A stretch of 64,000 nt of DNA, from NCBI GenBank assembly GCA_045604905.1, contig JAZUOX010000006.1, positions 772-64,771 on the forward strand, in the 5' to 3' direction. The notes beneath the pieces are model-generated. The model made no database searches and had not been told where the DNA came from. It saw only the letters and a list, made by a program, of their open reading frames with translations. Below are positions 1 through 64,000 of this stretch, in pieces. The stretch comes from Clostridia bacterium. GTDB taxonomy: Bacteria; Bacillota; Clostridia; UMGS1883. The stretch's first letter is position 1. Each line of letters starts with the position of its first letter. Both the position numbers and the translations under genes were made by a program.

Positions 1-1233
1 AGAAGCCATGTTGGAATTTTCCCTGCATCACACTATGTTACAACACCGGAAAAGCGGGAAATAGCAATTGAATCAATAAAGAAAGAACTTGAGGAAAGAC
101 TTAAAGAACTCCGTGACAATGATCGGCTTCTCGAAGCACAACGTCTTGAAGAACGCACAAACTACGATATTGAAATGATGCGTGAAATCGGTTTTTGCAG
201 CGGTATTGAAAATTATTCACGGCATATCAGCGGAAGAGCACCCGGCAGTGCTCCATATACTCTTATGGATTATTTTCCTGATGACTTTTTACTTGTCATT
301 GATGAAAGTCATGTTACTATTCCGCAGGTAAGAGCTATGTTCGCAGGTGACAGAAGCCGTAAGACAAGCCTGGTACAGTACGGGTTCAGACTTCCGTCTG
401 CGTTTGACAACAGACCGCTTAATTTTGACGAATTTGAACAAAGAATAAATCAGGTCATTTTTGTAAGTGCTACCCCGGCTCAGTATGAATATGAGAATTC
501 ACAAAGCGTTGCAGAACAGGTGATACGCCCTACAGGGCTTCTTGACCCTGAAATATCAGTGCGGCCGGTTGAAGGACAGATTGATGACCTGCTTACAGAA
601 ATATATGAAAGAACAGATAAAAAAGAAAGAGTGCTAGTGACAACACTCACAAAAAAAATGGCGGAAGACCTCACGGATTATCTTCGCACAATGGGTGTCA
701 AGGTAAAATATATGCATTCTGAGGTTGAAACCCTTGAAAGAATGGAAATTGTCCGTGACCTCAGAATGGGTGTTTTTGATGTTCTGGTGGGTATCAATCT
801 TCTTCGTGAAGGTTTGGATATTCCGGAGGTGTCGCTTGTTGCAATACTTGATGCCGATAAAGAGGGATTTCTCCGTAGTGAAACGTCGCTTATACAGACT
901 ATCGGCAGAGCAGCGAGAAATGCCGAGGGTAAAGTCATTATGTATGCGGACAGAGTGACAGACTCTATGGAGAGAGCCATTGGCGAAACTAATCGCCGTC
1001 GTGAAATTCAGGCAAAATACAATGAGGAGCATGGCATTGTGCCTAAAACAATTGTAAAAAATGTCGGAGAACTGATTGCCGCAGTTCAGGAAGCGGAAGA
1101 AAATGTACCTGCAACAAATACACAGAATGTTATAGCGCATCTTGAAGAAGAAATGAAGAAAGCTGCTGAAGAACTTCGTTTCGAGGATGCGGCTAAGCTT
1201 CGCGACAGAATAAAGAGGTTGAGAAAAATATGA
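1..1233 (+). CDS. uvrB: Excinuclease ABC subunit B (UvrB), C-terminal part; the 5' end lies upstream of the window
   Basis: Frame 1 is open from base 1 ([20 protein letters not shown]...) and runs into the listed 175..1233 ORF. Helicase motifs are present ([50 protein letters not shown]), as is the C-terminal UVR motif ([15 protein letters not shown]). ATGA overlap with uvrA. Confidence 0.95.
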
Positions 1234-4052
1234 AAAGAAATGAAATAGTGATTCAGGGTGCAAGGGAAAATAACCTGAAAAATGTTGACCTGACAATCCC
1301 CAGGGATAAGTTTATTGTATTTACAGGTGTTTCTGGTTCGGGAAAAACATCTCTTGCTTTTGATACAATTTATGCGGAGGGGCAGAGAAGGTATGTAGAG
1401 TCTCTTTCTTCATATGCAAGGATGTTCCTCGGGCAGATGGAAAAGCCGGAGGTTGATTATATAGAAGGACTGAGCCCTGCTATAAGTATTGACCAGAAAA
1501 CAACAAATAAAAATCCCCGTTCAACTGTTGGTACAGTAACAGAGATATATGACTACCTGAGGCTGCTTTATGCAAGAGTGGGTGTTCCGCACTGTCCGAA
1601 ATGCGGAAAGGTAATTACGCAGCAGACTCTTGATCAGATAGTAGAGCAGATTATGTCACTTCCTGAGGGAAGACGCATCCAGGTGCTTGCACCTATGGTG
1701 AGAGGTAAAAAGGGCGAACATCAGAAAGTGTTTGAGAATGCTAAAAAAAGCGGTTATGTCCGTGTAAGAGTTGACGGTATTATCTATGATTTGTCAGAAG
1801 TGATTGATCTTGAAAAACAGAAGAAGCACTATATAGAAATTGTTGTTGACAGACTTGTTGTTAAGCCCGATATCAGAAAAAGACTTGCCGATTCAATAGA
1901 AATAACGCTCCACCTTTGTGAAGGTATTGTGATGATTCTAAACGGTGAGGAAGAAATGATTTTCAGTCAGAACTATGCCTGCGACGATTGTGGGATAAGT
2001 CTTGACGAGCTTTCTCCCAGAATGTTTTCTTTCAATAACCCTTTAGGGGCCTGCCCGAAATGCAGTGGTATAGGTCTTCTTAAAAGAGTAGACCCGTCAC
2101 TCGTGCTTGTAAGTGATGAGCTTTCCGTCATGGAGGGAGCGTTTCATGTAAGCGGATGGCGTGCACCTGATAAAGAGGACAGTAACGCTAATGCCATATT
2201 CCGTGCGCTGGCGAAAAAATACAATTTCAGTCTTAATGTGCCGGTAAAAAATCTTCCTGACAAAGCGATTGAAGTAATTCTTTTCGGTACAGGTGATGAA
2301 GAAATAGAAATTGAGTACAAAGGAAAACGGGGACTTTCTGTGTGGAAAGACAAGTTTGAAGGTATTGTAAACAATCTTCAACGCCGTTACGATGAAACTA
2401 CAAGCGAATGGGCAAAATGGGATATTGAAGGGCTGATGCGCGAAATTCCATGTGATGAATGTAAAGGGAAGAGGCTTCGTAAGGAAAGTCTTGCAGTAAC
2501 TGTTGATGGAAAGAATATTGATGAAGTGTGTGGACTTTCAGTATCAAAAGCGGACAAGTTTTTCCGCGATATAGAGCTTCCGCAGAAAGAGCAGATTATC
2601 GCTGAAGAAATCCTCAAGGAAATCCGCGCAAGAATAGGATTTCTTAACAATGTTGGTCTTGAGTATCTTACAATGTCACGCTCTGCAGGAACACTTTCAG
2701 GCGGTGAGGCACAACGTATCCGTCTTGCAACACAGATTGGCTCAGGTCTTGTGGGTGTTCTTTATATCCTTGACGAGCCGAGTATCGGCCTTCATCAGAG
2801 AGATAATAATAAGCTTATTGCTGCACTTAAGTCCCTTCGCGATCTGGGAAATACGCTTATTGTTGTTGAACACGACGAGGATACAATGCGTGAAGCTGAC
2901 TATATTGTTGATGTGGGCCCCGGTGCAGGTGTACACGGCGGTGAAATTATAGCCCAAGGTACCGTTGATGAAATTGTTAAGTGTAAAAAATCACTTACAG
3001 GAGACTACTTAAGCGGAAGAAAGAAAATAGAAGTTCCCGCAACAAGACGAAAAGGCAACGGAAAATCCATAAAAGTTCTTAAAGCAGCAGAAAACAATCT
3101 TAAGAATATAGATGTAGAAATTCCTCTGGGGAAATTTGTTGCTGTGACAGGTGTGTCGGGTTCAGGAAAAAGCTCTCTTGTAAATGAAGTTGTATATAAG
3201 CATCTTGCATATAAATTAAACCACAGCAAGGCGGTTCCCGGAAAACATAAAGGGATTGAAGGTATTGATAACCTTGACAAAGTAATAAATATCGATCAGT
3301 CTCCCATTGGAAGAACTCCACGCTCCAATCCGGCAACCTATACAGGTGTGTTCAACGACATCCGTGAGCTTTTTGCAATGACTCCCGAGGCAAAAACCAG
3401 GGGTTACAATGCAGGACGCTTCAGCTTTAATGTACGTGGAGGGCGGTGTGAAGCTTGCTCTGGTGACGGAATACTTAAGATTGAAATGCATTTCCTGCCG
3501 GATGTGTATGTTCCGTGTGAGGTTTGTAAAGGAAAGCGCTATAACCGTGAAACCCTTGATGTTCATTATAAGGGAAAGAATATTTTTGAAGTTCTTGATA
3601 TGACAATAGATGAAGCTGTTGACTTTTTTGAAGCTATTCCAAAAATAAAGAATAAGCTTCAGACTATCAAGGATGTAGGTCTTGGTTATATCAAGCTTGG
3701 ACAGTCATCTACAACTCTGTCAGGGGGCGAAGCCCAGAGAGTAAAGCTGGCAACAGAACTTTCAAAACGCTCTACTGGCAAGACTATTTACATTCTTGAC
3801 GAGCCGACAACAGGTCTTCACAGTGCCGATGTGCACAGGCTGATAGATGTTCTTAACCGTTTTGTTGACGAAGGTAATAGCGTTCTTGTAATTGAACATA
3901 ACCTCGATGTTATTAAAACGGCAGACCATATTATCGACCTGGGGCCGGAAGGCGGTGACGGCGGAGGAACTCTTGTTACTTGCGGAACGCCTGAAGAAAT
4001 TGCACAAAACCCGGATTCGTACACAGGTATGTTTTTGAAGAAAATGCTTTAA
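1230..4052 (+). CDS. uvrA: Excinuclease ABC subunit A (UvrA)
   Basis: 940 aa with two ABC ATPase modules ([14 protein letters not shown] and [13 protein letters not shown]; LSGGEAQR twice). Several Cys-pair zinc modules are present ([41 protein letters not shown]). Confidence 0.97.
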
Positions 4053-4064
4053 TAACAGTGATAA

Positions 4065-4108
4065 AACCTCCCTGCCTTAAATATACTTTAAGACAAGGAG
4101 GTTTTGTT
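4065..4108 (+). terminator. Imperfect hairpin plus TTTTGTT between uvrA and yabP; its 3' arm contains the yabP Shine-Dalgarno
   Basis: AACCTCCCTGCCTT (4065-4078) pairs with AAGACAAGGAGGTT (4090-4103) with two C.A mismatches and is followed by TTTGTT. AAGGAGG in the 3' arm lies 7 nt before the ATG at 4109. Confidence 0.4.
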
Positions 4109-4384
4109 ATGGCAGAAATGACAACAGGAAAAAGCGGAAATATTATACTTGAAAACCGTAGAAAGCTTACTGCAAGCGGAGTTAAGGATGTGGAAAGCTT
4201 TCTTCCCGAGAAAATTGTGCTCATTACTGAAGATGCTAACCTTACAGTTACCGGAAATGAAATGAGGGTAAAGAATCTTTCTACCCAGAACGGAGAAATT
4301 CTCATTGAGGGAGATATTGACGGATGTGTATATACAAAAGGCAGAGTGCAAAAAGAAAGCTTTCTTAAAAGGGTGCTTAAATAA
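4109..4384 (+). CDS. yabP: Sporulation protein YabP
   Basis: Collinear with B. subtilis YabP as recalled (...LTASGVKDVESF...LTVTGNEMRVKNLSTQNGEILIEGDIDGCVY...). The internal ATG at 4109 follows AAGGAGG; the listed 4058 GTG start lacks an RBS. Confidence 0.85.
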   Translation: MAEMTTGKSGNIILENRRKLTASGVKDVESFLPEKIVLITEDANLTVTGNEMRVKNLSTQNGEILIEGDIDGCVYTKGRVQKESFLKRVLK

Positions 4385-4869
4385 TGGAAGTTTCCTCAAA
4401 GCATCAGCTTATGGTATTTCTTCTTTGTATACTGTCGGGAATTTTTTGCGCGCTGTTTTTTGACCTTCAACGAAGCTTGCGCAGAATACATTCTGCAGGA
4501 AAAATAAGAACAACTGCAGAGGATATCCTCTTTGCGGTTGTGGTAACCTTTGTGTTAATTGGTCTCGGCTTTTATTTTAACCGTGGACAGATGAGGTATT
4601 ATCAAGTGGCGGGAGCTCTTAGCGGGGCTCTTTTCTATGTTGCTTTTCTAAGCCGTATCTCGATGAAAATCATAGAAGAAATCTGTAGAATCATAAAATA
4701 TTCAATCCGCCCTATTATGATTTTGATAAGGATTATTTCATCTCCGATACTATGGATTTACAGATTGATAAAGGCTCTTTTACTTAAAATAAAGAGGGCA
4801 AAAACCCGTATTTTGTGCTATGGAAAAAAGAAATTTTTAAAGCTTAAAAAAAGAATGAAAATGTTGTAA
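4384..4869 (+). CDS. yabQ: Spore cortex biosynthesis protein YabQ (membrane)
   Basis: TAATG overlap with yabP. Hydrophobic multi-helix protein with a basic C-terminal tail. Position directly after yabP matches the Bacillus/Clostridium yabP-yabQ-divIC order. Confidence 0.8.
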   Translation: MEVSSKHQLMVFLLCILSGIFCALFFDLQRSLRRIHSAGKIRTTAEDILFAVVVTFVLIGLGFYFNRGQMRYYQVAGALSGALFYVAFLSRISMKIIEEICRIIKYSIRPIMILIRIISSPILWIYRLIKALLLKIKRAKTRILCYGKKKFLKLKKRMKML

Positions 4870-4917
4870 AAAAAACTTTACAAATTAGTTGCTTTAAGTT
4901 ATACTGTATTGTGAGGG

Positions 4918-5235
4918 GTGAGGAGCTTGAAGCGAGTTGCAAAAAAGACCGTTGCTAAAAAATTTAAAAGAACACGCGCAAACTATATACGTCTTATAGT
5001 TGGTGTTTTGGTAATAGGCAGTTTCATCGGCACTCTTGTATCTCAGCAAATTCGTATTTCAAGTATCCGCCGCGAGACAGAGCAGTGCAAAAAACAGACT
5101 GCAGCGAAGAACGAGGAGTACGAAAAGCTCAGTAAAAAAGCGGAGTACAGTGCTTCTGACGACTTCTACGAAAAGAAGGCCCGTGACGAAGGATATGTTC
5201 GTTCTGACGAGACAGTTTTTGTTATTGGTAACTGA
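4918..5235 (+). CDS. divIC: Septum formation initiator family protein (DivIC/FtsB)
   Basis: Basic N-terminus, a single TM helix (LIVGVLVIGSFIGTLV), a coiled-coil region, then the ...YEKKARDEGYVRSDETVFV motif typical of FtsB/DivIC. Start codon is uncertain (GTG 4918 or TTG 4927). Confidence 0.8.
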   Translation: MRSLKRVAKKTVAKKFKRTRANYIRLIVGVLVIGSFIGTLVSQQIRISSIRRETEQCKKQTAAKNEEYEKLSKKAEYSASDDFYEKKARDEGYVRSDETVFVIGN

Positions 5236-5275
5236 CTGAATTCATTTTACACACTGAAAGGGGCAAAATACCTTT

Positions 5276-5692
5276 ATGGCACTCGAAGTAGGACAAATAG
5301 TTGAGGGAAAGGTTTCAGGAATAACAGGGTTTGGTGCGTTTATCGATCTTCCCGGAGGAGAGACGGGCCTTGTACATATTTCAGAGGTTGCAAGAAACTA
5401 TGTTAAGGATATTAATGAGCATCTTGCACTTAATCAGGAAGTTAAGGTAAAAGTTCTTTCTCTTGACGAAAAAGGTAAAATCAGCCTTTCTATTAAGAAA
5501 GCTCAGGAGCCGAAAAATACAAAGAGTGAACCTTTTAGTGGCAGACCTGCAGAAATTGACTGGCAGAGTGAGAACAGCCAGAAAGATATGTCTTTCGAAG
5601 ATATGATGGCGTCTTTCAAACAGTCAAGTGATGCCAGAATGCTGGATATAAAGCGCAACACAGAGTCGAAGCGCGGTAACAGAAGAAAGTGA
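5276..5692 (+). CDS. yabR: S1 domain RNA-binding protein (YabR-like)
   Basis: N-terminal S1 fold signature (VGQIVEGKVSGITGFGAFIDLPGGETGLVHISEVA...VKVKVLSLDEKGKISLSIK). Position after divIC matches B. subtilis. Confidence 0.85.
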   Translation: MALEVGQIVEGKVSGITGFGAFIDLPGGETGLVHISEVARNYVKDINEHLALNQEVKVKVLSLDEKGKISLSIKKAQEPKNTKSEPFSGRPAEIDWQSENSQKDMSFEDMMASFKQSSDARMLDIKRNTESKRGNRRK

Positions 5693-5700
5693 TTTTATAA

Positions 5701-5740
5701 CGGGATGTAAAGAAATCGGATTTCTTTACATCCCGTTTTT
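5701..5740 (+). terminator. Rho-independent terminator after yabR
   Basis: CGGGATGTAAAGAAA / TTTCTTTACATCCCG, a 15-bp perfect stem with a 5-nt loop, followed by TTTTT. Confidence 0.85.
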
Positions 5741-5823
5741 ATGGAATTCGTGTGGAATTGATGAGCATTAAACTATGCTTGCTAAAACTGATAGCGGATA
5801 AGAGAGTAAATTATGCTGTGTTA

Positions 5824-6216
5824 TTACCTCAAACTGTATTTTCCCAGCATTTCTACACTTTTCAGTTCGTTTTTCATTATGTCTTTCATTGAAAGTCCCA
5901 GTGCGTTGCAGAGTGCAGCTGTGTAAAACAGTGATTCTCCGATTTCCTTTTCTATTCTTTCCTTGCAGGAAACGCAGATGTTTCCGTTTATGCCGGAAAG
6001 TTCTCTGGGAGAAAGCGTTTGCATGCTGTCAATATCAAAAACAGCTTTCTCTGCGCCAATTTTCACACATCCGCAACCTGTTGCAGATTTTATTACACTA
6101 CGGCTTGTTTTTCCGCAACTGTCCTGAAATTTTGTGAGAATATCAAGGATATTATTGTTTCTTGCAATCAAAACAGAAACTTTATTCTGAAAATCGTCAG
6201 ATAAAGAACGGACCAT
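5824..6216 (-). CDS. Hypothetical small Cys-containing protein with a weak MazG-like C-terminal helix pair
   Basis: 130-aa ORF in an otherwise empty interval. Cys pairs CGC and CVSC. The C-terminal ...EKEIGESLFYTAALCNALGLSMKDIMKNELKSVEMLGKY resembles the E-x-GE / helix motif of all-alpha NTP pyrophosphohydrolases. Family assignment is weak. Confidence 0.55.
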   Translation of the reverse strand: MVRSLSDDFQNKVSVLIARNNNILDILTKFQDSCGKTSRSVIKSATGCGCVKIGAEKAVFDIDSMQTLSPRELSGINGNICVSCKERIEKEIGESLFYTAALCNALGLSMKDIMKNELKSVEMLGKYSLR

Positions 6217-6334
6217 ATAATTTCACCTCAATAAAATTATATAGTCCGCACAGCAGATAGTCAATGTAAGAGTTTGTAAGAAAATGTCAACCGAAACCAA
6301 CAAAACCGGAGATAACTAAAAAACAAGCTTTTGG

Positions 6335-7207
6335 TTATATTATGCGTCTTGAATAAGCGGTGGGAGATAGTCCCACAGCTTTTTTAAATGCTCGTGAAAA
6401 AATGTGGATTGAAGAATACCCCAACATATCAGAAATTTGGCTTACAGTGTAGTTCTTTTCTCTGAGAAGCTTTTTTGCTTCAGAAATTTTAAGCTCCATA
6501 TGGTACTCCATCGGGCTTTGTCCGGTGCTCTCACGGAAAATTTTGCAAAGCTGAGTTTTTCCTATAAGAAAATGCTCGCAAACTTCTTTGAGGGAAATGG
6601 GGGTGTAGATGCTGCTTTTAAGATAATCCGAAATAAGCTCGCTTAAAGAATTATTTGCTATATCACGGGATTTTTTGCTTAATTCAAGCTTTTCACTCAT
6701 ATCACTGCCACTTCGGATAAGGCGGATGATAAATTCCGTGAAATAGCAATCAAGAAGCTGCGACGCTCCAAAAACATCTTTTTTGAAGTGGAGATTTTCA
6801 TTGTTTTCGTAATTTGACGGAACTGTTCCCAGTGCGTTTTTTGCCTCTTCTATAAAAAGCGAAAGCAACATTTTTCCCGTTTTGTTAAGGTTAAATGTCT
6901 TCCCTCTGAGAAAACTGAGCATTTCTCCCTCAGCACTGAAGGATATAACAAGCATATTGTTAGCTACACGGTTGTCGGAAATATGGGCGTGTACTTCCAT
7001 AGGCTCGTGAAAAATCGCTTGCCCTTCCTCCAAAGTAAGACCGACTCCGTTGGTAATAGCGTTTATCCTTCCGCTATCCACATAAACCATTTCCCAGAAG
7101 TTATGCTTTTCAGGAGCGTGGGAGAAGTCTTTGCCGAATTCAAAGTAATATATGCTGTTAAACCCTTTTATTTCAATTTCTTTATGCACTTTTTGAGTGT
7201 CGAACAT
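6335..7207 (-). CDS. AraC family transcriptional regulator (N-terminal cupin sensor plus C-terminal HTH)
   Basis: The C-terminus carries the AraC double HTH (...LKEVCEHFLIGKTQLCKIFRESTGQSPMEYHMELKISEAKKLLREKNYTVSQISDMLGYSSIHIFSRAFKKAVGLSPTAY). The ATG at 7207 is preceded by AAGGAGG, whereas the listed 7252 start has no RBS. Divergent from the 7342 gene cluster. Confidence 0.85.
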   Translation of the reverse strand: MFDTQKVHKEIEIKGFNSIYYFEFGKDFSHAPEKHNFWEMVYVDSGRINAITNGVGLTLEEGQAIFHEPMEVHAHISDNRVANNMLVISFSAEGEMLSFLRGKTFNLNKTGKMLLSLFIEEAKNALGTVPSNYENNENLHFKKDVFGASQLLDCYFTEFIIRLIRSGSDMSEKLELSKKSRDIANNSLSELISDYLKSSIYTPISLKEVCEHFLIGKTQLCKIFRESTGQSPMEYHMELKISEAKKLLREKNYTVSQISDMLGYSSIHIFSRAFKKAVGLSPTAYSRRII

Positions 7208-7341
7208 TTTCCGGAAAACCTCCTTGCGGACAAAATGATAAAAAAAACGCAAATATTGTTAAATACATAATCGTACTGTAATTGTATAATAAAAATGACA
7301 GAAAGTCAATTAAAATGCTAAATTAACGGAGGTTTTTGAAA

Positions 7342-8046
7342 ATGAATGTACTTGCAATCGGTTGTCATCCCGATGACATTGAAATCAACTGTGCAGGAAC
7401 TTTAGCTAAATGTGTGAAGCGTGGCGACAATGTTACTGTATGCCATGTATGCAACGGCAATTTGGGACACGTTATCATAGAACCTGATGAGCTTGCACAG
7501 ATTCGTAAGAATGAGGCTATAAAAGCAGGATCTCTTGCAGGAATCAAGGTTGTAACCTGTGACATTGGTGACCTTTTGGCTTATGAATCCAGTAAGGAGC
7601 AGCGTGATAAGGTTGTGGATATAATTCGTGAAGCACAGCCTGATTTTATTATCACTCATGCACCAAATGATTATATGCCTGACCATACAGCAGTGTCAAA
7701 GCTTGTGTTTGATGCTTCATTTGCGGCAAGTGTGCCTCATTATAAAACGGCTGTGGCCACCCCTTCGGAGGTTACTCCGATATTCTATATGGATAATCTT
7801 GGCGGAAATGAATTTTTACCTACTGAATATGTAGATATAACTGATGAGATTGATTTAAAGCTTGAAATGCTTGAATGCCATGAAAGTCAGCTTAAGTGGA
7901 TGAGAGAGCACGATAATATTGACTTTGCAGATATGGTTAAGACGATTTCAAAATATCGCGGCTATCAGTGCGGAGCACAGTATGCAGAGGCTTTTTCACA
8001 GTGTATGGTATATCCAAAGCCAACAGTTAGGAGAATGCTTCCATGA
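7342..8046 (+). CDS. PIG-L / LmbE family N-acetylglucosaminyl-type deacetylase
   Basis: N-terminal VLAIGCHPDDIEINCAGTLAK (the PIG-L HPDD motif) and a later HAPNDYMPDH. GGAGG lies 9 nt upstream of the ATG at 7342. Confidence 0.85.
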   Translation: MNVLAIGCHPDDIEINCAGTLAKCVKRGDNVTVCHVCNGNLGHVIIEPDELAQIRKNEAIKAGSLAGIKVVTCDIGDLLAYESSKEQRDKVVDIIREAQPDFIITHAPNDYMPDHTAVSKLVFDASFAASVPHYKTAVATPSEVTPIFYMDNLGGNEFLPTEYVDITDEIDLKLEMLECHESQLKWMREHDNIDFADMVKTISKYRGYQCGAQYAEAFSQCMVYPKPTVRRMLP

Positions 8047-8990
8047 AAAAAGTAGCTTGTGTTGGAATCTTGGTAGCAGACGTTATTGTTGAGCCTGTTA
8101 CAAAATTTCCCGAAAAAGGTATACTTGAAAAGGTTAATTCAATCACTATGCACAATGGCGGTAACGCTATGACGGCATCAATTAACCTCAGAAAAATCGG
8201 TGTGGAGTCTACAATGGTAGGTATGGTAGGAAACGATATGTTCGGAGAATTCCTTAAAGGAAGACTTAGGGATGCAGGCGTTGATGTATCGGGACTTAAA
8301 GTGTCAGATGAAGCTCAGACATCTGCATCAGTGCTTATGATTGACCCCGGTACCGGTGAGCGTTCATTTTTCCACTGTGTAGGTGCAAACGGTGTCCTTT
8401 CTGAAAGTGATATTAATTACGATGCGGTTGATAAATGCGATATGGTTTTTGTAACCGGTTCATTTATTATGGACACCTTTGACGGAGAGGAAACAATGAA
8501 ATTCCTTAAACGTTGTAAGGAAATGGGCAAGACCACATTCCTTGACGTTTGCTGGGATGCAAGCGGAAGATGGGGAGAGCTTCTTGATATGTCACTTCCT
8601 TACATAGATTTCTTTATGCCCAGTATTGATGAGGCAGTTTGTATCGCAAAGGAAGAAGAACCTGAAAGCATTGCAGACGTATTCCAGTCAAAGGGTGCAA
8701 AGAATGTAATCATCAAGCTTGGCTCAAAGGGTAGTTACCTTCGTAAAGATGGTGAGAGTAAGGGTACGGTTTATCCGCCCTTCTACATTGAAAATCCTGT
8801 TGATACAACAGGTGCTGGAGACAGCTTCTGTTCAGGCTTCCTTGCAGCGTATGCTATGGGAAAATCTCTTGAAGAGTGTATGGTGTTTGCCAATGCCACA
8901 GGTGCACATTGTGTAATGGCAACAGGTGCAACAACAGGCATAAAACCCTACGCAGATATAATGAAATTTATTGAAAATTATAATAAATAA
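8043..8990 (+). CDS. PfkB family carbohydrate kinase (ribokinase-like)
   Basis: N-terminal GILVADV...GGNA motif and C-terminal PfkB signature ([18 protein letters not shown]). ATGA overlap with the deacetylase gene. Confidence 0.85.
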
Positions 8991-9004
8991 AAAGGAGAAT
9001 TATT

Positions 9005-9943
9005 ATGGATTTTTTAAGTACAGTTGAAGGCAGCATGTGCGAAAGCTTTTTCCCCAAGGGTTGGGACCTCAAGAAAATTGACGAATGCTGTGAAAAGGGT
9101 GTAACCCGTGAAGATTTCTGGCATAAGGACTTTACTCCCGTTGAATGTGACAACATTTTTGAATTTGACACATTTATGGGTCACGAAATCGCTCTTCAGA
9201 TCAAGAACGCTCGCGAAAGAGGCGAAAAGCTTGCTATGATTCTTCCCGTAGGTCCTATGGGTATGTATAAGTGGGCAGTTTACTTTCTTAAGGAATGGAA
9301 TATAAAGTGTGACCACGTTTACACATTCAATATGGACGAATGGTCTGATGCTGAGGGTAACACACTTCCCAACACAGATCCTGCATCATTCGAATACAGC
9401 ATGAAGCAGGCTTTCTTTGATAAGCTTGGCGAGAACACAGTTCCTCCCGCACAGCGTAACTTTGCTTCAAAGGAAAATCTTCCCACATATCCTGAGAAGA
9501 TTGCTGCCCTTAAAGCAGAGGGTGCAAAGCTTGTTCTCGTATTCGGCATAGGTCGTGCTTGTCATATCGCATTCTGGGAACCCCACTTTGCAGATGAATT
9601 TGATACAGTTGAAGAATGGAAGAAGCAGTGCTACAGAATCGGTGCAAAGCTTAACCCTATGACTATCGAGCAGAACGCTATCACAAGCTTCAAGAGCCGT
9701 ACAACACTTGTTCCTTGCCGTGCTAACACAGTTGGACCCGGACTCTTCCTTCAGGCAGATACAATCATCGGCGGATGTGACGGTGCTCTCGGCAGAGGCA
9801 TGGGCTGGCAGGGTATGAGCTTCCTTATGACTCTTCATTACGGTCCTGATAAGAGCATTACATCATCATTCATTCCCACAATGCCCGGTAAGCTCTTCTA
9901 TCTTAAGGAGCTGGCTGGTCCTTTGACAGCAGAATGTAACTAA
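9005..9943 (+). CDS. Glucosamine-6-phosphate deaminase/isomerase (NagB/6-phosphogluconolactonase superfamily)-like protein, atypically long
   Basis: [15 protein letters not shown]...[11 protein letters not shown] resembles the NagB G-x-TP ... FN-x-DEY core. At 312 aa it is longer than a canonical NagB. AAGGAG RBS. Confidence 0.7.
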
Positions 9944-9945
9944 TT

Positions 9946-10187
9946 AAATTCGAAATTCGGAGTTCGAAATTCGAAATGAAAGTTTTAACTTTCTAAAAAG
10001 TAATCAGGGGCTATAAACTTGTTTTATAGCCCCTGAAATTTAAAGGGATAGTAAAAAAGGAATTTTCAATTGTGCGGTAATCAAAATACAAAGTGATAAT
10101 GAAGAGATGATAAATTGAAACAAAATTTTGCTTCAGCAAAATTCACCTACATTTCGCACTTCGCATTTCGAATTTCGCATTCAAAAG
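9946..10187. repeat. Heptamer-arm inverted-repeat element, copy A (left arm 9946-9982, right arm 10126-10182)
   Basis: The left arm is tandem heptamers AAATTCG AAATTCG GAGTTCG AAATTCG AAATG. The right arm is TTTTGCTTCAGCAAAA hairpin + TTCACCTACATTTCGCACTTCGCATTTCGAATTTCGCATT. CGAAATTCGAAATG and CATTTCGAATTTCG are perfect reverse complements. 9962-9979 is identical 18/18 to 49801-49818. Confidence 0.8.
10005..10040 (+). terminator. Hairpin terminator after the NagB-like gene, inside repeat copy A
   Basis: CAGGGGCTATAAA-CTTG-TTTTATAGCCCCTG followed by a weak T tract (AAATTT). Confidence 0.55.
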
Positions 10188-10229
10188 CTACTTTTTTAAC
10201 ATCCCGTTATTTAAAAAGGATTTGATACT

Positions 10230-11060
10230 ATGTACAAAATCGGCTCATTTTTTTATTCGGTGGAAAGAGCTCTTGAACTCGGTGAAATAAAAGATTATGA
10301 CGAAGGACTTTTCCGCTTCAGAAATGCCGGAATAACAGGTATTCAGATTGAAGCTGAAATAGGTAACCGTATTAACTTAACCCAGCTTATTAATGCCATG
10401 AAAAATAACGGTATCGAATTTCATACAATTCATACTGCTCATCCTTGCAACTACAAGGATGAGGAAAGCTATCAAAAATCATTGGAACACTACAAAAATG
10501 CGATGAAATTTGCAGAGGAAATGAAATCTCCAATACTTATGATGGTTCCGCAGAAACCGTCAGGCTATATTGACTATGACTATATTAAGTTCCGCAGCGT
10601 TGCCCGCCGCTTAGTAAGTGATATGTGTGAATTCAGCAGAACAACTGCCGTAACTCCTACTATTGAGGACTATTCATTTAAAACTGCAGCATACGGACTT
10701 TTCAGTGATATAAAATATCTTCTTGACCATAACCCTGAACTTATGTTTACCTACGACAGCGGAAACTTTGTTCTTGCAGGTAATGACGAGCTTGAGGGGG
10801 CATATCTTTTTGCAGACCGTACAGTTGGTGTGCATTTTAAAGACCTTGTCTATGATGAAGAACACATCGAGTTTGTACGCGATGGTGTTTGTTATAACTC
10901 TGTTGCAATCGGTGACGGTATGCTTCGCAATAAAGAGGCGTTCAATGTGCTTAAAGAAGGAAAGTTTAAAGAAGGCAGCCTGATTATTGAAACAGGCTAT
11001 ACATACAACTGCTTTAAAAATACACTTAAATCAGCTGATTATATAAAAACTATTCTTTGA
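10230..11060 (+). CDS. Sugar phosphate isomerase/epimerase (xylose isomerase-like TIM barrel) family protein
   Basis: 276 aa whose overall pattern is that of AP endonuclease 2 / xylose isomerase-like TIM barrels (...GITGIQIEAE..., ...EFHTIHTAH..., ...AMKFAEEMKSPILMMVP..., ...GVHFKD...). Assigned by recognition only. Confidence 0.65.
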   Translation: MYKIGSFFYSVERALELGEIKDYDEGLFRFRNAGITGIQIEAEIGNRINLTQLINAMKNNGIEFHTIHTAHPCNYKDEESYQKSLEHYKNAMKFAEEMKSPILMMVPQKPSGYIDYDYIKFRSVARRLVSDMCEFSRTTAVTPTIEDYSFKTAAYGLFSDIKYLLDHNPELMFTYDSGNFVLAGNDELEGAYLFADRTVGVHFKDLVYDEEHIEFVRDGVCYNSVAIGDGMLRNKEAFNVLKEGKFKEGSLIIETGYTYNCFKNTLKSADYIKTIL

Positions 11061-11073
11061 AAGGAAAAGCGTT

Positions 11074-12057
11074 ATGACACAGAAAGTTTACGATGAAAAA
11101 TTCGAGAAATGGCTTATTGAGTATCTTGACGAAAAGCTTCCGGAAAAAATTTACGATGCCCATTACCATATAAACCGCAAATATGCGGCGGCGAAAGGGT
11201 ATGAGGGGAGAGCTTTTGATCAATATGCCGATTTTATGGCAAAATATGTACCCCGTCCACTTGCGGGCGGCCTTATTATGGCACAGCCGAACAGCAAACA
11301 CACTTCCGAAGATATTGCAGAAGAGAACTCATATATAATTGAGCTTTCAAAAAAACACAATCTTGACGTGGGAATCCTTGTTCCGCCATATTACAACCGT
11401 GAACAGACAGAAAAAATCATTGATGAAAATCCTACTGTAAAGATGCTTAAGCCCTACCTTACATATACTACCGGAGAAGATGCCCTTGAATCAGATATCT
11501 CAGAATTTGCTCCTGAATGGATGTGGCAGCTTGCCCACGACAGGAAAATGCCTATAATGATACATCTTTCTCACTATCAGAATATGCTGTGGGATGAGGC
11601 TAATCTCCGTGAAATACGGTTTTTCTGTAAAAAGTACCCCGATGCAAAACTTATTCTTGCACATTGCGCTATGGGACATAATGTGCCGAAACTAAGGCTC
11701 GCACTTGATGAAATAAAAGACCTTAAAAACATCTGGTTTGATTTTTCCGGCTCTACGGAAACAATGTCAATTTACTACTGTATAAGGACATTTGGCGTAG
11801 ATAAAATGATGTTCGGAGGAGACCATAATCACGGTGAAACACTGGGAAGAATTTGTACATTCGGAACAAATTTTATCGGACTTCATCCGGGATTTGTTGA
11901 TATGAACTATGTGACGGGAAGTCCATATAAATACCAGCCCCTAAACAATATGCAGGAAAGTCTTATGTGCTTTTTCCAGGCAGCGGAAATTCTTGATTTG
12001 AGTAAAGAAGATATCGAAAAAATCTTTTTTTACAATGCAAAAACAATTTTTAAATAA
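11074..12057 (+). CDS. Amidohydrolase_2-type metal-dependent hydrolase
   Basis: N-terminal H-x-H (YDAHYHI), an internal ILAHCAMGH, and C-terminal MMFGGDHNHG (Asp in the last strand), as in the PF04909-type family. Confidence 0.75.
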   Translation: MTQKVYDEKFEKWLIEYLDEKLPEKIYDAHYHINRKYAAAKGYEGRAFDQYADFMAKYVPRPLAGGLIMAQPNSKHTSEDIAEENSYIIELSKKHNLDVGILVPPYYNREQTEKIIDENPTVKMLKPYLTYTTGEDALESDISEFAPEWMWQLAHDRKMPIMIHLSHYQNMLWDEANLREIRFFCKKYPDAKLILAHCAMGHNVPKLRLALDEIKDLKNIWFDFSGSTETMSIYYCIRTFGVDKMMFGGDHNHGETLGRICTFGTNFIGLHPGFVDMNYVTGSPYKYQPLNNMQESLMCFFQAAEILDLSKEDIEKIFFYNAKTIFK

Positions 12058-12064
12058 AAACAAT

Positions 12065-12098
12065 GACGGTATAAACAAAGTTTGTGCCGTCTTTTTTT
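12065..12098 (+). terminator. Rho-independent terminator after the amidohydrolase gene
   Basis: GACGGTATAAAC-AAA-GTTTGTGCCGTC (two wobble/mismatch positions) followed by TTTTTTT. Confidence 0.75.
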
Positions 12099-12118
12099 AT
12101 ATACAACAATAAAAAATG

Positions 12119-12147
12119 TTGAAAAATATAAATCAGTGTGGTATAAT
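12119..12147 (+). promoter_or_regulatory. Sigma-A-type promoter upstream of recJ
   Basis: TTGAAA (12119-12124), 17-nt spacer, TATAAT (12142-12147), with a TG dinucleotide upstream of the -10. Confidence 0.6.
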
Positions 12148-12205
12148 TTATCTATTATAGTTGCTCGAATGGTCGAGAGTTTGAACTCCAACGAAAGAAG
12201 GGAAA

Positions 12206-14218
12206 ATGATGCTGGAAAAAGAATGGGTATTTCTTGATGAAAATATCAGTGAAGCGCAGGCAGATGCGTATGCAAAAATATTCGACATTCCCAAAATTGT
12301 GGCAAAAGTTCTTCTGAACAGAGGTTTTACCGATGCGGCAGAGGCAAAGAAGTTCCTTGACAAAACATCAGAAAATTTCTATTCGCCGAATCTTATGTGT
12401 GATATGGATAAGGCGGTAGAGAGAATCAAAAAAGCAGTGGAAAATAAAGAACATGTGGTTGTTTACGGAGATTACGATGTTGACGGCATTACCTCAACTG
12501 CAATTCTCGTAAGATATCTGCGTGGTCAGGGGGTAGACGCAAAAGCGTATATTCCTGACAGACAGAATGAAGGTTACGGAATAAACAAAGCAGCAGTTAA
12601 AAAAATATTTGAGAGTGGAGCAACTCTTCTCATAAGTGTAGATACAGGTATAACAGCTGTTGAAGAAACAGAATATGCAAAAGAACTCGGTTGTGATGTT
12701 ATTATTACTGACCATCACGAATGTAAGGAAGAGCTCCCGAAGGCGGTTGCAGTTGTTAACCCTAAAAGGGCTGATTGTAGTTATCCTTTTAAGGACCTTG
12801 CAGGTGTAGGAGTTGCGTTTAAGCTCGTATGTGCGGCAAGTGACAAGAGCGAGAATGAGCTTCTGGATGAATATTCAGACCTGGTAGCACTGGGAACTAT
12901 TGCAGATGTTGTCCCTCTTCGTGATGAGAACAGAGTTATTGCATCGCGCGGTATAGAAAAGCTTTCAAAGAATCCGAACACTGGACTTGCAGCAGTTATT
13001 TCCACTCTCGGACTCAGACAAAAGTGGAACAACTGCGCAGTTGTGAGTTATTCTATCGCACCCAGACTTAATGCAGCAGGAAGAATGTCAAATGCTATGA
13101 TTGCGGTTGATCTCCTCCTTACAAAAGACCCTGAGGAGGCGCAGGAACTGGCAATACGCCTTGATGAAGAAAATCGCAACAGACAAAATGAGGAAAGAGT
13201 TATCTTTGAAGAAGCAGTTGAGATGATAAACAGTCTTGACCTTGCAGATAAAAAAGTGCTTGTGCTTGGTAAACGTAACTGGCATCACGGAATTATAGGA
13301 GTTGTTGCCTCCAGAATATGCGAGCGCTACAATAAAACCTGTATTCTTATATCAATTGAAGACGAATGGTGTAAGAGCTCAGGCAGAAGTGTTGAGGGTA
13401 TAAATCTTTTTGATGCACTCAGCCATTGCTCAGATATACTTGAAAAATTCGGTGGTCATGCATATGCCGCAGGTTTTTCTATTAAAGAGGAGTACATTTC
13501 TGAGCTTGACAGAAGGCTTAATGAATTTGCAAAGGAAACTGATTCTTCCGCAAAGCTTCCGCAGCTTCTTATTGACTCGAAAATCACAGTTAAAGATATT
13601 AATGCGGCAACAATAAGAAAAACAGAGGTGCTGGCGCCCTACGGTGCAGGAAATAAGGTGCCGGTATATGCTCTTATGGGGGCAAAGGTTATTGATGTTA
13701 AAACCCTTTCCGAAGGAAAGCATACCAGAATTCTTGCGGAAAGTGACGGAAAAATTGTCGAGGCAATTGCGTTTGGTGCAGGCTCTCTTGCAGCAGAATA
13801 TTGCGTTGGTGATATTGTTGATATTGCAGGTGAACTTAATATCAATCTTTATAACGGGCAGGTAAGATTGCAGATAATTATGACCGGTATAAGGATTTCT
13901 CACAAGACTAAGGGAGATGTTCTTCCTGACAGACAAGATTTTGTAGATATGTACCGTTATTATAAACAGCAAGGGTCATGCAGTGAAGAAATTTCAAGTC
14001 TTACAGGGAAATTCAGCGATATGTTTGGCAGAAGAATTATGCGTGATAAAATAATAAATGTGCTCAGAGTATTTCAGGACCTTGACATACTTCACTTCAA
14101 TAAGCTTGGTGATGTTATCCAGGTAACAGTTCTTGAAAACGAAAAAGGCAAAAAAGTAGCAATAGATAAGAGCGCAGTTTATCAGGAAATTAAGCAAGAA
14201 GCAGAAAAGTATTTTTAA
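12206..14218 (+). CDS. recJ: Single-stranded-DNA-specific exonuclease RecJ
   Basis: DHH motifs (VVVYGDYDVDGITSTAIL, ISVDTGITA, VIITDHHE) and DHHA1 (GGHAYAAGFSI). Confidence 0.95.
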   Translation: MMLEKEWVFLDENISEAQADAYAKIFDIPKIVAKVLLNRGFTDAAEAKKFLDKTSENFYSPNLMCDMDKAVERIKKAVENKEHVVVYGDYDVDGITSTAILVRYLRGQGVDAKAYIPDRQNEGYGINKAAVKKIFESGATLLISVDTGITAVEETEYAKELGCDVIITDHHECKEELPKAVAVVNPKRADCSYPFKDLAGVGVAFKLVCAASDKSENELLDEYSDLVALGTIADVVPLRDENRVIASRGIEKLSKNPNTGLAAVISTLGLRQKWNNCAVVSYSIAPRLNAAGRMSNAMIAVDLLLTKDPEEAQELAIRLDEENRNRQNEERVIFEEAVEMINSLDLADKKVLVLGKRNWHHGIIGVVASRICERYNKTCILISIEDEWCKSSGRSVEGINLFDALSHCSDILEKFGGHAYAAGFSIKEEYISELDRRLNEFAKETDSSAKLPQLLIDSKITVKDINAATIRKTEVLAPYGAGNKVPVYALMGAKVIDVKTLSEGKHTRILAESDGKIVEAIAFGAGSLAAEYCVGDIVDIAGELNINLYNGQVRLQIIMTGIRISHKTKGDVLPDRQDFVDMYRYYKQQGSCSEEISSLTGKFSDMFGRRIMRDKIINVLRVFQDLDILHFNKLGDVIQVTVLENEKGKKVAIDKSAVYQEIKQEAEKYF

Positions 14219-14233
14219 AAAAGGAGGCTCATT

Positions 14234-16402
14234 ATGGCTTGCGCGTTTGAATCCTTAATGGAAAAAGTAAAAAAGTATAATAAGAATGCATCTGAGGATG
14301 AGGCGCTTATCAGAAAAGCCTATGAGCTTTGTAAGGAAAAACACGGTAATCAGCTTCGTCACAGCGGAGAGCCTTATTTTGTACATCCGTACGAAGTTGC
14401 GTGTATTCTTGCTGATATGGAGCTTGATGCTGAGGCAATAGTGGCAGGTCTTCTGCATGACGTTATAGAGGATACAGAAGTTGGATTTGACGAAATAAAA
14501 GAAGAATTCGGCCAGCAGATAGCACTTCTGGTAGAGGGTGTTACAAAACTTGATAAAATCAAGGTTATATCCAAAGAAGAAGCACATATTGAAAACCTCA
14601 GAAAGATGTTTTTTGCTATGGCAGAGGATATCCGTGTAGTCCTTATAAAACTTGCAGACAGACTTCACAATATGCGTACTCTTAAGCATATGAAGCCTGA
14701 AAAACAGCTTGAAAAAGCAAAAGAAACGCTGGATGTTTATGCTCCGCTTGCATATCGTCTCGGTATCTCAAAAATAAAAATTGAGCTTGAAGATTTGTCG
14801 CTGAAATACCTTGACAGTGTAGCATATTACGAAATAGTAGACGGGCTTTCACAGAAACAGTCCGAACGTGACGCATATGTTCAGAATGTGCGAAATGTTA
14901 TTGCTGATAAAATGGAGGCAATGAATATTGAGTGTCACATTTCTGCAAGGGCAAAGCATATTTTCAGTATTTTCAGAAAAATGTATAATCAGAACAAGAC
15001 CCTTGACGAGATTTATGACCTTTTCGCAGTGCGAATTATCGTAGATACAGTTGCGGAGTGTTATGCCGTTTTAGGTATTGTTCACGAGGAATACAAACCA
15101 ATTCCCGGACGATTTAAAGACTATATTGCAATGCCTAAGCCCAATATGTATCAGTCGCTTCATACTACGGTAATCGGTCCGGACGGTCAGCCTTTTGAAA
15201 TACAGATAAGAACCTGGGAAATGCACAGAGTTGCTGAGCGAGGCGTTGCAGCGCATTGGAAATATAAAGAAGGTAAAGCAGGAAACGGGGACAATCTCGA
15301 ATGGGTAAATAAGCTTCTTGAAATACAGAACGATTCTGTGGATCCGGAAGATTTTATGCGCACTCTTAAGATTGATATGTTCTCTGACGAAGTTTATGTG
15401 TTTACACCTAAAGGAGATGTTATTGCCCTTCCTGCAGGTTCTACACCCATTGACTTTGCTTTCTATATTCATTCTGCAGTAGGCTATAAGATGACGGGTG
15501 CAAAGGCAAATTCTAAAATAGTACCCCTTGATTATAAATTGCAAAACGGTGACATTGTTGAAGTTATTACTTCCGGTGCTAACAAAGGTCCCAGCATGGA
15601 CTGGCTTAAAATAGTTAAAACAAGCACTGCCAGAAGTAAAATAAATTCCTGGTTCAAAAAAGAAAACCGAGAAGCAAATATTGAACGGGGAAGAGTTGCT
15701 GTTGAAACAGAATTCAAAAGAGTCGGACTTAATCAGAATGAACTTTTTAAAACAAAATATCTTGACCCCATGCTTAAGCGTTACGGCTTTGCAGGGGTTG
15801 AGGAAATGTATGCGGCAATCGGATTCGGCGGTATTACTGCTGCAAAGGTTGTAGCGAGACTCAGGGATAGTTATCAGACAGAAAACAAGGAATTGCTTAC
15901 TCCTGAAATAGTTGTTAAACAGCCGAAAATAAAACCCAATAAGACAAACCTGGGTATTGAGGTTAAGGGCGTTGATAACTGCCTTGTAAGACTTTCCCGT
16001 TGTTGTAATCCCGTTCCCGGTGATGATATAATCGGTTTTATCACACGAGGCAGAGGTGTCAGCATACACCGTTGTGACTGTATAAACATTCAACCTGAAA
16101 ATCTTACGGAAGATATGCGTAGCCGTATGATTGACTGTGATTGGCTTGAGGGCATATCAACCTCATTCAATGCAGAACTCAGTATAGCATGCACAAACCG
16201 TAACGGTGTGCTTGCAGATGTTATCGGTGTTGTATCGGAGGAAAAACTTAATCTTCTTGCAACCAACGCAAGAGCACTTAAGGATAAGACTGCTCTTATT
16301 GATATTACTATCGAGGTTTCAAGTAAAGAACAGATTGATTCTATAATAAGAAAGCTTCACAGAGTCCCCGGTGTTTATGAGATTAAGAGAACAGTGCAGT
16401 AA
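14234..16402 (+). CDS. relA: Bifunctional (p)ppGpp synthetase/hydrolase (RelA/SpoT homologue)
   Basis: HD hydrolase domain (HPYEVACILA...LLHDVIEDT), synthetase domain (YKPIPGRFKDYIAMPKPNMYQSLHTTV...EIQIRT), then TGS and ACT-like C-terminal domains. Confidence 0.96.
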   Translation: MACAFESLMEKVKKYNKNASEDEALIRKAYELCKEKHGNQLRHSGEPYFVHPYEVACILADMELDAEAIVAGLLHDVIEDTEVGFDEIKEEFGQQIALLVEGVTKLDKIKVISKEEAHIENLRKMFFAMAEDIRVVLIKLADRLHNMRTLKHMKPEKQLEKAKETLDVYAPLAYRLGISKIKIELEDLSLKYLDSVAYYEIVDGLSQKQSERDAYVQNVRNVIADKMEAMNIECHISARAKHIFSIFRKMYNQNKTLDEIYDLFAVRIIVDTVAECYAVLGIVHEEYKPIPGRFKDYIAMPKPNMYQSLHTTVIGPDGQPFEIQIRTWEMHRVAERGVAAHWKYKEGKAGNGDNLEWVNKLLEIQNDSVDPEDFMRTLKIDMFSDEVYVFTPKGDVIALPAGSTPIDFAFYIHSAVGYKMTGAKANSKIVPLDYKLQNGDIVEVITSGANKGPSMDWLKIVKTSTARSKINSWFKKENREANIERGRVAVETEFKRVGLNQNELFKTKYLDPMLKRYGFAGVEEMYAAIGFGGITAAKVVARLRDSYQTENKELLTPEIVVKQPKIKPNKTNLGIEVKGVDNCLVRLSRCCNPVPGDDIIGFITRGRGVSIHRCDCINIQPENLTEDMRSRMIDCDWLEGISTSFNAELSIACTNRNGVLADVIGVVSEEKLNLLATNARALKDKTALIDITIEVSSKEQIDSIIRKLHRVPGVYEIKRTVQ

Positions 16403-16411
16403 GGTGATAAT

Positions 16412-17035
16412 ATGAAAATACAAAAAGTAGTAGTTGGCGAATTACAGGTAAATTGTTACCTGCTCACAGAAGGAAGCGAAGCAATCGCAATAGACCCGGG
16501 CGATGAGTGTTCAAAGATTATGCTTGCATCAGAAAATGAGGGTTGCACGATTACAAAAATCCTTCTTACCCACGGGCATTTTGACCACATCGGAGCGGTG
16601 GATGAGCTTGTGGAAAAGACCGGAGCAAAGGTTTATGTGCATCAGGAAGATGAAATAATGCTTTCTGATGATACAAAAAACCTCAGCGATATATCAAACG
16701 CAAAAATCAGACATTGCAAGGCAGACGTTAATTTTGATAATGGTGATGTAATAGATTTTTGCGGCAATAAGCTTAAAATTCATCACACTCCCGGTCATAG
16801 TCCAGGAGGTGTATGCATTGAAGCAGGAGAGTATCTTTTCAGCGGAGATTTACTTTTCCGGGAATCTATCGGACGATTTGACAGGGGAAATCTCAGAGCG
16901 GAGCTTAACTCTCTTAAATATCTTATGGATAATTTCAATGATGATGTTATTGTATATCCGGGACACGGACCCGAGACAACGATAGGCGAGGAAAGAGCAT
17001 ATAACCCCTATATAGTAAACCATGTAATGAGATGA
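16412..17035 (+). CDS. MBL-fold metallo-hydrolase
   Basis: THGHFDH metal motif, a later HTPGHSPG, and a C-terminal PGHG. Confidence 0.85.
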   Translation: MKIQKVVVGELQVNCYLLTEGSEAIAIDPGDECSKIMLASENEGCTITKILLTHGHFDHIGAVDELVEKTGAKVYVHQEDEIMLSDDTKNLSDISNAKIRHCKADVNFDNGDVIDFCGNKLKIHHTPGHSPGGVCIEAGEYLFSGDLLFRESIGRFDRGNLRAELNSLKYLMDNFNDDVIVYPGHGPETTIGEERAYNPYIVNHVMR

Positions 17036-17039
17036 TTTT

Positions 17040-18461
17040 ATGGAAATAATAACAAAAGGTCATGAGCTTGATGACGCCGTAAGACAGGTATTGCAGCTCT
17101 TTTTTGACATAAATACAGAGTTTACGGTGGAATCAGGCTTAATCGATAATAATAATGTGTACGAAGCTGCTGCAACGGTTACCATAGGCGATAAAAAAGC
17201 CTTTGGAGAAGCGAAGAAGCAGCTTTTTTCGCCAAACAGGAAAGAAATAAGCGACCTTATAAAAAAGTCAGTGTTTTTTGCATGTAAAAAGCTTTCTGAT
17301 ATGCCAACCCCCTGGGGTGTTTCAACAGGTATAAGACCTGCAAAAACTGCCAGAATGATGCTTGAAGAAGGCTTTTCTGATGAAGATATCCTTTCTTTTA
17401 TGACAGACGAATACTATGTTGAAAAAAATAAAGCTCTGCTCAGTCTTGCAGTTGCAAAAAAAGAGGCAGAACTTTTAAAAGAAAGAGAGAAAAATGCGAT
17501 AAGCCTTTATGTCGGAGTACCTTTTTGCCCGACCAGGTGCGCTTATTGCTCGTTTATTTCTCAGGCAGTAGCTCACAACAGTAAATTTTTGATGCCTTAT
17601 GTTGATGCGCTCAGAAAGGAAATAGAGGCAACTGCCCGAATTGCAGATGATTTTGGTTATAAGGTTGAAACCGTTTATTTTGGTGGAGGTACCCCAACAA
17701 CTCTACCGCCTGAAAGCCTGGATATTCTGATAAAAGATATAAAATCATCATTTGATGTGTCTGAACTTAAAGAGTTTACTGTTGAAGCAGGCAGGCCTGA
17801 TACATTTACCTGCGAAATGCTGGACACCCTTAAGAGTAACGGCGTAGGCAGAATCAGTATAAACCCGCAGACGATGAATCAGAAGACACTTGCTTTAATC
17901 GGAAGAAGACATACCGTTGAAGATACAGTAAAGGCTTTTGAGATGGCGAAAAAGTATAGCTTTTTCAGTATAAATGCAGACCTTATTGCAGGTCTTCCCG
18001 GAGAAACTCCCGATGATTTTGAAAAAACAGTAAGAGAAGTAGTAGGTCTTAATCCTGATGCTGTCACAGTTCATACTATGTATATGAAGCGTGCGGCGAA
18101 GCTTATTGACGATTTTGAAAAGCTCCGCTTTGCATCCCATACTGCAGAAATGATAGATTTCTCTCACAGATATCTTACGGAAAAAGGCTTTATGCCATAC
18201 TATATGTATAAGCAGAGAAATACTCTCGGGAACCTTGAGAACACTGCCTTTGCAAAGAACGGACACGAAAGTCTTTATAATATTTATATTATGGAGGAGA
18301 TACAGACCATATTTGCCCTCGGCGGTGGTGCGTCCACAAAGATGGTTAAAGGTGACAGAATAGAAAGAGTATTTAACCCCAAGGAAGCAGGAGACTACAT
18401 AAAACGCATTGATGAAATAATAGAGAAGAAGAAAAAGGCAGTAGAATTTTTAAAGGATTGA
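17040..18461 (+). CDS. hemZ: Radical SAM coproporphyrinogen-dehydrogenase-like protein (HemZ type)
   Basis: Radical SAM CX3CX2C (VPFCPTRCAYCSF) after a ~150-aa N-terminal extension; HemN-like core (YFGGGTPT). Confidence 0.8.
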   Translation: MEIITKGHELDDAVRQVLQLFFDINTEFTVESGLIDNNNVYEAAATVTIGDKKAFGEAKKQLFSPNRKEISDLIKKSVFFACKKLSDMPTPWGVSTGIRPAKTARMMLEEGFSDEDILSFMTDEYYVEKNKALLSLAVAKKEAELLKEREKNAISLYVGVPFCPTRCAYCSFISQAVAHNSKFLMPYVDALRKEIEATARIADDFGYKVETVYFGGGTPTTLPPESLDILIKDIKSSFDVSELKEFTVEAGRPDTFTCEMLDTLKSNGVGRISINPQTMNQKTLALIGRRHTVEDTVKAFEMAKKYSFFSINADLIAGLPGETPDDFEKTVREVVGLNPDAVTVHTMYMKRAAKLIDDFEKLRFASHTAEMIDFSHRYLTEKGFMPYYMYKQRNTLGNLENTAFAKNGHESLYNIYIMEEIQTIFALGGGASTKMVKGDRIERVFNPKEAGDYIKRIDEIIEKKKKAVEFLKD

Positions 18462-18465
18462 TTTC

Positions 18466-20100
18466 ATGAAAATTAATTTTGATAAAAAAGAATACACGGT
18501 AGATGACAAAATCACTGTAAGTGATTTCATAAAATCACAAAACCTTGAAAAAACAGTCCTTGCTGTAAAGAGAAACAATGCAATAGTTGCCCCTGGTTAT
18601 ATTTTAAAGGATAGGGATGAAATTACTTCCATTACAATTTCAGATGATGAGGGGTATCTTATTTACAAGGAAACACTGATTATTGTTCTTCTGCACGCAG
18701 TAGAACAGCTTTCTGACTGCAGTGCCGTGTTTATAAGGCAGTCCGTTAATAAATCCACTTACTTTGAAATTGAATGTAATGATATCACTAAAGAAGAAAC
18801 CGCAAGAAGAATAAAAGCAAAAATAAAATCAATAATAGAGAACGGTATCACCATAAATCAGAAGGAGCTTTCAAAGAACGATGTTGTAAAACTCTTTGAA
18901 AAATACGGTGATGCTTTCCGCGCGAAAGAAGTTTCACGTCTGCCCGCAGAAAAAATACGGGTATGCGAAACGGCAAAAAGATGTCACATCACATATCAGC
19001 CACTTGCGTACAGCGTAAAGGCTGTAAATAATTTTGATGTTATCCCTTATGAAGACGGATTTCTTTTGAAATATCCCACAAATTACACTGTAAACTCTAT
19101 TCCCGAAATGAAATCCGGTGCAAAAGTGCATCGTGCAATAGAAGATTACCGCGACTGGATAACAACAATCGGTGCAGAGGATATTTTCAGCCTTAACAGT
19201 TTTATTCAGAATGGAAAGAGCACCGATATAGTAAACCTTTCTGAGGGCCTTCACGAAAAGCGTATAAGCCGTATAGCCGATAAAATCAGTGAAAACAGTG
19301 ATATAAAGGTCATCCTTATTGCAGGACCTTCGTCTTCTGGAAAAACAACCTTTGCAAACAGACTGTGTCTGCACCTCCGCATTAATCATGTTGAGCCGAT
19401 AGTAATATCCCTTGATGATTATTATGTAAATGATGACCGTATGCCCCGTGACGAAAAGGGCGAAATGGACTTTGAATGTGTAGAAGCTATTGATTACGAG
19501 CTTTTTAACGAGCACCTTTCGCTTCTGACAGAAGGGAAAAGTGTAGAACTTCCAAAATATGATTTCAATGTGCGTCATAGAGTAAAGGGAAAAACAATAA
19601 CCCTTAACGAGGGACAGATTCTTATTGTAGAGGGTATTCACGCCCTTAACGAGCTTCTTACAAGCCGTGTTGAAAGAAAGAATAAATATAAAATATATCT
19701 TAGCGCACTTACAAGCCTTTGCCTTGATGAGTATAACGCATTTTCACCTACGGATAACCGACTTATCCGCAGAATGGTCAGGGATGCGCAGTTCCGTAAT
19801 ACTCCCGCAGAGCATACTTTCAAGCTGTGGAAAAGCGTCAGACGGGGAGAGCAGAAGTATATTTTCCCCTTTGAAAGCGAAGCTGACGAGGTGTTTAATT
19901 CATCCCTTGTGTATGAGCTTTCGGTGCTGAAAGAGCCTGCAATAAAACTCCTTAACACAATAGGGGAGGACAGCGAGTATTACAGTAAGGCAATGCGCCT
20001 TAAAGAGCTTCTGTCGTTCTTTGAAACGATGAATCCGGAAGTTATTCCGCCCATATCAATTATCCGTGAATTTATCGGCGGAAGTACAATAGTTCATTAA
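18466..20100 (+). CDS. Uridine kinase/phosphoribulokinase-family nucleoside kinase with an N-terminal TGS-like extension
   Basis: P-loop IAGPSSSGKTTFANRL in the C-terminal half, with SLDDYY downstream. The ~270-aa N-terminal region resembles the TGS/second-additional-domain region of ThrRS. Assigned by recognition. Confidence 0.7.
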   Translation: MKINFDKKEYTVDDKITVSDFIKSQNLEKTVLAVKRNNAIVAPGYILKDRDEITSITISDDEGYLIYKETLIIVLLHAVEQLSDCSAVFIRQSVNKSTYFEIECNDITKEETARRIKAKIKSIIENGITINQKELSKNDVVKLFEKYGDAFRAKEVSRLPAEKIRVCETAKRCHITYQPLAYSVKAVNNFDVIPYEDGFLLKYPTNYTVNSIPEMKSGAKVHRAIEDYRDWITTIGAEDIFSLNSFIQNGKSTDIVNLSEGLHEKRISRIADKISENSDIKVILIAGPSSSGKTTFANRLCLHLRINHVEPIVISLDDYYVNDDRMPRDEKGEMDFECVEAIDYELFNEHLSLLTEGKSVELPKYDFNVRHRVKGKTITLNEGQILIVEGIHALNELLTSRVERKNKYKIYLSALTSLCLDEYNAFSPTDNRLIRRMVRDAQFRNTPAEHTFKLWKSVRRGEQKYIFPFESEADEVFNSSLVYELSVLKEPAIKLLNTIGEDSEYYSKAMRLKELLSFFETMNPEVIPPISIIREFIGGSTIVH

Positions 20101-20110
20101 TAGAAAATAA

Positions 20111-20143
20111 AAAGGGAATCAGCTAAAAAGCTGATTCCCAACA
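20111..20143. terminator. Shared hairpin between the convergent udk-like and hydE-mnmA genes
   Basis: GGGAATCAGC-TAAAAA-GCTGATTCCC. A good T tract exists on the minus-strand reading (CCCTTTTTATTTT), and the plus-strand downstream sequence is A-rich. Confidence 0.7.
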
Positions 20144-20195
20144 AAATAACATTGAATTATAAACACAGGTGAATTGAAACTATAATAATTTTGCG

Positions 20196-22304
20196 TTATG
20201 CGGTGGGTGCCGTTTTTATTATAGTGCCTCCACCAATTACCGTATCGTCACTATATAAAACTACTGCCTGACCTTTGGTTATTGCACGTTGCGGCTCGTC
20301 AAAGGTAACGCGGATAGTATTTTCGTCAAGTTGTACTACCGTTGCATCTGCAGGGGTGTGACGGTAGCGGATTTTCGCTTTAACACGCATAGGCGTATAT
20401 AAATCGTCAACTGCGGTAAGGTTAATGTCGTTTGCCATAAGTTCACTCGAGAACAAATCCTCGTGAGGGCAAAGGATAACTGCATTTTTATCTGTATCAA
20501 TATCGCATACATAAAGGGGGGCAGGTAATGCAAGTCCAAGTCCTTTTCGCTGACCTACGGTGTAGGAAATAATTCCCTTATGGGTTCCGAGGACATTTCC
20601 GTCTTTGTCAATAAAATTACCTTCGGGATAGTCTTTCTCTGTATAACGGCGGATAAAGTCCGTATAATCTTCGTCTTTAACAAAGCATATATCCTGACTG
20701 TCCTTTTTGTGAGCATTTACAAGATTATGCTTTTCTGCAATAGCGCGTGCTTCCTCCTTTGTCATATTGCCAAGGGGGAAGAGAGTTCTTGCAAGCTGCT
20801 CCTTTGTCAATGAATAAAGAACATAGCTCTGGTCCTTTGAGGGGTCAAGGGCTTTTTTTAATACGTATCTGTCATTTTCCTTTTCAATACGTGCATAGTG
20901 TCCAGTTGCGATAAAGTCGCATCCAAGAGCCTCCGCCTCTTTAAATAATCTTTCAAACTTAAGGTGCCTGTTACACTCTATACACGGATTAGGTGTTGCA
21001 CCGTTTTCATAGGCAGAAACAAATTTGTCCACTACCTTTTCACAGAAATCGGGGGAGAAATCGTATACAAAATGCTCCATAGAAAGTGCATCGCACACCT
21101 TTTTTGCATCTTCTATATCCTCAAGACTGCAGCAGGCGTGTTCTTCGTCAATGGGTATTTGCGCTCCGAGAAGCTTCATTGTAGCGCCAACGCAGTCATA
21201 CCCTTTTTCTTTCATCAGATGTGCCGCAACCGAGGAATCAACACCGCCACTCATAGCCACAAGGCATTTGTTACCTGCAGGTTTTTTTACATTTCCAATT
21301 GCAGTCACTACCTTATAACCTGCATTTTTTACACGCTTTTCAAGGAGTGCACGGCTCTGTGCCGCTTCCTCCCCTGTGGCAATTTTATTGTCGTAAATAC
21401 TGTAAAGCTTTCTGAATCTCTGGGGCGAAAGGTTGGGCATAACTACATTTGCCCCTGCCTGAAGTCCTCTTTCTCTGCCGTCCTCAGCGAGTGTACCCAG
21501 TGCCGTTGTCGCGGGTAGCAGTGCATGGGGGAACATTAAACGAAGTACGGAAATAAGCCGTATCGTTAATTCCACACTGCCGTTTTCAAAATCCTTGAAG
21601 GGCGTTTCCTTATGATTAACGTACGGTCCTATTCCAACCATATCGGGCTGAAGTTCTTTAAGGAAGAACAGGTCTGAAATAATGTTGTCAATAGTCTGAT
21701 AAGGCGAGCCGACCATAAATCCGCTACCTACCTGATAACCGATTTTCTTCAGGTCATAAAGACAACGTTTACGGTTTTCAAGGCTCATTTCTGCAGGGTG
21801 GAGCTTATTGTAGTGTTCTTCTTCTGCAGTTTCGTGCCTTAACAGAAAGCGGTTTGCACCTGCATTGAAATAGGCAAGATAACTGTCGTAAGACCTTTCG
21901 CCAACAGATATAGTGATAGCGCAATCGGGAAATTCCCCCCTGATGGTTCTTATAATATCGCAAAATCTTTCATCAGTAAAATAGGGGTCTTCGCCTCCCT
22001 GAAGCACAAAGGTGCGGAAACCCAAGGTGTAACCCTCACGGCAACACTCCATAATTTCATCCTTTGAAAGACGGTAACGTTCCGCCTTTTTGTTGTCGCA
22101 CCTTATACCGCAGTAATAGCAGTTGTTTTTGCAGAAATTTGAAAACTCAATAAGACCGCGGATATAAACATCGGTGCCGTAGATTTCCCTGCGTACCGAA
22201 TCTGCAGTCTTAAAAAGCTCTTCGTCATATTTATCTGTTGAAAGTAATTTTTTGAACTCATCTCTTGTGAGAATATGTTCTTCTTTTAACTTTTTTACCA
22301 ACAT
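20196..22304 (-). CDS. Fusion protein: [FeFe]-hydrogenase H-cluster radical SAM maturase HydE (N-terminal) plus tRNA 2-thiouridine(34) synthase MnmA (C-terminal)
   Basis: The N-terminal ~345 aa is collinear with T. maritima HydE as recalled (IEFSNFCKNNCYYCGIR, VLQGGEDPY, RFLLRHETA, GSGFMVGSPYQT, PATTALGT, GANVVMPN). The C-terminal ~355 aa is a complete MnmA (PP-loop VAMSGGVDSSVAA, NPCIECNRHLKF, KDSQDICFV). The junction AIGNVKKPAGNKCLVAMSGG (nt 21241-21302) has no stop and no internal start. The ATG at 22304 is preceded by AAAGGTG; the listed GTG is at 22313. Confidence 0.85.
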   Translation of the reverse strand: MLVKKLKEEHILTRDEFKKLLSTDKYDEELFKTADSVRREIYGTDVYIRGLIEFSNFCKNNCYYCGIRCDNKKAERYRLSKDEIMECCREGYTLGFRTFVLQGGEDPYFTDERFCDIIRTIRGEFPDCAITISVGERSYDSYLAYFNAGANRFLLRHETAEEEHYNKLHPAEMSLENRKRCLYDLKKIGYQVGSGFMVGSPYQTIDNIISDLFFLKELQPDMVGIGPYVNHKETPFKDFENGSVELTIRLISVLRLMFPHALLPATTALGTLAEDGRERGLQAGANVVMPNLSPQRFRKLYSIYDNKIATGEEAAQSRALLEKRVKNAGYKVVTAIGNVKKPAGNKCLVAMSGGVDSSVAAHLMKEKGYDCVGATMKLLGAQIPIDEEHACCSLEDIEDAKKVCDALSMEHFVYDFSPDFCEKVVDKFVSAYENGATPNPCIECNRHLKFERLFKEAEALGCDFIATGHYARIEKENDRYVLKKALDPSKDQSYVLYSLTKEQLARTLFPLGNMTKEEARAIAEKHNLVNAHKKDSQDICFVKDEDYTDFIRRYTEKDYPEGNFIDKDGNVLGTHKGIISYTVGQRKGLGLALPAPLYVCDIDTDKNAVILCPHEDLFSSELMANDINLTAVDDLYTPMRVKAKIRYRHTPADATVVQLDENTIRVTFDEPQRAITKGQAVVLYSDDTVIGGGTIIKTAPTA

Positions 22305-22354
22305 AAAGTTCACCTTTTTAAATAGTCTGCACCAAGCGGTACAGACTATTTGTA

Positions 22355-23446
22355 TTATAACTTATTCTTACAATAATCAATGATAGAAATTTTCGTATCA
22401 TCTTCCGGCATATACGGAAGGAATTTCTCAATATATTTCTTGAGAAGTTCTCTGTCAACCTTTTTTGGCTTGTCGCCTACAAGATTTACAAAGTTATCGC
22501 ACTCTATTGCACGCACCTTTTCGTCAGAAAGCCCCATACCTTTAATTGTGCAGGTACTGTCATAATAGCTGAATGCAGTATATTCATCATCTGTTGCAAA
22601 GAAGCGGTATACATCACTGCAAAGGGGCTTTGTAAGTGTTTCAAAATCCGAATAGTTGTTTGCATCCGTACCGAAAATGATACGGTTATAGTATTTCTCA
22701 AAAAATGCTTTAAATTCATCATATTTTCCTACCGATGCCTGGAAAAGTGCAGGACCGGGCGCAAGGTCAATTGATGTGTTGGAGTATTTATCCAGTACCT
22801 TTGCAAGTTCCTGGAGGCAATGCCCCATAAAGAAACCATGGGGAAGAGTAATTCTTATACCGGGGAAACGGTCAAGAACATTATAAACCTCACCGTAAAT
22901 TTCTTCTATTGATGCATAAGTTCCGTCACCGTAGAACCAACCCTTTTCCTTGAAAATCGGGGGAACTTTGTCCTCATCCCAGAAATCGTGGGGATCGGCA
23001 ACGTGGGAATTCATGGGGATATCGTTATCCTCAATATATTTAAAGAACGCATCATAGCCTTTTTTATCAATGCCGTATGCAAGCTTTTTATGAAGTGACG
23101 GCTTTGACTCAAGGAGCTTTATTCCGTCAAATCCCATTGCCATAAATTCTTCAGCCTGTGCTTTGAAGTCAAACTTTTCGGCAAGCTCATCATTAATAGG
23201 TGCTTCGGGATAGAAAAGACCACCGTAAGAATATGCAGTTTCGTCCTCAAGCTTTAAAATAGCACCCACAATATTCTGTGCCATTGAATATACACCGCGG
23301 GATTCCCCTGCCATAGGGAGTGACAGAGTATTTACTGCATAAAGACCGCACTTCTCTTTATAGTTTTTAAATGAATCTATAAATGAAACACCGTCTGTAT
23401 TCCACTGACAAATATGGCAGTGGGAGTCAATAATTTTTCTTGCCAT
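22355..23446 (-). CDS. Amidohydrolase_2-like metal-dependent hydrolase (paralogue 2)
   Basis: N-terminal IIDSHCHICQW (H-x-H) and C-terminal IIFGTDANNY. Collinear paralogue of the 23446..24543 gene, with roughly half the positions identical by eye. Confidence 0.7.
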   Translation of the reverse strand: MARKIIDSHCHICQWNTDGVSFIDSFKNYKEKCGLYAVNTLSLPMAGESRGVYSMAQNIVGAILKLEDETAYSYGGLFYPEAPINDELAEKFDFKAQAEEFMAMGFDGIKLLESKPSLHKKLAYGIDKKGYDAFFKYIEDNDIPMNSHVADPHDFWDEDKVPPIFKEKGWFYGDGTYASIEEIYGEVYNVLDRFPGIRITLPHGFFMGHCLQELAKVLDKYSNTSIDLAPGPALFQASVGKYDEFKAFFEKYYNRIIFGTDANNYSDFETLTKPLCSDVYRFFATDDEYTAFSYYDSTCTIKGMGLSDEKVRAIECDNFVNLVGDKPKKVDRELLKKYIEKFLPYMPEDDTKISIIDYCKNKL

Positions 23447-24543
23447 CAGAAATTCTCCTTATAATACTTAATAATCTCGTCCTTTGTTTCACCGTCTACA
23501 AGATTGGGGATAAATCCTTCAATGTATTTACCCAGAGCCTTGCGGTCAATTTCCTTCGGAGCTTTGTGCCCTACAATATCAAGATAATTTCCCGCAAGAA
23601 CTGCATTGAGCTTCTCTTCATCAAGTCCCATACCGTGAAGAGTACATTCGCTGTCGTAATAGTCAAATGCACTGTAAACATCGTCTGTTGCAATGAATCG
23701 GTATACATCATTGAAGAGGCTCTCTGTAAGGGGGAAGGGAGAGTAATTTTTTGCATCTGTTGCAAAAAGAATTCTCTTATAGTATTTATTAAAAAATGCT
23801 TTCCAGTTTTCGTAGTCCTTTGACATTGCCTCTAAAAATACAGGACCGGGAGCAAGGTCTGTGTAAACATTTTCGTAAGTTTCAAAAAGCTGTGATAAAC
23901 CTTCCGGACTATCGCAAAGGAAAAATCCGTGGGGAAGTGTTACCTTAAGCTTCGGATGACGTTCGAGCACGTTATAAACCTCGGCATAAATTTCTTCCTT
24001 AGTGGCAAAAGTGCCGTCACCGTAAAACCAGCCGTTCTGTCTTGCAAGAGGCGGTGCGGTTTCAGGGTCCCAGAAATTATGGGGGTCATTAACGTGCATA
24101 AGAAGGGGAATTCCGTTTTCTTCAAGATAAGCGAAATACTCCTCATACCCTTCTCTGTCAACACCATATTTTAGCTTTTTGTTTATAGTAGGCTTTGACT
24201 CAAACATTTTCATACCGTCAAAACCGATTTCCATAAGGGTTTCAGCCTGCTTTTTAAAGTTATATTCTGCAGTTTTCTCAGGAATAATAGGTGCATCGGG
24301 ATAGAAAAGTCCGCCGTATACATATGTAGAATTTGTCTTGTCCTCAAGCTTTGAAATAGCACCAAGGATATTCTGTGCAGGGCAAAAATGTGTAGCCCAC
24401 CCCTTTATTCCCGGAACGCAGAGAAGCAAGAATCCTGTTACACCGCATTTTTCACGATACTCCTGCTGAAATTCAAGGAATGTCTGCCCGTGGGAATACC
24501 ACTGACAGTTATGATAATGTGCATCTATAATCTGTCTTTTCAT
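23446..24543 (-). CDS. Amidohydrolase_2-like metal-dependent hydrolase (paralogue 1)
   Basis: IIDAHYHNCQW and ILFATDAKNY. Its start overlaps the galK stop (ATGA at 24540-24543), and its stop overlaps the next start by 1 nt. Confidence 0.7.
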   Translation of the reverse strand: MKRQIIDAHYHNCQWYSHGQTFLEFQQEYREKCGVTGFLLLCVPGIKGWATHFCPAQNILGAISKLEDKTNSTYVYGGLFYPDAPIIPEKTAEYNFKKQAETLMEIGFDGMKMFESKPTINKKLKYGVDREGYEEYFAYLEENGIPLLMHVNDPHNFWDPETAPPLARQNGWFYGDGTFATKEEIYAEVYNVLERHPKLKVTLPHGFFLCDSPEGLSQLFETYENVYTDLAPGPVFLEAMSKDYENWKAFFNKYYKRILFATDAKNYSPFPLTESLFNDVYRFIATDDVYSAFDYYDSECTLHGMGLDEEKLNAVLAGNYLDIVGHKAPKEIDRKALGKYIEGFIPNLVDGETKDEIIKYYKENF

Positions 24544-25721
24544 AATATCTCCATACCGCCGTCACCGATATCGTCAATCAGAACTGTCGGTGCATAGCCG
24601 ATTTTTTCAGTGTAATTTTTAGTAACTTTTTCAATAAATTCATCAATAGCGTCTTCTTTTACAATGGAAACTGTACTTCCGCCAAAGCCTGCACCTGTCA
24701 TTCTTGAACCGAGAACACCGTCAATCTTTCTTGCCTCTTCAACAAGGGTGTCAAGCTCAATTCCTGTTACCTCGTAAAGGTCACGAAGCGAATCGTGACT
24801 TTCATTCATAAGTCTGCCGAAAAGTTCTATGTCACCATTTTCCAGAGCATCTATACTTTTAAGAACTCTGTCATCTTCGTATATAACATGGGTGATTCTT
24901 TTAAGGATGGTTTCGTCTTTGATATTTGATTTAACCGATTCAAACATTTCAACCGTTACATCTCCGAGACATTTGACGTCGGGAAGCGATTTTTTGAGGA
25001 TTTCAAGACCGGTTTCACATTCCCCTCTGCGTTCATTATATTTGCTTGACGCAAGTGAGTGCTTTTTGTTTGTGTTTGTTATAACAAGCTTGCAACCGTC
25101 CATTTTGAGGGGGATAAGCTTATAATCCATAACCTTGCAGTCAAGGTATATAGCGTGGTTTTTCTTACCTTTTGCAGATGCAAACTGATCCATAATACCA
25201 CACTTTACATTGCAGTAATTATGCTCTGCACTCTGTCCGATAAATGCCATTTCGGTCATATCGGGAGCCCCTTTGCCATTTTTCTCATTTGAAAGTGTCG
25301 CGAGGGCGAGCGCCGTACAAACCTCAATTGCTGCAGATGACGAAAGTCCGCCACCATGAGGAAGTGTATCGTCATAAAGCATATCGCAGCCTATGACATC
25401 GTAGCCGCTTTTTTGCAGTTCAAGACAGACTCCTGCCTGATAGTTGCCCCACCTCAGGTCACGGTATGAGTCGAGATCTGATATATCAAGCTCGACAATA
25501 TCCGGAAGGTCTGTCGCCTTCAAGTGAATAAATTCTTCTCCGTTAGGACGGAGAAGAATTGTTGTGCCCATTGTAAGAGCAGCCGGGAAAACAAACCCGC
25601 CGTTATAGTCCGTGTGTTCTCCTATAAGATTAACTCTGCCGGGAGAATGAAAAATTCTGATATCATTTTCATTTCCTCCATAGAGCGCGATAAATTCTTC
25701 TTTAAGCTGTGTAATATTCAT
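24540..25721 (-). CDS. galK: Galactokinase
   Basis: Galactokinase signature GRVNLIGEHTDYNGG, GHMP motif PHGGGLSSSAA, and C-terminal MTGAGFGG. Confidence 0.94.
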   Translation of the reverse strand: MNITQLKEEFIALYGGNENDIRIFHSPGRVNLIGEHTDYNGGFVFPAALTMGTTILLRPNGEEFIHLKATDLPDIVELDISDLDSYRDLRWGNYQAGVCLELQKSGYDVIGCDMLYDDTLPHGGGLSSSAAIEVCTALALATLSNEKNGKGAPDMTEMAFIGQSAEHNYCNVKCGIMDQFASAKGKKNHAIYLDCKVMDYKLIPLKMDGCKLVITNTNKKHSLASSKYNERRGECETGLEILKKSLPDVKCLGDVTVEMFESVKSNIKDETILKRITHVIYEDDRVLKSIDALENGDIELFGRLMNESHDSLRDLYEVTGIELDTLVEEARKIDGVLGSRMTGAGFGGSTVSIVKEDAIDEFIEKVTKNYTEKIGYAPTVLIDDIGDGGMEIL

Positions 25722-25733
25722 AGGGGGTCTCCT

Positions 25734-26264
25734 TTAAATGTTTTTTGTGAGTATCGAAAGAAATTCCGAATACATTGCCTGCGGATTGTTTTTGAAAGCT
25801 CCGCATATTTTTTTTGCCATAACTTCGTCTCCGACAGAAAGGTTAAGACTGAACATATCAAAGCTGCCCTCAGAAATGCCCAGCGAAACATTGTATTCAA
25901 TATCGTTAAGCTTTTTGTAATCAGCTTTTATACTGAGCGCATTTTTGAGGTCTTTAACCTTGATTTTTATTGCCCGCAGAAGCCTTTCACGGACAGTTTT
26001 CGGTGTTCTGTCCCCAAAAAATTCAAGAGCTTCCCGACCTTTTTGGGTGATTGAGTAGAATCTTTCGTCATTCTCCGTAAAAAATGTGACAAAACCTTCA
26101 TCCTCAAGTTCACCGATTCTTTGCTGAAGGTCAAAATAATTGACAAACGGCTCAAGCATAAGGGTATCCACAATAAATGCATTAGGAACAGGAGTTTTAA
26201 AATTTTCAATAATATACAGTGCAATGAGCTTTACATCAAGCTTGTCGTCAAAACAGTAATCCAC
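25734..26264 (-). CDS. DUF4364-family protein (putative winged-helix)
   Basis: ...KLIALYIIENFKTPVPNAFIVDTLMLEPFVNYFDLQQRIGELEDEGFV... matches the recalled DUF4364 pattern of Clostridia. Confidence 0.65.
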   Translation of the reverse strand: MDYCFDDKLDVKLIALYIIENFKTPVPNAFIVDTLMLEPFVNYFDLQQRIGELEDEGFVTFFTENDERFYSITQKGREALEFFGDRTPKTVRERLLRAIKIKVKDLKNALSIKADYKKLNDIEYNVSLGISEGSFDMFSLNLSVGDEVMAKKICGAFKNNPQAMYSEFLSILTKNI

Positions 26265-26290
26265 AGTCAGTCCTCCGAAATAGTATTGTT

Positions 26291-27181
26291 TCAGTACATG
26301 TCTTCGTCATCAGGGTTTATAATTTCACCTTCTTCGTTTACAATAAGTGACGGTTCGTCAAATTGTGATGGGAACGCCTTTGAAACAATAAAGTTAATCA
26401 CAACAAGTGCGACATACACAATAAGTATTTCGAACAGCATACTTACTACAAATACTGAGAAAAATCCGTAAAGAGATGTAAGTGGTTCAACACCACCTTT
26501 TGAGTAATGAAGAAGATAGTCGTATATGGGATAATCATACATAATTTTGTAGAGAATCGCCATAAGAAGAACATTTACAAATGTTGATATAGAAAATCTT
26601 GTCAGTGACACTTTTGCCAAAAGGTCGGTGTAAAAACCGCGGAAACGTGTTCCGAACCACATGGCTTTGTGTCTGTAAAGAAGCCATCCGTGCAAAAAGC
26701 CCGCAACTGTTGCACAGATAAAGTAGATTGCATAAAAACGCTGAAGTTTGACAATCATTCTGACGATTGTACAAAGAGCAACGCCTATTGCGCAGGTAAC
26801 AGGACCGAAAAAGTAGCCTAAAATAGCGTTTATAGTTATGTCAAGGTTTGTTGTTATCGCCTGCTCTACATTGATATTATAGTACTTAAAATCAACAGAG
26901 CCTGCCCAACCAAGAAGGATATACAGCGCAATAAGGAATATAATAACGATAATCGTAACAGGGCTGCGCATATGACTCAGCGAACTCATCATCATAACCT
27001 TGCAGTTTTCCCAGTAGCGCTGAAGAGAGTCAATAATATAGTCTTTTCTTGTTCTGAATCCCTGGAAATCTTCCTCACCATCACCGTAAGAATTTTCCTG
27101 ATATGGTGAAAATTTAGCTCCGAGAGTTTCGTTTTCTGTTTCGTAATTTTGCGGTTGAGAATTGTCTTTTTCTTTTTTCAT
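26291..27181 (-). CDS. Multi-pass membrane protein with acidic cytoplasmic termini, function unknown (weakly ECF S-component-like)
   Basis: ~60-aa polar/acidic N-terminus, about 5-6 hydrophobic helices (a GYFFGPVTCAIGVAL-type segment), and an acidic C-terminal tail (NPDDEDMY). Confidence 0.6.
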   Translation of the reverse strand: MKKEKDNSQPQNYETENETLGAKFSPYQENSYGDGEEDFQGFRTRKDYIIDSLQRYWENCKVMMMSSLSHMRSPVTIIVIIFLIALYILLGWAGSVDFKYYNINVEQAITTNLDITINAILGYFFGPVTCAIGVALCTIVRMIVKLQRFYAIYFICATVAGFLHGWLLYRHKAMWFGTRFRGFYTDLLAKVSLTRFSISTFVNVLLMAILYKIMYDYPIYDYLLHYSKGGVEPLTSLYGFFSVFVVSMLFEILIVYVALVVINFIVSKAFPSQFDEPSLIVNEEGEIINPDDEDMY

Positions 27182-27263
27182 AATTATTCCCTCCGAAATA
27201 TGATATCTATGTATACATATTCTATTATACTATACTGCTTTCGGCTTTTCAATATATATTTTG

Positions 27264-27896
27264 TTATTTCAGACTACATTTTTTGCAGACTGTGTTTGCG
27301 GGACACTCTGCACACTTTGGTGCTCTTGCTGTGCAAAGAGCCCTTCCGTGAAGAACCAGTCTGTGACAGAAATCACTGTGCTCAGAGCGGGGAAGGAGCT
27401 TTTCGGTATCTTTCTCTACCTTGACAGGCTCAGTTTCCTTTGTAAGACCTACTCTGTAAAGTATTCTTTTTGCGTGAGTATCAATAACCATACCGCCTTT
27501 TCCGAAAAGGTCTCCAAGGACAAGGTTGGCAGTTTTTCTTCCTACACCGTCCAATGTGAGTAGCTCTTCCATTGTACCGGGAACTTCTCCACCGAAGTTA
27601 TCAATGATTTTACGACAGCAGTTAATGACATTTTTAGCCTTGTTGTGATAAAAACCGATTGAATGAATATCTTTTTCCAGTTCTTCCTGAGATGCACTTG
27701 CAAAAGCCTCTGCATCGGGATATTTTTTAAACAGTGACTCTGTAACAATGTTGACTCTCGCATCTGTACATTGAGCAGAAAGCTGTGTAGCGATAAGAAG
27801 CTCAAGGGGATTTGAGTAATTAAGCGAGCAAATAGCATCAGGATAAATTTCTTTAAGTATTTTGCAGAAATTTTCTGCCCGTTCTTTTCTTGTCAT
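27264..27896 (-). CDS. nth: Endonuclease III (DNA-(apurinic/apyrimidinic site) lyase)
   Basis: HhH-GPD core (LTLDGVGRKTANLVLG...VIDTH) and C-terminal 4Fe-4S loop (CTARAPKCAECPANTVC). The ATG at 27896 follows GAGGAGG, so the listed 28025 start adds an unsupported 43 aa. Confidence 0.92.
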   Translation of the reverse strand: MTRKERAENFCKILKEIYPDAICSLNYSNPLELLIATQLSAQCTDARVNIVTESLFKKYPDAEAFASASQEELEKDIHSIGFYHNKAKNVINCCRKIIDNFGGEVPGTMEELLTLDGVGRKTANLVLGDLFGKGGMVIDTHAKRILYRVGLTKETEPVKVEKDTEKLLPRSEHSDFCHRLVLHGRALCTARAPKCAECPANTVCKKCSLK

Positions 27897-27987
27897 TTTA
27901 TTGCCTCCTCTGAATAAATACATTTTAACATAAAAGTCTTGTTTTTGGAAGAAAAACTTTGTATAATATATTGGTGAGGTGAAATTT

Positions 27988-29250
27988 ATGCGCAAACCTT
28001 TGGCAGATAGAATGCGCCCCGTCACTTTGGAGGATGTTGTAGGACAGAAACATATTCTTGGAGAGGGTAAGGTGCTTTACAATATAATACAGAGCGGTGA
28101 AATACCGAATATGATTTTTTACGGTCCTAGCGGAATCGGAAAAACCACCGTTGCAAATATTGCTGCTCAGAAAGCGGGGAAGCCACTATATAAGCTTAAT
28201 GCGACAAACGCCTCGGTATCTGATATAAAATCAATGCTTCAGGAAGCGGAGTCAATGCTTGGTGCTGACGGAGTTGTGCTTTATCTTGATGAGATTCAGA
28301 ATTTTAATAAAAAACAGCAGCAGAGTCTTCTTGAATGTATCGAAAACGGCAAAGTGACTTTAATTGCATCTACTACGGAAAATCCGTATTTTTACATATA
28401 TAATGCGATTTTGTCCCGTTCAACGGTGTTTGAGTTTAATCCCGTTGAGCCTGATGATGTAAAGGAAGCACTAAAAAGGGCGACAGAAAAACTAAGTGAC
28501 GATTATTCTCTTAAAATTGATGAGGAAGCTTACGACCACATGGCACAGTCTGCCTGCGGTGATGTGAGAAAAGCACTTAATTCTCTTGAGGTTGCAATTA
28601 TGGCTGCCAGACCTGATGCAGAGCAGAACATAGTTGTAAATCTTAATTTAGCGGAATCTGTAACAATGAAAAAAGCGTTCCGCCACGACCGTGACGGTGA
28701 CAGTCATTACGATGTTTTAAGTGCTTTTCAGAAATCCGTTAGGGGAAGTGATCCCGATGCAGCGCTACACTATCTTGCACGCCTTGTTGCAGCAGGAGAT
28801 TTGCAAAGTATATGCAGAAGAATTCTTGTAATGGCGGCAGAGGATATAGGTCTTGCATACCCCAATGCAATTGTTATTACAAAATCCTGCGTTGATGCGG
28901 CACTTCAGCTTGGCTTCCCGGAAGCTAGGATTCCTCTTGCCGAGGCAGTAATTATGCTTGCAACATCGCCTAAATCAAACAGTGCAATCTGCGGTATTGA
29001 TGCGGCACTTTCTGATATAAACGACGGCTTAATGGGGGATATTCCTGCACACCTCAAGGATTCTCACTACAGTGGTGCATCCTCCCTCGGACACGGAAAC
29101 GGATATAAATATCCCCACGCTTATCCGCATAGCTATGTAAAACAACAATACTTGCCAGATACACTTCTCGGCAGAAAATATTATCAGTACGGAGAAAACA
29201 AACTGGAATCGCAGACAAAAAGTTACTGGGACGCAATTAAAAAAGGTTGA
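27988..29250 (+). CDS. rarA: Replication-associated recombination protein A (RarA/MgsA AAA+ ATPase)
   Basis: MRKPLADRMRPVTLEDVVGQKHIL..., Walker A GPSGIGKTT, Walker B LYLDEIQNF. The C-terminal MgsA domain is present (SHYDVLSAFQKSVRGSDPDAALHYLARL). Confidence 0.92.
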   Translation: MRKPLADRMRPVTLEDVVGQKHILGEGKVLYNIIQSGEIPNMIFYGPSGIGKTTVANIAAQKAGKPLYKLNATNASVSDIKSMLQEAESMLGADGVVLYLDEIQNFNKKQQQSLLECIENGKVTLIASTTENPYFYIYNAILSRSTVFEFNPVEPDDVKEALKRATEKLSDDYSLKIDEEAYDHMAQSACGDVRKALNSLEVAIMAARPDAEQNIVVNLNLAESVTMKKAFRHDRDGDSHYDVLSAFQKSVRGSDPDAALHYLARLVAAGDLQSICRRILVMAAEDIGLAYPNAIVITKSCVDAALQLGFPEARIPLAEAVIMLATSPKSNSAICGIDAALSDINDGLMGDIPAHLKDSHYSGASSLGHGNGYKYPHAYPHSYVKQQYLPDTLLGRKYYQYGENKLESQTKSYWDAIKKG

Positions 29251-29272
29251 TGCAAAGCATCAACCTTTTTTT
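29238..29272. terminator. Bidirectional terminator shared by convergent rarA and the patatin gene; both stop codons lie inside the hairpin
   Basis: AAAAA GGTTGATGC-AAA-GCATCAACC TTTTTTT. The rarA TGA is at 29248-29250 and the patatin stop is at 29260-29262. Confidence 0.85.
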
Positions 29273-30105
29273 ATTAGATCTTTATATTTCATTGCTGTCC
29301 TATATCCTTCATCATACATTGCCTGAATAGCTTTGTTTCTGCGTTCAGTGCGTTTCCATCCGGAGGTGCTTACTTCGGGGGCAATGTGGATAATTCGTCC
29401 TTCTTTTTCAAGGGCAAGGACGTGAGCGTGACTTTCGTTATAGACTTTTGCCCTTGCCTTCATAACCGCGGTGAATTCAGGATACTTTTTATACATGTTA
29501 TTGACGATTTTTATAGCAGATTCCTCATTTTTAACATACTTTCTTTCTCTGGTTGTTACTACTATAATTTTTTCGCACCCGTCCTCTATTGCCTTATCTA
29601 CCGGTATAGGGTCTGCAATTCCGCCGTCAAGATATAGCCCATTTCCAAGTTTTACCGGCTGAAATAAAAGGGGGAGAGCACAGCTTGCAATAACAGTTTT
29701 CCATTCCTTATCACTTGATTTTACTTTGTGATATTCGCATTTACCGGTTTTGATATTGGTAAGTGCCGCAAGAGTAGTTATACCGGATTTATCATAAGCA
29801 TCATAATCGAACGGCATATGAATATTGGGTATATCATCAAAAACAAATTTAAGATTATACAAACTGCGGTTTTTGGGATTAAGCAGATGTTTTAATCCCA
29901 TATAACGCTTATCGGGAAGATAGTGAAGACCAATCTCAAGATTCCTGCCCCGTTGCCCCGATACAAATGACACGCCATTTGCAATACCTGCAGATGCACC
30001 GATAAGATAGTCTGTTTTAAATCCCATATCGTGAAGAGCATCAAGTACACCGACAGTGAAATACGCACGGCTTGCACCGCCTTCAAGAACGATTCCTGTT
30101 TTCAT
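29260..30105 (-). CDS. Patatin-like phospholipase family protein
   Basis: Oxyanion GGASRAYF, nucleophile elbow GASAG, and catalytic Asp in LDGG. The ATG at 30105 is 6 nt after AAGGAGG and forms an ATGA overlap with the ribF stop. Confidence 0.85.
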   Translation of the reverse strand: MKTGIVLEGGASRAYFTVGVLDALHDMGFKTDYLIGASAGIANGVSFVSGQRGRNLEIGLHYLPDKRYMGLKHLLNPKNRSLYNLKFVFDDIPNIHMPFDYDAYDKSGITTLAALTNIKTGKCEYHKVKSSDKEWKTVIASCALPLLFQPVKLGNGLYLDGGIADPIPVDKAIEDGCEKIIVVTTRERKYVKNEESAIKIVNNMYKKYPEFTAVMKARAKVYNESHAHVLALEKEGRIIHIAPEVSTSGWKRTERRNKAIQAMYDEGYRTAMKYKDLIKKG

Positions 30106-30971
30106 ACACATCCTCCTTCAACATCTTTTTTGATTTGACTTTTCAGTTCATCGATATTTGCAAATTTTTTCTCTTCCCTGATAAAATCCACAAATTCAAT
30201 TTTAATTTCTTTACCGTAGATATCTTCTGAAAAATCGGGAATATAGGTTTCGCTACGCATTTTTTCTCCGCCTACGGTAGGGTTTATCCCCACATTTGTA
30301 ATTGCAGGCATCCTGATACCGTTAACTGTAACAAATGTTTTATAGACTCCGCAAAGAGGAGAAAGTCTGTTTTCTTCAAAAAAAACATTTGCAGTAGGAA
30401 ACCCGAGGGATTTTCCAAGATGTTTACCTTCTATAACCTTACCTTGTATTGAAAAATTATAGCCAAGAAGCTTATTTGCCAAAGCGACATTACCGTTTTT
30501 GAGTAGCATACGGATATTGCTTGAAGATATGATTTCGTTTCCCAAGGTAATTTCATCGCATACTTCAGTGGAAAAACCGTATTTTTTGCCGAGATTGCAG
30601 AGCGTAACGGTGTCACCGTCTCCGTTTTTCCCGAAATGGTAATTATATCCGCATACTGCATGGGAAATATTAAATTCGCCTACAAGTATATCTCTCACAA
30701 ATTCTTCCGGAGACATACAAAGAAGCTCCTTCGAAAGCGGAAGAAACTCTGCATTTGCTCCTGAATTTTCAATAAGCCTGATTTTTTCTTCTGGGGAAGA
30801 AATATAGCAGACTTTTTCACAGGACAGTATTTCCAGAGGTGATCTGTCAAAGGAAAGTGCAACAGGCGTAAGAGAGTTATCCCTTGCAAACCTGACAGCT
30901 CTTGATATTATTTCCTGATGTGCAATATGCACTCCGTCAAAAAAACCGAGTGCTATCACGGTCTTTGTCAT
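30102..30971 (-). CDS. ribF: Bifunctional riboflavin kinase / FMN adenylyltransferase
   Basis: N-terminal ALGFFDGVHIAH (FAD synthetase) and C-terminal riboflavin kinase (GFPTAN..., PTVGG..., ETYIPDFSEDIYGKEIKIEFVDFIREEKKF). Confidence 0.93.
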   Translation of the reverse strand: MTKTVIALGFFDGVHIAHQEIISRAVRFARDNSLTPVALSFDRSPLEILSCEKVCYISSPEEKIRLIENSGANAEFLPLSKELLCMSPEEFVRDILVGEFNISHAVCGYNYHFGKNGDGDTVTLCNLGKKYGFSTEVCDEITLGNEIISSSNIRMLLKNGNVALANKLLGYNFSIQGKVIEGKHLGKSLGFPTANVFFEENRLSPLCGVYKTFVTVNGIRMPAITNVGINPTVGGEKMRSETYIPDFSEDIYGKEIKIEFVDFIREEKKFANIDELKSQIKKDVEGGCV

Positions 30972-31867
30972 TTATAAAACCCCTTTATAAGCTTAAGACA
31001 TTCTCTGCCGTCAACGGTATCAGCCTGCGAAAGAGCTATAAATACACCGTTTTCGTCATATACACGGTAGAAATTCCCTTGTTTTTTACCTTTATAGTAA
31101 ATCGGCACACCGTTCTTTACACGGTCTGCTTTTGTTTTATCAAGATGGATTGCTCCATATTCTGAAAATGCTGTATCCACGGGGATAATTACTTCGTCAA
31201 CCTTTCCTTCCTCAGAAAGCTTCAGGAGGTCATCGGGAGTTATTGCGTTTTCGATGCTGTAAATACCTGATGCAGTGCGACAAAGTTCGCTTATACAACC
31301 ACCGCAACCGAGCCTATCTCCGATATCTGATGCCAGTGTGCGGATATATGTACCCTTGCTGCAGTGCACATTAACAGTGACATAGGGGAGAGTGATGTTC
31401 TCAATGTCGATAGAAAATATAGTAACACACCTTGCTTCTCTTTCAACATCAATTCCCTGGCGTGCAAGATGATAAAGCCTCTGTCCGTTTACCTGAATGG
31501 CACTGTACATAGGCGGAATCTGTGAAATATCACCAACGAAAGATGTGATTACTTCACGAACTTCGTCTTCTGTAACAGAAACGGGATTTTTCTCAAGAAC
31601 AGTACCTGCCATATCAAGGGTGTCTGTTTTTGTTCCGAGGAGGATTACCGCTCTGTATTTTTTATCCTTCGCAGTCAGAAATTCTGCCGCCCTTGTTGCA
31701 GTTCCAATCAGAATGGGCAGCACTCCGCTTGCTTCAGGGTCAAGGGTGCCTGTATGACCGACTTTTTTCATATTCATTGCTTTACGGACGACACCTACAC
31801 ATTTGTGCGAAGAGCCGCCCTTGGGCTTATTTATTATAATAATGCCGCATTTTTCTGTGCTTTGCAT
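30968..31867 (-). CDS. truB: tRNA pseudouridine(55) synthase
   Basis: Catalytic motif KKVGHTGTLDPEASGVLPI, plus IPPMYSAI and a PUA-like C-terminus. Confidence 0.95.
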   Translation of the reverse strand: MQSTEKCGIIIINKPKGGSSHKCVGVVRKAMNMKKVGHTGTLDPEASGVLPILIGTATRAAEFLTAKDKKYRAVILLGTKTDTLDMAGTVLEKNPVSVTEDEVREVITSFVGDISQIPPMYSAIQVNGQRLYHLARQGIDVEREARCVTIFSIDIENITLPYVTVNVHCSKGTYIRTLASDIGDRLGCGGCISELCRTASGIYSIENAITPDDLLKLSEEGKVDEVIIPVDTAFSEYGAIHLDKTKADRVKNGVPIYYKGKKQGNFYRVYDENGVFIALSQADTVDGRECLKLIKGFYK

Positions 31868-31870
31868 AAC

Positions 31871-32824
31871 TTACACCAACTTTAAAAATTCATCAACAAG
31901 TGCTTTTTCAGCTTCTTCTATACTTATCCCTGCAAAACGGCAACCTGCCGCTTTTTTGTGGCCGCCGCCACCAAATGTACGGGCAACCAGCTCAATATTA
32001 TAATCTTCCAGAGAACGGAGACTTACACGAATATTGCCTTTTTCCACTTCTTTTATAAATGCACTCATAAAAACACCGTCGATACTTCTTGGAATTTGCG
32101 CAAGAGCATCAATGTCGCTGGGAAGTGCGTTATATTTTTCCAAAGTTTCACAGCTTACTGAAGCAATGGCTATTTTTCCGTCACCATAAAGACGGATAGA
32201 ATCAATAGTTTCCGCTTTAAGCTTGAGCTGAGTGAGAGTGTTTCTCTCGTAAAGCATACTTGAAAGATGTGTTGTGCTGATGCCGGTTTCGTAAAGTGCT
32301 ATCAGTATTTCATAAGTGCGTCTGTTTACTGAAGCATACTGAAAAGAACCTGTGTCTGAAGATATGGCACAGTAAATATAGCTTGCAATATCTTTGGTAA
32401 TATCCGCATCAGTATGCTGTAAAAGCTCAAATATAAGCTCACCTGTGGCACTTCTTGAAGGTTCAATATAGGAAAGAGAGGCGAAACTGCCTTTTGCAAT
32501 ATGATGGTCTATACATACTGTGTTTTTATGTTTTGTAAAAGCATCTCCCCAGGCGCCCATACGACTTGCTTCACCTACATCAACTGCACAGTAACATTCA
32601 TAATCCGGCGTACTGTCGTCTGTGTACGAGACAACATCCGTTTCCATAAAAGAAAGATGGCGAGAAAGCTCAGTTTCTGTAAAAACATCTGCACGAATGT
32701 TTTTCTGCCGGAGAGAATTACGCAGAGCGAAAGCACTGCCGATGCAATCCCAATCGGGATTTTCATGAACAAAAATCGCAACGGATTTACTTTTAAAAAG
32801 ATGGTCTGCAATTTTACTTAGCAT
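31871..32824 (-). CDS. nrnA: DHH/DHHA1 phosphoesterase (NrnA-type oligoribonuclease / pAp phosphatase)
   Basis: HENPDWDCIGS, VCIDHH, and DHHA1 GGGGHKKAAG. Typical position between rbfA and truB. Confidence 0.85.
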   Translation of the reverse strand: MLSKIADHLFKSKSVAIFVHENPDWDCIGSAFALRNSLRQKNIRADVFTETELSRHLSFMETDVVSYTDDSTPDYECYCAVDVGEASRMGAWGDAFTKHKNTVCIDHHIAKGSFASLSYIEPSRSATGELIFELLQHTDADITKDIASYIYCAISSDTGSFQYASVNRRTYEILIALYETGISTTHLSSMLYERNTLTQLKLKAETIDSIRLYGDGKIAIASVSCETLEKYNALPSDIDALAQIPRSIDGVFMSAFIKEVEKGNIRVSLRSLEDYNIELVARTFGGGGHKKAAGCRFAGISIEEAEKALVDEFLKLV

Positions 32825-32826
32825 AA

Positions 32827-33174
32827 TTATCCCTCTTTACTGATATCGTTAAGGAGCTTGTTTATATGTGCGCCGTATTCAATGGTTGTATCAATTACAA
32901 AGCTGAATTCAGGCACACAGCGAAGTTTTATACGGCTGCCGATTTCCCGCCTTATAAAGCCCTGGGCAGCGGTTAAGCCTTTGATGGCGTCCTTTTTTTC
33001 CTCATCGCTTCCCATAATACTGATATAAGCCTTTGCATAGCGGAGGTCATTTGTAACATCCACCTTAACCACGCTTGTCATCATAGGAATACGGGGATCT
33101 TTAAGTTCGCGTATAACATTTGATAATTCTTTTTTTACTTCTTCTGATATTCTGTCAGTCCTTTTAAAAGACAT
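32827..33174 (-). CDS. rbfA: Ribosome-binding factor A
   Basis: MSFKRTDRISEEVKKELSNVIRE.LKDPRI... is a canonical RbfA N-terminus. The internal ATG at 33174 has a GAGGG RBS. The listed 33279 start would run through the repeat element. Confidence 0.9.
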   Translation of the reverse strand: MSFKRTDRISEEVKKELSNVIRELKDPRIPMMTSVVKVDVTNDLRYAKAYISIMGSDEEKKDAIKGLTAAQGFIRREIGSRIKLRCVPEFSFVIDTTIEYGAHINKLLNDISKEG

Positions 33175-33270
33175 AGTTTTTCCCTCATTTCGAAAATAAG
33201 TAAATGAGCTTTCCGCCCATTTACTTATTTTGTGTTGGTTTTGATAGTTTATTAAAAATATTGGAAAGAA

Positions 33271-33326
33271 GAAATCCAAAGGATTTCAACCTTCATTTCG
33301 AACTTCGAACTTCAAATTTCGCATTA
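33271..33326. repeat. Heptamer-arm repeat element, copy B (solo right arm) in the infB-rbfA spacer
   Basis: Hairpin GAAATCC-AAA-GGATTTC followed by AACCTTCATTTCGAACTTCGAACTTCAAATTTCGCATT. About 80 percent identical by hand alignment to the right arms at 10142-10181 and 49881-49919. Confidence 0.7.
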
Positions 33327-33336
33327 AGAGATAAAT

Positions 33337-35619
33337 TTATCTCTTGACTTCCTCCATTACATAGCATTCAACGTTGTCGCCTTCTTTAATGTCATTGAAT
33401 CTTACAAAGCCCATACCACATTCATAACCGCTTGCAACTTCTTTAACATCGTCCTTGAAACGCTTAAGTGAATCAAGCTCACCCTCATGGATAACGATAC
33501 CGTCACGAACGATACGAACGCTGCAGTTACGCTGAATCTTACCGTCTGTAACATAGCAACCGCCGATTGTGCCTACGCCGCTTACCTTGAATGTCTGACG
33601 GATTTCAGCATGACCGATAACAGCTTCACGGAAAGTGGGTGCAAGCATACCCTTCATAGCAGCTTCAATTTCTTCGATAGCTTCGTAGATGACTCTGTAC
33701 ATGCGCATATCAACCTTGTTAAGCTCAGCTGCGTTTCTGCCACCTACATCGGGACGCACGTTAAATCCTACGATAATTGCATTTGATGCAGAGGCAAGAG
33801 TAACGTCACTTTCAGTTATAGCACCAACTGCACCGTGGATAACTCTTACTCTTACTTCTTCATTTGAAAGCTTTTCAAGACTCTGTCTTACCGCTTCAAC
33901 ACTACCCTGTACATCGGCCTTAACGATAATATTAAGGTCTTTCACATCACCCTGCTGAATCTGGCTGAAGAGGTCTTCAAGGTTGACTTTCTGCTTAGCT
34001 TTATTAGCCTCGTCTTTGATTTTCTGTTTTCTTGTTTCAACAACATGGCGGGCAGCTCTTTCGTCTTCTACTGCGTAGAATACATCATTACCGTCAGGTG
34101 TTTCGCTGAGACCGATGATTTCAACGGGAGTAGAGGGCTTAGCCTCCTTAATTTTCTTGCCTTTGTCGTCAAGCATAGCTCTGACTCTGCCCACGGCAGT
34201 ACCTGCAACTATAATATCTCCCTGACGGAGAGTACCGTTTTGCACAAGCACTGTTGCAACAGGGCCACGGCCTTTGTCAAGCTTAGCTTCAATAACTGTA
34301 CCTTTTGCACGACGGTCAGGATTAGCCTTAAGCTCTTTCATTTCCGCGGTAAGAAGTACCATTTCAAGGAGACCGTCAATATTCTGGCGCTGTTTTGCAC
34401 TTACTTCAACACAGATAACATCGCCGCCCCATTCTTCGGGAACAAGACCATGCTCTGTAAGTTCCTGTTTTACTCTGTCGGGGTTTGCGCCTTCTTTATC
34501 AATTTTATTGATAGCAACGATAATGCTTACTTCAGCTGCTTTTGCGTGGTTTATAGCTTCAATTGTCTGAGGCATAATACCGTCGTCAGCCGCAACAACG
34601 AGGATTGCAATATCAGTAACCTGTGCACCGCGGGCACGCATTGCAGTAAACGCTTCGTGTCCGGGAGTATCAAGAAATGCAATCTTATTTCCGTTGATTG
34701 TAACCATATAAGCACCGATGTGCTGTGTGATACCGCCTGCTTCGCTTGCGGTAACATTTGTACTGCGGATTGCGTCAAGAAGACTTGTTTTACCATGGTC
34801 AACGTGACCCATTACGCAGACAACGGGAGGACGAGGGCGAAGATCCTTTTCATCATCGGGAGCATCAGCCTCGCCAAAGAGTTTGTCTTCCTCGGTGATG
34901 ATGATTTCTCTCTCAACTTCTGCACCCATATCTTCTGCGATAAGTGCAGCAATATCATATTCAATATCCTGTGTGATTGCTGCCATAATGCCAAGCTGCA
35001 TAAGACGCTTGATAATCTCCGTTGCAGAAACCTTCATTTTCTGTGCAAGGTCGCCTACGGTGATTGTGTCGGGAATAACAACATGGAGCTTTTCAACCTT
35101 TTCTTTTTTTGGCTTCTGAATCATTTCCTCAGGCTTAGGCTGGTTTTTCTTCTGGGGTTGCTGCTTGTTCTTATTCTTTTTTATACGCTGTTTGTTAGTT
35201 TCTGTATCCTTGATTTCGGGAGCAAGCTCTTCGGCTTTTTCCTTTGCAAGCTGAACGTCAAGATCAACCGCATTTGTTCTAGTGTCAACATAGCGGAGAT
35301 TTTTTTGGGGAGTAATTTCCTGAGTAATTTCTTCATCAGTAATCTCAGGAAGTATTTCTTCTTTCTTTTCCTTTTTCTGTTTAGTGGCAGCCTTTTCTTT
35401 TTCTGCTTTTTCCTGGTAAGCATTTACATACTCTTCGATAGACGAACCATCATCAAACTTCTGAGTATAGTATTCCATAACGATGCTCATTTCGTCGGCA
35501 TCAAGAGAAGCAGCTGAGCTTTTTGTGATTCCTGCAACCTCTCCGAGCATAGCGGCGATTTCTTTACCTGGAACATTTATTGCTTTTGCCAATGCACTTA
35601 TTTTCTGTTTTGCAATCAT
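33337..35619 (-). CDS. infB: Translation initiation factor IF-2
   Basis: 760 aa with a Lys/Glu-rich N-terminal region and a GTPase domain ([26 protein letters not shown]), followed by the C-terminal IF-2 domains. Confidence 0.97.
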
Positions 35620-35936
35620 TTATCAGCACCTCCGTTATTTTTTAATTTCACGATAGCTTCAGCAAAACCGTGGTCGAGAATTCCGACTACCGGCATATCT
35701 TTTTTACCTGCCGCATGACTGAGTGTTTGTTTGTCAGCGTGAAAAATTACCGGAATGCCCCAATCAAGGCATTTACCCTCAATTTTACGCCTGTTGCTCT
35801 GACCAATATCTTCAGCCATAATAACAAGCTCACAAGTTCCTTCTTCAAGAGCTTTTTCTGTAAGGAAAACCCCTGCCGAAGTTTTTTTAGCACGCACAGC
35901 AAGACCAACCATGCCAAGTAATCTATCGTTCATCAA
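35616..35936 (-). CDS. ylxQ: L7Ae-family RNA-binding protein YlxQ
   Basis: ~100-aa L7Ae-like protein between ylxR and infB, overlapping both neighbours by 4 nt. Confidence 0.8.
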
Positions 35937-36181
35937 ATCAGTTCCTTTTTAATAATATCTTTTAATTCAGGGGGGACAGCACCTTTGAAAGCGCGCTCAA
36001 AAGCTCGTTGCTTTTCAAATTTTTCACTGCAGTCACCGTCCTTGCATATATATGCACCACGGCCTGGAAGTTTGCCGGATATATCCACAGAAAAGCTATC
36101 TTTGTATTTTGTTACGCGTAAAAGCTCTTCCTTGGATTTCATCTGTCTGCATACAACGCACATTCTTAGATGGATTGTCAT
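35933..36181 (-). CDS. ylxR: YlxR/RnpM family (DUF448) RNA-binding protein
   Basis: RMCVVCRQMKSKEELLRV...GRGAYIC... is the DUF448 signature. Position directly after nusA. Confidence 0.88.
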   Translation of the reverse strand: MTIHLRMCVVCRQMKSKEELLRVTKYKDSFSVDISGKLPGRGAYICKDGDCSEKFEKQRAFERAFKGAVPPELKDIIKKELI

Positions 36182-36193
36182 TTATATCTCCTT

Positions 36194-37231
36194 TTATTCG
36201 ACTACGCTTGCATCACTTTTGATGTCAATTTTCCATCCTGTAAGTCTTGCTGCAAGACGGGCGTTCTGACCTTCTTTACCGATAGCAAGCGAAAGCTGAA
36301 ATTCAGGCACTGTTATAAGTGCTGATTTATTCTTTTCGTCTATTTCAACACTGAGCACCTTTGCGGGATTAAGCGCTGCACTGATGTACTCTGCAGGATC
36401 TTCGCTGTAACGGATAACATCTATTTTTTCATCGTTAAGCTCTTCAACAATACCTGCAACTCTTGTACCCTTCTGACCTACGCAAGCACCGACGGGATCA
36501 ACATCGGGATTGTCTGAGTATACGGCAAGCTTGCTGCGGCTTCCTGCTTCACGGGCAATACTCTTTATCTGAACTGTACCGTCAGCAATTTCAGGAACTT
36601 CCTGCTCAAAAAGCTTTTTAACGAGTCCGGGATGAGTTCTTGAAACCATAAGGTTTACACTTTTTGTGGTTTTCTTAACTTCGAAAACATATACCTTAAG
36701 TTTTCTTCCGGGGGTGTAATCCTCACCGGGAATCTGCTCGGACGGTGTAAGAAGAGCCTCTGCAGTGCCAAGGTCAACCATAATACCTCTGCGGTCAAGC
36801 TTTTCAACCTTACCGAGCATTACGTCATTTTCCTTGTCACTGTATTCATCATACATATTTCCGCGTTCTGCCTCGCGGATTTTCTGTACGACCATTTGCT
36901 TTGCTGTCTGTGCTGCGATTCTGCCGAATTTAGCAGGATCTGCTTCGAAATCAACACTGTCACCGATCTGGTAACGCTTGTTGATAGCTTTTGCTTCCTC
37001 AAGAGAAAGCTCAATTGCGTCATCTTCAACCTCTTCAACAACTGTCTTTGTGCAGTAAACACGCATATCACCGGTTTCACGGTTTACTTCAGCGAAACAG
37101 TTATAGTTTGCACCGAAGTTCTTTTTGTATGCTGTTACAAGAGCTGCCTCAAGCGCTTCAAACATAAGGTCTTTTTTGATACGCTTTTCTTTTTCAAGTA
37201 AGTCAAGTGCCAGAATAAGTTCTTTGTTCAT
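36194..37231 (-). CDS. nusA: Transcription termination/antitermination factor NusA
   Basis: N-terminal domain, S1 domain and two KH domains (...DPVGACVGQKGTRV..., ...LAIGKEGQNARLAARLTGWKIDI). Confidence 0.97.
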   Translation of the reverse strand: MNKELILALDLLEKEKRIKKDLMFEALEAALVTAYKKNFGANYNCFAEVNRETGDMRVYCTKTVVEEVEDDAIELSLEEAKAINKRYQIGDSVDFEADPAKFGRIAAQTAKQMVVQKIREAERGNMYDEYSDKENDVMLGKVEKLDRRGIMVDLGTAEALLTPSEQIPGEDYTPGRKLKVYVFEVKKTTKSVNLMVSRTHPGLVKKLFEQEVPEIADGTVQIKSIAREAGSRSKLAVYSDNPDVDPVGACVGQKGTRVAGIVEELNDEKIDVIRYSEDPAEYISAALNPAKVLSVEIDEKNKSALITVPEFQLSLAIGKEGQNARLAARLTGWKIDIKSDASVVE

Positions 37232-37250
37232 TTTTTGTTAAACACTCCTA

Positions 37251-37706
37251 TCAAAATTTAAATGAGAGGCGAACAGAAGCCGCCTGTTTTTCTTCTATCT
37301 CAAGGTCTTTGCCATTATATTCAACTGTAATCTTGCCATTGTCATAGCCTTTGAGAACTGCAGTTATTTCCTTTGTTCCCTCAATAGCTGCAAACAGCTT
37401 GATATCAATTTCCTGACCAATTACTTTTTCAAAATGCCACGGGCGTGAAAGAACTCTGTCAATGCCGGGGGACGATACTTCGAAAATATACGCGTCCTTA
37501 ATAAAAGTAAGGTCATCAAGCATAGGACTGATTTCTCTTGAGACATTTTCGCAGTCCTCGATAGTTACACCGCCGTCTTTGTCAATGAAAAGACGGAGAA
37601 AGTATTCACTGCCTTCTTTTTTGTATTCGGTGTTGTAGATATACACACCGTGGCGCTCACACACGGGGAGAGCAAGTTTTTCAAGTGCTTCATCAATTTT
37701 AGCCAA
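37251..37706 (-). CDS. rimP: Ribosome maturation factor RimP
   Basis: ...YFLRLFIDKDGGVTIEDCENVSREISPMLD...FEVSSPGIDRVL... TTG start preceded by AAGGAG. Confidence 0.92.
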   Translation of the reverse strand: MAKIDEALEKLALPVCERHGVYIYNTEYKKEGSEYFLRLFIDKDGGVTIEDCENVSREISPMLDDLTFIKDAYIFEVSSPGIDRVLSRPWHFEKVIGQEIDIKLFAAIEGTKEITAVLKGYDNGKITVEYNGKDLEIEEKQAASVRLSFKF

Positions 37707-37726
37707 GAAATCAACTCCTTAATATA

Positions 37727-37764
37727 ACACGAAAGAGTGAGCCGCAAGCTCACTCTCTCTACCA
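37727..37764 (-). promoter_or_regulatory. Leader hairpin with an interrupted U tract between the rimP promoter and the rimP RBS
   Basis: Minus-strand RNA reads GAGUGAGC-UUGCG-GCUCACUC followed by UUUCGUGUUAUAUU, then the AAGGAG RBS. Confidence 0.45.
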
Positions 37765-37770
37765 ATTCGC

Positions 37771-37799
37771 ATTATAACACAAAAAAATGGAAATTGCAA
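37771..37799 (-). promoter_or_regulatory. Sigma-A-type promoter of the rimP-nusA-infB operon
   Basis: On the minus strand: TTGCAA (37799-37794), 17-nt spacer, TATAAT (37776-37771). Confidence 0.65.
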
Positions 37800-37822
37800 G
37801 TGCTTTTTGAAAAAAACTTACA

Positions 37823-38602
37823 TTATATATCAAGGTTTCGTTTGTACTCCGTAGGCGTAGTCTGGTAAATCTTTCTGAAAGCACGGTTGAAACTGCGGAT
37901 GCTTTCAAATCCGCACAGCGTTGAAATTTCACTCATTGAAAGTTTGCCGTCCTTTAAATGGTTAAGGGCGAAGGATACGCGCAAAGAATTTAAATAGTCA
38001 CGGAAACCCATCTGCACCTTTTCACTGAAAATGTGGGAAATGTAGGATTTACTTATAAAAATCTCCTTTGAAATGTCTTCAAGGGAAATATTTTTCTTAT
38101 AATTGCTTTCGCAGTAATCAAGTATTTTTTGCAAAGTGGAGGAATCCGTGTTTTTCTTGTCGCTGAATTCAGCTTTGTCAAAAAGGAGTGAAAACGCTGA
38201 AAGAATCGCACCACGCTGAAATGCCTTGTGATATGCAGAGCTTTTCGTTGCGGCATTTTCAAGAAGCGTTCCTGCAAGTGACGGAACATCTGTGAGATGA
38301 GGGGTAAGTATATTTTTTTCGGTGAAAAGATTACGGAATTCGGGAAGGTATTCTGTGGGGATAATAGATATAACCGCATCTATATCGTGGCTTTCATAGA
38401 AATAGTGAACTCTTTGCGGAAATGCGATAAAAGCATCTCCTGACGACAAAACATACTCTTTGCCGTCGTAAAAAGCCTTTGCCGTTCCGCGGATAATATA
38501 TATCAATTCTATATTGTCGTGTATGTGGGCAGGAACGTCCAGATCGTCATTTGTATAACAAAGAAGCTTTCCGTGACGCTCTTTTTCGTAAATAAACTTC
38601 AT
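37823..38602 (-). CDS. AraC family transcriptional regulator (cupin plus HTH)
   Basis: N-terminal cupin (HIHDNIELIYII.GTA) and C-terminal AraC HTH pair (...SLEDISKEIFISKSYISHIFSEK..., ...MSEISTLCGFESIRSFNRAFRKIYQTTPTEY). Divergent from the GH cluster. Confidence 0.85.
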   Translation of the reverse strand: MKFIYEKERHGKLLCYTNDDLDVPAHIHDNIELIYIIRGTAKAFYDGKEYVLSSGDAFIAFPQRVHYFYESHDIDAVISIIPTEYLPEFRNLFTEKNILTPHLTDVPSLAGTLLENAATKSSAYHKAFQRGAILSAFSLLFDKAEFSDKKNTDSSTLQKILDYCESNYKKNISLEDISKEIFISKSYISHIFSEKVQMGFRDYLNSLRVSFALNHLKDGKLSMSEISTLCGFESIRSFNRAFRKIYQTTPTEYKRNLDI

Positions 38603-38628
38603 AGTATTTCCTCTTTTAAGCTTTGGTA

Positions 38629-38700
38629 TGTCATTCTAAGTGTAGCGAAGAATCTTTTAAGAAGGAGATTCTTCATTCATTTTACTCATTCAGAATGACA
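38629..38700. repeat. Nested palindromic element in the AraC / GH divergent intergenic region
   Basis: Outer arms TGTCATTCT (38629-38637) / AGAATGACA (38692-38700). Inner arms GAAGAATCT (38648-38656) / AGATTCTTC (38667-38675). Both are 9/9 perfect. Confidence 0.7.
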
Positions 38701-38770
38701 GTATTAAAACAAATTCTGACTGCTTTGAATAAAAAGCGCATTTTTTGTCCAAAAAAATATTCTTTCTGTC

Positions 38771-38799
38771 TTGCATTATACTATAAAATGTCCTAAAAT
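38771..38799 (+). promoter_or_regulatory. Candidate promoter of the GH cluster
   Basis: TTGCAT (38771-38776), 17-nt spacer, TAAAAT (38794-38799). Confidence 0.4.
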
Positions 38800-38821
38800 T
38801 CAAGTAGGGAGTGTGATAAAT

Positions 38822-40456
38822 ATGATAAAATTTGATAAAAACGATGAAATACTTACAAATATTGCCCGTGTTGTTGGAAAAAGACTTCCCGAAAATACGG
38901 ATGTTGAACTCAGAATTGATAAGTCGATGGACGAAATGGATTCCGAAATAAAAAACGGTGTGATTTCTGCAGGTGCATACGGTCAGCTTCTTGATGCGGC
39001 AGGCAGATTTTTAAGAAATCCGAAAGTAAGCGGTAAATTCCATTCCTATAAAACCATAAGCGGAATGTATTTTGCATCACATAACTCAAACTACTATGTT
39101 AGTGCGCCGCTTGAGGAAATTTATGAGTATATTGAAGACCTCGCTCTTTGGGGTATGAATACAATGCGTATGTGGTTTGACCTTTTCTATTATAAGAATA
39201 TGGCAGACGGAAAAGAATTTGCCGACAGAATGAAAGCGATGATTAAATACGCAAAGTCTATCGGTGTTAAAATATGTCTGTCTATTATTTCAAATGAAGC
39301 TTTCCACGTAAGCCCGAAAGAGCTTCGTGCTGACTGGACGGGCGGACACGACGGATACATAAAGAATCTTAACGACCATTATCACGTTGAAATATGTCCG
39401 TCAAAGCCCGGCGGTATCGAAAAAATTCTTGAATACAGACGCGACTGGCTTGAAACCTTCAAAGATGCGGCACCCGATATGATTGATATAGGACCTTACG
39501 ACGAGGGCGGTTGTACCTGCCCCGATTGTGCTCCGTGGGGTGCAAACGGATATGTAAGGTGTTGTGAAGCGCTTGCAAAGCTTGTGAAAGAATATTTCCC
39601 CGAAGCAGAACTTAATCTTTCTTTGTGGATGTTTGGCGTTTTCACAGGTAACAATATTGAATTTGAAAAACTCAGCGAAATTCTTGCAACCGACAGACTC
39701 AAAGATTTTAAATATGTAGGTACTGACCCGTATTATCAGTCGTATGCTTATGAAATTGATATGCACCGCCCGCTTATGGCGAGATTTGAAATCAGTATGT
39801 GTGATACTGTTCCGTGGGGCGGTTACGGTACAAATCCCATTCCTAAAAGAATTATGGAAAAATGGGCGCCCTACAGCGACAAAAATATTGGCGGATGTCC
39901 TTACTCGGAAGGATTTTATGAGGATATAAATAAGGTTATCTCGCTTCGTCTTTACAGAGATAATCAGGACCCCGAAATTACAATCAGCGAATATCTTCGC
40001 TATGAGTTCGGCTTTGAGGGTGAAATGCTTGAAAAGGTTACGCAGGCGATAATGGATATGGAAGAAACTCTTTACCGTGACTTTGTGGAGGGACATTGCT
40101 ATCTTGTACATAATCCTGAAAAAATCCCTGCAATAGAAAAGACAATTATTGAAGCGGACGCAACTCTTCCCGAAAATATAAAAAGTAAAAAACGCTGGCA
40201 ACTTATCTATCTTCGTGCTATAATAGACGGAGAGCTTTACAGAAACGATTTTACCCGTAACGACAAGGTTATGGAATGCTTCAGAAAAATCATTGAAATC
40301 GGCTATCTTGACAACGCAAGCTTTTATATAAAGCCTGACATAATCGTTGATGCGGACTACGGGAAGGAAGTGCTTTCAATCCCTGAAATTATGAGAATTG
40401 TATGGGGTAAAAAGCCTGACCTTGGTGACGAATTCAAAGAAGATTATTATGACTGA
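38822..40456 (+). CDS. Uncharacterised putative glycoside hydrolase (clan GH-A-like TIM barrel) with a Cys-rich insert
   Basis: ...LALWGMNTMRMWFD..., ...GVKICLSIISNEAF (an N-E acid/base-like motif after a beta strand) and ...IDIGPYDEGGCTCPDCAPWGANGYVRCCEA... The ATG at 38822 follows AGGGAG; the listed 38771 start lacks an RBS. Family not recognised. Confidence 0.5.
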   Translation: MIKFDKNDEILTNIARVVGKRLPENTDVELRIDKSMDEMDSEIKNGVISAGAYGQLLDAAGRFLRNPKVSGKFHSYKTISGMYFASHNSNYYVSAPLEEIYEYIEDLALWGMNTMRMWFDLFYYKNMADGKEFADRMKAMIKYAKSIGVKICLSIISNEAFHVSPKELRADWTGGHDGYIKNLNDHYHVEICPSKPGGIEKILEYRRDWLETFKDAAPDMIDIGPYDEGGCTCPDCAPWGANGYVRCCEALAKLVKEYFPEAELNLSLWMFGVFTGNNIEFEKLSEILATDRLKDFKYVGTDPYYQSYAYEIDMHRPLMARFEISMCDTVPWGGYGTNPIPKRIMEKWAPYSDKNIGGCPYSEGFYEDINKVISLRLYRDNQDPEITISEYLRYEFGFEGEMLEKVTQAIMDMEETLYRDFVEGHCYLVHNPEKIPAIEKTIIEADATLPENIKSKKRWQLIYLRAIIDGELYRNDFTRNDKVMECFRKIIEIGYLDNASFYIKPDIIVDADYGKEVLSIPEIMRIVWGKKPDLGDEFKEDYYD

Positions 40457-40472
40457 TAAGGAGAAAGATAAA

Positions 40473-42011
40473 ATGACTTTAAGAGAGAAAATTTTAAAAA
40501 CCTTTATTGTAACCATCCGTGAAATAAGCACACACGGCGGTATTGATGAATTCTTCAAAAAATACCCCGTAGGCGGTGTGTTCTACGGTGAGGACGATGC
40601 TCACACCGATGCAAGCGGCAGATTTATGGGTACACAGTTTGATATTCCTACCCTTAATAAAATTAAGGAAGCTTCCCCGAATAAGCTTCTTGTATGTGCT
40701 GACTTTGTTACAATGGCAAAGCAGAAATTTTCGGCTCAGGTGCAGACATCTCTGGGCAGTTCAAGAAATCTTCAGGATGCATACGACTACGGAAAGACTA
40801 TCGGTATGCAGATGAATGATGCAGGAATCGACTGGGCACTTGCACCAAGTATAGATATGTGCTTTGATCCGCAGATGTACCTTATGACAATAGGTAAAGA
40901 CCCAAAGGTCATTGCAGAAATTTACCGCGAGGTTGTAAGGGGTATTCAGGAACAGGGAGTATGTGCAACTGTTAAGCATTTTCCCGGTCTTGGAACGCAT
41001 CCTGTGAATATGCATATTGCACCGGGACAGAACATTTTTGACTTTGACAAATGGATGGAAACCTACGGATATACATATCAGGAAATGTTTAAGGAAGATG
41101 TGCAGAGTGTAATGACAACTCACACAACTCTACGCTCTTATGATAATGAGGGCGAGGACGGATTCTATCCCATTGCAACATTTTCAAGTAAACTGACAAA
41201 AGAACTTTTAAAAGACAAACTCGGTTTCAAAGGTGCAGTTGTAACGGATGCACTTATAATGGGAGGCAACGGTGTAGGTGATTATGTTGCAGAAACTGTT
41301 CAGGCATTCAAGGCAGGTGCGGATTTACTCCTTTGGCCTCCTGTTGAAGCGGCTGACGTTATTGAGGAAAAAATATTAAACGGTGAAATCCCTATGAGCC
41401 GTCTTGAAGATGCTCTTTCCCGTATTGAGAGAATGGAAGAGTTCAGAAGAAAAGCTATCGGGAATAATTCTTGCCACAAGCCTGATGCAACTTTTGTTGA
41501 TGAAACTCTTGAAAGAATCGCAAAGAACGGTATGTGCCTTCTTCGTAACAAGCTCGGACTTATTCCTCTTGATACAAAGAAGTATAAATCAGCGCTTATT
41601 GTTGATATAACAGACGATGACAAATTTTCTGCAAATCTTCTTAAGGATGAGCTTGAGAGCCGTGGAATAAAGGCAAAGGTTGAGCGTGACCTTATTGACA
41701 GAGAATCCTTTGTATGCTGGCAGGAAGAAACAAAGGCTTATGCAGAGGGTTATGACCTTGTTATAATAAATCTTAACGCACACTTTGTGGCACAGATGAT
41801 AGATTCACACATGCTTATATGGGCATCCCATCACTTTGAAAAGAAAAATAAGGTTGTTATAAACTACGGCTCACCTTACTTTGCTACGGATTATTACCCC
41901 GAAGAAATGACTTACATAGAGGCAAACACTACCCCCACAAAGGAAACTGTTAAAATGATTGTTGACGGACTTTTAGGTGAAACAGAATTTACAGGAAACA
42001 GTGTCATATAA
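40473..42011 (+). CDS. Glycoside hydrolase family 3 protein (beta-glucosidase / beta-N-acetylhexosaminidase type)
   Basis: GH3 N-terminal domain with VKHFPGLG and ...GAVVTDAL... (nucleophile Asp region). The ATG at 40473 follows AAGGAG and lies after the upstream stop at 40454-40456. Confidence 0.85.
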   Translation: MTLREKILKTFIVTIREISTHGGIDEFFKKYPVGGVFYGEDDAHTDASGRFMGTQFDIPTLNKIKEASPNKLLVCADFVTMAKQKFSAQVQTSLGSSRNLQDAYDYGKTIGMQMNDAGIDWALAPSIDMCFDPQMYLMTIGKDPKVIAEIYREVVRGIQEQGVCATVKHFPGLGTHPVNMHIAPGQNIFDFDKWMETYGYTYQEMFKEDVQSVMTTHTTLRSYDNEGEDGFYPIATFSSKLTKELLKDKLGFKGAVVTDALIMGGNGVGDYVAETVQAFKAGADLLLWPPVEAADVIEEKILNGEIPMSRLEDALSRIERMEEFRRKAIGNNSCHKPDATFVDETLERIAKNGMCLLRNKLGLIPLDTKKYKSALIVDITDDDKFSANLLKDELESRGIKAKVERDLIDRESFVCWQEETKAYAEGYDLVIINLNAHFVAQMIDSHMLIWASHHFEKKNKVVINYGSPYFATDYYPEEMTYIEANTTPTKETVKMIVDGLLGETEFTGNSVI

Positions 42012-42023
42012 AGGAGAAAGAAA

Positions 42024-44300
42024 ATGTACAGCTTTAATAATGATAAAAAAGAAATTACAATTAAAAAATATAATATGCCTACTCCGTGGATGAACTACCT
42101 TTCAAACGGTACTTTCCACACAATGATGTCCCAGGCAGGCGGCGGTGTGGCGTTCTATAAGTCGCCGCAGATATGGAGAATCAATCATTACCGGTTTTTC
42201 CATATACCCACAGACAGAAGCGGTTTCTATACATATATAAAGGATGGAGACAGTGTATGGTGCCCCACATCTGAGCCTATGCGTGAAAAGCCCGATTGCT
42301 GGACTGCTACTCACGGCATGGGTTACACAAGATTTGAATCAGCTAAAAACGGTCTTGATGCAGTAGCAACCTATTTTGTAGGGCCTTACGAAAACTGCCT
42401 TATCTGGAATCTTAAACTTAAATCCGATAAGGACAGAAAGATTACTATTTTCCCTTATGTTGAGCTTGGTATGATGGAATTTATGCGTGAGCTTCAGTGG
42501 CAGTGCTACAGCAAGCATCAGCTAGAATGTTATAATCTTGAAGATATTTTAGTTTACGAGTACGGTTGCGAGGATCAGCCAAAGCCTGACGAAACACCTC
42601 TTATTTACTTTGCAAGCGATGTGCCAGTTTCTGCCTTTGAATGTGACAGAGACGAGTTTATCGGCGGCTACCGCAGTGAAGAAAATCCTCGGAGAGTGGA
42701 GGAGGGACACCTTACAAACAGCACTATGTGTGGTGGCGACCCGTGCTTTGCATTGGAGCTTAATATTGACCTTAAAGCAGGGATGGAAAAGACAGTCAAT
42801 ATCTTCCTCGGTGCGGCAATGACAGAGGATGATATTAAAAAGAGCGTGGCTCACTGCAGGGAAAATGATTTTGTTTCAAAGTCATTTAAGGCACTGGGCG
42901 AGCATTGGGAAAAACACCTCAGTCATTTTGTGGCAGAGCTTCCCGACAAAGATGCAGAAACTATGATTAATATATGGAATCCCTATCAGGCAGAGCGTAA
43001 CTTCCAGTTTTCAAGAAATATAAGCTACTATGCAACAGGCACTTTCCGTGGTACGGGCGTCAGGGATACAGCACAGGATATTCTGTCGATGATTCCTTTT
43101 GATCTCAGACGCGCAAAGGACAAACTGAATCTTCTTTTGAATCAGCAGTATAACGACGGTCATACAAACCACTACTGCTTCCCGAATGAAGGGTGGGAGC
43201 CTCTTAAGAGAATTCACTCTGATAACCACCTCTGGCTTATTATGACGGCTTACCATATTGTTATGGAGGAGGGAACTCTTGACTACCTTGACGAGGTTGT
43301 TTCGTTCTACGACGGTGGAGAGGCGACAGTCTGGGAGCATCTTAAAAAGTCCATTGACTATACAAGAACTCACTGCGGTGAAAACGGCTTCCCTCTGATG
43401 CTTGCTTCTGACTGGAACGATATGCTTTCAAGAGTCTGCCGTGAGGGTAAGGGTGAAAGCGTCTGGACTGCAATGCAGTATGGCATGGTGCTTCGTCAGA
43501 TAGCAGAACTTGCCACTCTTAAAGGTGAGGACAACGAGCTTTTCGTTAAGCTTTACAATGAACAGAAAGAATTAATCAATACCGTTGCATGGGATGGCGA
43601 GTGGTTTATAAGATGTATCACTGACGATGGCAGATTTATCGGCAGTGACAAAGAAAGTCAGGCTAAGGTGTGGCTTAACAGCCAGTCCTGGGCAGTGCTT
43701 TCAGGTCTTGGTGACAAAGATAAGCAGGTAAAGGCAATGGATATCGTAAGAAAGTATCTTAATACCGATATCGGAATTAAGAAAATCCATCCTTCGATGA
43801 AGGATTATCCCACGAAGGAAGACCCCCTTACATACGATAAGCCCGGTTGCAGTGAAAACGGCTCAATCTTCTGCCACGCAAATACCTGGGCAATTATAGC
43901 AGAATGTATGCTTGGAAGAACCGAAAATGCTTATGAATATTATCATCAGCTTCTTCCGATGATAGCGCAGAAAAAAGTGGGAGAGTGGCGCTACAAAGCG
44001 GAGCCTTATGTATATTCATCAAATATTTTCGGACCTGAAAGCGACAAGTTTGGATTAGCAAATGTAAGCTGGCTGTCAGGAACTGCATCCTGGATGTATA
44101 TTGCGGCAACGCAGTATATGCTTGGTATAAAGCCTAAATTTAACGGGCTTGAAATCAGCCCATGCCTTTCAGAGGAAATGCTTCCGGCTAAGGTAACAAG
44201 AGTGTTCCGCGGAACAAAGTACGAAATCACAATTAATTCCAATAACAAAGTATTTATTCCTCACGAAGAGGGAAAAGATGTTGTGAAGGTTACTGTATAA
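42024..44300 (+). CDS. GH94-like glycoside phosphorylase (cellobiose/chitobiose phosphorylase family)
   Basis: The N-terminus (...ITIKKYNMPTPWMNYLSNG...GGGVAFYKSP...RINHYRF...DRSGFYTYIKDGDSVW) is collinear with recalled cellobiose phosphorylase N-termini. The catalytic-domain ASDWNDML motif is present. At 758 aa it is somewhat shorter than the ~800-aa characterised members. Confidence 0.7.
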   Translation: MYSFNNDKKEITIKKYNMPTPWMNYLSNGTFHTMMSQAGGGVAFYKSPQIWRINHYRFFHIPTDRSGFYTYIKDGDSVWCPTSEPMREKPDCWTATHGMGYTRFESAKNGLDAVATYFVGPYENCLIWNLKLKSDKDRKITIFPYVELGMMEFMRELQWQCYSKHQLECYNLEDILVYEYGCEDQPKPDETPLIYFASDVPVSAFECDRDEFIGGYRSEENPRRVEEGHLTNSTMCGGDPCFALELNIDLKAGMEKTVNIFLGAAMTEDDIKKSVAHCRENDFVSKSFKALGEHWEKHLSHFVAELPDKDAETMINIWNPYQAERNFQFSRNISYYATGTFRGTGVRDTAQDILSMIPFDLRRAKDKLNLLLNQQYNDGHTNHYCFPNEGWEPLKRIHSDNHLWLIMTAYHIVMEEGTLDYLDEVVSFYDGGEATVWEHLKKSIDYTRTHCGENGFPLMLASDWNDMLSRVCREGKGESVWTAMQYGMVLRQIAELATLKGEDNELFVKLYNEQKELINTVAWDGEWFIRCITDDGRFIGSDKESQAKVWLNSQSWAVLSGLGDKDKQVKAMDIVRKYLNTDIGIKKIHPSMKDYPTKEDPLTYDKPGCSENGSIFCHANTWAIIAECMLGRTENAYEYYHQLLPMIAQKKVGEWRYKAEPYVYSSNIFGPESDKFGLANVSWLSGTASWMYIAATQYMLGIKPKFNGLEISPCLSEEMLPAKVTRVFRGTKYEITINSNNKVFIPHEEGKDVVKVTV

Positions 44301-44390
44301 AAAGGAGCTGTTAAAAAAGTCCAGAACGCAAAAAGGAAACATCAAATATAAGTTTAGCAACTGCTAAAAATTAAAAGATGTTATTTGGTT

Positions 44391-44424
44391 GAGACCTCGT
44401 ATGCATATACGAGGTCTCTTTTTT
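44391..44424 (+). terminator. Rho-independent terminator after the GH94-like gene
   Basis: GAGACCTCGTAT-GCAT-ATACGAGGTCTC (12-bp perfect stem) followed by TTTTTT. Confidence 0.9.
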
Positions 44425-44439
44425 CTATGCCTTTTTGCT

Positions 44440-44517
44440 ACGAACAAACTTCGCCTCTCGCTGTATCCACATACAGCTTCGGGTAACCCACGGCAAGCCG
44501 TGGCTCAGTTTGTCCGT
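44440..44517. other. Orphan structured element (three-way-junction-like) between two convergent terminators
   Basis: The closing stem ACGAACAAACT (44440-44450) / AGTTTGTCCGT (44507-44517) pairs 10 of 11. Two internal hairpins are enclosed: GCTGTA-TCCACA-TACAGC (44460-44477) and CCACGG-CAAG-CCGTGG (44488-44503). No ORF covers it. Confidence 0.3.
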
Positions 44518-44540
44518 TCTGAAACATTTTTTCCTAGCTC

Positions 44541-44580
44541 CATAATAAAAGGGATGTGAAAAATTGCTTTTTCACATCCC
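44541..44580 (-). terminator. Rho-independent terminator after yqeG (minus strand)
   Basis: GGGATGTGAAAAA-TTGC-TTTTTCACATCCC, with a T tract on the minus-strand reading (CCCTTTTATTATGG). Confidence 0.8.
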
Positions 44581-44585
44581 TTTGT

Positions 44586-45074
44586 TTAGTTTTTCAGAAA
44601 TGGTTTCTCCAACAATCTCTTAAGTGCTATAAAAAATCCCTCTCCGCCTTTATGAAGAGGCTTTGTGAGAATTGCAAAGCAGCCCGCTCTTTTTGCACCC
44701 CATACATCGGTAAAAATCTGGTCGCCTATTGCAGCAATTTTATCCATAGGGAGATTCATTTCTCTGGAAGCCTCGTTATATCCGTATGCCTTCGGCTTCA
44801 ATGCATCGTGTACAAAAAACGGAACACCGATTTTTTCTGTGAAGTTTTTTACTCTTTCATATCTATTATTGGAAACAACGCACAATTTAAGACCTGCTGC
44901 TTCATATTTGCGCAGATGTTCCATAGTTTTTTCATCGGGAATGGGAACATCGTGCCCGATAAGAGTGTTGTCAATATCCAGAATTATCCCCTCAATACCT
45001 TTCTTCTTGAGGTATTCGGGAGAAACGTCTTTTATATTATCAAAATATGCATCGGCATAAAAATTTTTAAACAT
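44586..45074 (-). CDS. yqeG: YqeG-family HAD-IIIA phosphatase
   Basis: ILDIDNTL (the DxDxT nucleophile motif), VVSNN, and GDQIFTDVWGAKRAG. The internal ATG at 45074 overlaps the upstream ogg stop. Confidence 0.8.
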   Translation of the reverse strand: MFKNFYADAYFDNIKDVSPEYLKKKGIEGIILDIDNTLIGHDVPIPDEKTMEHLRKYEAAGLKLCVVSNNRYERVKNFTEKIGVPFFVHDALKPKAYGYNEASREMNLPMDKIAAIGDQIFTDVWGAKRAGCFAILTKPLHKGGEGFFIALKRLLEKPFLKN

Positions 45075-45885
45075 TATTGAACTTCCTCCAGTAAAAGAGA
45101 TATTGCTGTGCAAATCCACTGTAAGAACCGAAAAGACTTTCTCCGAGTTTTTTCGCATCTTTTGAATTAAAGCTTTCTTCCATAACTCTTTTTATCCATA
45201 CATCGGCAGGAAAGAGGTCATATTTGCCAAGGGAAAACAAAAGAACACAGTCACATACTTTGTCGCCAACTCCGTAAAGTGTAAGTAGCTTTTCCCTTGC
45301 TTTTTGTGTATCTGACGACAAAAGTTCATTTTCATCTATATCACCATTTAGAACAGCTTTTGCAGCCTTGATTATATACGGTGCGCGATAACCTACACCG
45401 ATAGCTCGGACCTCATCTTCTGTAAGCGAAGCGATTTTTTCGGGAGTGGGAAAAGCATGAAAAATCTCCCCCTCAAACTCTATTTTTTCGCCCCACAGAC
45501 TGCACATCTTTTCTACTGAGCTTTTAATTTTGGGGATAGATGAACGCTGCGAAATTATGAATGAAATAAGTGTTTCAAAAAATTCCTGCCTGAGAATTCT
45601 TATTCCGTTTCCAAAAGAGACTGCCTCGTTCATTATGTTATTTGTGCTGACAGCTTTTTTGATTTCTTCATAGTCGCGGTCAGCATCAAGATAATTTCTG
45701 AAAAAGTCTTCATATTCCTTTTCTGTTATCCCGTCAATTGTAATATTGTCTCCATCCGCTTTTATCCTGACTGCTTTGCCGCCGGCTATTCCGAAATAAC
45801 TTCCGTCGGGATTCTCTTTCCATCTGAAACACTGTCCGCAGTCAAAAGTATGAGACGGAACAAAGTCTTTAATTGTCACTTTCAT
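45067..45885 (-). CDS. ogg: 8-oxoguanine DNA glycosylase / N-glycosylase-DNA lyase (HhH-GPD, clostridial Ogg type)
   Basis: N-terminal ...HTFDCGQCFRW... and the HhH-GPD region ...LLTLYGVGDKVCDCVLLFSLGKYDLFPADVW... Confidence 0.8.
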   Translation of the reverse strand: MKVTIKDFVPSHTFDCGQCFRWKENPDGSYFGIAGGKAVRIKADGDNITIDGITEKEYEDFFRNYLDADRDYEEIKKAVSTNNIMNEAVSFGNGIRILRQEFFETLISFIISQRSSIPKIKSSVEKMCSLWGEKIEFEGEIFHAFPTPEKIASLTEDEVRAIGVGYRAPYIIKAAKAVLNGDIDENELLSSDTQKAREKLLTLYGVGDKVCDCVLLFSLGKYDLFPADVWIKRVMEESFNSKDAKKLGESLFGSYSGFAQQYLFYWRKFNNV

Positions 45886-46816
45886 TCATTTTCACCTTGC
45901 ACTTTCTTATGGGAGAGTTTATTTCGATAGTAAGATGCTTCTGAAAAACTTCTTTATCTTCGTAACAACACTTTTCCAAAGTATGTATAACGGCCTTTCT
46001 GAGGTGTACACCTGCGCTTTTTAAACCAAAGTCTGTTTCAAGAATATCAGCCAGAGTAATAAGCATAGCACCGTATGACAGATTTGAAAATTCGCCGCTC
46101 AGGACAGTTTCTTTTTTATGAATACGGATATCATCGCCCACAAGAATGGAATAACCGATGGGGAAACTGTTGAGAGCTGCCACATGCATCGCTATGATTT
46201 CAGCTTTGTCCTCGGGACAAAGAACAACATCAAATGCCGGTATTTCTTTAGCAAACGTGCATATAAGTTCATCAAATTCAATATGCTCAACATCTAAAGA
46301 GCGTGCATCACTCATTGAATTTGCAAATTCGTTGTATATTATTCTGTCAGATTCATTGGCGGAGTCTGTGCACAAAAGAATTTTGTTTTTGCGATTTTTT
46401 GCGGAAGAAATCGCAAGTTTAGTTGCCTTTTCAACCGAAGAAAAATCGGTGGAATATTCTTCCTTTAAAAATCCATCGCAAACAGAAACAGTTTTTTCTC
46501 CTAAAGGGCTTATTATGCATTTGCCACTGGAAAAATACATTGAGGAATGGACAGACAGAGTTTCTTTGAAAAGTGCTGTTTCCTGACATATGCTTCCTCT
46601 TTTTCCGCATAAGAGAATGCTGCTTTGAATTGATTTGTTTTTGACAGCATCTTTTGTTTTTTGAAGACAGGAAGGGGACAGGTCAAGCAAAAGAAAATCT
46701 GCCGGAATGTTTTTCCTGAATCTTTTTGAAATTGTTTTCAGAGTCTTACTGAAAAGAACCAGGTACTGCTTTATGGAAAAGTCTGTATAGAGAAAAAGTA
46801 TTTTATTCACAAACAA
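45869..46816 (-). CDS. Hypothetical protein with a degenerate isocitrate/isopropylmalate dehydrogenase-like C-terminal half
   Basis: The ORF overlaps the clpE 3' end (14 nt) and the ogg start (17 nt), which implies co-translation within the operon. ...IPAFDVVLCPEDKAEIIAMHVAALNSFPIGYS... loosely resembles the ..FDV.V..N.FGDILSD.AA.L.GS.G.. core, but the acidic metal ligands are replaced. Weak assignment. Confidence 0.45.
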   Translation of the reverse strand: MFVNKILFLYTDFSIKQYLVLFSKTLKTISKRFRKNIPADFLLLDLSPSCLQKTKDAVKNKSIQSSILLCGKRGSICQETALFKETLSVHSSMYFSSGKCIISPLGEKTVSVCDGFLKEEYSTDFSSVEKATKLAISSAKNRKNKILLCTDSANESDRIIYNEFANSMSDARSLDVEHIEFDELICTFAKEIPAFDVVLCPEDKAEIIAMHVAALNSFPIGYSILVGDDIRIHKKETVLSGEFSNLSYGAMLITLADILETDFGLKSAGVHLRKAVIHTLEKCCYEDKEVFQKHLTIEINSPIRKCKVKMNESDN

Positions 46817-49067
46817 TCTCTCCGTTTTTTTCTGTTATAGCTACATTTCCCGTATGAATTCCGCGGATAATCATTTCGGAAAGCTTATCTTCAATCTTTC
46901 TGCTTATAAGCCGTCTTAACGGTCTTGCTCCAAGATGCTCTGCCACAGCTTCCTTTACCAGAATATCTTTGACACTGTCTGACACTGATAGCTTAATGCC
47001 TTTACCATCAAGCATATCAGAAAGCTCACATAACATAAGGTCAAGAATTTTACCCATTTCATCATAGTTAAGCTGATCGAACACAACTATTTCGTCAACT
47101 CTGTTCAAAAATTCAGGTCTGAAAATTGCCTTAAGGGCGCGGTGCACCTTATCTTTGTTTTGCTTGGAGGTGCTTTCGGTAAAACCAATACCGCTTCCTT
47201 TCCAGTCACTGCCTGCATTACTTGTCATAACAATAACGGTATTTTCAAAGCTTACAAGCTTTCCGTGACTGTCAGTGATTCTGCCATCGTCAAGTATCTG
47301 CAAAAGTATATTAAGCACATCGGGATGCGCCTTTTCTATTTCGTCAAAAAGCACTACACAGTAGGGCTTTCTTCTTACTTTTTCGGTGAGCTGACCTGCA
47401 TCGTCATAGCCCACATATCCCGGAGGTGAGCCTATAAGCTTTGAAACCGAATGCTTTTCCATATATTCGGTCATATCAACTCTTATAAGAGCGTCTTCAC
47501 TGTCAAAAAGTTCAACAGCAAGCTGTTTTACAAGCTCTGTCTTTCCTACACCGGTAGGTCCTACAAAGATGAAACTTGCCGGACGGAGCTTCTTTGAAAG
47601 TGACGCGCGGTTTCTGCGTATTGCACGGCTGACAGCACTTACGGCATCATTCTGACCGATGATACGCTCGTGCAGACGGTTTTCAAGATTAAGAAGTCTG
47701 TCAGTTTCTGCCTGAGTGATTTTCTTAACGGGGATTTTTGTCCATTCTTCGACAACATATGCAATATCATCTGTTGTAAGTTCAACATCTGCGAGCTGTG
47801 ATTTAAGATTTTCTATTTCTGATTTAAGAGAACATTCCTGAGTCTTGAACTGTGCGATTTTCTCGTAGTCAACCTCTGCATCGTCCGCCTCATTAACACT
47901 TTCTTCTTCCATTTGTGCGTTAAGTGCAGCAAGCTTCTTTTCTGTTCTTGCAAGCTCTGCCAGAATAGCGTTTTTAAGATTAGCGCGGCTTCCTGCTTCG
48001 TCTATAAGGTCAATTGCCTTATCGGGAAGAAAACGGTCCGTGATATATCTTTTGGAAAGCATTACTGCGGCAACGATAACCTCGTCAGAGATTTTTACTT
48101 TGTGATAATTTTCATAATATCCCTTTATTCCTTTTAATACCTCAATTGTTTCGGCAGGGGAGGGTTCTTCAACGATAACCGTCTGGAAACGTCTTTCAAG
48201 AGCGGAGTCTTTTTCAATATTCTTTCTGTATTCTGCAAGAGTTGTTGCGCCTATTACCTGAATTTCGCCTCTTGAAAGAGCAGGCTTTAGGATATTTGCA
48301 GCGCTCATAGCACCTTCGGCATCACCGGCACCTACTATATTGTGCATTTCATCAATAACAAGAATGATGTTACCGAGCTTTTTTGTTTCTTCAATAATTC
48401 CCTTAAGTCTTGCCTCAAACTGACCGCGGTACTGAGTACCTGCAACTATTGCGGTAAAATCAAGCAAGTACACTTCTTTATCAAGTAACTTTTCCGGAAC
48501 AGTACCTTTTGCGATTCTGTCTGCAAAACCTTCGGCAATAGCAGTTTTACCGACACCGGGTTCGCCAAGAAGTGCAGGGTTGTTTTTTGTGCGACGGTTG
48601 AGTATCTGCACAAGCCTTTCTATTTCTCTGTCTCTGCCGACAACCATATCAACAAGTCCGGCTTTTGCTTTTGCAGTGAGGTTTGTTCCATAAGTGTCAA
48701 GAAGCTTCTTCTTTTTTTCAGAATGCTTTTTTCCTTTTTTGTCATCTTTTTTTGTGTTTTCTGCGTCTTCCTGCTTCTTGGGAGGAAATCCCCCGAAAAA
48801 GTTCATAATACCTGCAAAAGGACCTGACGGGTTATCTCCGTCTATTTCAAAAGCCATATCGTCAGGAGTAATTTCCATCATCTCCATCATTTGGCTTTCC
48901 AGGTTTTCCATTTCGGCAGGATCAATGGAGCCTGCAAGCTGCTGCATGGGATTTATCCCAAGCTCTTTAGCACAGGGCATACAAAGCCCCTCGTTAACTG
49001 TTTTGCCGGCTTCCATACGGGTTACAAATATTACAGCAACATTTTTGTTACATCGTGAACATAACAT
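46803..49067 (-). CDS. clpE: ClpE-type AAA+ Clp ATPase (N-terminal zinc ribbon, two AAA modules, ClpP-docking IGF loop)
   Basis: MLCSRCNKN...GLCMPCAKELG (CxxC...CxxC) replaces the Clp_N repeats. Walker A motifs are GEPGVGKT and GPTGVGKT. A short coiled-coil middle domain is present. GSGIGF sits at the ClpP-loop position. The ATG at 49067 is 8 nt after AAAGGA. Confidence 0.88.
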   Translation of the reverse strand: MLCSRCNKNVAVIFVTRMEAGKTVNEGLCMPCAKELGINPMQQLAGSIDPAEMENLESQMMEMMEITPDDMAFEIDGDNPSGPFAGIMNFFGGFPPKKQEDAENTKKDDKKGKKHSEKKKKLLDTYGTNLTAKAKAGLVDMVVGRDREIERLVQILNRRTKNNPALLGEPGVGKTAIAEGFADRIAKGTVPEKLLDKEVYLLDFTAIVAGTQYRGQFEARLKGIIEETKKLGNIILVIDEMHNIVGAGDAEGAMSAANILKPALSRGEIQVIGATTLAEYRKNIEKDSALERRFQTVIVEEPSPAETIEVLKGIKGYYENYHKVKISDEVIVAAVMLSKRYITDRFLPDKAIDLIDEAGSRANLKNAILAELARTEKKLAALNAQMEEESVNEADDAEVDYEKIAQFKTQECSLKSEIENLKSQLADVELTTDDIAYVVEEWTKIPVKKITQAETDRLLNLENRLHERIIGQNDAVSAVSRAIRRNRASLSKKLRPASFIFVGPTGVGKTELVKQLAVELFDSEDALIRVDMTEYMEKHSVSKLIGSPPGYVGYDDAGQLTEKVRRKPYCVVLFDEIEKAHPDVLNILLQILDDGRITDSHGKLVSFENTVIVMTSNAGSDWKGSGIGFTESTSKQNKDKVHRALKAIFRPEFLNRVDEIVVFDQLNYDEMGKILDLMLCELSDMLDGKGIKLSVSDSVKDILVKEAVAEHLGARPLRRLISRKIEDKLSEMIIRGIHTGNVAITEKNGEIVCE

Positions 49068-49100
49068 ACGATTCATCCTTTCAAAGGGTTCTAAATAAAC

Positions 49101-49129
49101 ATTATATCATAAGAAAAAAGAAAGTTCAA
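49101..49129 (-). promoter_or_regulatory. Candidate sigma-A promoter of clpE
   Basis: On the minus strand: TTGAAC (49129-49124), 17-nt spacer, TATAAT (49106-49101). Confidence 0.5.
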
Positions 49130-49193
49130 ATAAAATATTAAAATATTAAAAATCTGTTTACTAAAAAAATTTAAAAATTTTTAAAAAAAGATG

Positions 49194-49222
49194 TTGACAA
49201 GTCAAAAGTCATCTGTTATAAT
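49194..49222 (+). promoter_or_regulatory. Consensus sigma-A promoter of the tRNA-Leu gene
   Basis: TTGACA (49194-49199), exactly 17 nt, TATAAT (49217-49222), preceded by an A/T-rich UP-like tract. Confidence 0.8.
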
Positions 49223-49255
49223 AAGCTACGTTGTCACGAGATGACACATCGATAT

Positions 49256-49338
49256 GCGAGAGTGGCGGAATCGGCAGACGCGCACGTTTAAGGTGCGTGT
49301 GGGAGACCATACGGGTTCAAGTCCCGTCTCTCGCACCA
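49256..49338 (+). tRNA. tRNA-Leu (class II, long variable arm, encoded CCA); the anticodon loop UUAAGGU gives anticodon AAG
   Basis: Acceptor GCGAGAG/CTCTCGC. D arm GCG-GAATCGGCAGA-CGC. Anticodon stem CACGT/GCGTG with loop TTAAGGT. Variable arm TGG-GAGA-CCA. T arm ACGGG-TTCAAGT-CCCGT, then ACCA. Position for position collinear with E. coli tRNA-Leu(CAG) as recalled. Confidence 0.9.
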
Positions 49339-49344
49339 TAAAAA

Positions 49345-49381
49345 GAAGACATCAACCGAAAGGTTGGTGTCTTTCTTTTTA
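49345..49381 (+). terminator. Rho-independent terminator after tRNA-Leu
   Basis: GAAGACATCAACC-GAAA-GGTTGGTGTCTTT followed by CTTTTT. Confidence 0.85.
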
Positions 49382-49443
49382 TGTATAAAATGAAAGGGAC
49401 TTGAAGCCTATACTAAATAAAATATCCCCGTTACAATTAATTC

Positions 49444-49472
49444 TTGACAAATTACCCATACTTATGATAATA
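49444..49472 (+). promoter_or_regulatory. Promoter of the pheST T-box leader
   Basis: TTGACA (49444-49449) with a GATAAT/ATAATA -10 at 49466-49472 (16-17-nt spacer). Confidence 0.65.
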
Positions 49473-49484
49473 TATCTGCATATG

Positions 49485-49724
49485 GCGATGAATGTGTGTA
49501 AGTAGAGTTTGCATCACCTTTCATAGAGAGGGGGTGTCACCGGCTGTAAGCACCCTTGTAAGGAGCAGGCTTGAATTTCAGCACAGGAGCTTTCTGCGAA
49601 AAGTACGTTTGTACGTTAAGCAGAACGTGATGCTGCGTCAATGCAAAAGAGTGCAGGACATTTGTTCTGAATAAGGGTGGTACCGCGAGTCTCCTCGTCC
49701 CTTTGTGGACGGGGAGCTTTTTTG
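49485..49724 (+). promoter_or_regulatory. T-box riboswitch leader, Phe specifier (UUC), with terminator/antiterminator
   Basis: AGAGA box (~49526). Specifier-loop GAAUUUCA with UUC at 49577-49579 followed by A. Conserved T-box AAUAAGGGUGGUACCGCG (49670-49687). Terminator CTCCTCGTCC-CTTTGT-GGACGGGGAG plus TTTTTT (49691-49724). Confidence 0.9.
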
Positions 49725-49800
49725 TTTTGTATTTTTTGCAAAAAACCACCTTTGGTGGACATAGGCTAATGATACAGAACGGAAAGTATGTATTATATAA

Positions 49801-49923
49801 GTTCGAAATTCGAAATGACGGAGGATTTTCTCCGTGAGAAAATCTTTTTATAAAAAGGGATTTTTTGCTTCGGCAAAAAATTACCTTCATTCCGCACTTC
49901 GCACTCCGAATTTCGCATTTAAC
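49801..49923. repeat. Heptamer-arm inverted-repeat element, copy C (compact, complete), inserted between the T-box terminator and pheS
   Basis: The left arm GTTCGAAATTCGAAATGA (49801-49818) is identical to 9962-9979. The interior holds two hairpins, including TTTTTTGC-UUCG-GCAAAAAA (49861-49880). The right arm is TTACCTTCATTCCGCACTTCGCACTCCGAATTTCGCATT (49881-49919). Confidence 0.8.
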
Positions 49924-50004
49924 AAATTGCATTTGTGAACTGAATATTTTTTTATTAACCAGTTGATTGAAAAACAATTTTACATATATTATAGGAGGAT
50001 TTTT

Positions 50005-51036
50005 ATGAACAGCAAAGTTTCAGAAATCAAAGCTCTGTTTGACGAGAAAATCGCCTCTGTTACTTCTTCCGATAATGTTGAAGAATTAAGAGTTGAATTC
50101 CTCGGCAAAAAGGGTTATGTAGCAGGACTTATGGGCGAACTCAAGAATATTCCCAATGAGGAAAAGAAAGAGTTCGGTCAGGTAGTTAACGTAATCAAGC
50201 AGGAGATTGAGGTGGCTATCACTTCAAGAAAAGCCGAGCTGCTTAAAGAAGAGCAGGAAAGAATCATCAACAGTGCGGAAGTGTATGACGAGTCGCTTCC
50301 TTATCATATTCAGACAGGTTCTTATCATCCCATCACTCTTGTGCAGCGTGACCTCGAAAGAATTTTCGCAAGTATGGGCTTCACAATCGAGGATTATTCC
50401 GAAATTGTTGACGACTACCACTGCTTCGAGGCGCTTAATATTCCCAAGCATCACCCCGCGCGTGATATGCAGGATACTTACTACTTAAGCACTGAAAATC
50501 AGCTTCTCAAGACTCATACATCTGCGGCACAGAACGCTATTATGCGTAAGTACGGTGCACCTCTCAGGGCAATTTTCCCCGGAAGATGCTTCCGTAACGA
50601 GTCAACAGATGCCTGTCACGAAAACACATTCTTCCAGATGGAAGGTATTATGATAGATAAGAATATTTCTATTTCTAACCTTATTTACTTTATGAAGACT
50701 AGGCTTTCTGAAGTTTTCCAGAAGGATGTTACAGTTCGTCTTCGTCCTGGTTTCTTCCCATTTGTGGAACCCGGTTTCGAGCTTGATATACAGTGCCTTA
50801 TTTGCGGCGGTGACGGATGTCCCTCTTGTAAAAATTCCGGCTGGCTTGAGCTTTGCCCCTGCGGTATGATTCATCCCAACGTACTTACACACGGTGGTAT
50901 TGATCCCGAGGAATATACGGGCTTCGCATTCGGTCTTGGCCTTACAAGACTTGCAATGATGAAGTACGGAATAAAAGATATCAGAGTATTTAACAGCGGC
51001 AGTCTTAAATCACTGTCACAGTTTAAGAATGAGTAA
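50005..51036 (+). CDS. pheS: Phenylalanine--tRNA ligase alpha subunit
   Basis: Class II aaRS motifs (...HPARDMQDTYY..., ...FPGRCFRNE..., ...GFAFGLGLTRLAM...). The ATG at 50005 follows AGGAGG; the listed 49963 start lacks an RBS. Confidence 0.96.
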   Translation: MNSKVSEIKALFDEKIASVTSSDNVEELRVEFLGKKGYVAGLMGELKNIPNEEKKEFGQVVNVIKQEIEVAITSRKAELLKEEQERIINSAEVYDESLPYHIQTGSYHPITLVQRDLERIFASMGFTIEDYSEIVDDYHCFEALNIPKHHPARDMQDTYYLSTENQLLKTHTSAAQNAIMRKYGAPLRAIFPGRCFRNESTDACHENTFFQMEGIMIDKNISISNLIYFMKTRLSEVFQKDVTVRLRPGFFPFVEPGFELDIQCLICGGDGCPSCKNSGWLELCPCGMIHPNVLTHGGIDPEEYTGFAFGLGLTRLAMMKYGIKDIRVFNSGSLKSLSQFKNE

Positions 51037-51048
51037 GGGGGAAGAGTA

Positions 51049-53409
51049 ATGCTTGTTTCAATGAATTGGATAAAAGAATACGTTGATCTTGAAGGCGAAA
51101 ACCTTCGTGATCTTATTATGAAGTTTACTCTTTCAACTGCAGAGGTTGAGGATATCTTCATTAAAGGTGAAGAAGTTAAAGACGTTGTAGTTGGTGAAAT
51201 CGTTTCTTTTGAAGCGCATCCTAACTCAAAGAAGCTTCATATATTAAAGGTAGACGGCGGCGACAGAATTTATGACTGCGTGTGCGGTGCACCCAATGCG
51301 GCACTTGGTCTTAAGGTTGCTTTTGCAAAGGTAGGGGGCAGTGTTCCCGGCCTTGAGATTGCAGAGCGTGAAGTTGCCGGCTATATGTCAGAGGGTATGT
51401 GCTGCAGCGAGGCAGAGCTTGGCATCAGCGACGAAAACAGTGGTATTATGGAGCTTGATCCCTCTCTTAAAAACGGTACAAACCTTAAGGATATTTTTGC
51501 AATAGATGACGTTGTGTTTGAGGTTGATAACAAATCACTTACAAACCGTCCCGACCTCTGGGGTCACTATGGTATTGCAAGAGAATTTGCGGCTCTTACA
51601 AAGAAGGCTCTCAAGCCTCTTAGTCTCACTGAACCCGATTACAACGGTGACAATAAAATTGATGTTGATGTAGCAAGGAAGGACCTTGTTTACAGATATT
51701 CATGTATGCAGATTGATAATATTAATGAAAGTGTAAGTCCTATGAATATGCGTATCCGACTTTACTACTGCGGTATGCGTGGTATCAATCTTCTTGCAGA
51801 CCTTACAAACTACATTATGCTTGAGCTTGCACAGCCCATGCACGCATTCGATGCAAGAAAGATTGACAAAATCAAAATCGGCACTCCCGATTCAGCTATG
51901 AAGTTTGAAACGCTTGACGGAAATGAACGTGATATAGATACAGACACACTGCTTATCTATAACAACGACACTCCCGTTGCAATCGCAGGTATTATGGGCG
52001 GCCTTGATTCTGAAATCGTTGACGGTACAACCTCTGTTGTGCTTGAATCTGCAAACTTTGACGGTGTAAGTGTAAGAAAGTCTTCTTCAAGACTCGGTCT
52101 TCGTACAGATGCAAGTATGCGTTACGAAAAGACACTTGATCCTGAAATCACAGTTACAGCAATCAAGAGATTTGTAAATCTTCTCCTTTCAATTGACCCC
52201 GGTGCAAAGGTTTCATCGCAGATTACAGATGAATACGTTCAGAAGTATCCCGAAATCAAGCTTTCATTCAAGAAAGCTTATGTTGATAAGTACACAGGTA
52301 TTGAAATTTCTGACGATACAATCCTTACAACTCTTAATCTTCTTGGCTTCAATGCTACGCAGTCTGGGGATGAATTCAGCGTAACAGTTCCCAGTTGGAG
52401 AGCTACCAAGGACGTTACAATCAAGGCTGACATTATCGAAGAAATTACTCGTATTTACGGCTACGACAACTTTGAAATCACAACAACCCAGAGTGACCTT
52501 GTTCCTGTAAGGTCAACTGTTACCCGTCGTGACAGCGAGCTTATCAAGGATATCCTTGTTCAGCGCTATATGCTCAACGAAGTTCACTCATACATCTGGT
52601 GCGACGGTACAAAGTATAAGAAACTTGGTATTGAAGTTGAGGATAATGTTAAGATTCTCAACATCGCAACTCCCGAAAATGCAAATATCCGTAACAGTAT
52701 GCTTCCCACACTTCTTACATTTGCTTATGAGAATAAGCAGTACGCACCCTCGTTCGGTGTGTTTGAAATCGGCAGAGTAGTAGACGGACTTACTGAGGAT
52801 AAGCTTGCAAACGAAAGAAGAAGGCTTGGTATTGTACTTTTTGATAAGGTTTGCGGTGAAAAGGCGCTTTACTTTAAAGCAGTTGAAATCGTTAGATACA
52901 TTTCAGAGCAGCTCCGTCATGAAGAGCCTGTGTTTACAAGAATTGCACCTAAGCATAATTGGCAGCATCCGAAGAACACTTCTTCAATCACAGTGGGCGG
53001 TAAGGAAGTTGGTGTAATCTGCACTCTTCATCCCCAGAATCTCTCTAAACTTGACAAGAACGGTGTTGCCGTTTGCATCGAGATAGATATGGACGACTTT
53101 GCAGTAGCAGAATACACTGCACCTTCGTTTAACGAGCCTTCAAAGTTCCCCGGTGTTGACTACGACCTTTCACTTGTTACAAACGGAGTTAAGTACGGCT
53201 TACTTAAAACTGCTTGGGAAAATGAAAACATTGCAGAGCTTGACGGTGTTACACTTGTTGACACTTACGAGCTTGACGGTGAAATGTCAATCACTCTCCG
53301 CTTTGCATTCTCATCACAGGAAAGAACACTTTCAATGGATGAAATTCAGGTGCATATTGATAAGATAATTGCTAATATTACGGCACTTGGCGCAACAATG
53401 AGAGTATAA
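51049..53409 (+). CDS. pheT: Phenylalanine--tRNA ligase beta subunit
   Basis: 786 aa with N-terminal MLVSMNWIKEYVDL, a tRNA-binding (OB) domain, B3/B4 and B5 domains, and a C-terminal FDX-ACB domain. Confidence 0.96.
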   Translation: MLVSMNWIKEYVDLEGENLRDLIMKFTLSTAEVEDIFIKGEEVKDVVVGEIVSFEAHPNSKKLHILKVDGGDRIYDCVCGAPNAALGLKVAFAKVGGSVPGLEIAEREVAGYMSEGMCCSEAELGISDENSGIMELDPSLKNGTNLKDIFAIDDVVFEVDNKSLTNRPDLWGHYGIAREFAALTKKALKPLSLTEPDYNGDNKIDVDVARKDLVYRYSCMQIDNINESVSPMNMRIRLYYCGMRGINLLADLTNYIMLELAQPMHAFDARKIDKIKIGTPDSAMKFETLDGNERDIDTDTLLIYNNDTPVAIAGIMGGLDSEIVDGTTSVVLESANFDGVSVRKSSSRLGLRTDASMRYEKTLDPEITVTAIKRFVNLLLSIDPGAKVSSQITDEYVQKYPEIKLSFKKAYVDKYTGIEISDDTILTTLNLLGFNATQSGDEFSVTVPSWRATKDVTIKADIIEEITRIYGYDNFEITTTQSDLVPVRSTVTRRDSELIKDILVQRYMLNEVHSYIWCDGTKYKKLGIEVEDNVKILNIATPENANIRNSMLPTLLTFAYENKQYAPSFGVFEIGRVVDGLTEDKLANERRRLGIVLFDKVCGEKALYFKAVEIVRYISEQLRHEEPVFTRIAPKHNWQHPKNTSSITVGGKEVGVICTLHPQNLSKLDKNGVAVCIEIDMDDFAVAEYTAPSFNEPSKFPGVDYDLSLVTNGVKYGLLKTAWENENIAELDGVTLVDTYELDGEMSITLRFAFSSQERTLSMDEIQVHIDKIIANITALGATMRV

Positions 53410-53436
53410 AAGAAAGTAAAATTCATAATGCAACAA

Positions 53437-53477
53437 AAAGCAACTCACTGTGAAAGTTAGTTGCTTTTTGTTTTTTG
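53437..53477 (+). terminator. Rho-independent terminator after pheT
   Basis: AAAGCAACT ... AGTTGCTTT stem followed by TTGTTTTTT. Confidence 0.8.
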
Positions 53478-53479
53478 TA

Positions 53480-53508
53480 TTGACAAATACTGAATACTGT
53501 ATTATAAT
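53480..53508 (+). promoter_or_regulatory. Consensus sigma-A promoter of the M20-SDR-DapA-like-sdaAB-sdaAA-tetR operon
   Basis: TTGACA (53480-53485), 17-nt spacer, TATAAT (53503-53508). Confidence 0.75.
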
Positions 53509-53532
53509 AAAAGTAACTAAATGGTTACTTTT
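53509..53532. promoter_or_regulatory. Palindromic candidate operator immediately downstream of the -10
   Basis: AAAAGTAAC-TAAATG-GTTACTTTT: perfect 9-bp arms with a 6-bp spacer, overlapping the expected transcription start. Confidence 0.5.
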
Positions 53533-53551
53533 GTAAAATGAGGTGAAAAAC

Positions 53552-54808
53552 TTGAAGCAAAAGGTCTTTGACAAAATAGAGGAAAATAAGGATTTTATCT
53601 TTGAAATAGGGGATACCGTTCTTAAAAATCCTGAGCTCGGATTTAAAGAATATAAAACGGCAGAGCTTGTGAAAAAGGTTTTCGAAAAACTTGATATTCC
53701 TTACAGAGACAACCTTGCAATTACCGGCATAAAGGCCACTCTTAAGGGCAGAAGTCACAACCGGAATATCTGCGTTATAGGTGAGATGGACGCAGTTAAA
53801 TGCTATGGACATCCGTATGCAAACAAGGAAAACGGTGCGGCACACGCCTGCGGGCATAACGCACAGGTGGCATCAATGCTTGCTGCTGCAATCGGCCTTA
53901 AGGAAAGTGGCATTATGTCTGAACTTGACGGTGATGTGACATTCTTTGCCGTTCCTGCAGAGGAATTTGTGGAGATTGAGTATCGTGAATCACTTAAGGC
54001 TGACGGTAAACTGACATGGCTCAGCGGTAAGCAGGAATTAATCGAGCTCGGGGAATTTGACGACATTGATATTTCAATGATGGTACATTCTCAGGCAGGG
54101 GTAGAGGGTCCCCATGTGTTCCTTGACGGTTCAAGTCTTGGTTTTATGGCGAAAAATATTGAATTTATCGGAAAAAGTGCCCATGCAAGCACTCCTGCGG
54201 ACGGTGTAAATGCCTTGAATGCGGCAACGCTTGCTCTTATGGGTATTCACGCAAACCGTGAAACCTTCCGCGAAAAGGACAATATCCGTATACACCCAAT
54301 CATTACAAATGGCGGTGATCTTGTAAATGTAGTTCCATCAAGGGTTACTATGGAAACTTATGTGCGCGGGACAAGTACCGAAGCGATCCAAGATGCCGCA
54401 CAGAAGACAGATAATGCTATCCGTGGCGGAGCAATGGCGGTTGGTGCAGAGTGTAAAATTACAGATATTCGCGGATTTGCACCACTTCATCAGGATGTAA
54501 CCTTGGGAAAAGTGTTCCGTGACAACGCACTTTGCTTTGTAACGGAGAATGACATCACACACGGTATGGATATGACCGGCTCTACCGATATGGGTGACCT
54601 TTCGGAGCTTATGCCGTCAATTCAGCCGACAATGGGCGGATTTATGGGAACGGCACATGGAACGGATTTCAACATTTGTGACAAAGAAGCGGCATATACA
54701 ATCCCCGGCAAAATTATGGCTGGTGTTGTAGTAGACCTTCTTACCGATAACGCAAAACTTGCAGAAGAAATAATTGAAAATTTCAATAAAAATAAAAGGG
54801 AGAATTAA
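53552..54808 (+). CDS. M20D-family amidohydrolase (aminoacylase / peptidase M20)
   Basis: ...AAHACGHNAQVA... (the M20D H-x-C-G-H motif) with a typical size and dimerisation-insert pattern. The TTG at 53552 is ~6 nt after GAGGTG; the listed GTG at 53543 sits inside that RBS. Confidence 0.8.
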   Translation: MKQKVFDKIEENKDFIFEIGDTVLKNPELGFKEYKTAELVKKVFEKLDIPYRDNLAITGIKATLKGRSHNRNICVIGEMDAVKCYGHPYANKENGAAHACGHNAQVASMLAAAIGLKESGIMSELDGDVTFFAVPAEEFVEIEYRESLKADGKLTWLSGKQELIELGEFDDIDISMMVHSQAGVEGPHVFLDGSSLGFMAKNIEFIGKSAHASTPADGVNALNAATLALMGIHANRETFREKDNIRIHPIITNGGDLVNVVPSRVTMETYVRGTSTEAIQDAAQKTDNAIRGGAMAVGAECKITDIRGFAPLHQDVTLGKVFRDNALCFVTENDITHGMDMTGSTDMGDLSELMPSIQPTMGGFMGTAHGTDFNICDKEAAYTIPGKIMAGVVVDLLTDNAKLAEEIIENFNKNKREN

Positions 54809-54810
54809 TT

Positions 54811-55827
54811 ATGTGGACTGAAGAAAAACTTGACAATTTACTTACAGAGCCCTCCGATGCCCTTGTGGAGGATATGAAGAAAATACAGGGCGACATTATG
54901 GTGCTCGGCGCAGGTGGAAAAATGGGACCTACCCTTTGCCTTCTCGCAAAGAGAGCTATTGAAAAAGCAGGTATTGAGAAAAAGGTTATTGCTGTATCAC
55001 GTTTTTCAGACCCTATCGCGACAAAGCTTCTTACAGATAACGGTATCGACATCATCAGTGCAGACCTTCAGAACCGTGAGCAGTTTGATGCGCTTCCTCT
55101 TTGCGAAAACGTAATCTTTATGGCAGGTAAGAAATTCGGTACAGACGGTAACGAATGGGCAACCTGGGGTATGAATGCCACACTTCCTGCATTTGTTGCA
55201 GAAAAGTATAAGGCATCAAACATAGTTGTATTCTCTTCGGGAAATACTTATCCTATCGTTCCCGTAAATCAGGGCGGATGCAGAGAATGTGACAAACAGG
55301 GCCCCATCGGTGAATATGCTATGAGCTGTCTTGCAAGAGAAAGGGCTTTTGAGTACGGTGCAAACACATTCGGAACAAAGGTATTTATCTACCGTCTTAA
55401 CTTTGCGGTAGACCTCCGCTACGGTGTGCTTTACGACCTTGCGGACAATATTATAAACCACAGACCGATTTCTCTTTCAACACCTCTCTTTAACTTTATC
55501 TGGCAGGGAAGTGCAAACGAAATCGCAATCCGCGGTCTTCTTCACGCAGAAAGTCCTGCAAAGAAGGTTAACATAACAGGACCCGAAACAGTGTCTATCA
55601 GAAAAGCTGCCCAGGAGCTTGGTGAATATCTTGGCATTGAGCCGATTTTTGAAAATGAAGAAGGAAACGATGCTTATCTTAACGATGCGTCACTTGCCAT
55701 GGAAATGTTCGGCTATCCCTCTGTAAGTGCAAAGACGCTTATCCGCTGGCAGGCAGAATGGATTAAGGACGGCGGCAGAGGTCTTGGTAAGCCTACTCAT
55801 TTTGAAGAAAGAAAGGGTGCATATTAA
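54811..55827 (+). CDS. NAD-dependent epimerase/dehydratase family (extended SDR) protein
   Basis: Rossmann motif MVLGAGGKMGPTL; size and layout of an extended SDR; GGGAG RBS. Confidence 0.75.
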   Translation: MWTEEKLDNLLTEPSDALVEDMKKIQGDIMVLGAGGKMGPTLCLLAKRAIEKAGIEKKVIAVSRFSDPIATKLLTDNGIDIISADLQNREQFDALPLCENVIFMAGKKFGTDGNEWATWGMNATLPAFVAEKYKASNIVVFSSGNTYPIVPVNQGGCRECDKQGPIGEYAMSCLARERAFEYGANTFGTKVFIYRLNFAVDLRYGVLYDLADNIINHRPISLSTPLFNFIWQGSANEIAIRGLLHAESPAKKVNITGPETVSIRKAAQELGEYLGIEPIFENEEGNDAYLNDASLAMEMFGYPSVSAKTLIRWQAEWIKDGGRGLGKPTHFEERKGAY

Positions 55828-56879
55828 TGAGAAAAGAAGCTTTAAAAGTATTACATAACGGTACTGTTATTCCGGCAATGCCTCTTGTGCTTGACGAAAA
55901 CAGAAAATTTGACGAAGAGGGACAGAGAGTCCTTGTAAGATACTACCTTGATGCAGGTGCAGGCGGTATCGCTATGGCTGTTCATACAACACAGTTTGAA
56001 ATCCGTGACCCCGAAATCAACCTTTACGAAAAGGTTATAGATGTTGTTGTTGACGAAATTGATAAGTTTGAGAAAAAGACAGGCAAGGCAATCGTAAGAA
56101 TTGCAGGTGTCTGCGGTGAAATTGAGCAAGCAGTAAAAGAGGCAGAGCTTTCAAAGAAATACGGCTGTGATGCAGTTCTCTTAAGCCCCGGAGGGCTTAA
56201 CCACAAGTCAGAAGATTATATGGTTGAAAGAACAGAAAAAGTTGCTTCCGTAATGCCCGTTGTAGGTTTCTACCTTCAGCCTTCCGTTGGCGGCAGAGCT
56301 TTCAGCTACAACTACTGGGAAAGAGTTTGTGAGGTTAAGAATGTTGTTGCTATCAAGGCAGCGCCTTTTAATCGCTACCTTACACAGGACGTTGTAAGAG
56401 CAGCAGCTCTTTCAAGCAGAGCAGACGAAATCGCTCTTTATACCGGAAATGACGACAATATTGTTATCGACCTTATTACAAACTACTCATTTGAAAAAGA
56501 CGGAAAGACTTATAAGAAGGATTTCGTAGGCGGTCTTCTCGGTCACTGGAGTGTATGGCTTAACACTGTTGTTAAGTATTTCAATATGCTTAAGGAAGCC
56601 AAGAAAAAGGGTGAAATCACTCCCGAAATTCTCGCACTTGCAAATGCGGTTACAGATGCAAATGCGGCATTCTTTGACACTGCAAATAACTTCGCAGGCT
56701 GTATTGCAGGTCTTCACGAGGTACTTCGCCGTCAGGGACTTATGAAAGGCATCTGGTGTCTTAACCCCGATGAAACCGTTTCTCCCGGACAGATTGAAGA
56801 AATTGACCGTGTTTATAAAATGTATCCCGAACTTAACGATGACGAATTCGTAAAGACTAATATTGAAAACTGGAGATAA
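55827..56879 (+). CDS. Dihydrodipicolinate synthase/N-acetylneuraminate lyase family (class I aldolase) protein, long form
   Basis: ...VRIAGVCG..., ...GFYLQPSVGG..., and a Schiff-base Lys context VVAIKAAP. 350 aa versus ~290 for DapA. TAATG overlap with the SDR gene. Confidence 0.7.
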   Translation: MRKEALKVLHNGTVIPAMPLVLDENRKFDEEGQRVLVRYYLDAGAGGIAMAVHTTQFEIRDPEINLYEKVIDVVVDEIDKFEKKTGKAIVRIAGVCGEIEQAVKEAELSKKYGCDAVLLSPGGLNHKSEDYMVERTEKVASVMPVVGFYLQPSVGGRAFSYNYWERVCEVKNVVAIKAAPFNRYLTQDVVRAAALSSRADEIALYTGNDDNIVIDLITNYSFEKDGKTYKKDFVGGLLGHWSVWLNTVVKYFNMLKEAKKKGEITPEILALANAVTDANAAFFDTANNFAGCIAGLHEVLRRQGLMKGIWCLNPDETVSPGQIEEIDRVYKMYPELNDDEFVKTNIENWR

Positions 56880-56889
56880 AGGTGATTTA

Positions 56890-57549
56890 ATGCGTGTTTT
56901 TGATGTGCTGGGTCCGGTAATGGTAGGACCGTCAAGCTCCCATACGGCAGGTGCTTGCCGTCTTGCGCTGGTAGCTCGTGCGCTTCTTGATGAAAAGCCG
57001 GTAAAGGCGCATATCCGCCTTTACGGCTCTTTTGCAAAGACATATCAGGGGCATTGCACTGACAGAGCAATAATAGGTGGATTGCTTGGGTATTCTCCCG
57101 ACGATGACCGCCTGCGTGACAGCTTTTCATGTGCAGAAAAGGACGGACTTTCTTATTCTTTTGAGGAGGCGGAAAGTGATACTCTTCACCCGAATTCCGT
57201 AGACCTCATTCTTGAGGGAAAAACAAAAAATGTCACAGTAACAGCATCCTCAATAGGTGGCGGTGCAATCAAGGTTGTGAAAATCAATGGAGCAGAGGTT
57301 GATTTTTCTGCAGAATATCCCACGACAATTCTTTATCACAAGGATGTGAGGGGTATTATTGCAAAATATTCCGAGCTTTTTGCGCGTTACGGAGTTAATA
57401 TCGCATTTATGCGTGTTTATCGTCACAAAATAGGAAGAGATGCAATTACCGTAATTGAAAGTGATCACAGTATCAGTGATGAGCTTCTTGAAAAAATCAG
57501 AAGTCTTGAAAACGTAGACGGTGCAGTATATCTGCCGGCGGTGAAGTAA
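56890..57549 (+). CDS. sdaAB: L-serine ammonia-lyase, iron-sulfur-dependent, beta subunit
   Basis: MRVFDVLGPVMVGPSSSHTAGACRL... followed by a C-terminal ACT-like domain. The ATG at 56890 is the supported start. Confidence 0.92.
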   Translation: MRVFDVLGPVMVGPSSSHTAGACRLALVARALLDEKPVKAHIRLYGSFAKTYQGHCTDRAIIGGLLGYSPDDDRLRDSFSCAEKDGLSYSFEEAESDTLHPNSVDLILEGKTKNVTVTASSIGGGAIKVVKINGAEVDFSAEYPTTILYHKDVRGIIAKYSELFARYGVNIAFMRVYRHKIGRDAITVIESDHSISDELLEKIRSLENVDGAVYLPAVK

Positions 57550-57561
57550 GGGGGAGTAAGT

Positions 57562-58449
57562 ATGTTTTCTTCATTTGAAGAGTTAGTTAAAAAAGCGGAA
57601 GATTCCGGAAAAAGTATTTCCGAAATTATTCTTGAAACAGAGGCAGAAGAAACAGAACTTTCCACAGAAGAACTTATTTCCCGTATGAAAAACAATCTTT
57701 ACGTTATGCGTAAGTCTGCAACTGTAAAAAAGCGATGCTCTGCATCAGGGCTTTCAGGGGAGAATGGATGGAAATACTCCCTTTCAGATAATAAAGGTGT
57801 ACTTATGGGTTCTCTTGCGTCGAAAGCAATGGAGTATGCAATGAGTATTGCTGAGCATAACGCTTGTATGGGTAAAATTGTTGCCGCTCCCACAGCAGGC
57901 TCTTGCGGAATACTTCCGGGGGTACTTCTTGCAGTAGCAGAAGAAAAAAACATCAGTGATGATGAAATTGTTATGGCTCTTTTCAACGCTGCTGGAATAG
58001 GTGCGGTTATCGCTGAGCGTGCATGCCTTTCAGGTGCAGAGGGTGGATGTCAGGCAGAGTGCGGCAGTGCGTCTGCTATGGCAGCATCAGCAATTTGTGA
58101 GCTTATGGGAGGAACGCCGCGGATGTGCACAAATGCAGCGGCACTTACTATAAAATTTGTTCTTGGCCTTGTATGTGATCCGGTAGGCGGTCTTGTGGAA
58201 GTTCCCTGCGTAAAACGTAACGCATCAGGTGCAATAAATGCCATTACTGCAGCGGAATTGTCCCTTTGCGGGGTGGAGTCCTATATTCCTGCGGATGAAG
58301 TAATAGACGCAATGAGTGATGTCGGCAAAATGATGAGCTACCGCCTTAAAGAAACTGCACTTGGCGGACTTGCATCAACGGATACTGCCAAAGGTTTCAG
58401 ACTTGAAGGGAGTGGCTGTAATGCGCAATGCCGCTGTAACAAAGGCTAA
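57562..58449 (+). CDS. sdaAA: L-serine ammonia-lyase, iron-sulfur-dependent, alpha subunit
   Basis: ...PTAGSCGILPG..., ...GAEGGCQAECGSA..., ...VPCVKRNA... (the Fe-S Cys ligand contexts). Confidence 0.92.
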   Translation: MFSSFEELVKKAEDSGKSISEIILETEAEETELSTEELISRMKNNLYVMRKSATVKKRCSASGLSGENGWKYSLSDNKGVLMGSLASKAMEYAMSIAEHNACMGKIVAAPTAGSCGILPGVLLAVAEEKNISDDEIVMALFNAAGIGAVIAERACLSGAEGGCQAECGSASAMAASAICELMGGTPRMCTNAAALTIKFVLGLVCDPVGGLVEVPCVKRNASGAINAITAAELSLCGVESYIPADEVIDAMSDVGKMMSYRLKETALGGLASTDTAKGFRLEGSGCNAQCRCNKG

Positions 58450-59032
58450 TATACTTAAAGCAGCAGAAGAAGAATTCTCCGCCAAAGGAATCTACGGTGC
58501 CCGTGTGGAAGAAATTGCAAAAAAATCCGGCAGTAATAAGCGTATGATATACGAGTATTACGGAAACAAAGAAAAATTGTACACAGTAGTTCTGGAAAAT
58601 GCATATAAAAGACTTGGTGAAAAAGAAGAGCTTCTTTTTGAAAATGAGAAAGACTACAAAAAAGCGATTGAGGACATACTCCGTATGTATTACGATTTCC
58701 TTAAAAATGACGAGAGCTTTGTCAATCTCATTATGTGGGAAAATCTGAACAGGGCAGAGTATATGAAAAAATCCGATAATCTTTCTTCCGTTAAAAATCC
58801 TTTGATAGAATCACTTCATAAAATCCTTGAAAAAGGGAAGAGTGAAGGCGTTTTCAGACAGGATATTGACGAAGAACAGATTGCGGTGCTTCTTATAACA
58901 ATCAGCTTTTCGTATTTTTCCAATGTGCATACTTTGTCACATCTTATGAACGTAAATCTGACAGAGGAACAAAAAATGGAAAATCGTGTGAATATGGTTG
59001 TGGAAATGGTAAATAACTATATTTCGAAATAA
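58421..59032 (+). CDS. TetR/AcrR family transcriptional regulator
   Basis: MRNAAVTKANILKAAEEEFSAKGIYGARVEEIAKKSGSNKRMIYEYYGNKEKLY is a canonical TetR N-terminal HTH. The ATG at 58421 follows GGGAG and overlaps the sdaAA 3' end by 29 nt. Confidence 0.88.
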   Translation: MRNAAVTKANILKAAEEEFSAKGIYGARVEEIAKKSGSNKRMIYEYYGNKEKLYTVVLENAYKRLGEKEELLFENEKDYKKAIEDILRMYYDFLKNDESFVNLIMWENLNRAEYMKKSDNLSSVKNPLIESLHKILEKGKSEGVFRQDIDEEQIAVLLITISFSYFSNVHTLSHLMNVNLTEEQKMENRVNMVVEMVNNYISK

Positions 59033-59040
59033 AAAATTGT

Positions 59041-59079
59041 AAAAAAATACTTCGAACTTAAAGTTCGAAGTATTTTTTT
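59041..59079. terminator. Bidirectional terminator shared by convergent tetR and the mntR-like gene; the mntR-like stop codon lies in the loop
   Basis: AAAAAAA-TACTTCGAAC-TTAAA-GTTCGAAGTA-TTTTTTT. Confidence 0.85.
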
Positions 59080-59420
59080 ATTGCCATCAATGTTTCATCC
59101 GATATAACGTGTTCAATCTTGCAGGCATCGGTTGAAGCAACCTCACCACTTACGCCAATTTTTGCAAGAAAGCTTGAAAGTACGGTGTGTCTTTCAAAAA
59201 TCTTGTTTGCGGCTGTTTTCCCCTCATCAGTAAGGGCCAGGCTGCCGTCTTCTGCCATAGTTACATAACCACCACTTTTAAGAAGTCCTACGGCACGGCT
59301 TACACTGGGCTTGGAATACCCCATATATTCAGCCACGTCTATGCTTCTGACGTGCTTTGATTTTTGCGACAGAACATATATTGTTTCAAGATACATTTCA
59401 GCAGATTCCTGCAAATGCAT
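59058..59420 (-). CDS. DtxR/MntR-family metal-dependent transcriptional regulator (short form)
   Basis: ...SAEMYLETIYVL......VRSIDVAEYMGYSKPSVSRAVGLLKSGGYV... (winged HTH), then ...ERHTVLSSFL..IGV....A..DACKIEHVISDET (the dimerisation/metal domain). Confidence 0.85.
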   Translation of the reverse strand: MHLQESAEMYLETIYVLSQKSKHVRSIDVAEYMGYSKPSVSRAVGLLKSGGYVTMAEDGSLALTDEGKTAANKIFERHTVLSSFLAKIGVSGEVASTDACKIEHVISDETLMAIKKYFEL

Positions 59421-59525
59421 ACATATCACCTCTGTTAGTCATACTTTATCACAAAAATCGCTTTTTTTCAAGAGCAATGTTAATAATTTTCAGTAATATT
59501 ACTGTAATAATTGTGAGATAATTTA

Positions 59526-59554
59526 TTGACTTGGATATAAAGCAATGATATAAT
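59526..59554 (+). promoter_or_regulatory. Candidate sigma-A promoter of the large secreted protein gene
   Basis: TTGACT (59526-59531), 17-nt spacer, TATAAT (59549-59554). AAGGAGG RBS at ~59578. Confidence 0.6.
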
Positions 59555-59591
59555 AATTAAAGCATTATAATATTTTTAAGGAGGAAGAGAT

Positions 59592-62500
59592 ATGAAAAAA
59601 ATTATTGCACTTGCCGTAGCTCTTGTAATGGCGCTTTCAATGTGCACATTCAGTGTTATGGCAGCAGTTGAAGTTGTCTTTGAAGAAATTTCAAACGGTC
59701 AGCTTCAGGATTTTGTTGTAACAGACCTTGACTTTACAGGTTACACTGTTACATCATCAAACACAGCAATTATTGCCGAGGACGGCACAGTAACAAGACC
59801 TCTTTTTGAGGATGTAAAGGTTGCTCTTGACATCAGCGGCACAAAATTTGACGTGACTGTCAAAGCACAGAACGTTAACGCTGTTTATTATGAGGATTTC
59901 TCAGCTAAAGACGGTGAAACCAAGCTTGAGGATTACGACTGGGATGTTTCAGCAGCTAAGTACGAAAACTCTCTTTCTGCTGTAGAGGAAGGTAAGGCAA
60001 CTCTCAATTTTGAGGGGGATACCGATACATACGGCAGAGCATCAGCTTTTTATGCAATTCAGGGTGAAGAACCCGGCTCAACAACAGTTGCTTTCGACAT
60101 AAGCAATCTGAGCGGCAACGTAGGAAGCGGTATTGACATCCGTGCTCATGTAAAGGTTTACTATAACGACGGCACCGAGGCAAAGGCTACTACAGAAAAT
60201 AATTTCTACAGAATAACAAGTTCAGTGTCCGGTTACGGATATGGCGAAAAGATTACAGGAACAATTCTTACAGCTGCAAATAACACAGCAGGTAAGAGTG
60301 GTAAAGTGCAGATGAAGATTGCCTCAAACGGTGAAGTGTTTGTCGGTAATGATAAAGGTATACTTGTAAAGAGCGCTACAGACTTCACAGGTGAAAACGT
60401 AGAAAGAGTAGAATTCCTCGGATTCAAGTTCTGTAACGCAGGTAGCGGTTGTGGCGGTAGCCTTGATATTGACAATCTTGTTGTATATCAGGACGTAGCA
60501 GAGGAAGATGTTCTTGCAAATGCAACACCTGCGCAAAAGTCAGCTTACTTCACAAAGTATCTTGAGGAAGCTTATGTAACAGACGGTGGCTCTTTCAAGG
60601 CAGTTGCAAATAACCTTAAATTTACAGCAGAAGACCTTACAGAAGATGCAACAATCACATGGGAAACAGATATAGATGTAGTAAAAGAAGACGGTACAGT
60701 TCTTCGTGATATGTCAGAAACTATTACTACTTCAATCACAGGTACACTTTCAGTTGAGGGTGCAGAAGACGTTGTAAAGACATACAGCGTTACACTTCTT
60801 CCTCTTAATGTAGCAGGTTCTACAGAAATACTTGACGGTAATTACGGCACTGCAGGTACAAGCTTTGCAGGTCAGACCGGATGGAAGCCGGCTTCAATCA
60901 AAGCATATGAAAGTATGACAGTTCAGACAGAAACAAACGGTAACAATTACCTTCGTTTCGGTGTTTCTGCTTATGAGCCTTCAGGTTCAGTACCTACATA
61001 TACTTTTGCATCAGTTCCCGAAATCGGTGAAAAGATTATCCTTAAGGCAAAGGTAAGAAACCCCGAAAAGGTTAAGGGTGTTGGAAACTTTACATTTACA
61101 ATCAATGGCGAGGAAGAAGCAGAATTTATTAACTACGCAGGATATATCTACGATAACGACTACTACGACGGCACAAACTATGACGATTATTATGGTGGCA
61201 ACAAGTCACGAGCAGATGTGCTTATGCAGGAAAATCAGTGGTATGACATCAAGGTTGAGATTAATTCTGCTGATGCAAATGCAATCTTCTACATCAACGA
61301 CAAAAAAGTTGGTGAGCATAAGACAAAGACAGGTGCTGCTATAACAGAAATCGAGTCACTTGGTTTCTTTATTAAGTGCCGTGGCACAATGGACGATGCA
61401 TCAGCTCCTACTTATGCAGCACAGTACTACGATGTTGACGATGTTCAGGTTATGACACTTCTTTCTGATGCAGACGCATTCCAGAAAGCAGAGGACGAGG
61501 TTAAGTTTGAATTCCTTAAAACATACCTTACTCCCGAAGTGTTTGCAAATGGTGAGAGCCTTGCAGCAATCACAAAAGACCTTACATTCGCCCCTGCAGA
61601 TGTTGACCTTGATGCAATCGGTGCAAGCCTTGTATGGGAATCAAGCGACGAATCTGTAGTTGCTGCAGACGGTAAGATTACACAGGATGCAGCTATTGGT
61701 AAGCCTGTAACAGTTAAGGGTACTCTTACTGTTGGTGACCTCGCTCCTGTTTCTGCAACCTATGCAATCACAGTTGCACCCAAGGGTACAGAAATCTATG
61801 CTGCATCAAACAAGGAAACAATGACATGGGATTTCGAAGACAAGGAAGAAAATTCTGTTGATCCTATGGTAGGCAGCTACGATGACGGTACTAAGGGTCT
61901 TGCATTTGAAAACGGCACGGGTACAGTTACTTATAAGTATGACGAACAGCGCGGTATGGTAGCAGAGTTTATTCCCTCAAATGAACAGGTTGCTCTTAAA
62001 TTCTTTGCAGGTGTTCGTGCAGGTAATCACACAGACCGCTATGTAGCAGGCGTGGATGTCAAGTTTGATATCAAAGACGATGCTACAAGATATGACCTTA
62101 CATATATGCTCCGCGGTAACAACGGTGGTTATGTACAGGGCGGTTTCCAGAATACAGACGGTACTGATGTTATCACCATCGCTCCCGCAGATTCAAATGT
62201 AGACGGCGTAGCACGCAGCGGTAAGGGGGATATGCTCTTTGCAAACCGTGCTGACCATGTAAACAGTATTTTTGAAGAAAACGTATGGCATAACATTACT
62301 CTTGACTATAACGCAAAGGCAAATGTATACTATGTATACTTTGACGGCGTTCTTGTAAGTGAAGCTCCTTCTTCAACAAAGCAGACTTCGGGTTATCCTC
62401 TGCTCTGGATACAGCTCTTCACACGCAATATGGCATCAGTACAGGTTGATAACCAGTACGTTGTAAAATATTCTGATGCAGATTTAGTTGTAGCGGATGC

Positions 62501-63086
62501 CGCACTTAAGTCTGCAGTATATAACGCAGCATCGCGTGAAACAGGTCAGTCAGGACAGCCCGGATTCTACAGAGTAATTCACCGTAATGACCTTGACAGT
62601 GTAATTGTAGATGCACTCCCCACACCCCAGAGTGCTGCAAGCGGTGCAACTCTTACATGGAAGATTAACGGTGCAGAGCATACAGGTGATACTTTCACAC
62701 CTCCTGCGAAGGCTGAATTTGTTGAGTTTGAGGTAACTGCAACATATAACGGAAAATCAGTTACAGATACATTTACAAATAGAATGGCGCCTGTAAAGGG
62801 TATTGAGTACAAGTACGAAAAGATTGACGACAAGCAGCATTACACAGCTATCATGCTTGCAGGTAATGTAGAAGGCAAGAAGCTTATTGTAAGATGTAGA
62901 GAGCACGCAGCAGAAGGCAAGAAGGCAGGTAAGACAGTAAGAATTGACTTCTTCAATATTGCTGACTACTACAATACTGAAACCGGATATTTCACATTCC
63001 CCGAGGCTTACAACTATACAGTAATGGGTATCGAATGCTTCATTATGGATGGCGGTAAGATTACTCCTATCGCATTTGAAAGATAA
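59592..63086 (+). CDS. Large secreted modular protein: signal peptide plus four short Ig-like (W-x-S/T...G-x-V/I-T) modules alternating with three LamG/concanavalin-like beta-sandwich modules plus a C-terminal domain
   Basis: Signal peptide MKKIIALAVALVMALSMCTFSVMA|AVE. Recurring ...TITWETDIDVVKEDGTVLRD..., ...SLVWESSDESVVAADGKITQD..., ...TLTWKINGAE... segments. Recurring jelly-roll cores (NQWYDIKVEINSADANAIFYINDKKVGE; ENVWHNITLDYNAKANVYYVYFDGVLVSE). No LPXTG, dockerin, SLH or cell-wall-binding (CWB) motif seen. Confidence 0.75.
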   Translation: MKKIIALAVALVMALSMCTFSVMAAVEVVFEEISNGQLQDFVVTDLDFTGYTVTSSNTAIIAEDGTVTRPLFEDVKVALDISGTKFDVTVKAQNVNAVYYEDFSAKDGETKLEDYDWDVSAAKYENSLSAVEEGKATLNFEGDTDTYGRASAFYAIQGEEPGSTTVAFDISNLSGNVGSGIDIRAHVKVYYNDGTEAKATTENNFYRITSSVSGYGYGEKITGTILTAANNTAGKSGKVQMKIASNGEVFVGNDKGILVKSATDFTGENVERVEFLGFKFCNAGSGCGGSLDIDNLVVYQDVAEEDVLANATPAQKSAYFTKYLEEAYVTDGGSFKAVANNLKFTAEDLTEDATITWETDIDVVKEDGTVLRDMSETITTSITGTLSVEGAEDVVKTYSVTLLPLNVAGSTEILDGNYGTAGTSFAGQTGWKPASIKAYESMTVQTETNGNNYLRFGVSAYEPSGSVPTYTFASVPEIGEKIILKAKVRNPEKVKGVGNFTFTINGEEEAEFINYAGYIYDNDYYDGTNYDDYYGGNKSRADVLMQENQWYDIKVEINSADANAIFYINDKKVGEHKTKTGAAITEIESLGFFIKCRGTMDDASAPTYAAQYYDVDDVQVMTLLSDADAFQKAEDEVKFEFLKTYLTPEVFANGESLAAITKDLTFAPADVDLDAIGASLVWESSDESVVAADGKITQDAAIGKPVTVKGTLTVGDLAPVSATYAITVAPKGTEIYAASNKETMTWDFEDKEENSVDPMVGSYDDGTKGLAFENGTGTVTYKYDEQRGMVAEFIPSNEQVALKFFAGVRAGNHTDRYVAGVDVKFDIKDDATRYDLTYMLRGNNGGYVQGGFQNTDGTDVITIAPADSNVDGVARSGKGDMLFANRADHVNSIFEENVWHNITLDYNAKANVYYVYFDGVLVSEAPSSTKQTSGYPLLWIQLFTRNMASVQVDNQYVVKYSDADLVVADAALKSAVYNAASRETGQSGQPGFYRVIHRNDLDSVIVDALPTPQSAASGATLTWKINGAEHTGDTFTPPAKAEFVEFEVTATYNGKSVTDTFTNRMAPVKGIEYKYEKIDDKQHYTAIMLAGNVEGKKLIVRCREHAAEGKKAGKTVRIDFFNIADYYNTETGYFTFPEAYNYTVMGIECFIMDGGKITPIAFER

Positions 63087-63100
63087 ACCATAATACAAAC

Positions 63101-63130
63101 AAAAAAGTGTCGCAAAGCGACACTTTTTTG
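63101..63130 (+). terminator. Rho-independent terminator after the secreted-protein gene
   Basis: AAAAA-AGTGTCGC-AAA-GCGACACT-TTTTTT. Confidence 0.88.
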
Positions 63131-63196
63131 TTGCTTAAAACCATATTTAATGGTAAAATATAATGAAAGGCACAAAACCGTAAAGGAGAGCTTTTT

Positions 63197-64000
63197 ATGG
63201 AAACAGTTTTTATAATAAACCCCTGTGCAGGGAAGAAAAAAGATATTAACAATTTCATAAATAAAATAAAGCTTGTAAAAAGAGGTGCAGAAATATATGA
63301 AACTACTGCCGTTGGTGATGCTACACGTTTTGTCCGTAAATACATAAAAACAAACGGTGTGGCACGCTTCATTGCCTGTGGAGGCGACGGTACATTGGGA
63401 GAAGTAGTAAACGGCATAGCAGAAAATAATGCCTGTGAAGTTGGCGTTATTCCTATGGGGACAGGCAATGATTTCTGCAGGAATTTTGACTGTGATTTTT
63501 CAGATATAGCAGCCCAGATTAACGGAGAAAGCGAAAAGTGTGACATTATCCGCTACACAACAAGAATAAAAGGGGATCAAAAAAGCGGCTACTGCATCAA
63601 TATGTTTAATATAGGCTTTGACTGTAATGTTGCAGATATGACAGATACCGTAAAACAGAAGACCGTTTTCGGTGGCTCAATAGCTTATTTTATAGCTATA
63701 CTGATTACTCTTATTAAGAAAAAAGGTGCAAATCTTAAAATTGAACTTGACGGGGAAGAGGTGCATAACGGCAGACTTCTCTTGACTTCCGTGGCGAACG
63801 GATGCTACTGCGGTGGCGGAATAAAAAGTAATCCTCTTGCAGAAATCAAGGACGGACTAATCAATATAAATATAATAAATAATATATCAAGACTAAGGTT
63901 TATAACACTGTTGCCGTCATATATGAAAGGAACAGTACTTAAGAAAAAGGGAATCGGAAAATTTATAAAATCTGTAAAATGCAGCAGCATTACCCTTACT
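63197..64000 (+). CDS. Diacylglycerol/lipid kinase family protein (YegS/BmrU type), N-terminal 268 codons; continues past the window end
   Basis: Not in the supplied ORF track because it has no stop in the window. Hand translation from the ATG at 63197 (AAAGGAG RBS) gives METVFIINPCAGKKK...RFIACGGDGTLGEVVNG...VGVIPMGTGNDFCRNF... with no stop through base 64000. GGDGT is the DAGK catalytic motif. Confidence 0.85.
   Translation, partial: METVFIINPCAGKKKDINNFINKIKLVKRGAEIYETTAVGDATRFVRKYIKTNGVARFIACGGDGTLGEVVNGIAENNACEVGVIPMGTGNDFCRNFDCDFSDIAAQINGESEKCDIIRYTTRIKGDQKSGYCINMFNIGFDCNVADMTDTVKQKTVFGGSIAYFIAILITLIKKKGANLKIELDGEEVHNGRLLLTSVANGCYCGGGIKSNPLAEIKDGLININIINNISRLRFITLLPSYMKGTVLKKKGIGKFIKSVKCSSITLT

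Follow-up and report, generated by a model that had tools for sequence, protein, structure and literature searches.

In-frame fusion of the hydrogenase maturase HydE to the tRNA thiolase MnmA, an extreme form of hydE-mnmA gene pairing

Green algae such as Chlamydomonas carry a HydEF fusion, and bacteria carry HydE-HydG fusions (P0038, P0080, P0118); in both, HydE forms the N-terminal part of a polypeptide that contains two enzymes, and its partner is an established H-cluster maturase. The protein described here likewise begins with HydE, but its second half is MnmA, for which no role in hydrogenase maturation is known. The HydE half shares with the stand-alone HydE of T. maritima (TM1269; structures 3cix, 5few, 7o1t) its CX3CX2C and SAM motifs, its pocket methionines and ~50% identity, whereas it lacks the auxiliary-cluster cysteines of that enzyme and its C-terminus runs straight into MnmA. 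The MnmA half has the CC-CxxC-C signature, PP-loop and three-domain architecture of the C-type MnmA of T. thermophilus, although Fe-S binding is here predicted from sequence. C-type MnmA is typical of Clostridium (PMC7025502); in contrast to the stand-alone enzymes, the half studied here lacks an initiator Met and translation signals of its own, and its N-terminal beta-strand is tethered to HydE.

In C. perfringens, mnmA is part of the operon Rrf2-iscS(nifS)-iscU(nifU)-trmU(mnmA) (cpe1786-1783), which is induced by cysteine limitation (PMC2940859). Relatives of our locus (L095, L069) have the same type of operon with hydE as an extra member, unreported in C. perfringens, whereas in the lineage of our locus the pair is fused and lies outside such an operon, having moved between relA/recJ and galK. 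Although each enzyme is well known, the hydE-mnmA linkage appears to be undescribed: the full-text literature we searched contained nothing relevant on a link between HydE and MnmA, trmU or thiouridylase, or on a cysteine desulfurase neighborhood. An earlier note on this DNA had not recognized the architecture as a described one, and within that literature no description of it was found.

A single reading frame for HydE and MnmA

The fused gene is one uninterrupted open reading frame in our window, the whole 64-kb stretch of DNA analyzed, which comes from a gut Clostridia bacterium, and its predicted product has a mass of 79.3 kDa. The ORF listing reaches farther upstream, to a GTG at 22313; this codon falls within the ribosome-binding site (RBS), so the ATG at 22304 is the real start.

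20196..22304, minus strand: complete hydE::mnmA ORF, 702 codons plus TAA (ATG at 22304, TAA at 20198-20196)
22310..22317, minus strand: RBS AAAGGTGA, 5 nt before the ATG, read from the sequence
21291..22304, minus strand: HydE domain, aa 1-338, a radical SAM TIM barrel (TIGR03956) without auxiliary-cluster cysteines
22110..22133, minus strand: radical SAM cluster CKNNCYYC, C58-x3-C62-x2-C65, invariant in 8/8 fused proteins

Residues 2-338 match the NCBIfam HydE profile TIGR03956 with a score of 556.7 bits (cutoff 254.6), over positions 1-339 of 340; PylB, the radical SAM family that scores next, gets just 180 bits, under its own cutoff. Pfam places Radical_SAM in the fusion protein, together with all three MnmA domains. 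Structures of T. maritima HydE, 5few and 3cix among them, are matched at 300 bits, and the substrate-pocket methionines M224 and M291 of that enzyme are conserved as M222 and M289. The half also contains LQGGEDP (aa 101-107; SAM-binding, GGE-type), which is invariant across the fused set, as well as LLRHETA (aa 154-160), PATTALGT (aa 264-271) and GANVVMPN (aa 284-291). By alignment, the half has none of the C-terminal cysteines of the auxiliary cluster in T. maritima HydE; HydE without this cluster is a recognized subset (PMC10114646).

20199..21269, minus strand: MnmA domain, aa 346-702, with PP-loop HUP domain, PRC barrel and C-terminal beta-barrel
21234..21251, minus strand: PP-loop SGGVDS, aa 352-357, the ATP-binding/adenylation site, invariant in the fused set
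21126..21137, minus strand: ACCS, C391-C392, the "CC" element of the C-type MnmA signature (PMC7025502)
20970..20990, minus strand: NPCIECN, aa 439-445; C441 and C444 are two predicted [4Fe-4S] ligands
20682..20702, minus strand: DSQDICF, aa 535-541; C540 is the third predicted cluster ligand

The MnmA half is matched by NCBIfam NF001138 (443.3 bits, cutoff 284; aa 347-695, profile 2-345 of 345) and, over its full length from aa 346/347 to 695, by TIGR00420 (377.2 bits, cutoff 236.95). Its three-domain architecture is complete (PF03054, PF20259, PF20258), and it scores 266 bits against E. coli MnmA 2der. C441 aligns with D99 of the E. coli enzyme, C444 with its C102, and C540 with its C199 and with T. 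thermophilus C200, giving CC-CxxC-C instead of C-DxxC-C. This signature defines the C-type, Fe-S-dependent MnmA (PMC7025502), and by it the half belongs to the C-type, predicted [4Fe-4S]-dependent subgroup. Both halves are predicted to be complete and catalytically competent.

The earlier note had described ~700 uninterrupted codons of HydE plus MnmA and an Fe-S-type MnmA; the 702 codons, the full-length profile matches of both halves and the C391-C392, C441-x-x-C444, C540 signature bear this out, and every motif it named was located in the translation, in the half of the stated family. The ~700-aa protein is unnamed in every source that carries members of its cluster, and automated naming in annotation pipelines may catch just one of its two activities.

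The surrounding region is a housekeeping one. Nowhere in the 64-kb window did we find hydA, hydF or hydG, in agreement with the earlier note, nor nifS, nifU, a second mnmA, or cys or Rrf2 genes. The elements flanking the gene are as follows.

22430..22458, minus strand: promoter-like TTGACA-17-TATATT (11/12), within the 3' end of the upstream gene, a consensus match only
22320..22351, no strand assigned: hairpin with 14-nt arms, between the upstream amidohydrolase gene and the RBS
20114..20139, minus strand: intrinsic terminator, an 11-bp stem followed by TTTTTATTTT, ~57 nt past the stop, between convergent genes

The hairpin, a candidate terminator of the upstream gene or 5'-UTR element, is kept with compensatory changes in the relative L002. 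A comparison of the regions ahead of the fused gene and of its counterparts in relatives revealed no conserved operator; the hairpin is common only to the window gene and L002.

The junction and the origin of the fusion

21270..21290, minus strand: linker VKKPAGN, aa 339-345, 7 residues with an A7 run, in place of the stop, RBS and ATG of unfused relatives

The junction, GNVKK-PAGN-KCLVAMSGG (aa 337-354), contains no stop, RBS or in-frame start ahead of M351, as had been claimed; the coordinates given for it, 21241-21302, were 2 nt off and should read 21243-21302. Independent assemblies contain fused orthologs in seven protein clusters, at 96, 89, 89, 86, 77, 74 and 63% identity, with linkers of 1-31 residues; GCA_964385605.1 and GCA_965329725.1 are among the assemblies with the fusion. 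The exact protein and its >90%-identical relatives comprise 12 sequences of 698-722 aa from NCBI, ENA and Logan assemblies. At the junction, L002 has no homopolymer run, and L001, P0002, P0006 and L007 have differing in-frame linkers. Both halves evolve at a dN/dS of ~0.05-0.10 (dS being saturated), which denotes purifying selection, and the MnmA half does so (~0.08) though it has no start of its own. Taken together, the independent fused orthologs, the linkers without homopolymers and the selection on a start-less MnmA half exclude an assembly artifact. The in-frame HydE::MnmA fusion, first proposed from this one sequence, is real.

It is also rare: there was no fused representative among 1.84 billion 50%-identity representatives.

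In the closest unfused relatives, the hydE stop, the RBS and the mnmA ATG are squeezed into 5-15 nt or overlap. The L010 junction reads GNVKR* TGA-TATAG-ATG MTKCL, with RBS AGGTGA, and in L012 the two genes overlap, with RBS AGGAGA; fused genes have in-frame linkers of varied length and sequence at the spot these intergenic signals occupy. Judged from such junctions, the fusion originated from an adjacent, tightly coupled hydE-mnmA gene pair. Deletion of nifS-nifU(-nadA) from between hydE and mnmA, suggested by L004 and L005, was rejected as the proximate mechanism, because the genes already abut in L010 and L012 and only loss of the stop, RBS and start is needed.

Neighbor-joining trees, one for each half, supported the main fused clade at 93/100%. 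Unfused L010 falls inside this clade as sister to fused P0006 (99/97%), and fused L007 branches apart from it, with 1/12% support for joining the two; at least two fusion or fission events therefore took place.

hydE-mnmA pairing in other genomes

An earlier genome scan had ranked loci by both halves, which over-represents mnmA-linked loci, and the count was redone with HydE alone. Among 80 metagenome loci picked by this HydE-only query, mnmA is the direct same-strand neighbor of hydE in 15, from ~7 distinct lineages; hydG directly adjoins hydE in 17 and hydF in 6, and ~80% of the loci have no mnmA nearby. The pair occurs in Clostridia, Negativicutes, Spirochaetota, Elusimicrobiota and Synergistota, in both gene orders, and many of its carriers are gut, rumen or termite-gut anaerobes. 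Phascolarctobacterium, Dysosmobacter segnis and strain DFI.6.37 are cultured bacteria that have the two genes unfused.

The pair often lies inside operons of the Rrf2/nifS/nifU/cysK type, with neighbors confirmed by NCBIfam, such as nifS-nifU-hydE-mnmA-thiF-rrf2 (L095) and rrf2-cysK-nifS-hydE-mnmA (L069 and its group). Related arrangements include hydE-nifS-nifU-nadA (L004) and hydE-nadA-mnmA (L054/L067), and many pairs have a promoter to themselves, outside any larger operon (L010, L012). These operons back the earlier suggestion of a shared sulfur or Fe-S supply, or of a regulatory link. Neighbors of this HydE group are mostly sulfur-metabolism or tRNA-modification genes (MnmA, TtcA, ThiF/TcdA-like) rather than hydG or hydF; the TtcA gene adjoins hydE in L072 and L144.

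HydE also has other fusion partners. In Synergistales (P0020, P0028-P0030), its C-terminus likewise leads into an ATP-dependent PP-loop sulfur transferase whose site reads CxxC...C. This LarE-like domain (TIGR00268; 330.7 bits in P0020/P0028) differs from MnmA in its size, ~260 aa, and in having no tRNA-binding barrels, and the fusion is an independent event in another phylum. In L089, mnmA, hydE and a larE-like domain are contiguous, with mnmA immediately upstream. The earlier statement that HydE stands alone except in algal HydEF is therefore incomplete, given the HydE-HydG and HydE-LarE-like fusions and the common unfused hydE-mnmA pair, which also makes the fusion less isolated than that note assumed.

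The partners of HydE are unusually specific: each of MnmA, LarE-like proteins and TtcA is a PP-loop enzyme that inserts sulfur and has a three-Cys site. This specificity could indicate more than generic co-regulation.

Two enzymes in one polypeptide

We favor, at a probability of about 0.7, two independently acting [4Fe-4S] enzymes that are co-expressed with cysteine and Fe-S supply and whose neighboring genes fused into one bifunctional protein. The N-terminal HydE would process (Cys)Fe(CO)2(CN), made by HydG, on its way to the [2Fe] subcluster, and the C-terminal C-type MnmA would adenylate U34 of tRNA-Glu/Gln/Lys and swap O2 for sulfur. The pair would typically be part of, or derived from, a cysteine-responsive Rrf2-nifS-nifU-mnmA operon with cysteine-biosynthesis neighbors, and it likely exists because both enzymes need cysteine sulfur and Fe-S clusters supplied by NifS/NifU. 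The substrate of HydE bears cysteine (PMC10114646), and C-type MnmA receives its sulfur from cysteine desulfurases (PMC7025502). Co-regulation would thus respond to cysteine or Fe-S status. A short in-frame linker would have taken the place of the stop, RBS and start between translationally coupled genes, and most probably the fusion just fixes 1:1 co-expression while the domains work independently. Given that the window has no nifS, nifU, cys or Rrf2 genes and that other pairs stand alone, a shared operon is not the whole reason for persistence of the pair.

An alternative that we consider unlikely is that HydE and the PP-loop [4Fe-4S] insertases form a complex or pass a sulfur or Fe-S(H) species between them, with the fusion channeling this intermediate. 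In one variant, sulfide from HydE would load the MnmA cluster at its open Fe site; in another, the PP-loop domain would help with a step in the formation of the HydE product. HydE has been called a "radical SAM cysteine desulfurase", and its fusions to HydG and, in algae, HydF join genuine pathway partners; it is independently fused to two PP-loop sulfur transferases, MnmA and the TIGR00268 LarE type. On the other side, no known H-cluster assembly step requires an ATP pyrophosphatase, isotope labeling puts the complex-B cysteine sulfur in the H-cluster itself (PMC10114646), and C-type MnmA, given cysteine and either IscS or SufS, is active in vitro (PMC7025502). Genomic context cuts both ways: mnmA equals hydG, the true partner, in how often it is the immediate neighbor of hydE, TtcA sits beside hydE in two loci, mnmA, hydE and larE-like are contiguous in one, and the pair is kept without nifS/nifU in many loci, our window included, yet most HydE loci have no mnmA nearby, and both gene orders and rare, recent fusions are not what an obligate complex predicts.

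An AlphaFold2 model built from an alignment of the eight fused sequences had no confident domain interface and is too weak to judge one (mean pLDDT 67.6, pTM 0.51), with pLDDT values <50 in the cluster loops and in the linker, including residues 337-343; an alignment combining fused and single-domain proteins, in which MAFFT set MnmA-only sequences on the wrong half (15-19% identity), was left out of the modeling. On account of the LarE-type fusion in Synergistales, direct sulfur coupling stays a minority possibility, and it is doubtful that HydE cleavage of the cysteine C-S bond supplies, or couples to, sulfide for C-type MnmA, LarE-like proteins and TtcA. If it did, anaerobes would have a sulfur route independent of cysteine desulfurase, with the fusions of HydE to MnmA and to LarE-like domains as the key to reading it.

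It is very improbable that the name HydE misleads and that the HydE-like half is instead a radical SAM enzyme that has diverged and now serves tRNA or sulfur metabolism. The lack of hyd genes in the window would suit such an enzyme, but scattered hyd genes are normal in Clostridia, and 9/78 related loci have HydF no more than 4 kb from hydE. The neighbors of this HydE group also fit recruitment; in a HydE tree labeled by context, however, mnmA-linked HydEs are interleaved with hydG/hydF-linked ones and are thus ordinary HydE orthologs. Their standing as a separate paralog, for which that tree gives no support, was rejected. The missing auxiliary-cluster cysteines match an already recognized HydE subset, and the full-length TIGR03956 score at more than twice the cutoff, with PylB below its own, and the ~50% identity to T. 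maritima HydE, substrate-pocket methionines included, identify the half as HydE.

That a miscounted A7 homopolymer joined two separate genes can be dismissed as next to impossible, for although the junction has GTAAAAAAACC and the genes are separate in the sister lineage L010, the 12 members of the 90% cluster from three sources, the homopolymer-free L002 junction and the differing in-frame linkers elsewhere oppose it, and alternative frames would leave a MnmA half under strong purifying selection without a start codon or RBS.

The bifunctional protein that we favor is an extreme form of a widespread hydE-mnmA pairing in cysteine/Fe-S operons and a natural single-polypeptide construct for the study of both enzymes. 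At minimum, the pairing connects maturation of the H-cluster with the regulon for cysteine and Fe-S supply, in keeping with a HydE substrate that derives from cysteine. Were the coupling direct, it would bear on the final HydE product and on the sulfur source of Fe-S-type tRNA thiolases in anaerobes.

A single reading frame for HydE and MnmA

The earlier note placed an in-frame fusion of HydE, the radical SAM maturase of the hydrogenase H-cluster, to MnmA, the tRNA U34 thiolase, at 20196–22304. These coordinates are correct, and the gene lies on the minus strand. An automatic ORF listing prolongs it to a GTG at 22313; this codon falls within the ribosome-binding site, so we assign the start to the ATG at 22304.

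Features of the hydE::mnmA gene
22304–20196, minus: fusion ORF, ATG at 22304 to TAA at 20198–20196; 702 codons, predicted 79.3 kDa
5 nt upstream of ATG 22304: ribosome-binding site, AAAGGTGA
20139–20114, downstream of the stop: terminator, 11-bp stem and T-run

Both halves match NCBIfam equivalog models at full length: HydE at residues 2–338 (TIGR03956, 556.7 bits, cutoff 254.6) and MnmA at residues 347–695 (NF001138, 443.3 bits, cutoff 284; also TIGR00420, 377 bits). Pfam finds the three domains of MnmA as well as a radical SAM domain, and the motifs that the note had listed all occur at the expected positions. The junction, GNVKK-PAGN-KCLVAMSGG, contains no stop, ribosome-binding site, or start, as first read.

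The HydE half shares about 50% identity (300 bits) with Thermotoga maritima (Tm) HydE, retaining C58/C62/C65 and pocket methionines matching Tm M224/M291. Unlike the T. maritima enzyme it has no auxiliary-cluster cysteines, a trait of a recognized HydE subset (PMC10114646). The MnmA half aligns to E. coli (Ec) MnmA at 266 bits, with its PP-loop at S352–S357 and C444 and C540 equivalent to Ec C102 and C199, whereas Ec D99 is replaced by C441. Together with a C391–C392 pair, the C-x-x-C plus distal cysteine noticed earlier forms CC-CxxC-C, the signature of [4Fe-4S]-dependent C-type MnmA typical of Clostridium (PMC7025502); the MnmA half is thus predicted to be a C-type, [4Fe-4S]-dependent enzyme. 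An AF2 model of the fusion (pLDDT 67.6, pTM 0.51) was too low in confidence to address an interface between the halves.

Reality, rarity, and origin of the fusion

The fusion is real and not an artefact, as judged from the database record and its relatives, fused orthologues in a large protein search, and the junction itself. The exact protein is on record (P0124) from an 82 kb NCBI contig, and its 90% cluster holds 12 members from NCBI, ENA, and Logan assemblies, 10 of them 698–722 aa long. Among 5.8 billion proteins, seven clusters span 99% of the query (96, 89, 89, 86, 77, 74, and 63% identity); the remaining matches cover one half each. In the fused-protein alignment both halves are conserved and variation is confined to the linker, whose extremes are a single residue (L001/P0005) and a 24-residue insert (P0002). 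An A7 run lies at the window junction; the fused orthologue at locus L002 has no homopolymer there, and the MnmA half read in either other frame lacks a start codon. Both halves are under purifying selection (dN/dS 0.05–0.10 for HydE and ~0.08 for MnmA, although dS is saturated). The architecture is nevertheless rare: no protein matched both halves among the best 150 of 1.84 billion 50%-identity representatives, and in an independent metagenome sample all 15 hydE-mnmA pairs were unfused.

Species-representative genomes were scanned, and tblastn with each half then placed hydE and mnmA as separate yet adjacent genes in many lineages.

Unfused hydE and mnmA located by tblastn
hydE then mnmA: Clostridia MAGs (L010, L012, L026, L039, L046); Phascolarctobacterium (L061, L069); Spirochaetia (L038); Endomicrobiellum (L011)
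mnmA then hydE: Defluviitaleaceae (L020); Treponema (L029); cultured strain DFI.6.37 (L056); Dysosmobacter segnis (L071); Eubacterium (L072)
nadA between the two: Lachnospiraceae (L054, L067)

L010 and L012, the closest unfused relatives, have a junction of the classic coupled-gene type: in L010 the sequence is ...GNVKR-TGA-TATAG-ATG-MTKCLIAMSGG, where AGGTGA overlaps the stop, and in L012 the genes overlap (ribosome-binding site AGGAGA). Each carries its own TTGACA-17-TATAAA promoter before hydE. Several metagenome loci keep the genes in one frame with a single stop between, and the fused genes have differing short in-frame linkers exactly at this site. The same-frame, single-stop arrangement also occurs in Candidatus Endomicrobiellum devescovinae, a termite-gut flagellate endosymbiont (L011, 85–2247), which retains the pair in a reduced genome.

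Neighbor-joining trees built separately for the two halves agree. The main clade of fused proteins, with unfused L010 inside it, has 93% (HydE) and 100% (MnmA) support, and L010 is sister to fused P0006 at 99% and 97%; support for fused L007/P0008 joining that clade is 1% and 12%. With L010 inside and L007/P0008 outside, fusion or fission occurred at least twice. The fusion itself is rare, recent, and easily made.

Genomic context and other HydE fusions

Our first genome scan favored loci matching both halves, so we recounted on metagenome contigs aligned with HydE only. At 80 loci chosen in this way, the direct neighbor of hydE (same strand, ≤400 nt) was hydG at 17, mnmA at 15 (about 7 separate lineages once near-duplicates are removed), hydF at 6, nifS at 4, thiF/tcdA-like, nadA, and cysE at 2 each, and nifU, larE-like, cysK, and ttcA at 1 each. 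In a tree of 166 HydE loci, mnmA-linked sequences are scattered among hydG/hydF-linked and unlinked ones and are therefore ordinary HydE orthologues. L167 (4026–6474) shows an apparent hydE-mnmA-hydE order, the second HydE match 1337 nt past the first, which may reflect duplication or a chimeric assembly.

Operons containing hydE
L095: nifS-nifU-hydE-mnmA-thiF-rrf2
Phascolarctobacterium group: rrf2-cysK-nifS-hydE-mnmA
L004: hydE-nifS-nifU-nadA
L154: cysK-metY-rrf2-mnmA-hydE-cysE

NCBIfam confirmed NifS (TIGR03402), NifU (TIGR03419), OAH/OAS sulfhydrylase, CysE, PatB, TtcA, HydF, and an IscR/CymR-like Rrf2 regulator as neighbors. These contexts match the Rrf2-iscS-iscU-trmU operon of C. perfringens, induced by cysteine limitation (PMC2940859), with hydE as an extra member. 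A ThiF/TcdA-like E1 adenylyltransferase gene recurs immediately downstream of hydE (L090, L099, L020, L095, and others; 9 of 78 genome and 5 of 80 metagenome loci); its top model is TcdA (145.7 bits, under the cutoff of 304).

In the window lineage the pair has left this Rrf2/nif-type operon. Apart from the fusion, the 64-kb window is devoid of hyd, nif, cys, and Rrf2 genes, and the reported absence of hydA, hydF, and hydG holds throughout. The gene sits between a recJ-relA-MBL-radical SAM-PRK block and amidohydrolase/galK genes, a synteny common to the window, L001, and L002.

Other features of the window locus
16412–17035: MBL-fold gene, near the fusion and separate from it
22320–22351: hairpin with 14-nt arms, directly 5' of the fusion-gene ribosome-binding site
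22355–23446, minus: Amidohydro_2 gene, 363 aa
23446–24543, minus: tandem Amidohydro_2 paralogue, 365 aa

The Amidohydro_2 pair, between galK and the fusion, is present in L002 and absent from L001, where all that precedes the fusion is a 73-aa piece of galK; the pair is a lineage-specific insertion or deletion. The hairpin has a counterpart in L002 (about 9955–9990) with compensatory base changes, and may serve either to terminate the upstream amidohydrolase gene or as an element of the 5' UTR. Window ORFs 38771–40456, 54811–55827, 9005–9943, 45869–46816, and 26291–27181 (296–561 aa) had no Pfam match at E <1e-5.

Scanning other long HydE proteins from the 5.8-billion-protein search revealed further fusions. 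HydE-HydG proteins (P0038, 894 aa, 282 member sequences; P0080, 849 aa; P0118, 813 aa), which join HydE to its true pathway partner with both equivalog models full-length, appear fairly common. In Synergistales (P0020, P0028–P0030), HydE is joined in one polypeptide to a LarE-type PP-loop sulfur transferase of full length (TIGR00268, 330.7 bits) carrying CxxC...C. HydE has therefore twice, independently, been joined to ATP-dependent sulfur-insertion enzymes, and a third such enzyme, TtcA, adjoins it elsewhere. One HydE::LarE-like fusion (L089, 10001–11863) has a separate mnmA (8893–9960) 40 nt upstream; the hydE/larE-like pair is unfused in L102 and nearby in L051. By Pfam only, P0017 (616 aa, Turicibacter) adds a C-terminal methyltransferase domain to HydE, and P0031 (666 aa) a metallo-beta-lactamase-fold domain.

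Probably two autonomous enzymes in one chain

On the evidence, the fusion most probably united two autonomous enzymes in one chain. HydE takes complex-B, (Cys)Fe(CO)2(CN), as its substrate; whether it might be called a "radical SAM cysteine desulfurase" is a question raised in a structural review (PMC10114646). HydE and C-type MnmA are both three-cysteine [4Fe-4S] enzymes that would depend on NifS/NifU, and both handle sulfur from cysteine. Their genes were probably recruited into one cysteine/Fe-S-responsive transcription unit and then became translationally coupled, with the intervening stop lost in a few Oscillospiraceae-like lineages. NadA, BioB, TtcA, and LarE-like proteins, which are Fe-S enzymes with an open-site cluster, are other frequent neighbors, fitting an operon that we infer to combine supply machinery with its client enzymes.

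HydE could instead be coupled directly to PP-loop thiolases. Its partner specificity (fused to MnmA and LarE-type enzymes, adjoining TtcA), taken with the fact that the pair persists at sites away from nifS/nifU, leaves room for such coupling. We consider it unlikely, however, because no H-cluster step is known to require a PP-loop sulfur-insertion enzyme, C-type MnmA is active in vitro with ordinary cysteine desulfurases (PMC7025502), and about 80% of HydE loci have no mnmA nearby.

As the note had supposed, the architecture seems undescribed: the literature searched contained no account of a HydE-MnmA fusion or linkage, and no sequence source searched named the fused proteins. HydE::MnmA is a new domain architecture drawn from two well-known families, not a new kind of system. 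The conserved linkage of hydE to mnmA or another PP-loop thiolase across five bacterial groups, apparently unreported, is a useful lead for researchers of hydrogenase maturation and tRNA thiolation.

Follow-up and report, generated by a model that had tools for sequence, protein, structure and literature searches.

Results

A leucine tRNA gene with anticodon AAG and its own signals

The window, by which we mean the whole 64-kb stretch of DNA analysed here, contains a single tRNA gene, which ARAGORN assigns to tRNA-Leu with the anticodon AAG. The gene and the features around it are as follows.

49194..49222, forward strand: sigma-70-type promoter of the tRNA gene, 12/12 matches to consensus, with a TG before the −10
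49194-49199, 49214-49215 and 49217-49222, forward strand: promoter parts, −35 TTGACA, TG at the end of the 17-nt spacer, and −10 TATAAT
49232..49246, forward strand: small hairpin of the predicted 5′ leader, UGUCA-CGAGA-UGACA, downstream of the promoter and ahead of the mature 5′ end (from reading the sequence)
49256..49338, forward strand: tRNA-Leu(AAG) gene, 83 nt long, with the CCA end (49336-49338) encoded (ARAGORN, Rfam RF00005)
49283-49299, forward strand: anticodon arm, anticodon A34-A35-G36 at 49290-49292
49290, 49291, 49292, 49293 and 49294, forward strand: loop positions A34, A35, G36, G37 and U38 (Rfam register)
49345..49384, forward strand: intrinsic terminator, 13-bp stem and GAAA loop (49345-49374) followed by a T run, starting 7 nt downstream of the tRNA
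49396..49408, no strand assigned: GGGACTTGAAGCC, a 13-nt inverted copy of tRNA T-arm sequence, matching the start of an insert found in relatives

The original prediction, made from the sequence alone, had described a class II tRNA-Leu with A at position 34, a loop in the same register as that of E. coli tRNA-Leu(CAG), and a consensus promoter and terminator of its own, and each checkable part of this description was borne out. ARAGORN and the Rfam tRNA model RF00005 (49 bits against a gathering threshold of 29, E = 1.8e-7) agree on the isotype and anticodon, and the Rfam alignment places the anticodon stem CACGU/GCGUG and the loop UUAAGGU at top posterior probability throughout. The loop is thus of 7 nt, with U33 and G37 around A34-A35-G36, and the tRNA-Leu(CAG) of the same genome, whose loop is UUCAGGU, has an identical register. 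The ARAGORN drawing shows a cloverleaf with a 7-bp acceptor stem, a 3-bp D stem (GCG/CGC) and A73 as discriminator. The tRNA belongs to class II with a short variable arm, its 83 nt comparing with 87 nt in the other three leucine tRNAs of the genome.

The promoter ends 33 nt upstream of the gene, and the leader hairpin in between is presumably removed together with the leader by RNase P. In a scan of 900 bases, we counted 8 promoter-like sites where shuffled sequences gave 2.8, and 5 terminator-like sites where they gave 0.7. Furthermore, promoter, leader and terminator are kept in 13 of the 14 relatives examined, with the promoter architecture at an equal distance upstream of the tRNA in the same number, and also in the relative G024. 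The relatives carry a leader hairpin at the equivalent site with other stem letters (by eye; for example GTTGT-GAAAA-ACAAC in L098) and a terminator at the equivalent place, again with a different stem.

The neighbours are ordinary chromosomal genes. A clpC-like gene diverges from the tRNA, with uvrA, recJ, relA, infB, nusA, truB and ribF further out on the upstream side; a T-box leader, pheS and pheT lie downstream, and the sporulation gene yabQ is also among the neighbours. The likely start of pheS is the ATG at 50005, behind AGGAGG, and counting from this codon we reproduced the earlier hand count, by which 10 of the first 14 leucine codons of pheS are CUU or CUC. Among named records, the closest relatives of PheS come from ruminant and human gut metagenome-assembled genomes (MAGs) labelled Clostridia bacterium or uncultured Oscillospiraceae, which places the host outside the lactic acid bacteria.

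tRNA inventory of the host genome

The host assembly comprises 2.16 Mb in 75 contigs (40.2% G+C, 81% complete), of which the contig with the tRNA gene is 82 kb long. ARAGORN finds 39 tRNAs in it, with a leucine set of AAG, CAG, UAA and CAA; the only other tRNA with A34 is tRNA-Arg(ACG), at G000:C65:39523-39599. The original prediction had asked whether a GAG isoacceptor is absent, and indeed none of the 39 tRNAs is a tRNA-Leu(GAG), at a genome completeness of 81%. The ARAGORN search of the same assembly also found no tRNA for Ala, Ile or Trp, and the bin yielded neither the L2 ribosomal protein family nor the main ribosomal-protein operon. Given this incompleteness, the missing GAG gene is no proof of absence.

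tRNA-Leu(UAG) was likewise not found in the host genome by ARAGORN. We considered its loss as proof of I34 and rejected it, as the gene occurs in at least 22 of the 64 sampled genomes of the host's family (f1), including the near relatives G072 and G078. With UAG kept in the family, its absence from the host assembly is probably an assembly gap and is silent on inosine.

A34 in one family and G34 in its sister families

We sampled 87 genomes of the order from three families, the host's own family f1 (n = 64) and two sister families (n = 23), and searched them with a pattern of the anticodon arm that allows R at position 34 and N at position 38. In f1, the pattern matched in 57 of the 64 genomes, covering 6 of the 7 genera, and A34 is present in all 57, with an anticodon arm identical to that of the host (A34 and U38) in 56. 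An arm that is identical in 56 of 57 matching genomes is not a sequencing error, which had been named as an alternative from the start. In the sister families, 21 of the 23 genomes match, and all 21 read CACGTTTGAGGGGCGTG, that is G34, together with G38, on an identical stem; these tRNA-Leu(GAG) genes are 80-81% identical overall to the 83-nt AAG gene.

Closer to the host, the 83-nt gene is found at 96-100% identity in 21 of 24 same-genus genomes sampled. ARAGORN reads AAG in all 20 complete copies, and the G024 copy, which is cut by a contig end, has AAG by the pattern search. At 17 loci of relatives the 83 nt are 100% identical to those of the window while PheS is only 85-92% identical, and at the remaining loci the differences lie almost solely in the variable loop. 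G024 combines A34 with G38 on the family backbone, behind the family promoter. In one genus of f1, AAG copies often come in pairs separated by a few hundred bases.

Since f1 carries A34 where the sister families carry G34 on the same backbone, the G34A change arose locally. A34 and G34 split cleanly by family, and the switch would hence have taken place once, at the base of f1. Furthermore, the kinship of the f1 genes to the GAG tRNAs of their own order points to an origin separate from that of the Lactobacillales gene, by local change and not by inheritance or transfer.

Position 38 also differs between the families, being U in f1 and G in the sister families, and we considered whether G38U might be a specific co-adaptation to A34. 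This was rejected, because GAG tRNAs with U38 on the same stem occur at 120 or more loci elsewhere, including in Faecalibacterium and Gemmiger, and because 79 of 100 AAG tRNAs among the matches listed in a wide scan (see below) keep G38. The combination of A34 and G38 in G024 likewise told against it.

A GAG copy and relics of a second tRNA gene in relatives

In a BLAST comparison of 25 same-genus genomes, host included, tRNA-Leu(AAG) is the only CUY reader found in 24. The exception, and the only one of the 25 in which this comparison found a GAG copy, is G006, which has an intact tRNA-Leu(GAG) beside AAG. The G006 GAG gene (contig G006:C58) is on the same contig as the only clpC-like orthologue of that genome and precedes a terminator shared with the AAG gene (155 nt compared, 94% identity), and the inverted T-arm motif occurs there too. 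At ten loci of relatives, the AAG gene is followed by an insert of about 160 nt, which opens with an inverted copy of the T-arm and ends in a direct repeat of the last 18 nt of the tRNA plus the terminator. An Rfam search with this insert gave no credible match, and its consensus fold contains only a long-range stem, formed by the inverted tRNA fragments. The window keeps just the 13-nt inverted piece of the insert, and this piece, GGGACTTGAAGCC, is probably all that remains of a second tRNA-Leu copy, since lost. Taken together, the G006 GAG copy, the inserts and the paired AAG copies suggest a duplication, after which one copy changed to AAG and the GAG copy then decayed.

A different GAG tRNA occurs in the near relative G072, a 3.2-Mb bin with 7% contamination. 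It has a different anticodon stem and lies on a 7.9-kb contig, of which the 1.1 kb compared has no match in the host genome; we take this contig for a contaminant, an assignment that falls short of proof.

These data bear on the view that the AAG gene might be degenerate (a pseudogene), foreign to the bin or misassembled, with an ordinary tRNA-Leu(GAG) hidden in the 19% of the host genome that the assembly lacks. Such a view could draw on the incompleteness of the MAG with its several missing tRNAs, on the presence of both genes in G006 and on the GAG gene on a short contig of the G072 bin. However, the AAG gene sits on a large contig between the clpC-like gene and pheST, has a perfect promoter, recurs unchanged or almost unchanged in over 50 genomes that were assembled independently, and is the lone CUY reader found in all but one of the same-genus genomes, and the G072 contig is without a match in the host and belongs to a contaminated bin. 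We hence consider this view extremely improbable. We conclude that the tRNA-Leu(AAG) gene is real and functional, is under strong selection and is the main leucine decoder of the host.

Leucine codon use

What A34 does in decoding depends on its modification. Were it deaminated to inosine, I34 would form pairs with U and C and a weak one with A, and one tRNA could then serve both CUU and CUC; such a tRNA would lack the strong CUC preference of a G34 tRNA and would suit a CUU-dominated genome. Indeed, tRNA-Leu(IAG) is reported to read CUU and CUC at equal speed, and tRNA-Leu(GAG) to read CUC about 10-fold faster (PMC13249217). Were A34 left unmodified, CUU would be read through a Watson-Crick A:U pair and CUC more poorly, the CUU bias would be an adaptation of the genome to this tRNA, and TadA would act on tRNA-Arg(ACG) only.

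Codons were counted in 1473 long ORFs, which together span 84% of the genome. The leucine codon shares in these ORFs are as follows.

CUU: 60.4%
CUC: 11.7% (5671 codons)
CUG: 10.5%
UUA: 8.5%
UUG: 7.0%
CUA: 1.9%

Among all codons, CUU ranks second in frequency (4.85%), and CUU and CUC together make up about 5.8% of codons, in keeping with a perfect promoter on a single-copy tRNA gene. As a stand-in for the missing ribosomal-protein operon, we used the 73 most codon-biased genes, picked self-consistently without leucine codons. The top 20 of these include genes for GAPDH, EF-Ts, PFOR, PPDK, PEPCK, S2, L1 and S-layer-type (SLH-domain) proteins, and the set thus tracks expression. It contains 2284 leucine codons, of which 1725 are CUU, 390 are CUC and 169 are all others. 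The impression gained earlier from pheS, that leucine codon usage is heavy in CUU and CUC, therefore extends to the whole genome, where these two codons account for 72% of leucine codons, and is stronger still in the highly biased genes, where they account for 93%.

The ratio C/(C+U) in the biased set and in the remaining genes is as follows.

Leu (CUN): biased set 0.18, rest 0.16
Thr: biased set 0.16, rest 0.39
Ala: biased set 0.05, rest 0.32
Val: biased set 0.03, rest 0.16
Ser: biased set 0.12, rest 0.37
Arg (CGN): biased set 0.24, rest 0.37

The ratio for the CUN box holds steady while those of the other boxes fall, which means that both codons are favoured and that CUC is not selected against. 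The share of CUC among leucine codons even reaches 17.1% in the biased set, where C-ending codons of other boxes are purged, and this speaks against an unmodified A34. The CUN box of the biased set (U.80, C.18, A.00, G.02) also resembles the CGN box (U.75, C.23, A.01, G.00), the box decoded by tRNA-Arg(ICG). The whole pattern is what would be expected of an I34 tRNA with equal reading of CUU and CUC, and a poor A:C pair would hardly produce it, though the evidence is indirect.

Comparison with relatives shows what may have changed with the switch. In 20-kb samples, CUU makes up 24-56% of leucine codons in 11 G34 genomes of the sister families, 41% in a twelfth whose GAG was confirmed later, and 34-59% in 6 A34 genomes. 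CUU is already dominant in G34 sister genomes, and its dominance thus preceded the switch. In PFOR orthologues, CUC/(CUC+CUU) has a median of 0.35 (0.02-0.62) in 20 G34 genomes and of 0.26 (0.09-0.44) in 21 A34 genomes, a difference that is not significant (p = 0.12). With each gene's C/(C+U) over its remaining codons subtracted, the median is −0.07 in the same 20 G34 genomes and −0.23 in the same 21 A34 genomes, with a p value of 3e-4 that overstates the case because the genomes are kin and share a single transition. The CUC share lies more than 0.1 under the background C share in 20 of 21 A34 genomes as against 9 of 20 G34 genomes. Codon use after the switch has hence moved toward CUU and not CUC, as would be expected with an unmodified A34. 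Against this stands the GC-rich genus g12 of f1, in which the PFOR gene retains 17-22 CUC among about 70 leucine codons. In the same genus, C/(C+U) of the other codons is 0.63-0.80, and CUU nevertheless makes up 56-61% of CUY. Together, these comparisons suggest that the switch accompanies a move toward CUU, as in Lactobacillales, and that CUC stays in use.

The TadA of the host and its family

The host encodes a TadA of 166 aa (G000:C70:1565-2062), which scores 134 bits against PF14437, contains the motifs HAE and PCxxC and has its best structural matches among solved tRNA adenosine deaminases, at E values of 1e-31 to 2e-39 (3e-39 for the S. aureus TadA chain 2b3j). It is the only ORF above the PF14437 cut-off; a second ORF with a deaminase fold falls below.

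We aligned 18 TadAs of the family with 12 of the sister families, 9 from other lineages with tRNA-Leu(AAG) and 5 from lineages with GAG and U38, leaving out a tenth AAG lineage in which no ORF has both motifs. The family TadAs have specific residues, such as PTLHAE for PTAHAE (Leu for Ala before the catalytic His), which is found in 18 of 18 family and 0 of 12 sister-family sequences, and they have a loop of normal length where sister-family TadAs carry deletions of 5-12 residues. Convergent substitutions were considered and rejected, as the family-specific residues occur in 0 of the 9 TadAs from unrelated tRNA-Leu(AAG) lineages and the alignment showed no residue common to the AAG lineages. 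As for the proposal to look for substrate-loop changes in tadA, the gene is present and intact, and it offers no readable substrate signature. We conclude that the TadA sequence argues neither for nor against a widened substrate range.

The two candidate substrates in the host differ in their loops, UUAAGGU in tRNA-Leu(AAG) and CUACGAA in tRNA-Arg(ACG), which are unlike at positions 32, 35, 37 and 38. In S. pyogenes, tRNA-Leu(AAG) is reported to carry I34 in vivo and to be edited in vitro by the streptococcal TadA and not by that of E. coli (PMC11472039). Inactivity of the E. coli enzyme on the streptococcal tRNA means that deamination needs an adapted TadA, and together with the lack of a convergent signature among the AAG lineages it lends some weight to an unmodified A34. 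In the sequence of the family TadAs, no sign of such an adaptation is visible, and we counted this, along with the four loop differences from tRNA-Arg(ACG), against I34.

Discussion

Deamination of A34 to I34 by TadA is the best-supported reading of these data, and we regard it as fairly probable; the same conversion has been shown in Oenococcus and Streptococcus. An ancestral, local tRNA-Leu(GAG) would have undergone the G34A change, which became fixed at the base of a single uncultured gut Clostridia family, with GAG subsequently lost. The tRNA-Leu(AAG) would be transcribed alone from its consensus promoter, trimmed and charged with leucine, and the one TadA of the genome would most probably convert its A34 into inosine, a reaction already required of the enzyme for tRNA-Arg(ACG). 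The modified tRNA would then act as the single reader of CUU and CUC in the host. Both the deamination itself and the acceptance of the UUAAGGU loop by this TadA are what we infer. The original prediction had likewise suggested an expanded TadA substrate range; all the genomic checks proposed with it turned out in its favour, and it is supported in part.

That A34 stays unmodified is a less probable explanation, though a serious one. Unmodified A34 tRNAs do exist, and when ANN tRNAs were expressed from the E. coli genome, all were reported to be functional without severe cost, those of four-fold boxes often being neutral or beneficial (10.64898/2026.05.15.725136). On the other hand, every tRNA-Leu(AAG) whose modification state is given in the literature examined, namely those of O. 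oeni, S. pyogenes, S. mutans and oral streptococci, carries I34 (PMC11472039, PMC13249217, PMC8072771). It seems rather improbable that the tRNA for the second commonest codon would carry an unmodified A34, with a whole family decoding about 6% of its codons in this way, a TadA that has not been widened and a CUU bias that is the footprint of A34. If the f1 TadA does not edit tRNA-Leu(AAG), the case would be more unusual; if it does, it would be a second, convergently widened TadA, useful for deriving the rules of loop specificity.

The canonical case of I34 in bacteria, tRNA-Arg(ACG) converted to ICG by TadA, is itself present in the host, and in the biased genes its CGN box resembles the CUN box, with U far above C and A and G near zero. 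The loops of the two tRNAs differ, and the canonical E. coli TadA rejects the leucine loop (PMC11472039). In eukaryotes, tRNA-Leu(AAG) has the same anticodon and is converted to IAG, with I34 expected to decode CUU, CUC and CUA; the enzyme there is the ADAT2/ADAT3 heterodimer with its relaxed loop specificity (PMC11472039), whereas the host has one TadA-type match above the cut-off.

Among unmodified A34 tRNAs, tRNA-Thr and tRNA-Ser of O. oeni share with the host gene an encoded A34 in a four-fold box and a Firmicute-type genome. They differ in not being leucine tRNAs, and their modification state has been measured, whereas for the host tRNA it is a prediction from the gene. Mycoplasma tRNA-Thr(AGU) is another unmodified A34 tRNA.

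The first demonstration of I34 in tRNA-Leu(AAG) came from O. oeni (cited in PMC11472039, PMC8072771). In S. mutans and oral streptococci, it is described together with a genome-wide recoding toward CUU and CUC (PMC13249217). The original prediction, that non-Arg A34 tRNAs are confined to a minority of lineages, was right and yet understated the published record, in which I34 in tRNA-Leu(AAG) and an expanded TadA have been demonstrated in Oenococcus oeni and Streptococcus (PMC11472039, PMC13249217). Surveys of the genomic tRNA database report the gene in Lactobacillus, Lactococcus, Streptococcus, Leuconostoc, Mycoplasma and Prochlorococcus (PMC13249217, 10.64898/2026.05.15.725136), and Katanski et al. 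raised the question of whether inosine-linked leucine recoding exceeds Lactobacillales, naming only Mycoplasma and Prochlorococcus as further candidates (PMC13249217). The main texts of both surveys make no mention of Clostridia, although their supplements may list such genomes (PMC13249217, 10.64898/2026.05.15.725136), and our full-text literature search found no paper on an A34 tRNA-Leu(AAG) in Clostridia. The literature searches likewise brought up no tRNA-seq data from the host lineage.

A wide scan for the anticodon arm with A34, using one genome per species, gave at least 120 loci. Among the matches listed, 99 of 120 loci hold tRNA-Leu(AAG), amounting to at least 100 genes and at least 70 distinct sequences from many phyla. 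The MAG labels among these matches include Christensenella, many Clostridia, Nitrospirales, Vampirovibrionales, Gammaproteobacteria, Bacilli, Caldiserica and others, and the two named isolates represented are Clostridium ganghwense and Haloimpatiens sp. This spread implies that the switch is recurrent and much wider than surveys of cultured genomes show; surveys built on the genomes of cultured bacteria undercount tRNA-Leu(AAG).

The closest parallel is the tRNA-Leu(AAG)/IAG of Lactobacillales, as known from Oenococcus oeni, Streptococcus pyogenes and S. mutans, from the TadA of S. pneumoniae, and from Lactobacillaceae and Streptococcaceae. The tRNAs of both groups are class II with A34-A35-G36-G37, AAG replaces GAG instead of adding to it, there is one TadA gene, leucine codons are shifted to CUU and CUC at the cost of UUA (8.5% in the host), and tRNA-Leu(UAG) is kept in the lineage, as in family f1. 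They differ in that our host is a Clostridia MAG whose nearest tRNA relatives are the GAG tRNAs of its own order, and in that it has U38 where the streptococcal editing consensus YUAMGRA has A38 (PMC11472039). Furthermore, CUU makes up 60% of leucine codons in the host, whereas UUA is reported to remain the most abundant in the families of that study (PMC13249217), and editing, demonstrated in Lactobacillales, is predicted for the host. By the kinship of its sequence, the tRNA-Leu(AAG) of f1 is an independently arisen case of the tRNA type known from lactic acid bacteria. With one G34A switch at the family boundary and sister families that still have GAG, f1 can serve as a clean independent replicate of the Lactobacillales system, in which the codon shift runs in the same direction and is stronger.

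Sequences flanking the tRNA-Leu(AAG) gene

A 5-bp hairpin (window 49232-49246) lies within the predicted leader of tRNA-Leu(AAG) and, as judged by eye, is also present in relatives, where the letters of the stem are altered. Downstream of the terminator, ten loci from relatives (L001, L003, L005, L007, L008, L011, L021, L094, L096 and L098) carry an insert of ~160 nt, which occurs as two sequence types. One of its boundaries is an inverted copy of the T-arm of the tRNA, and the other repeats the tRNA 3′ end with terminator in direct orientation. A single part of this insert is left in the window:

49396-49408, 13-nt inverted T-arm piece

The insert of the relatives had no match in Rfam and may represent the remains of a second tRNA-Leu copy or else a small mobile insert.

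tRNA-Leu genes and TadA in the family

One family member, G006, carries an intact tRNA-Leu(GAG) gene with G38 (G006:C58:19613-19767; L297, L103), which is 90% identical to the AAG gene and lies on the main contig, the one bearing clpC, and the same genome also has a normal tRNA-Leu(AAG) gene on a 3-kb contig (G006:C69; L001). Either the GAG gene is an ancestral copy that survived alongside AAG, or the assembly is a strain mixture. In G072, a near relative with 7% bin contamination, tRNA-Leu(CAG) and tRNA-Leu(GAG) genes occur together (G072:C31:3300-4400; L493); their stems differ from those of G000, the genome of the window, and the 1.1 kb compared from their 7.9-kb contig had no match in the G000 genome. 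This contig is probably a contaminant. Tandem tRNA-Leu(AAG) was found in genus g16 of the family, with two anticodon arms per contig, 250-1150 bases apart (G057:C53, G058:C305, G059:C17 and G063:C39).

The C terminus of G000 TadA, encoded outside the window (G000:C70:1565-2062, equivalent to L126:1510-2007), is ~14-22 residues longer than in the other 17 TadAs of the family. In the sister-family TadAs, the loop that follows the PCxxC motif is shortened by deletions of 5-12 residues.

Other open reading frames in the window

20199-22304 (-), 702-aa ORF, radical SAM and MnmA-type
38822-40453 (+), no Pfam match
9005-9940 (+), no Pfam match
26294-27181 (-), no Pfam match
54811-55824 (+), no Pfam match

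In the 702-aa ORF, an N-terminal radical SAM domain precedes a complete tRNA 2-thiouridylase of the MnmA type, which comprises three tRNA_Me_trans domains; this fusion is unusual for a tRNA wobble-modification enzyme. The four ORFs of 296-544 aa had no Pfam match at E 1e-5; that at 38822-40453 lies directly upstream of a GH3 gene, with a GH94 gene next in order.

tRNA-Leu(AAG) in other lineages

MAGs from many phyla contain tRNA-Leu(AAG) genes whose anticodon stem is the same (loci L158-L277), and the scan of genome contigs gave at least 70 distinct sequences across lineages. Among the matches listed, two named isolates, Clostridium ganghwense and Haloimpatiens sp., carry tRNA-Leu(AAG) on this stem.
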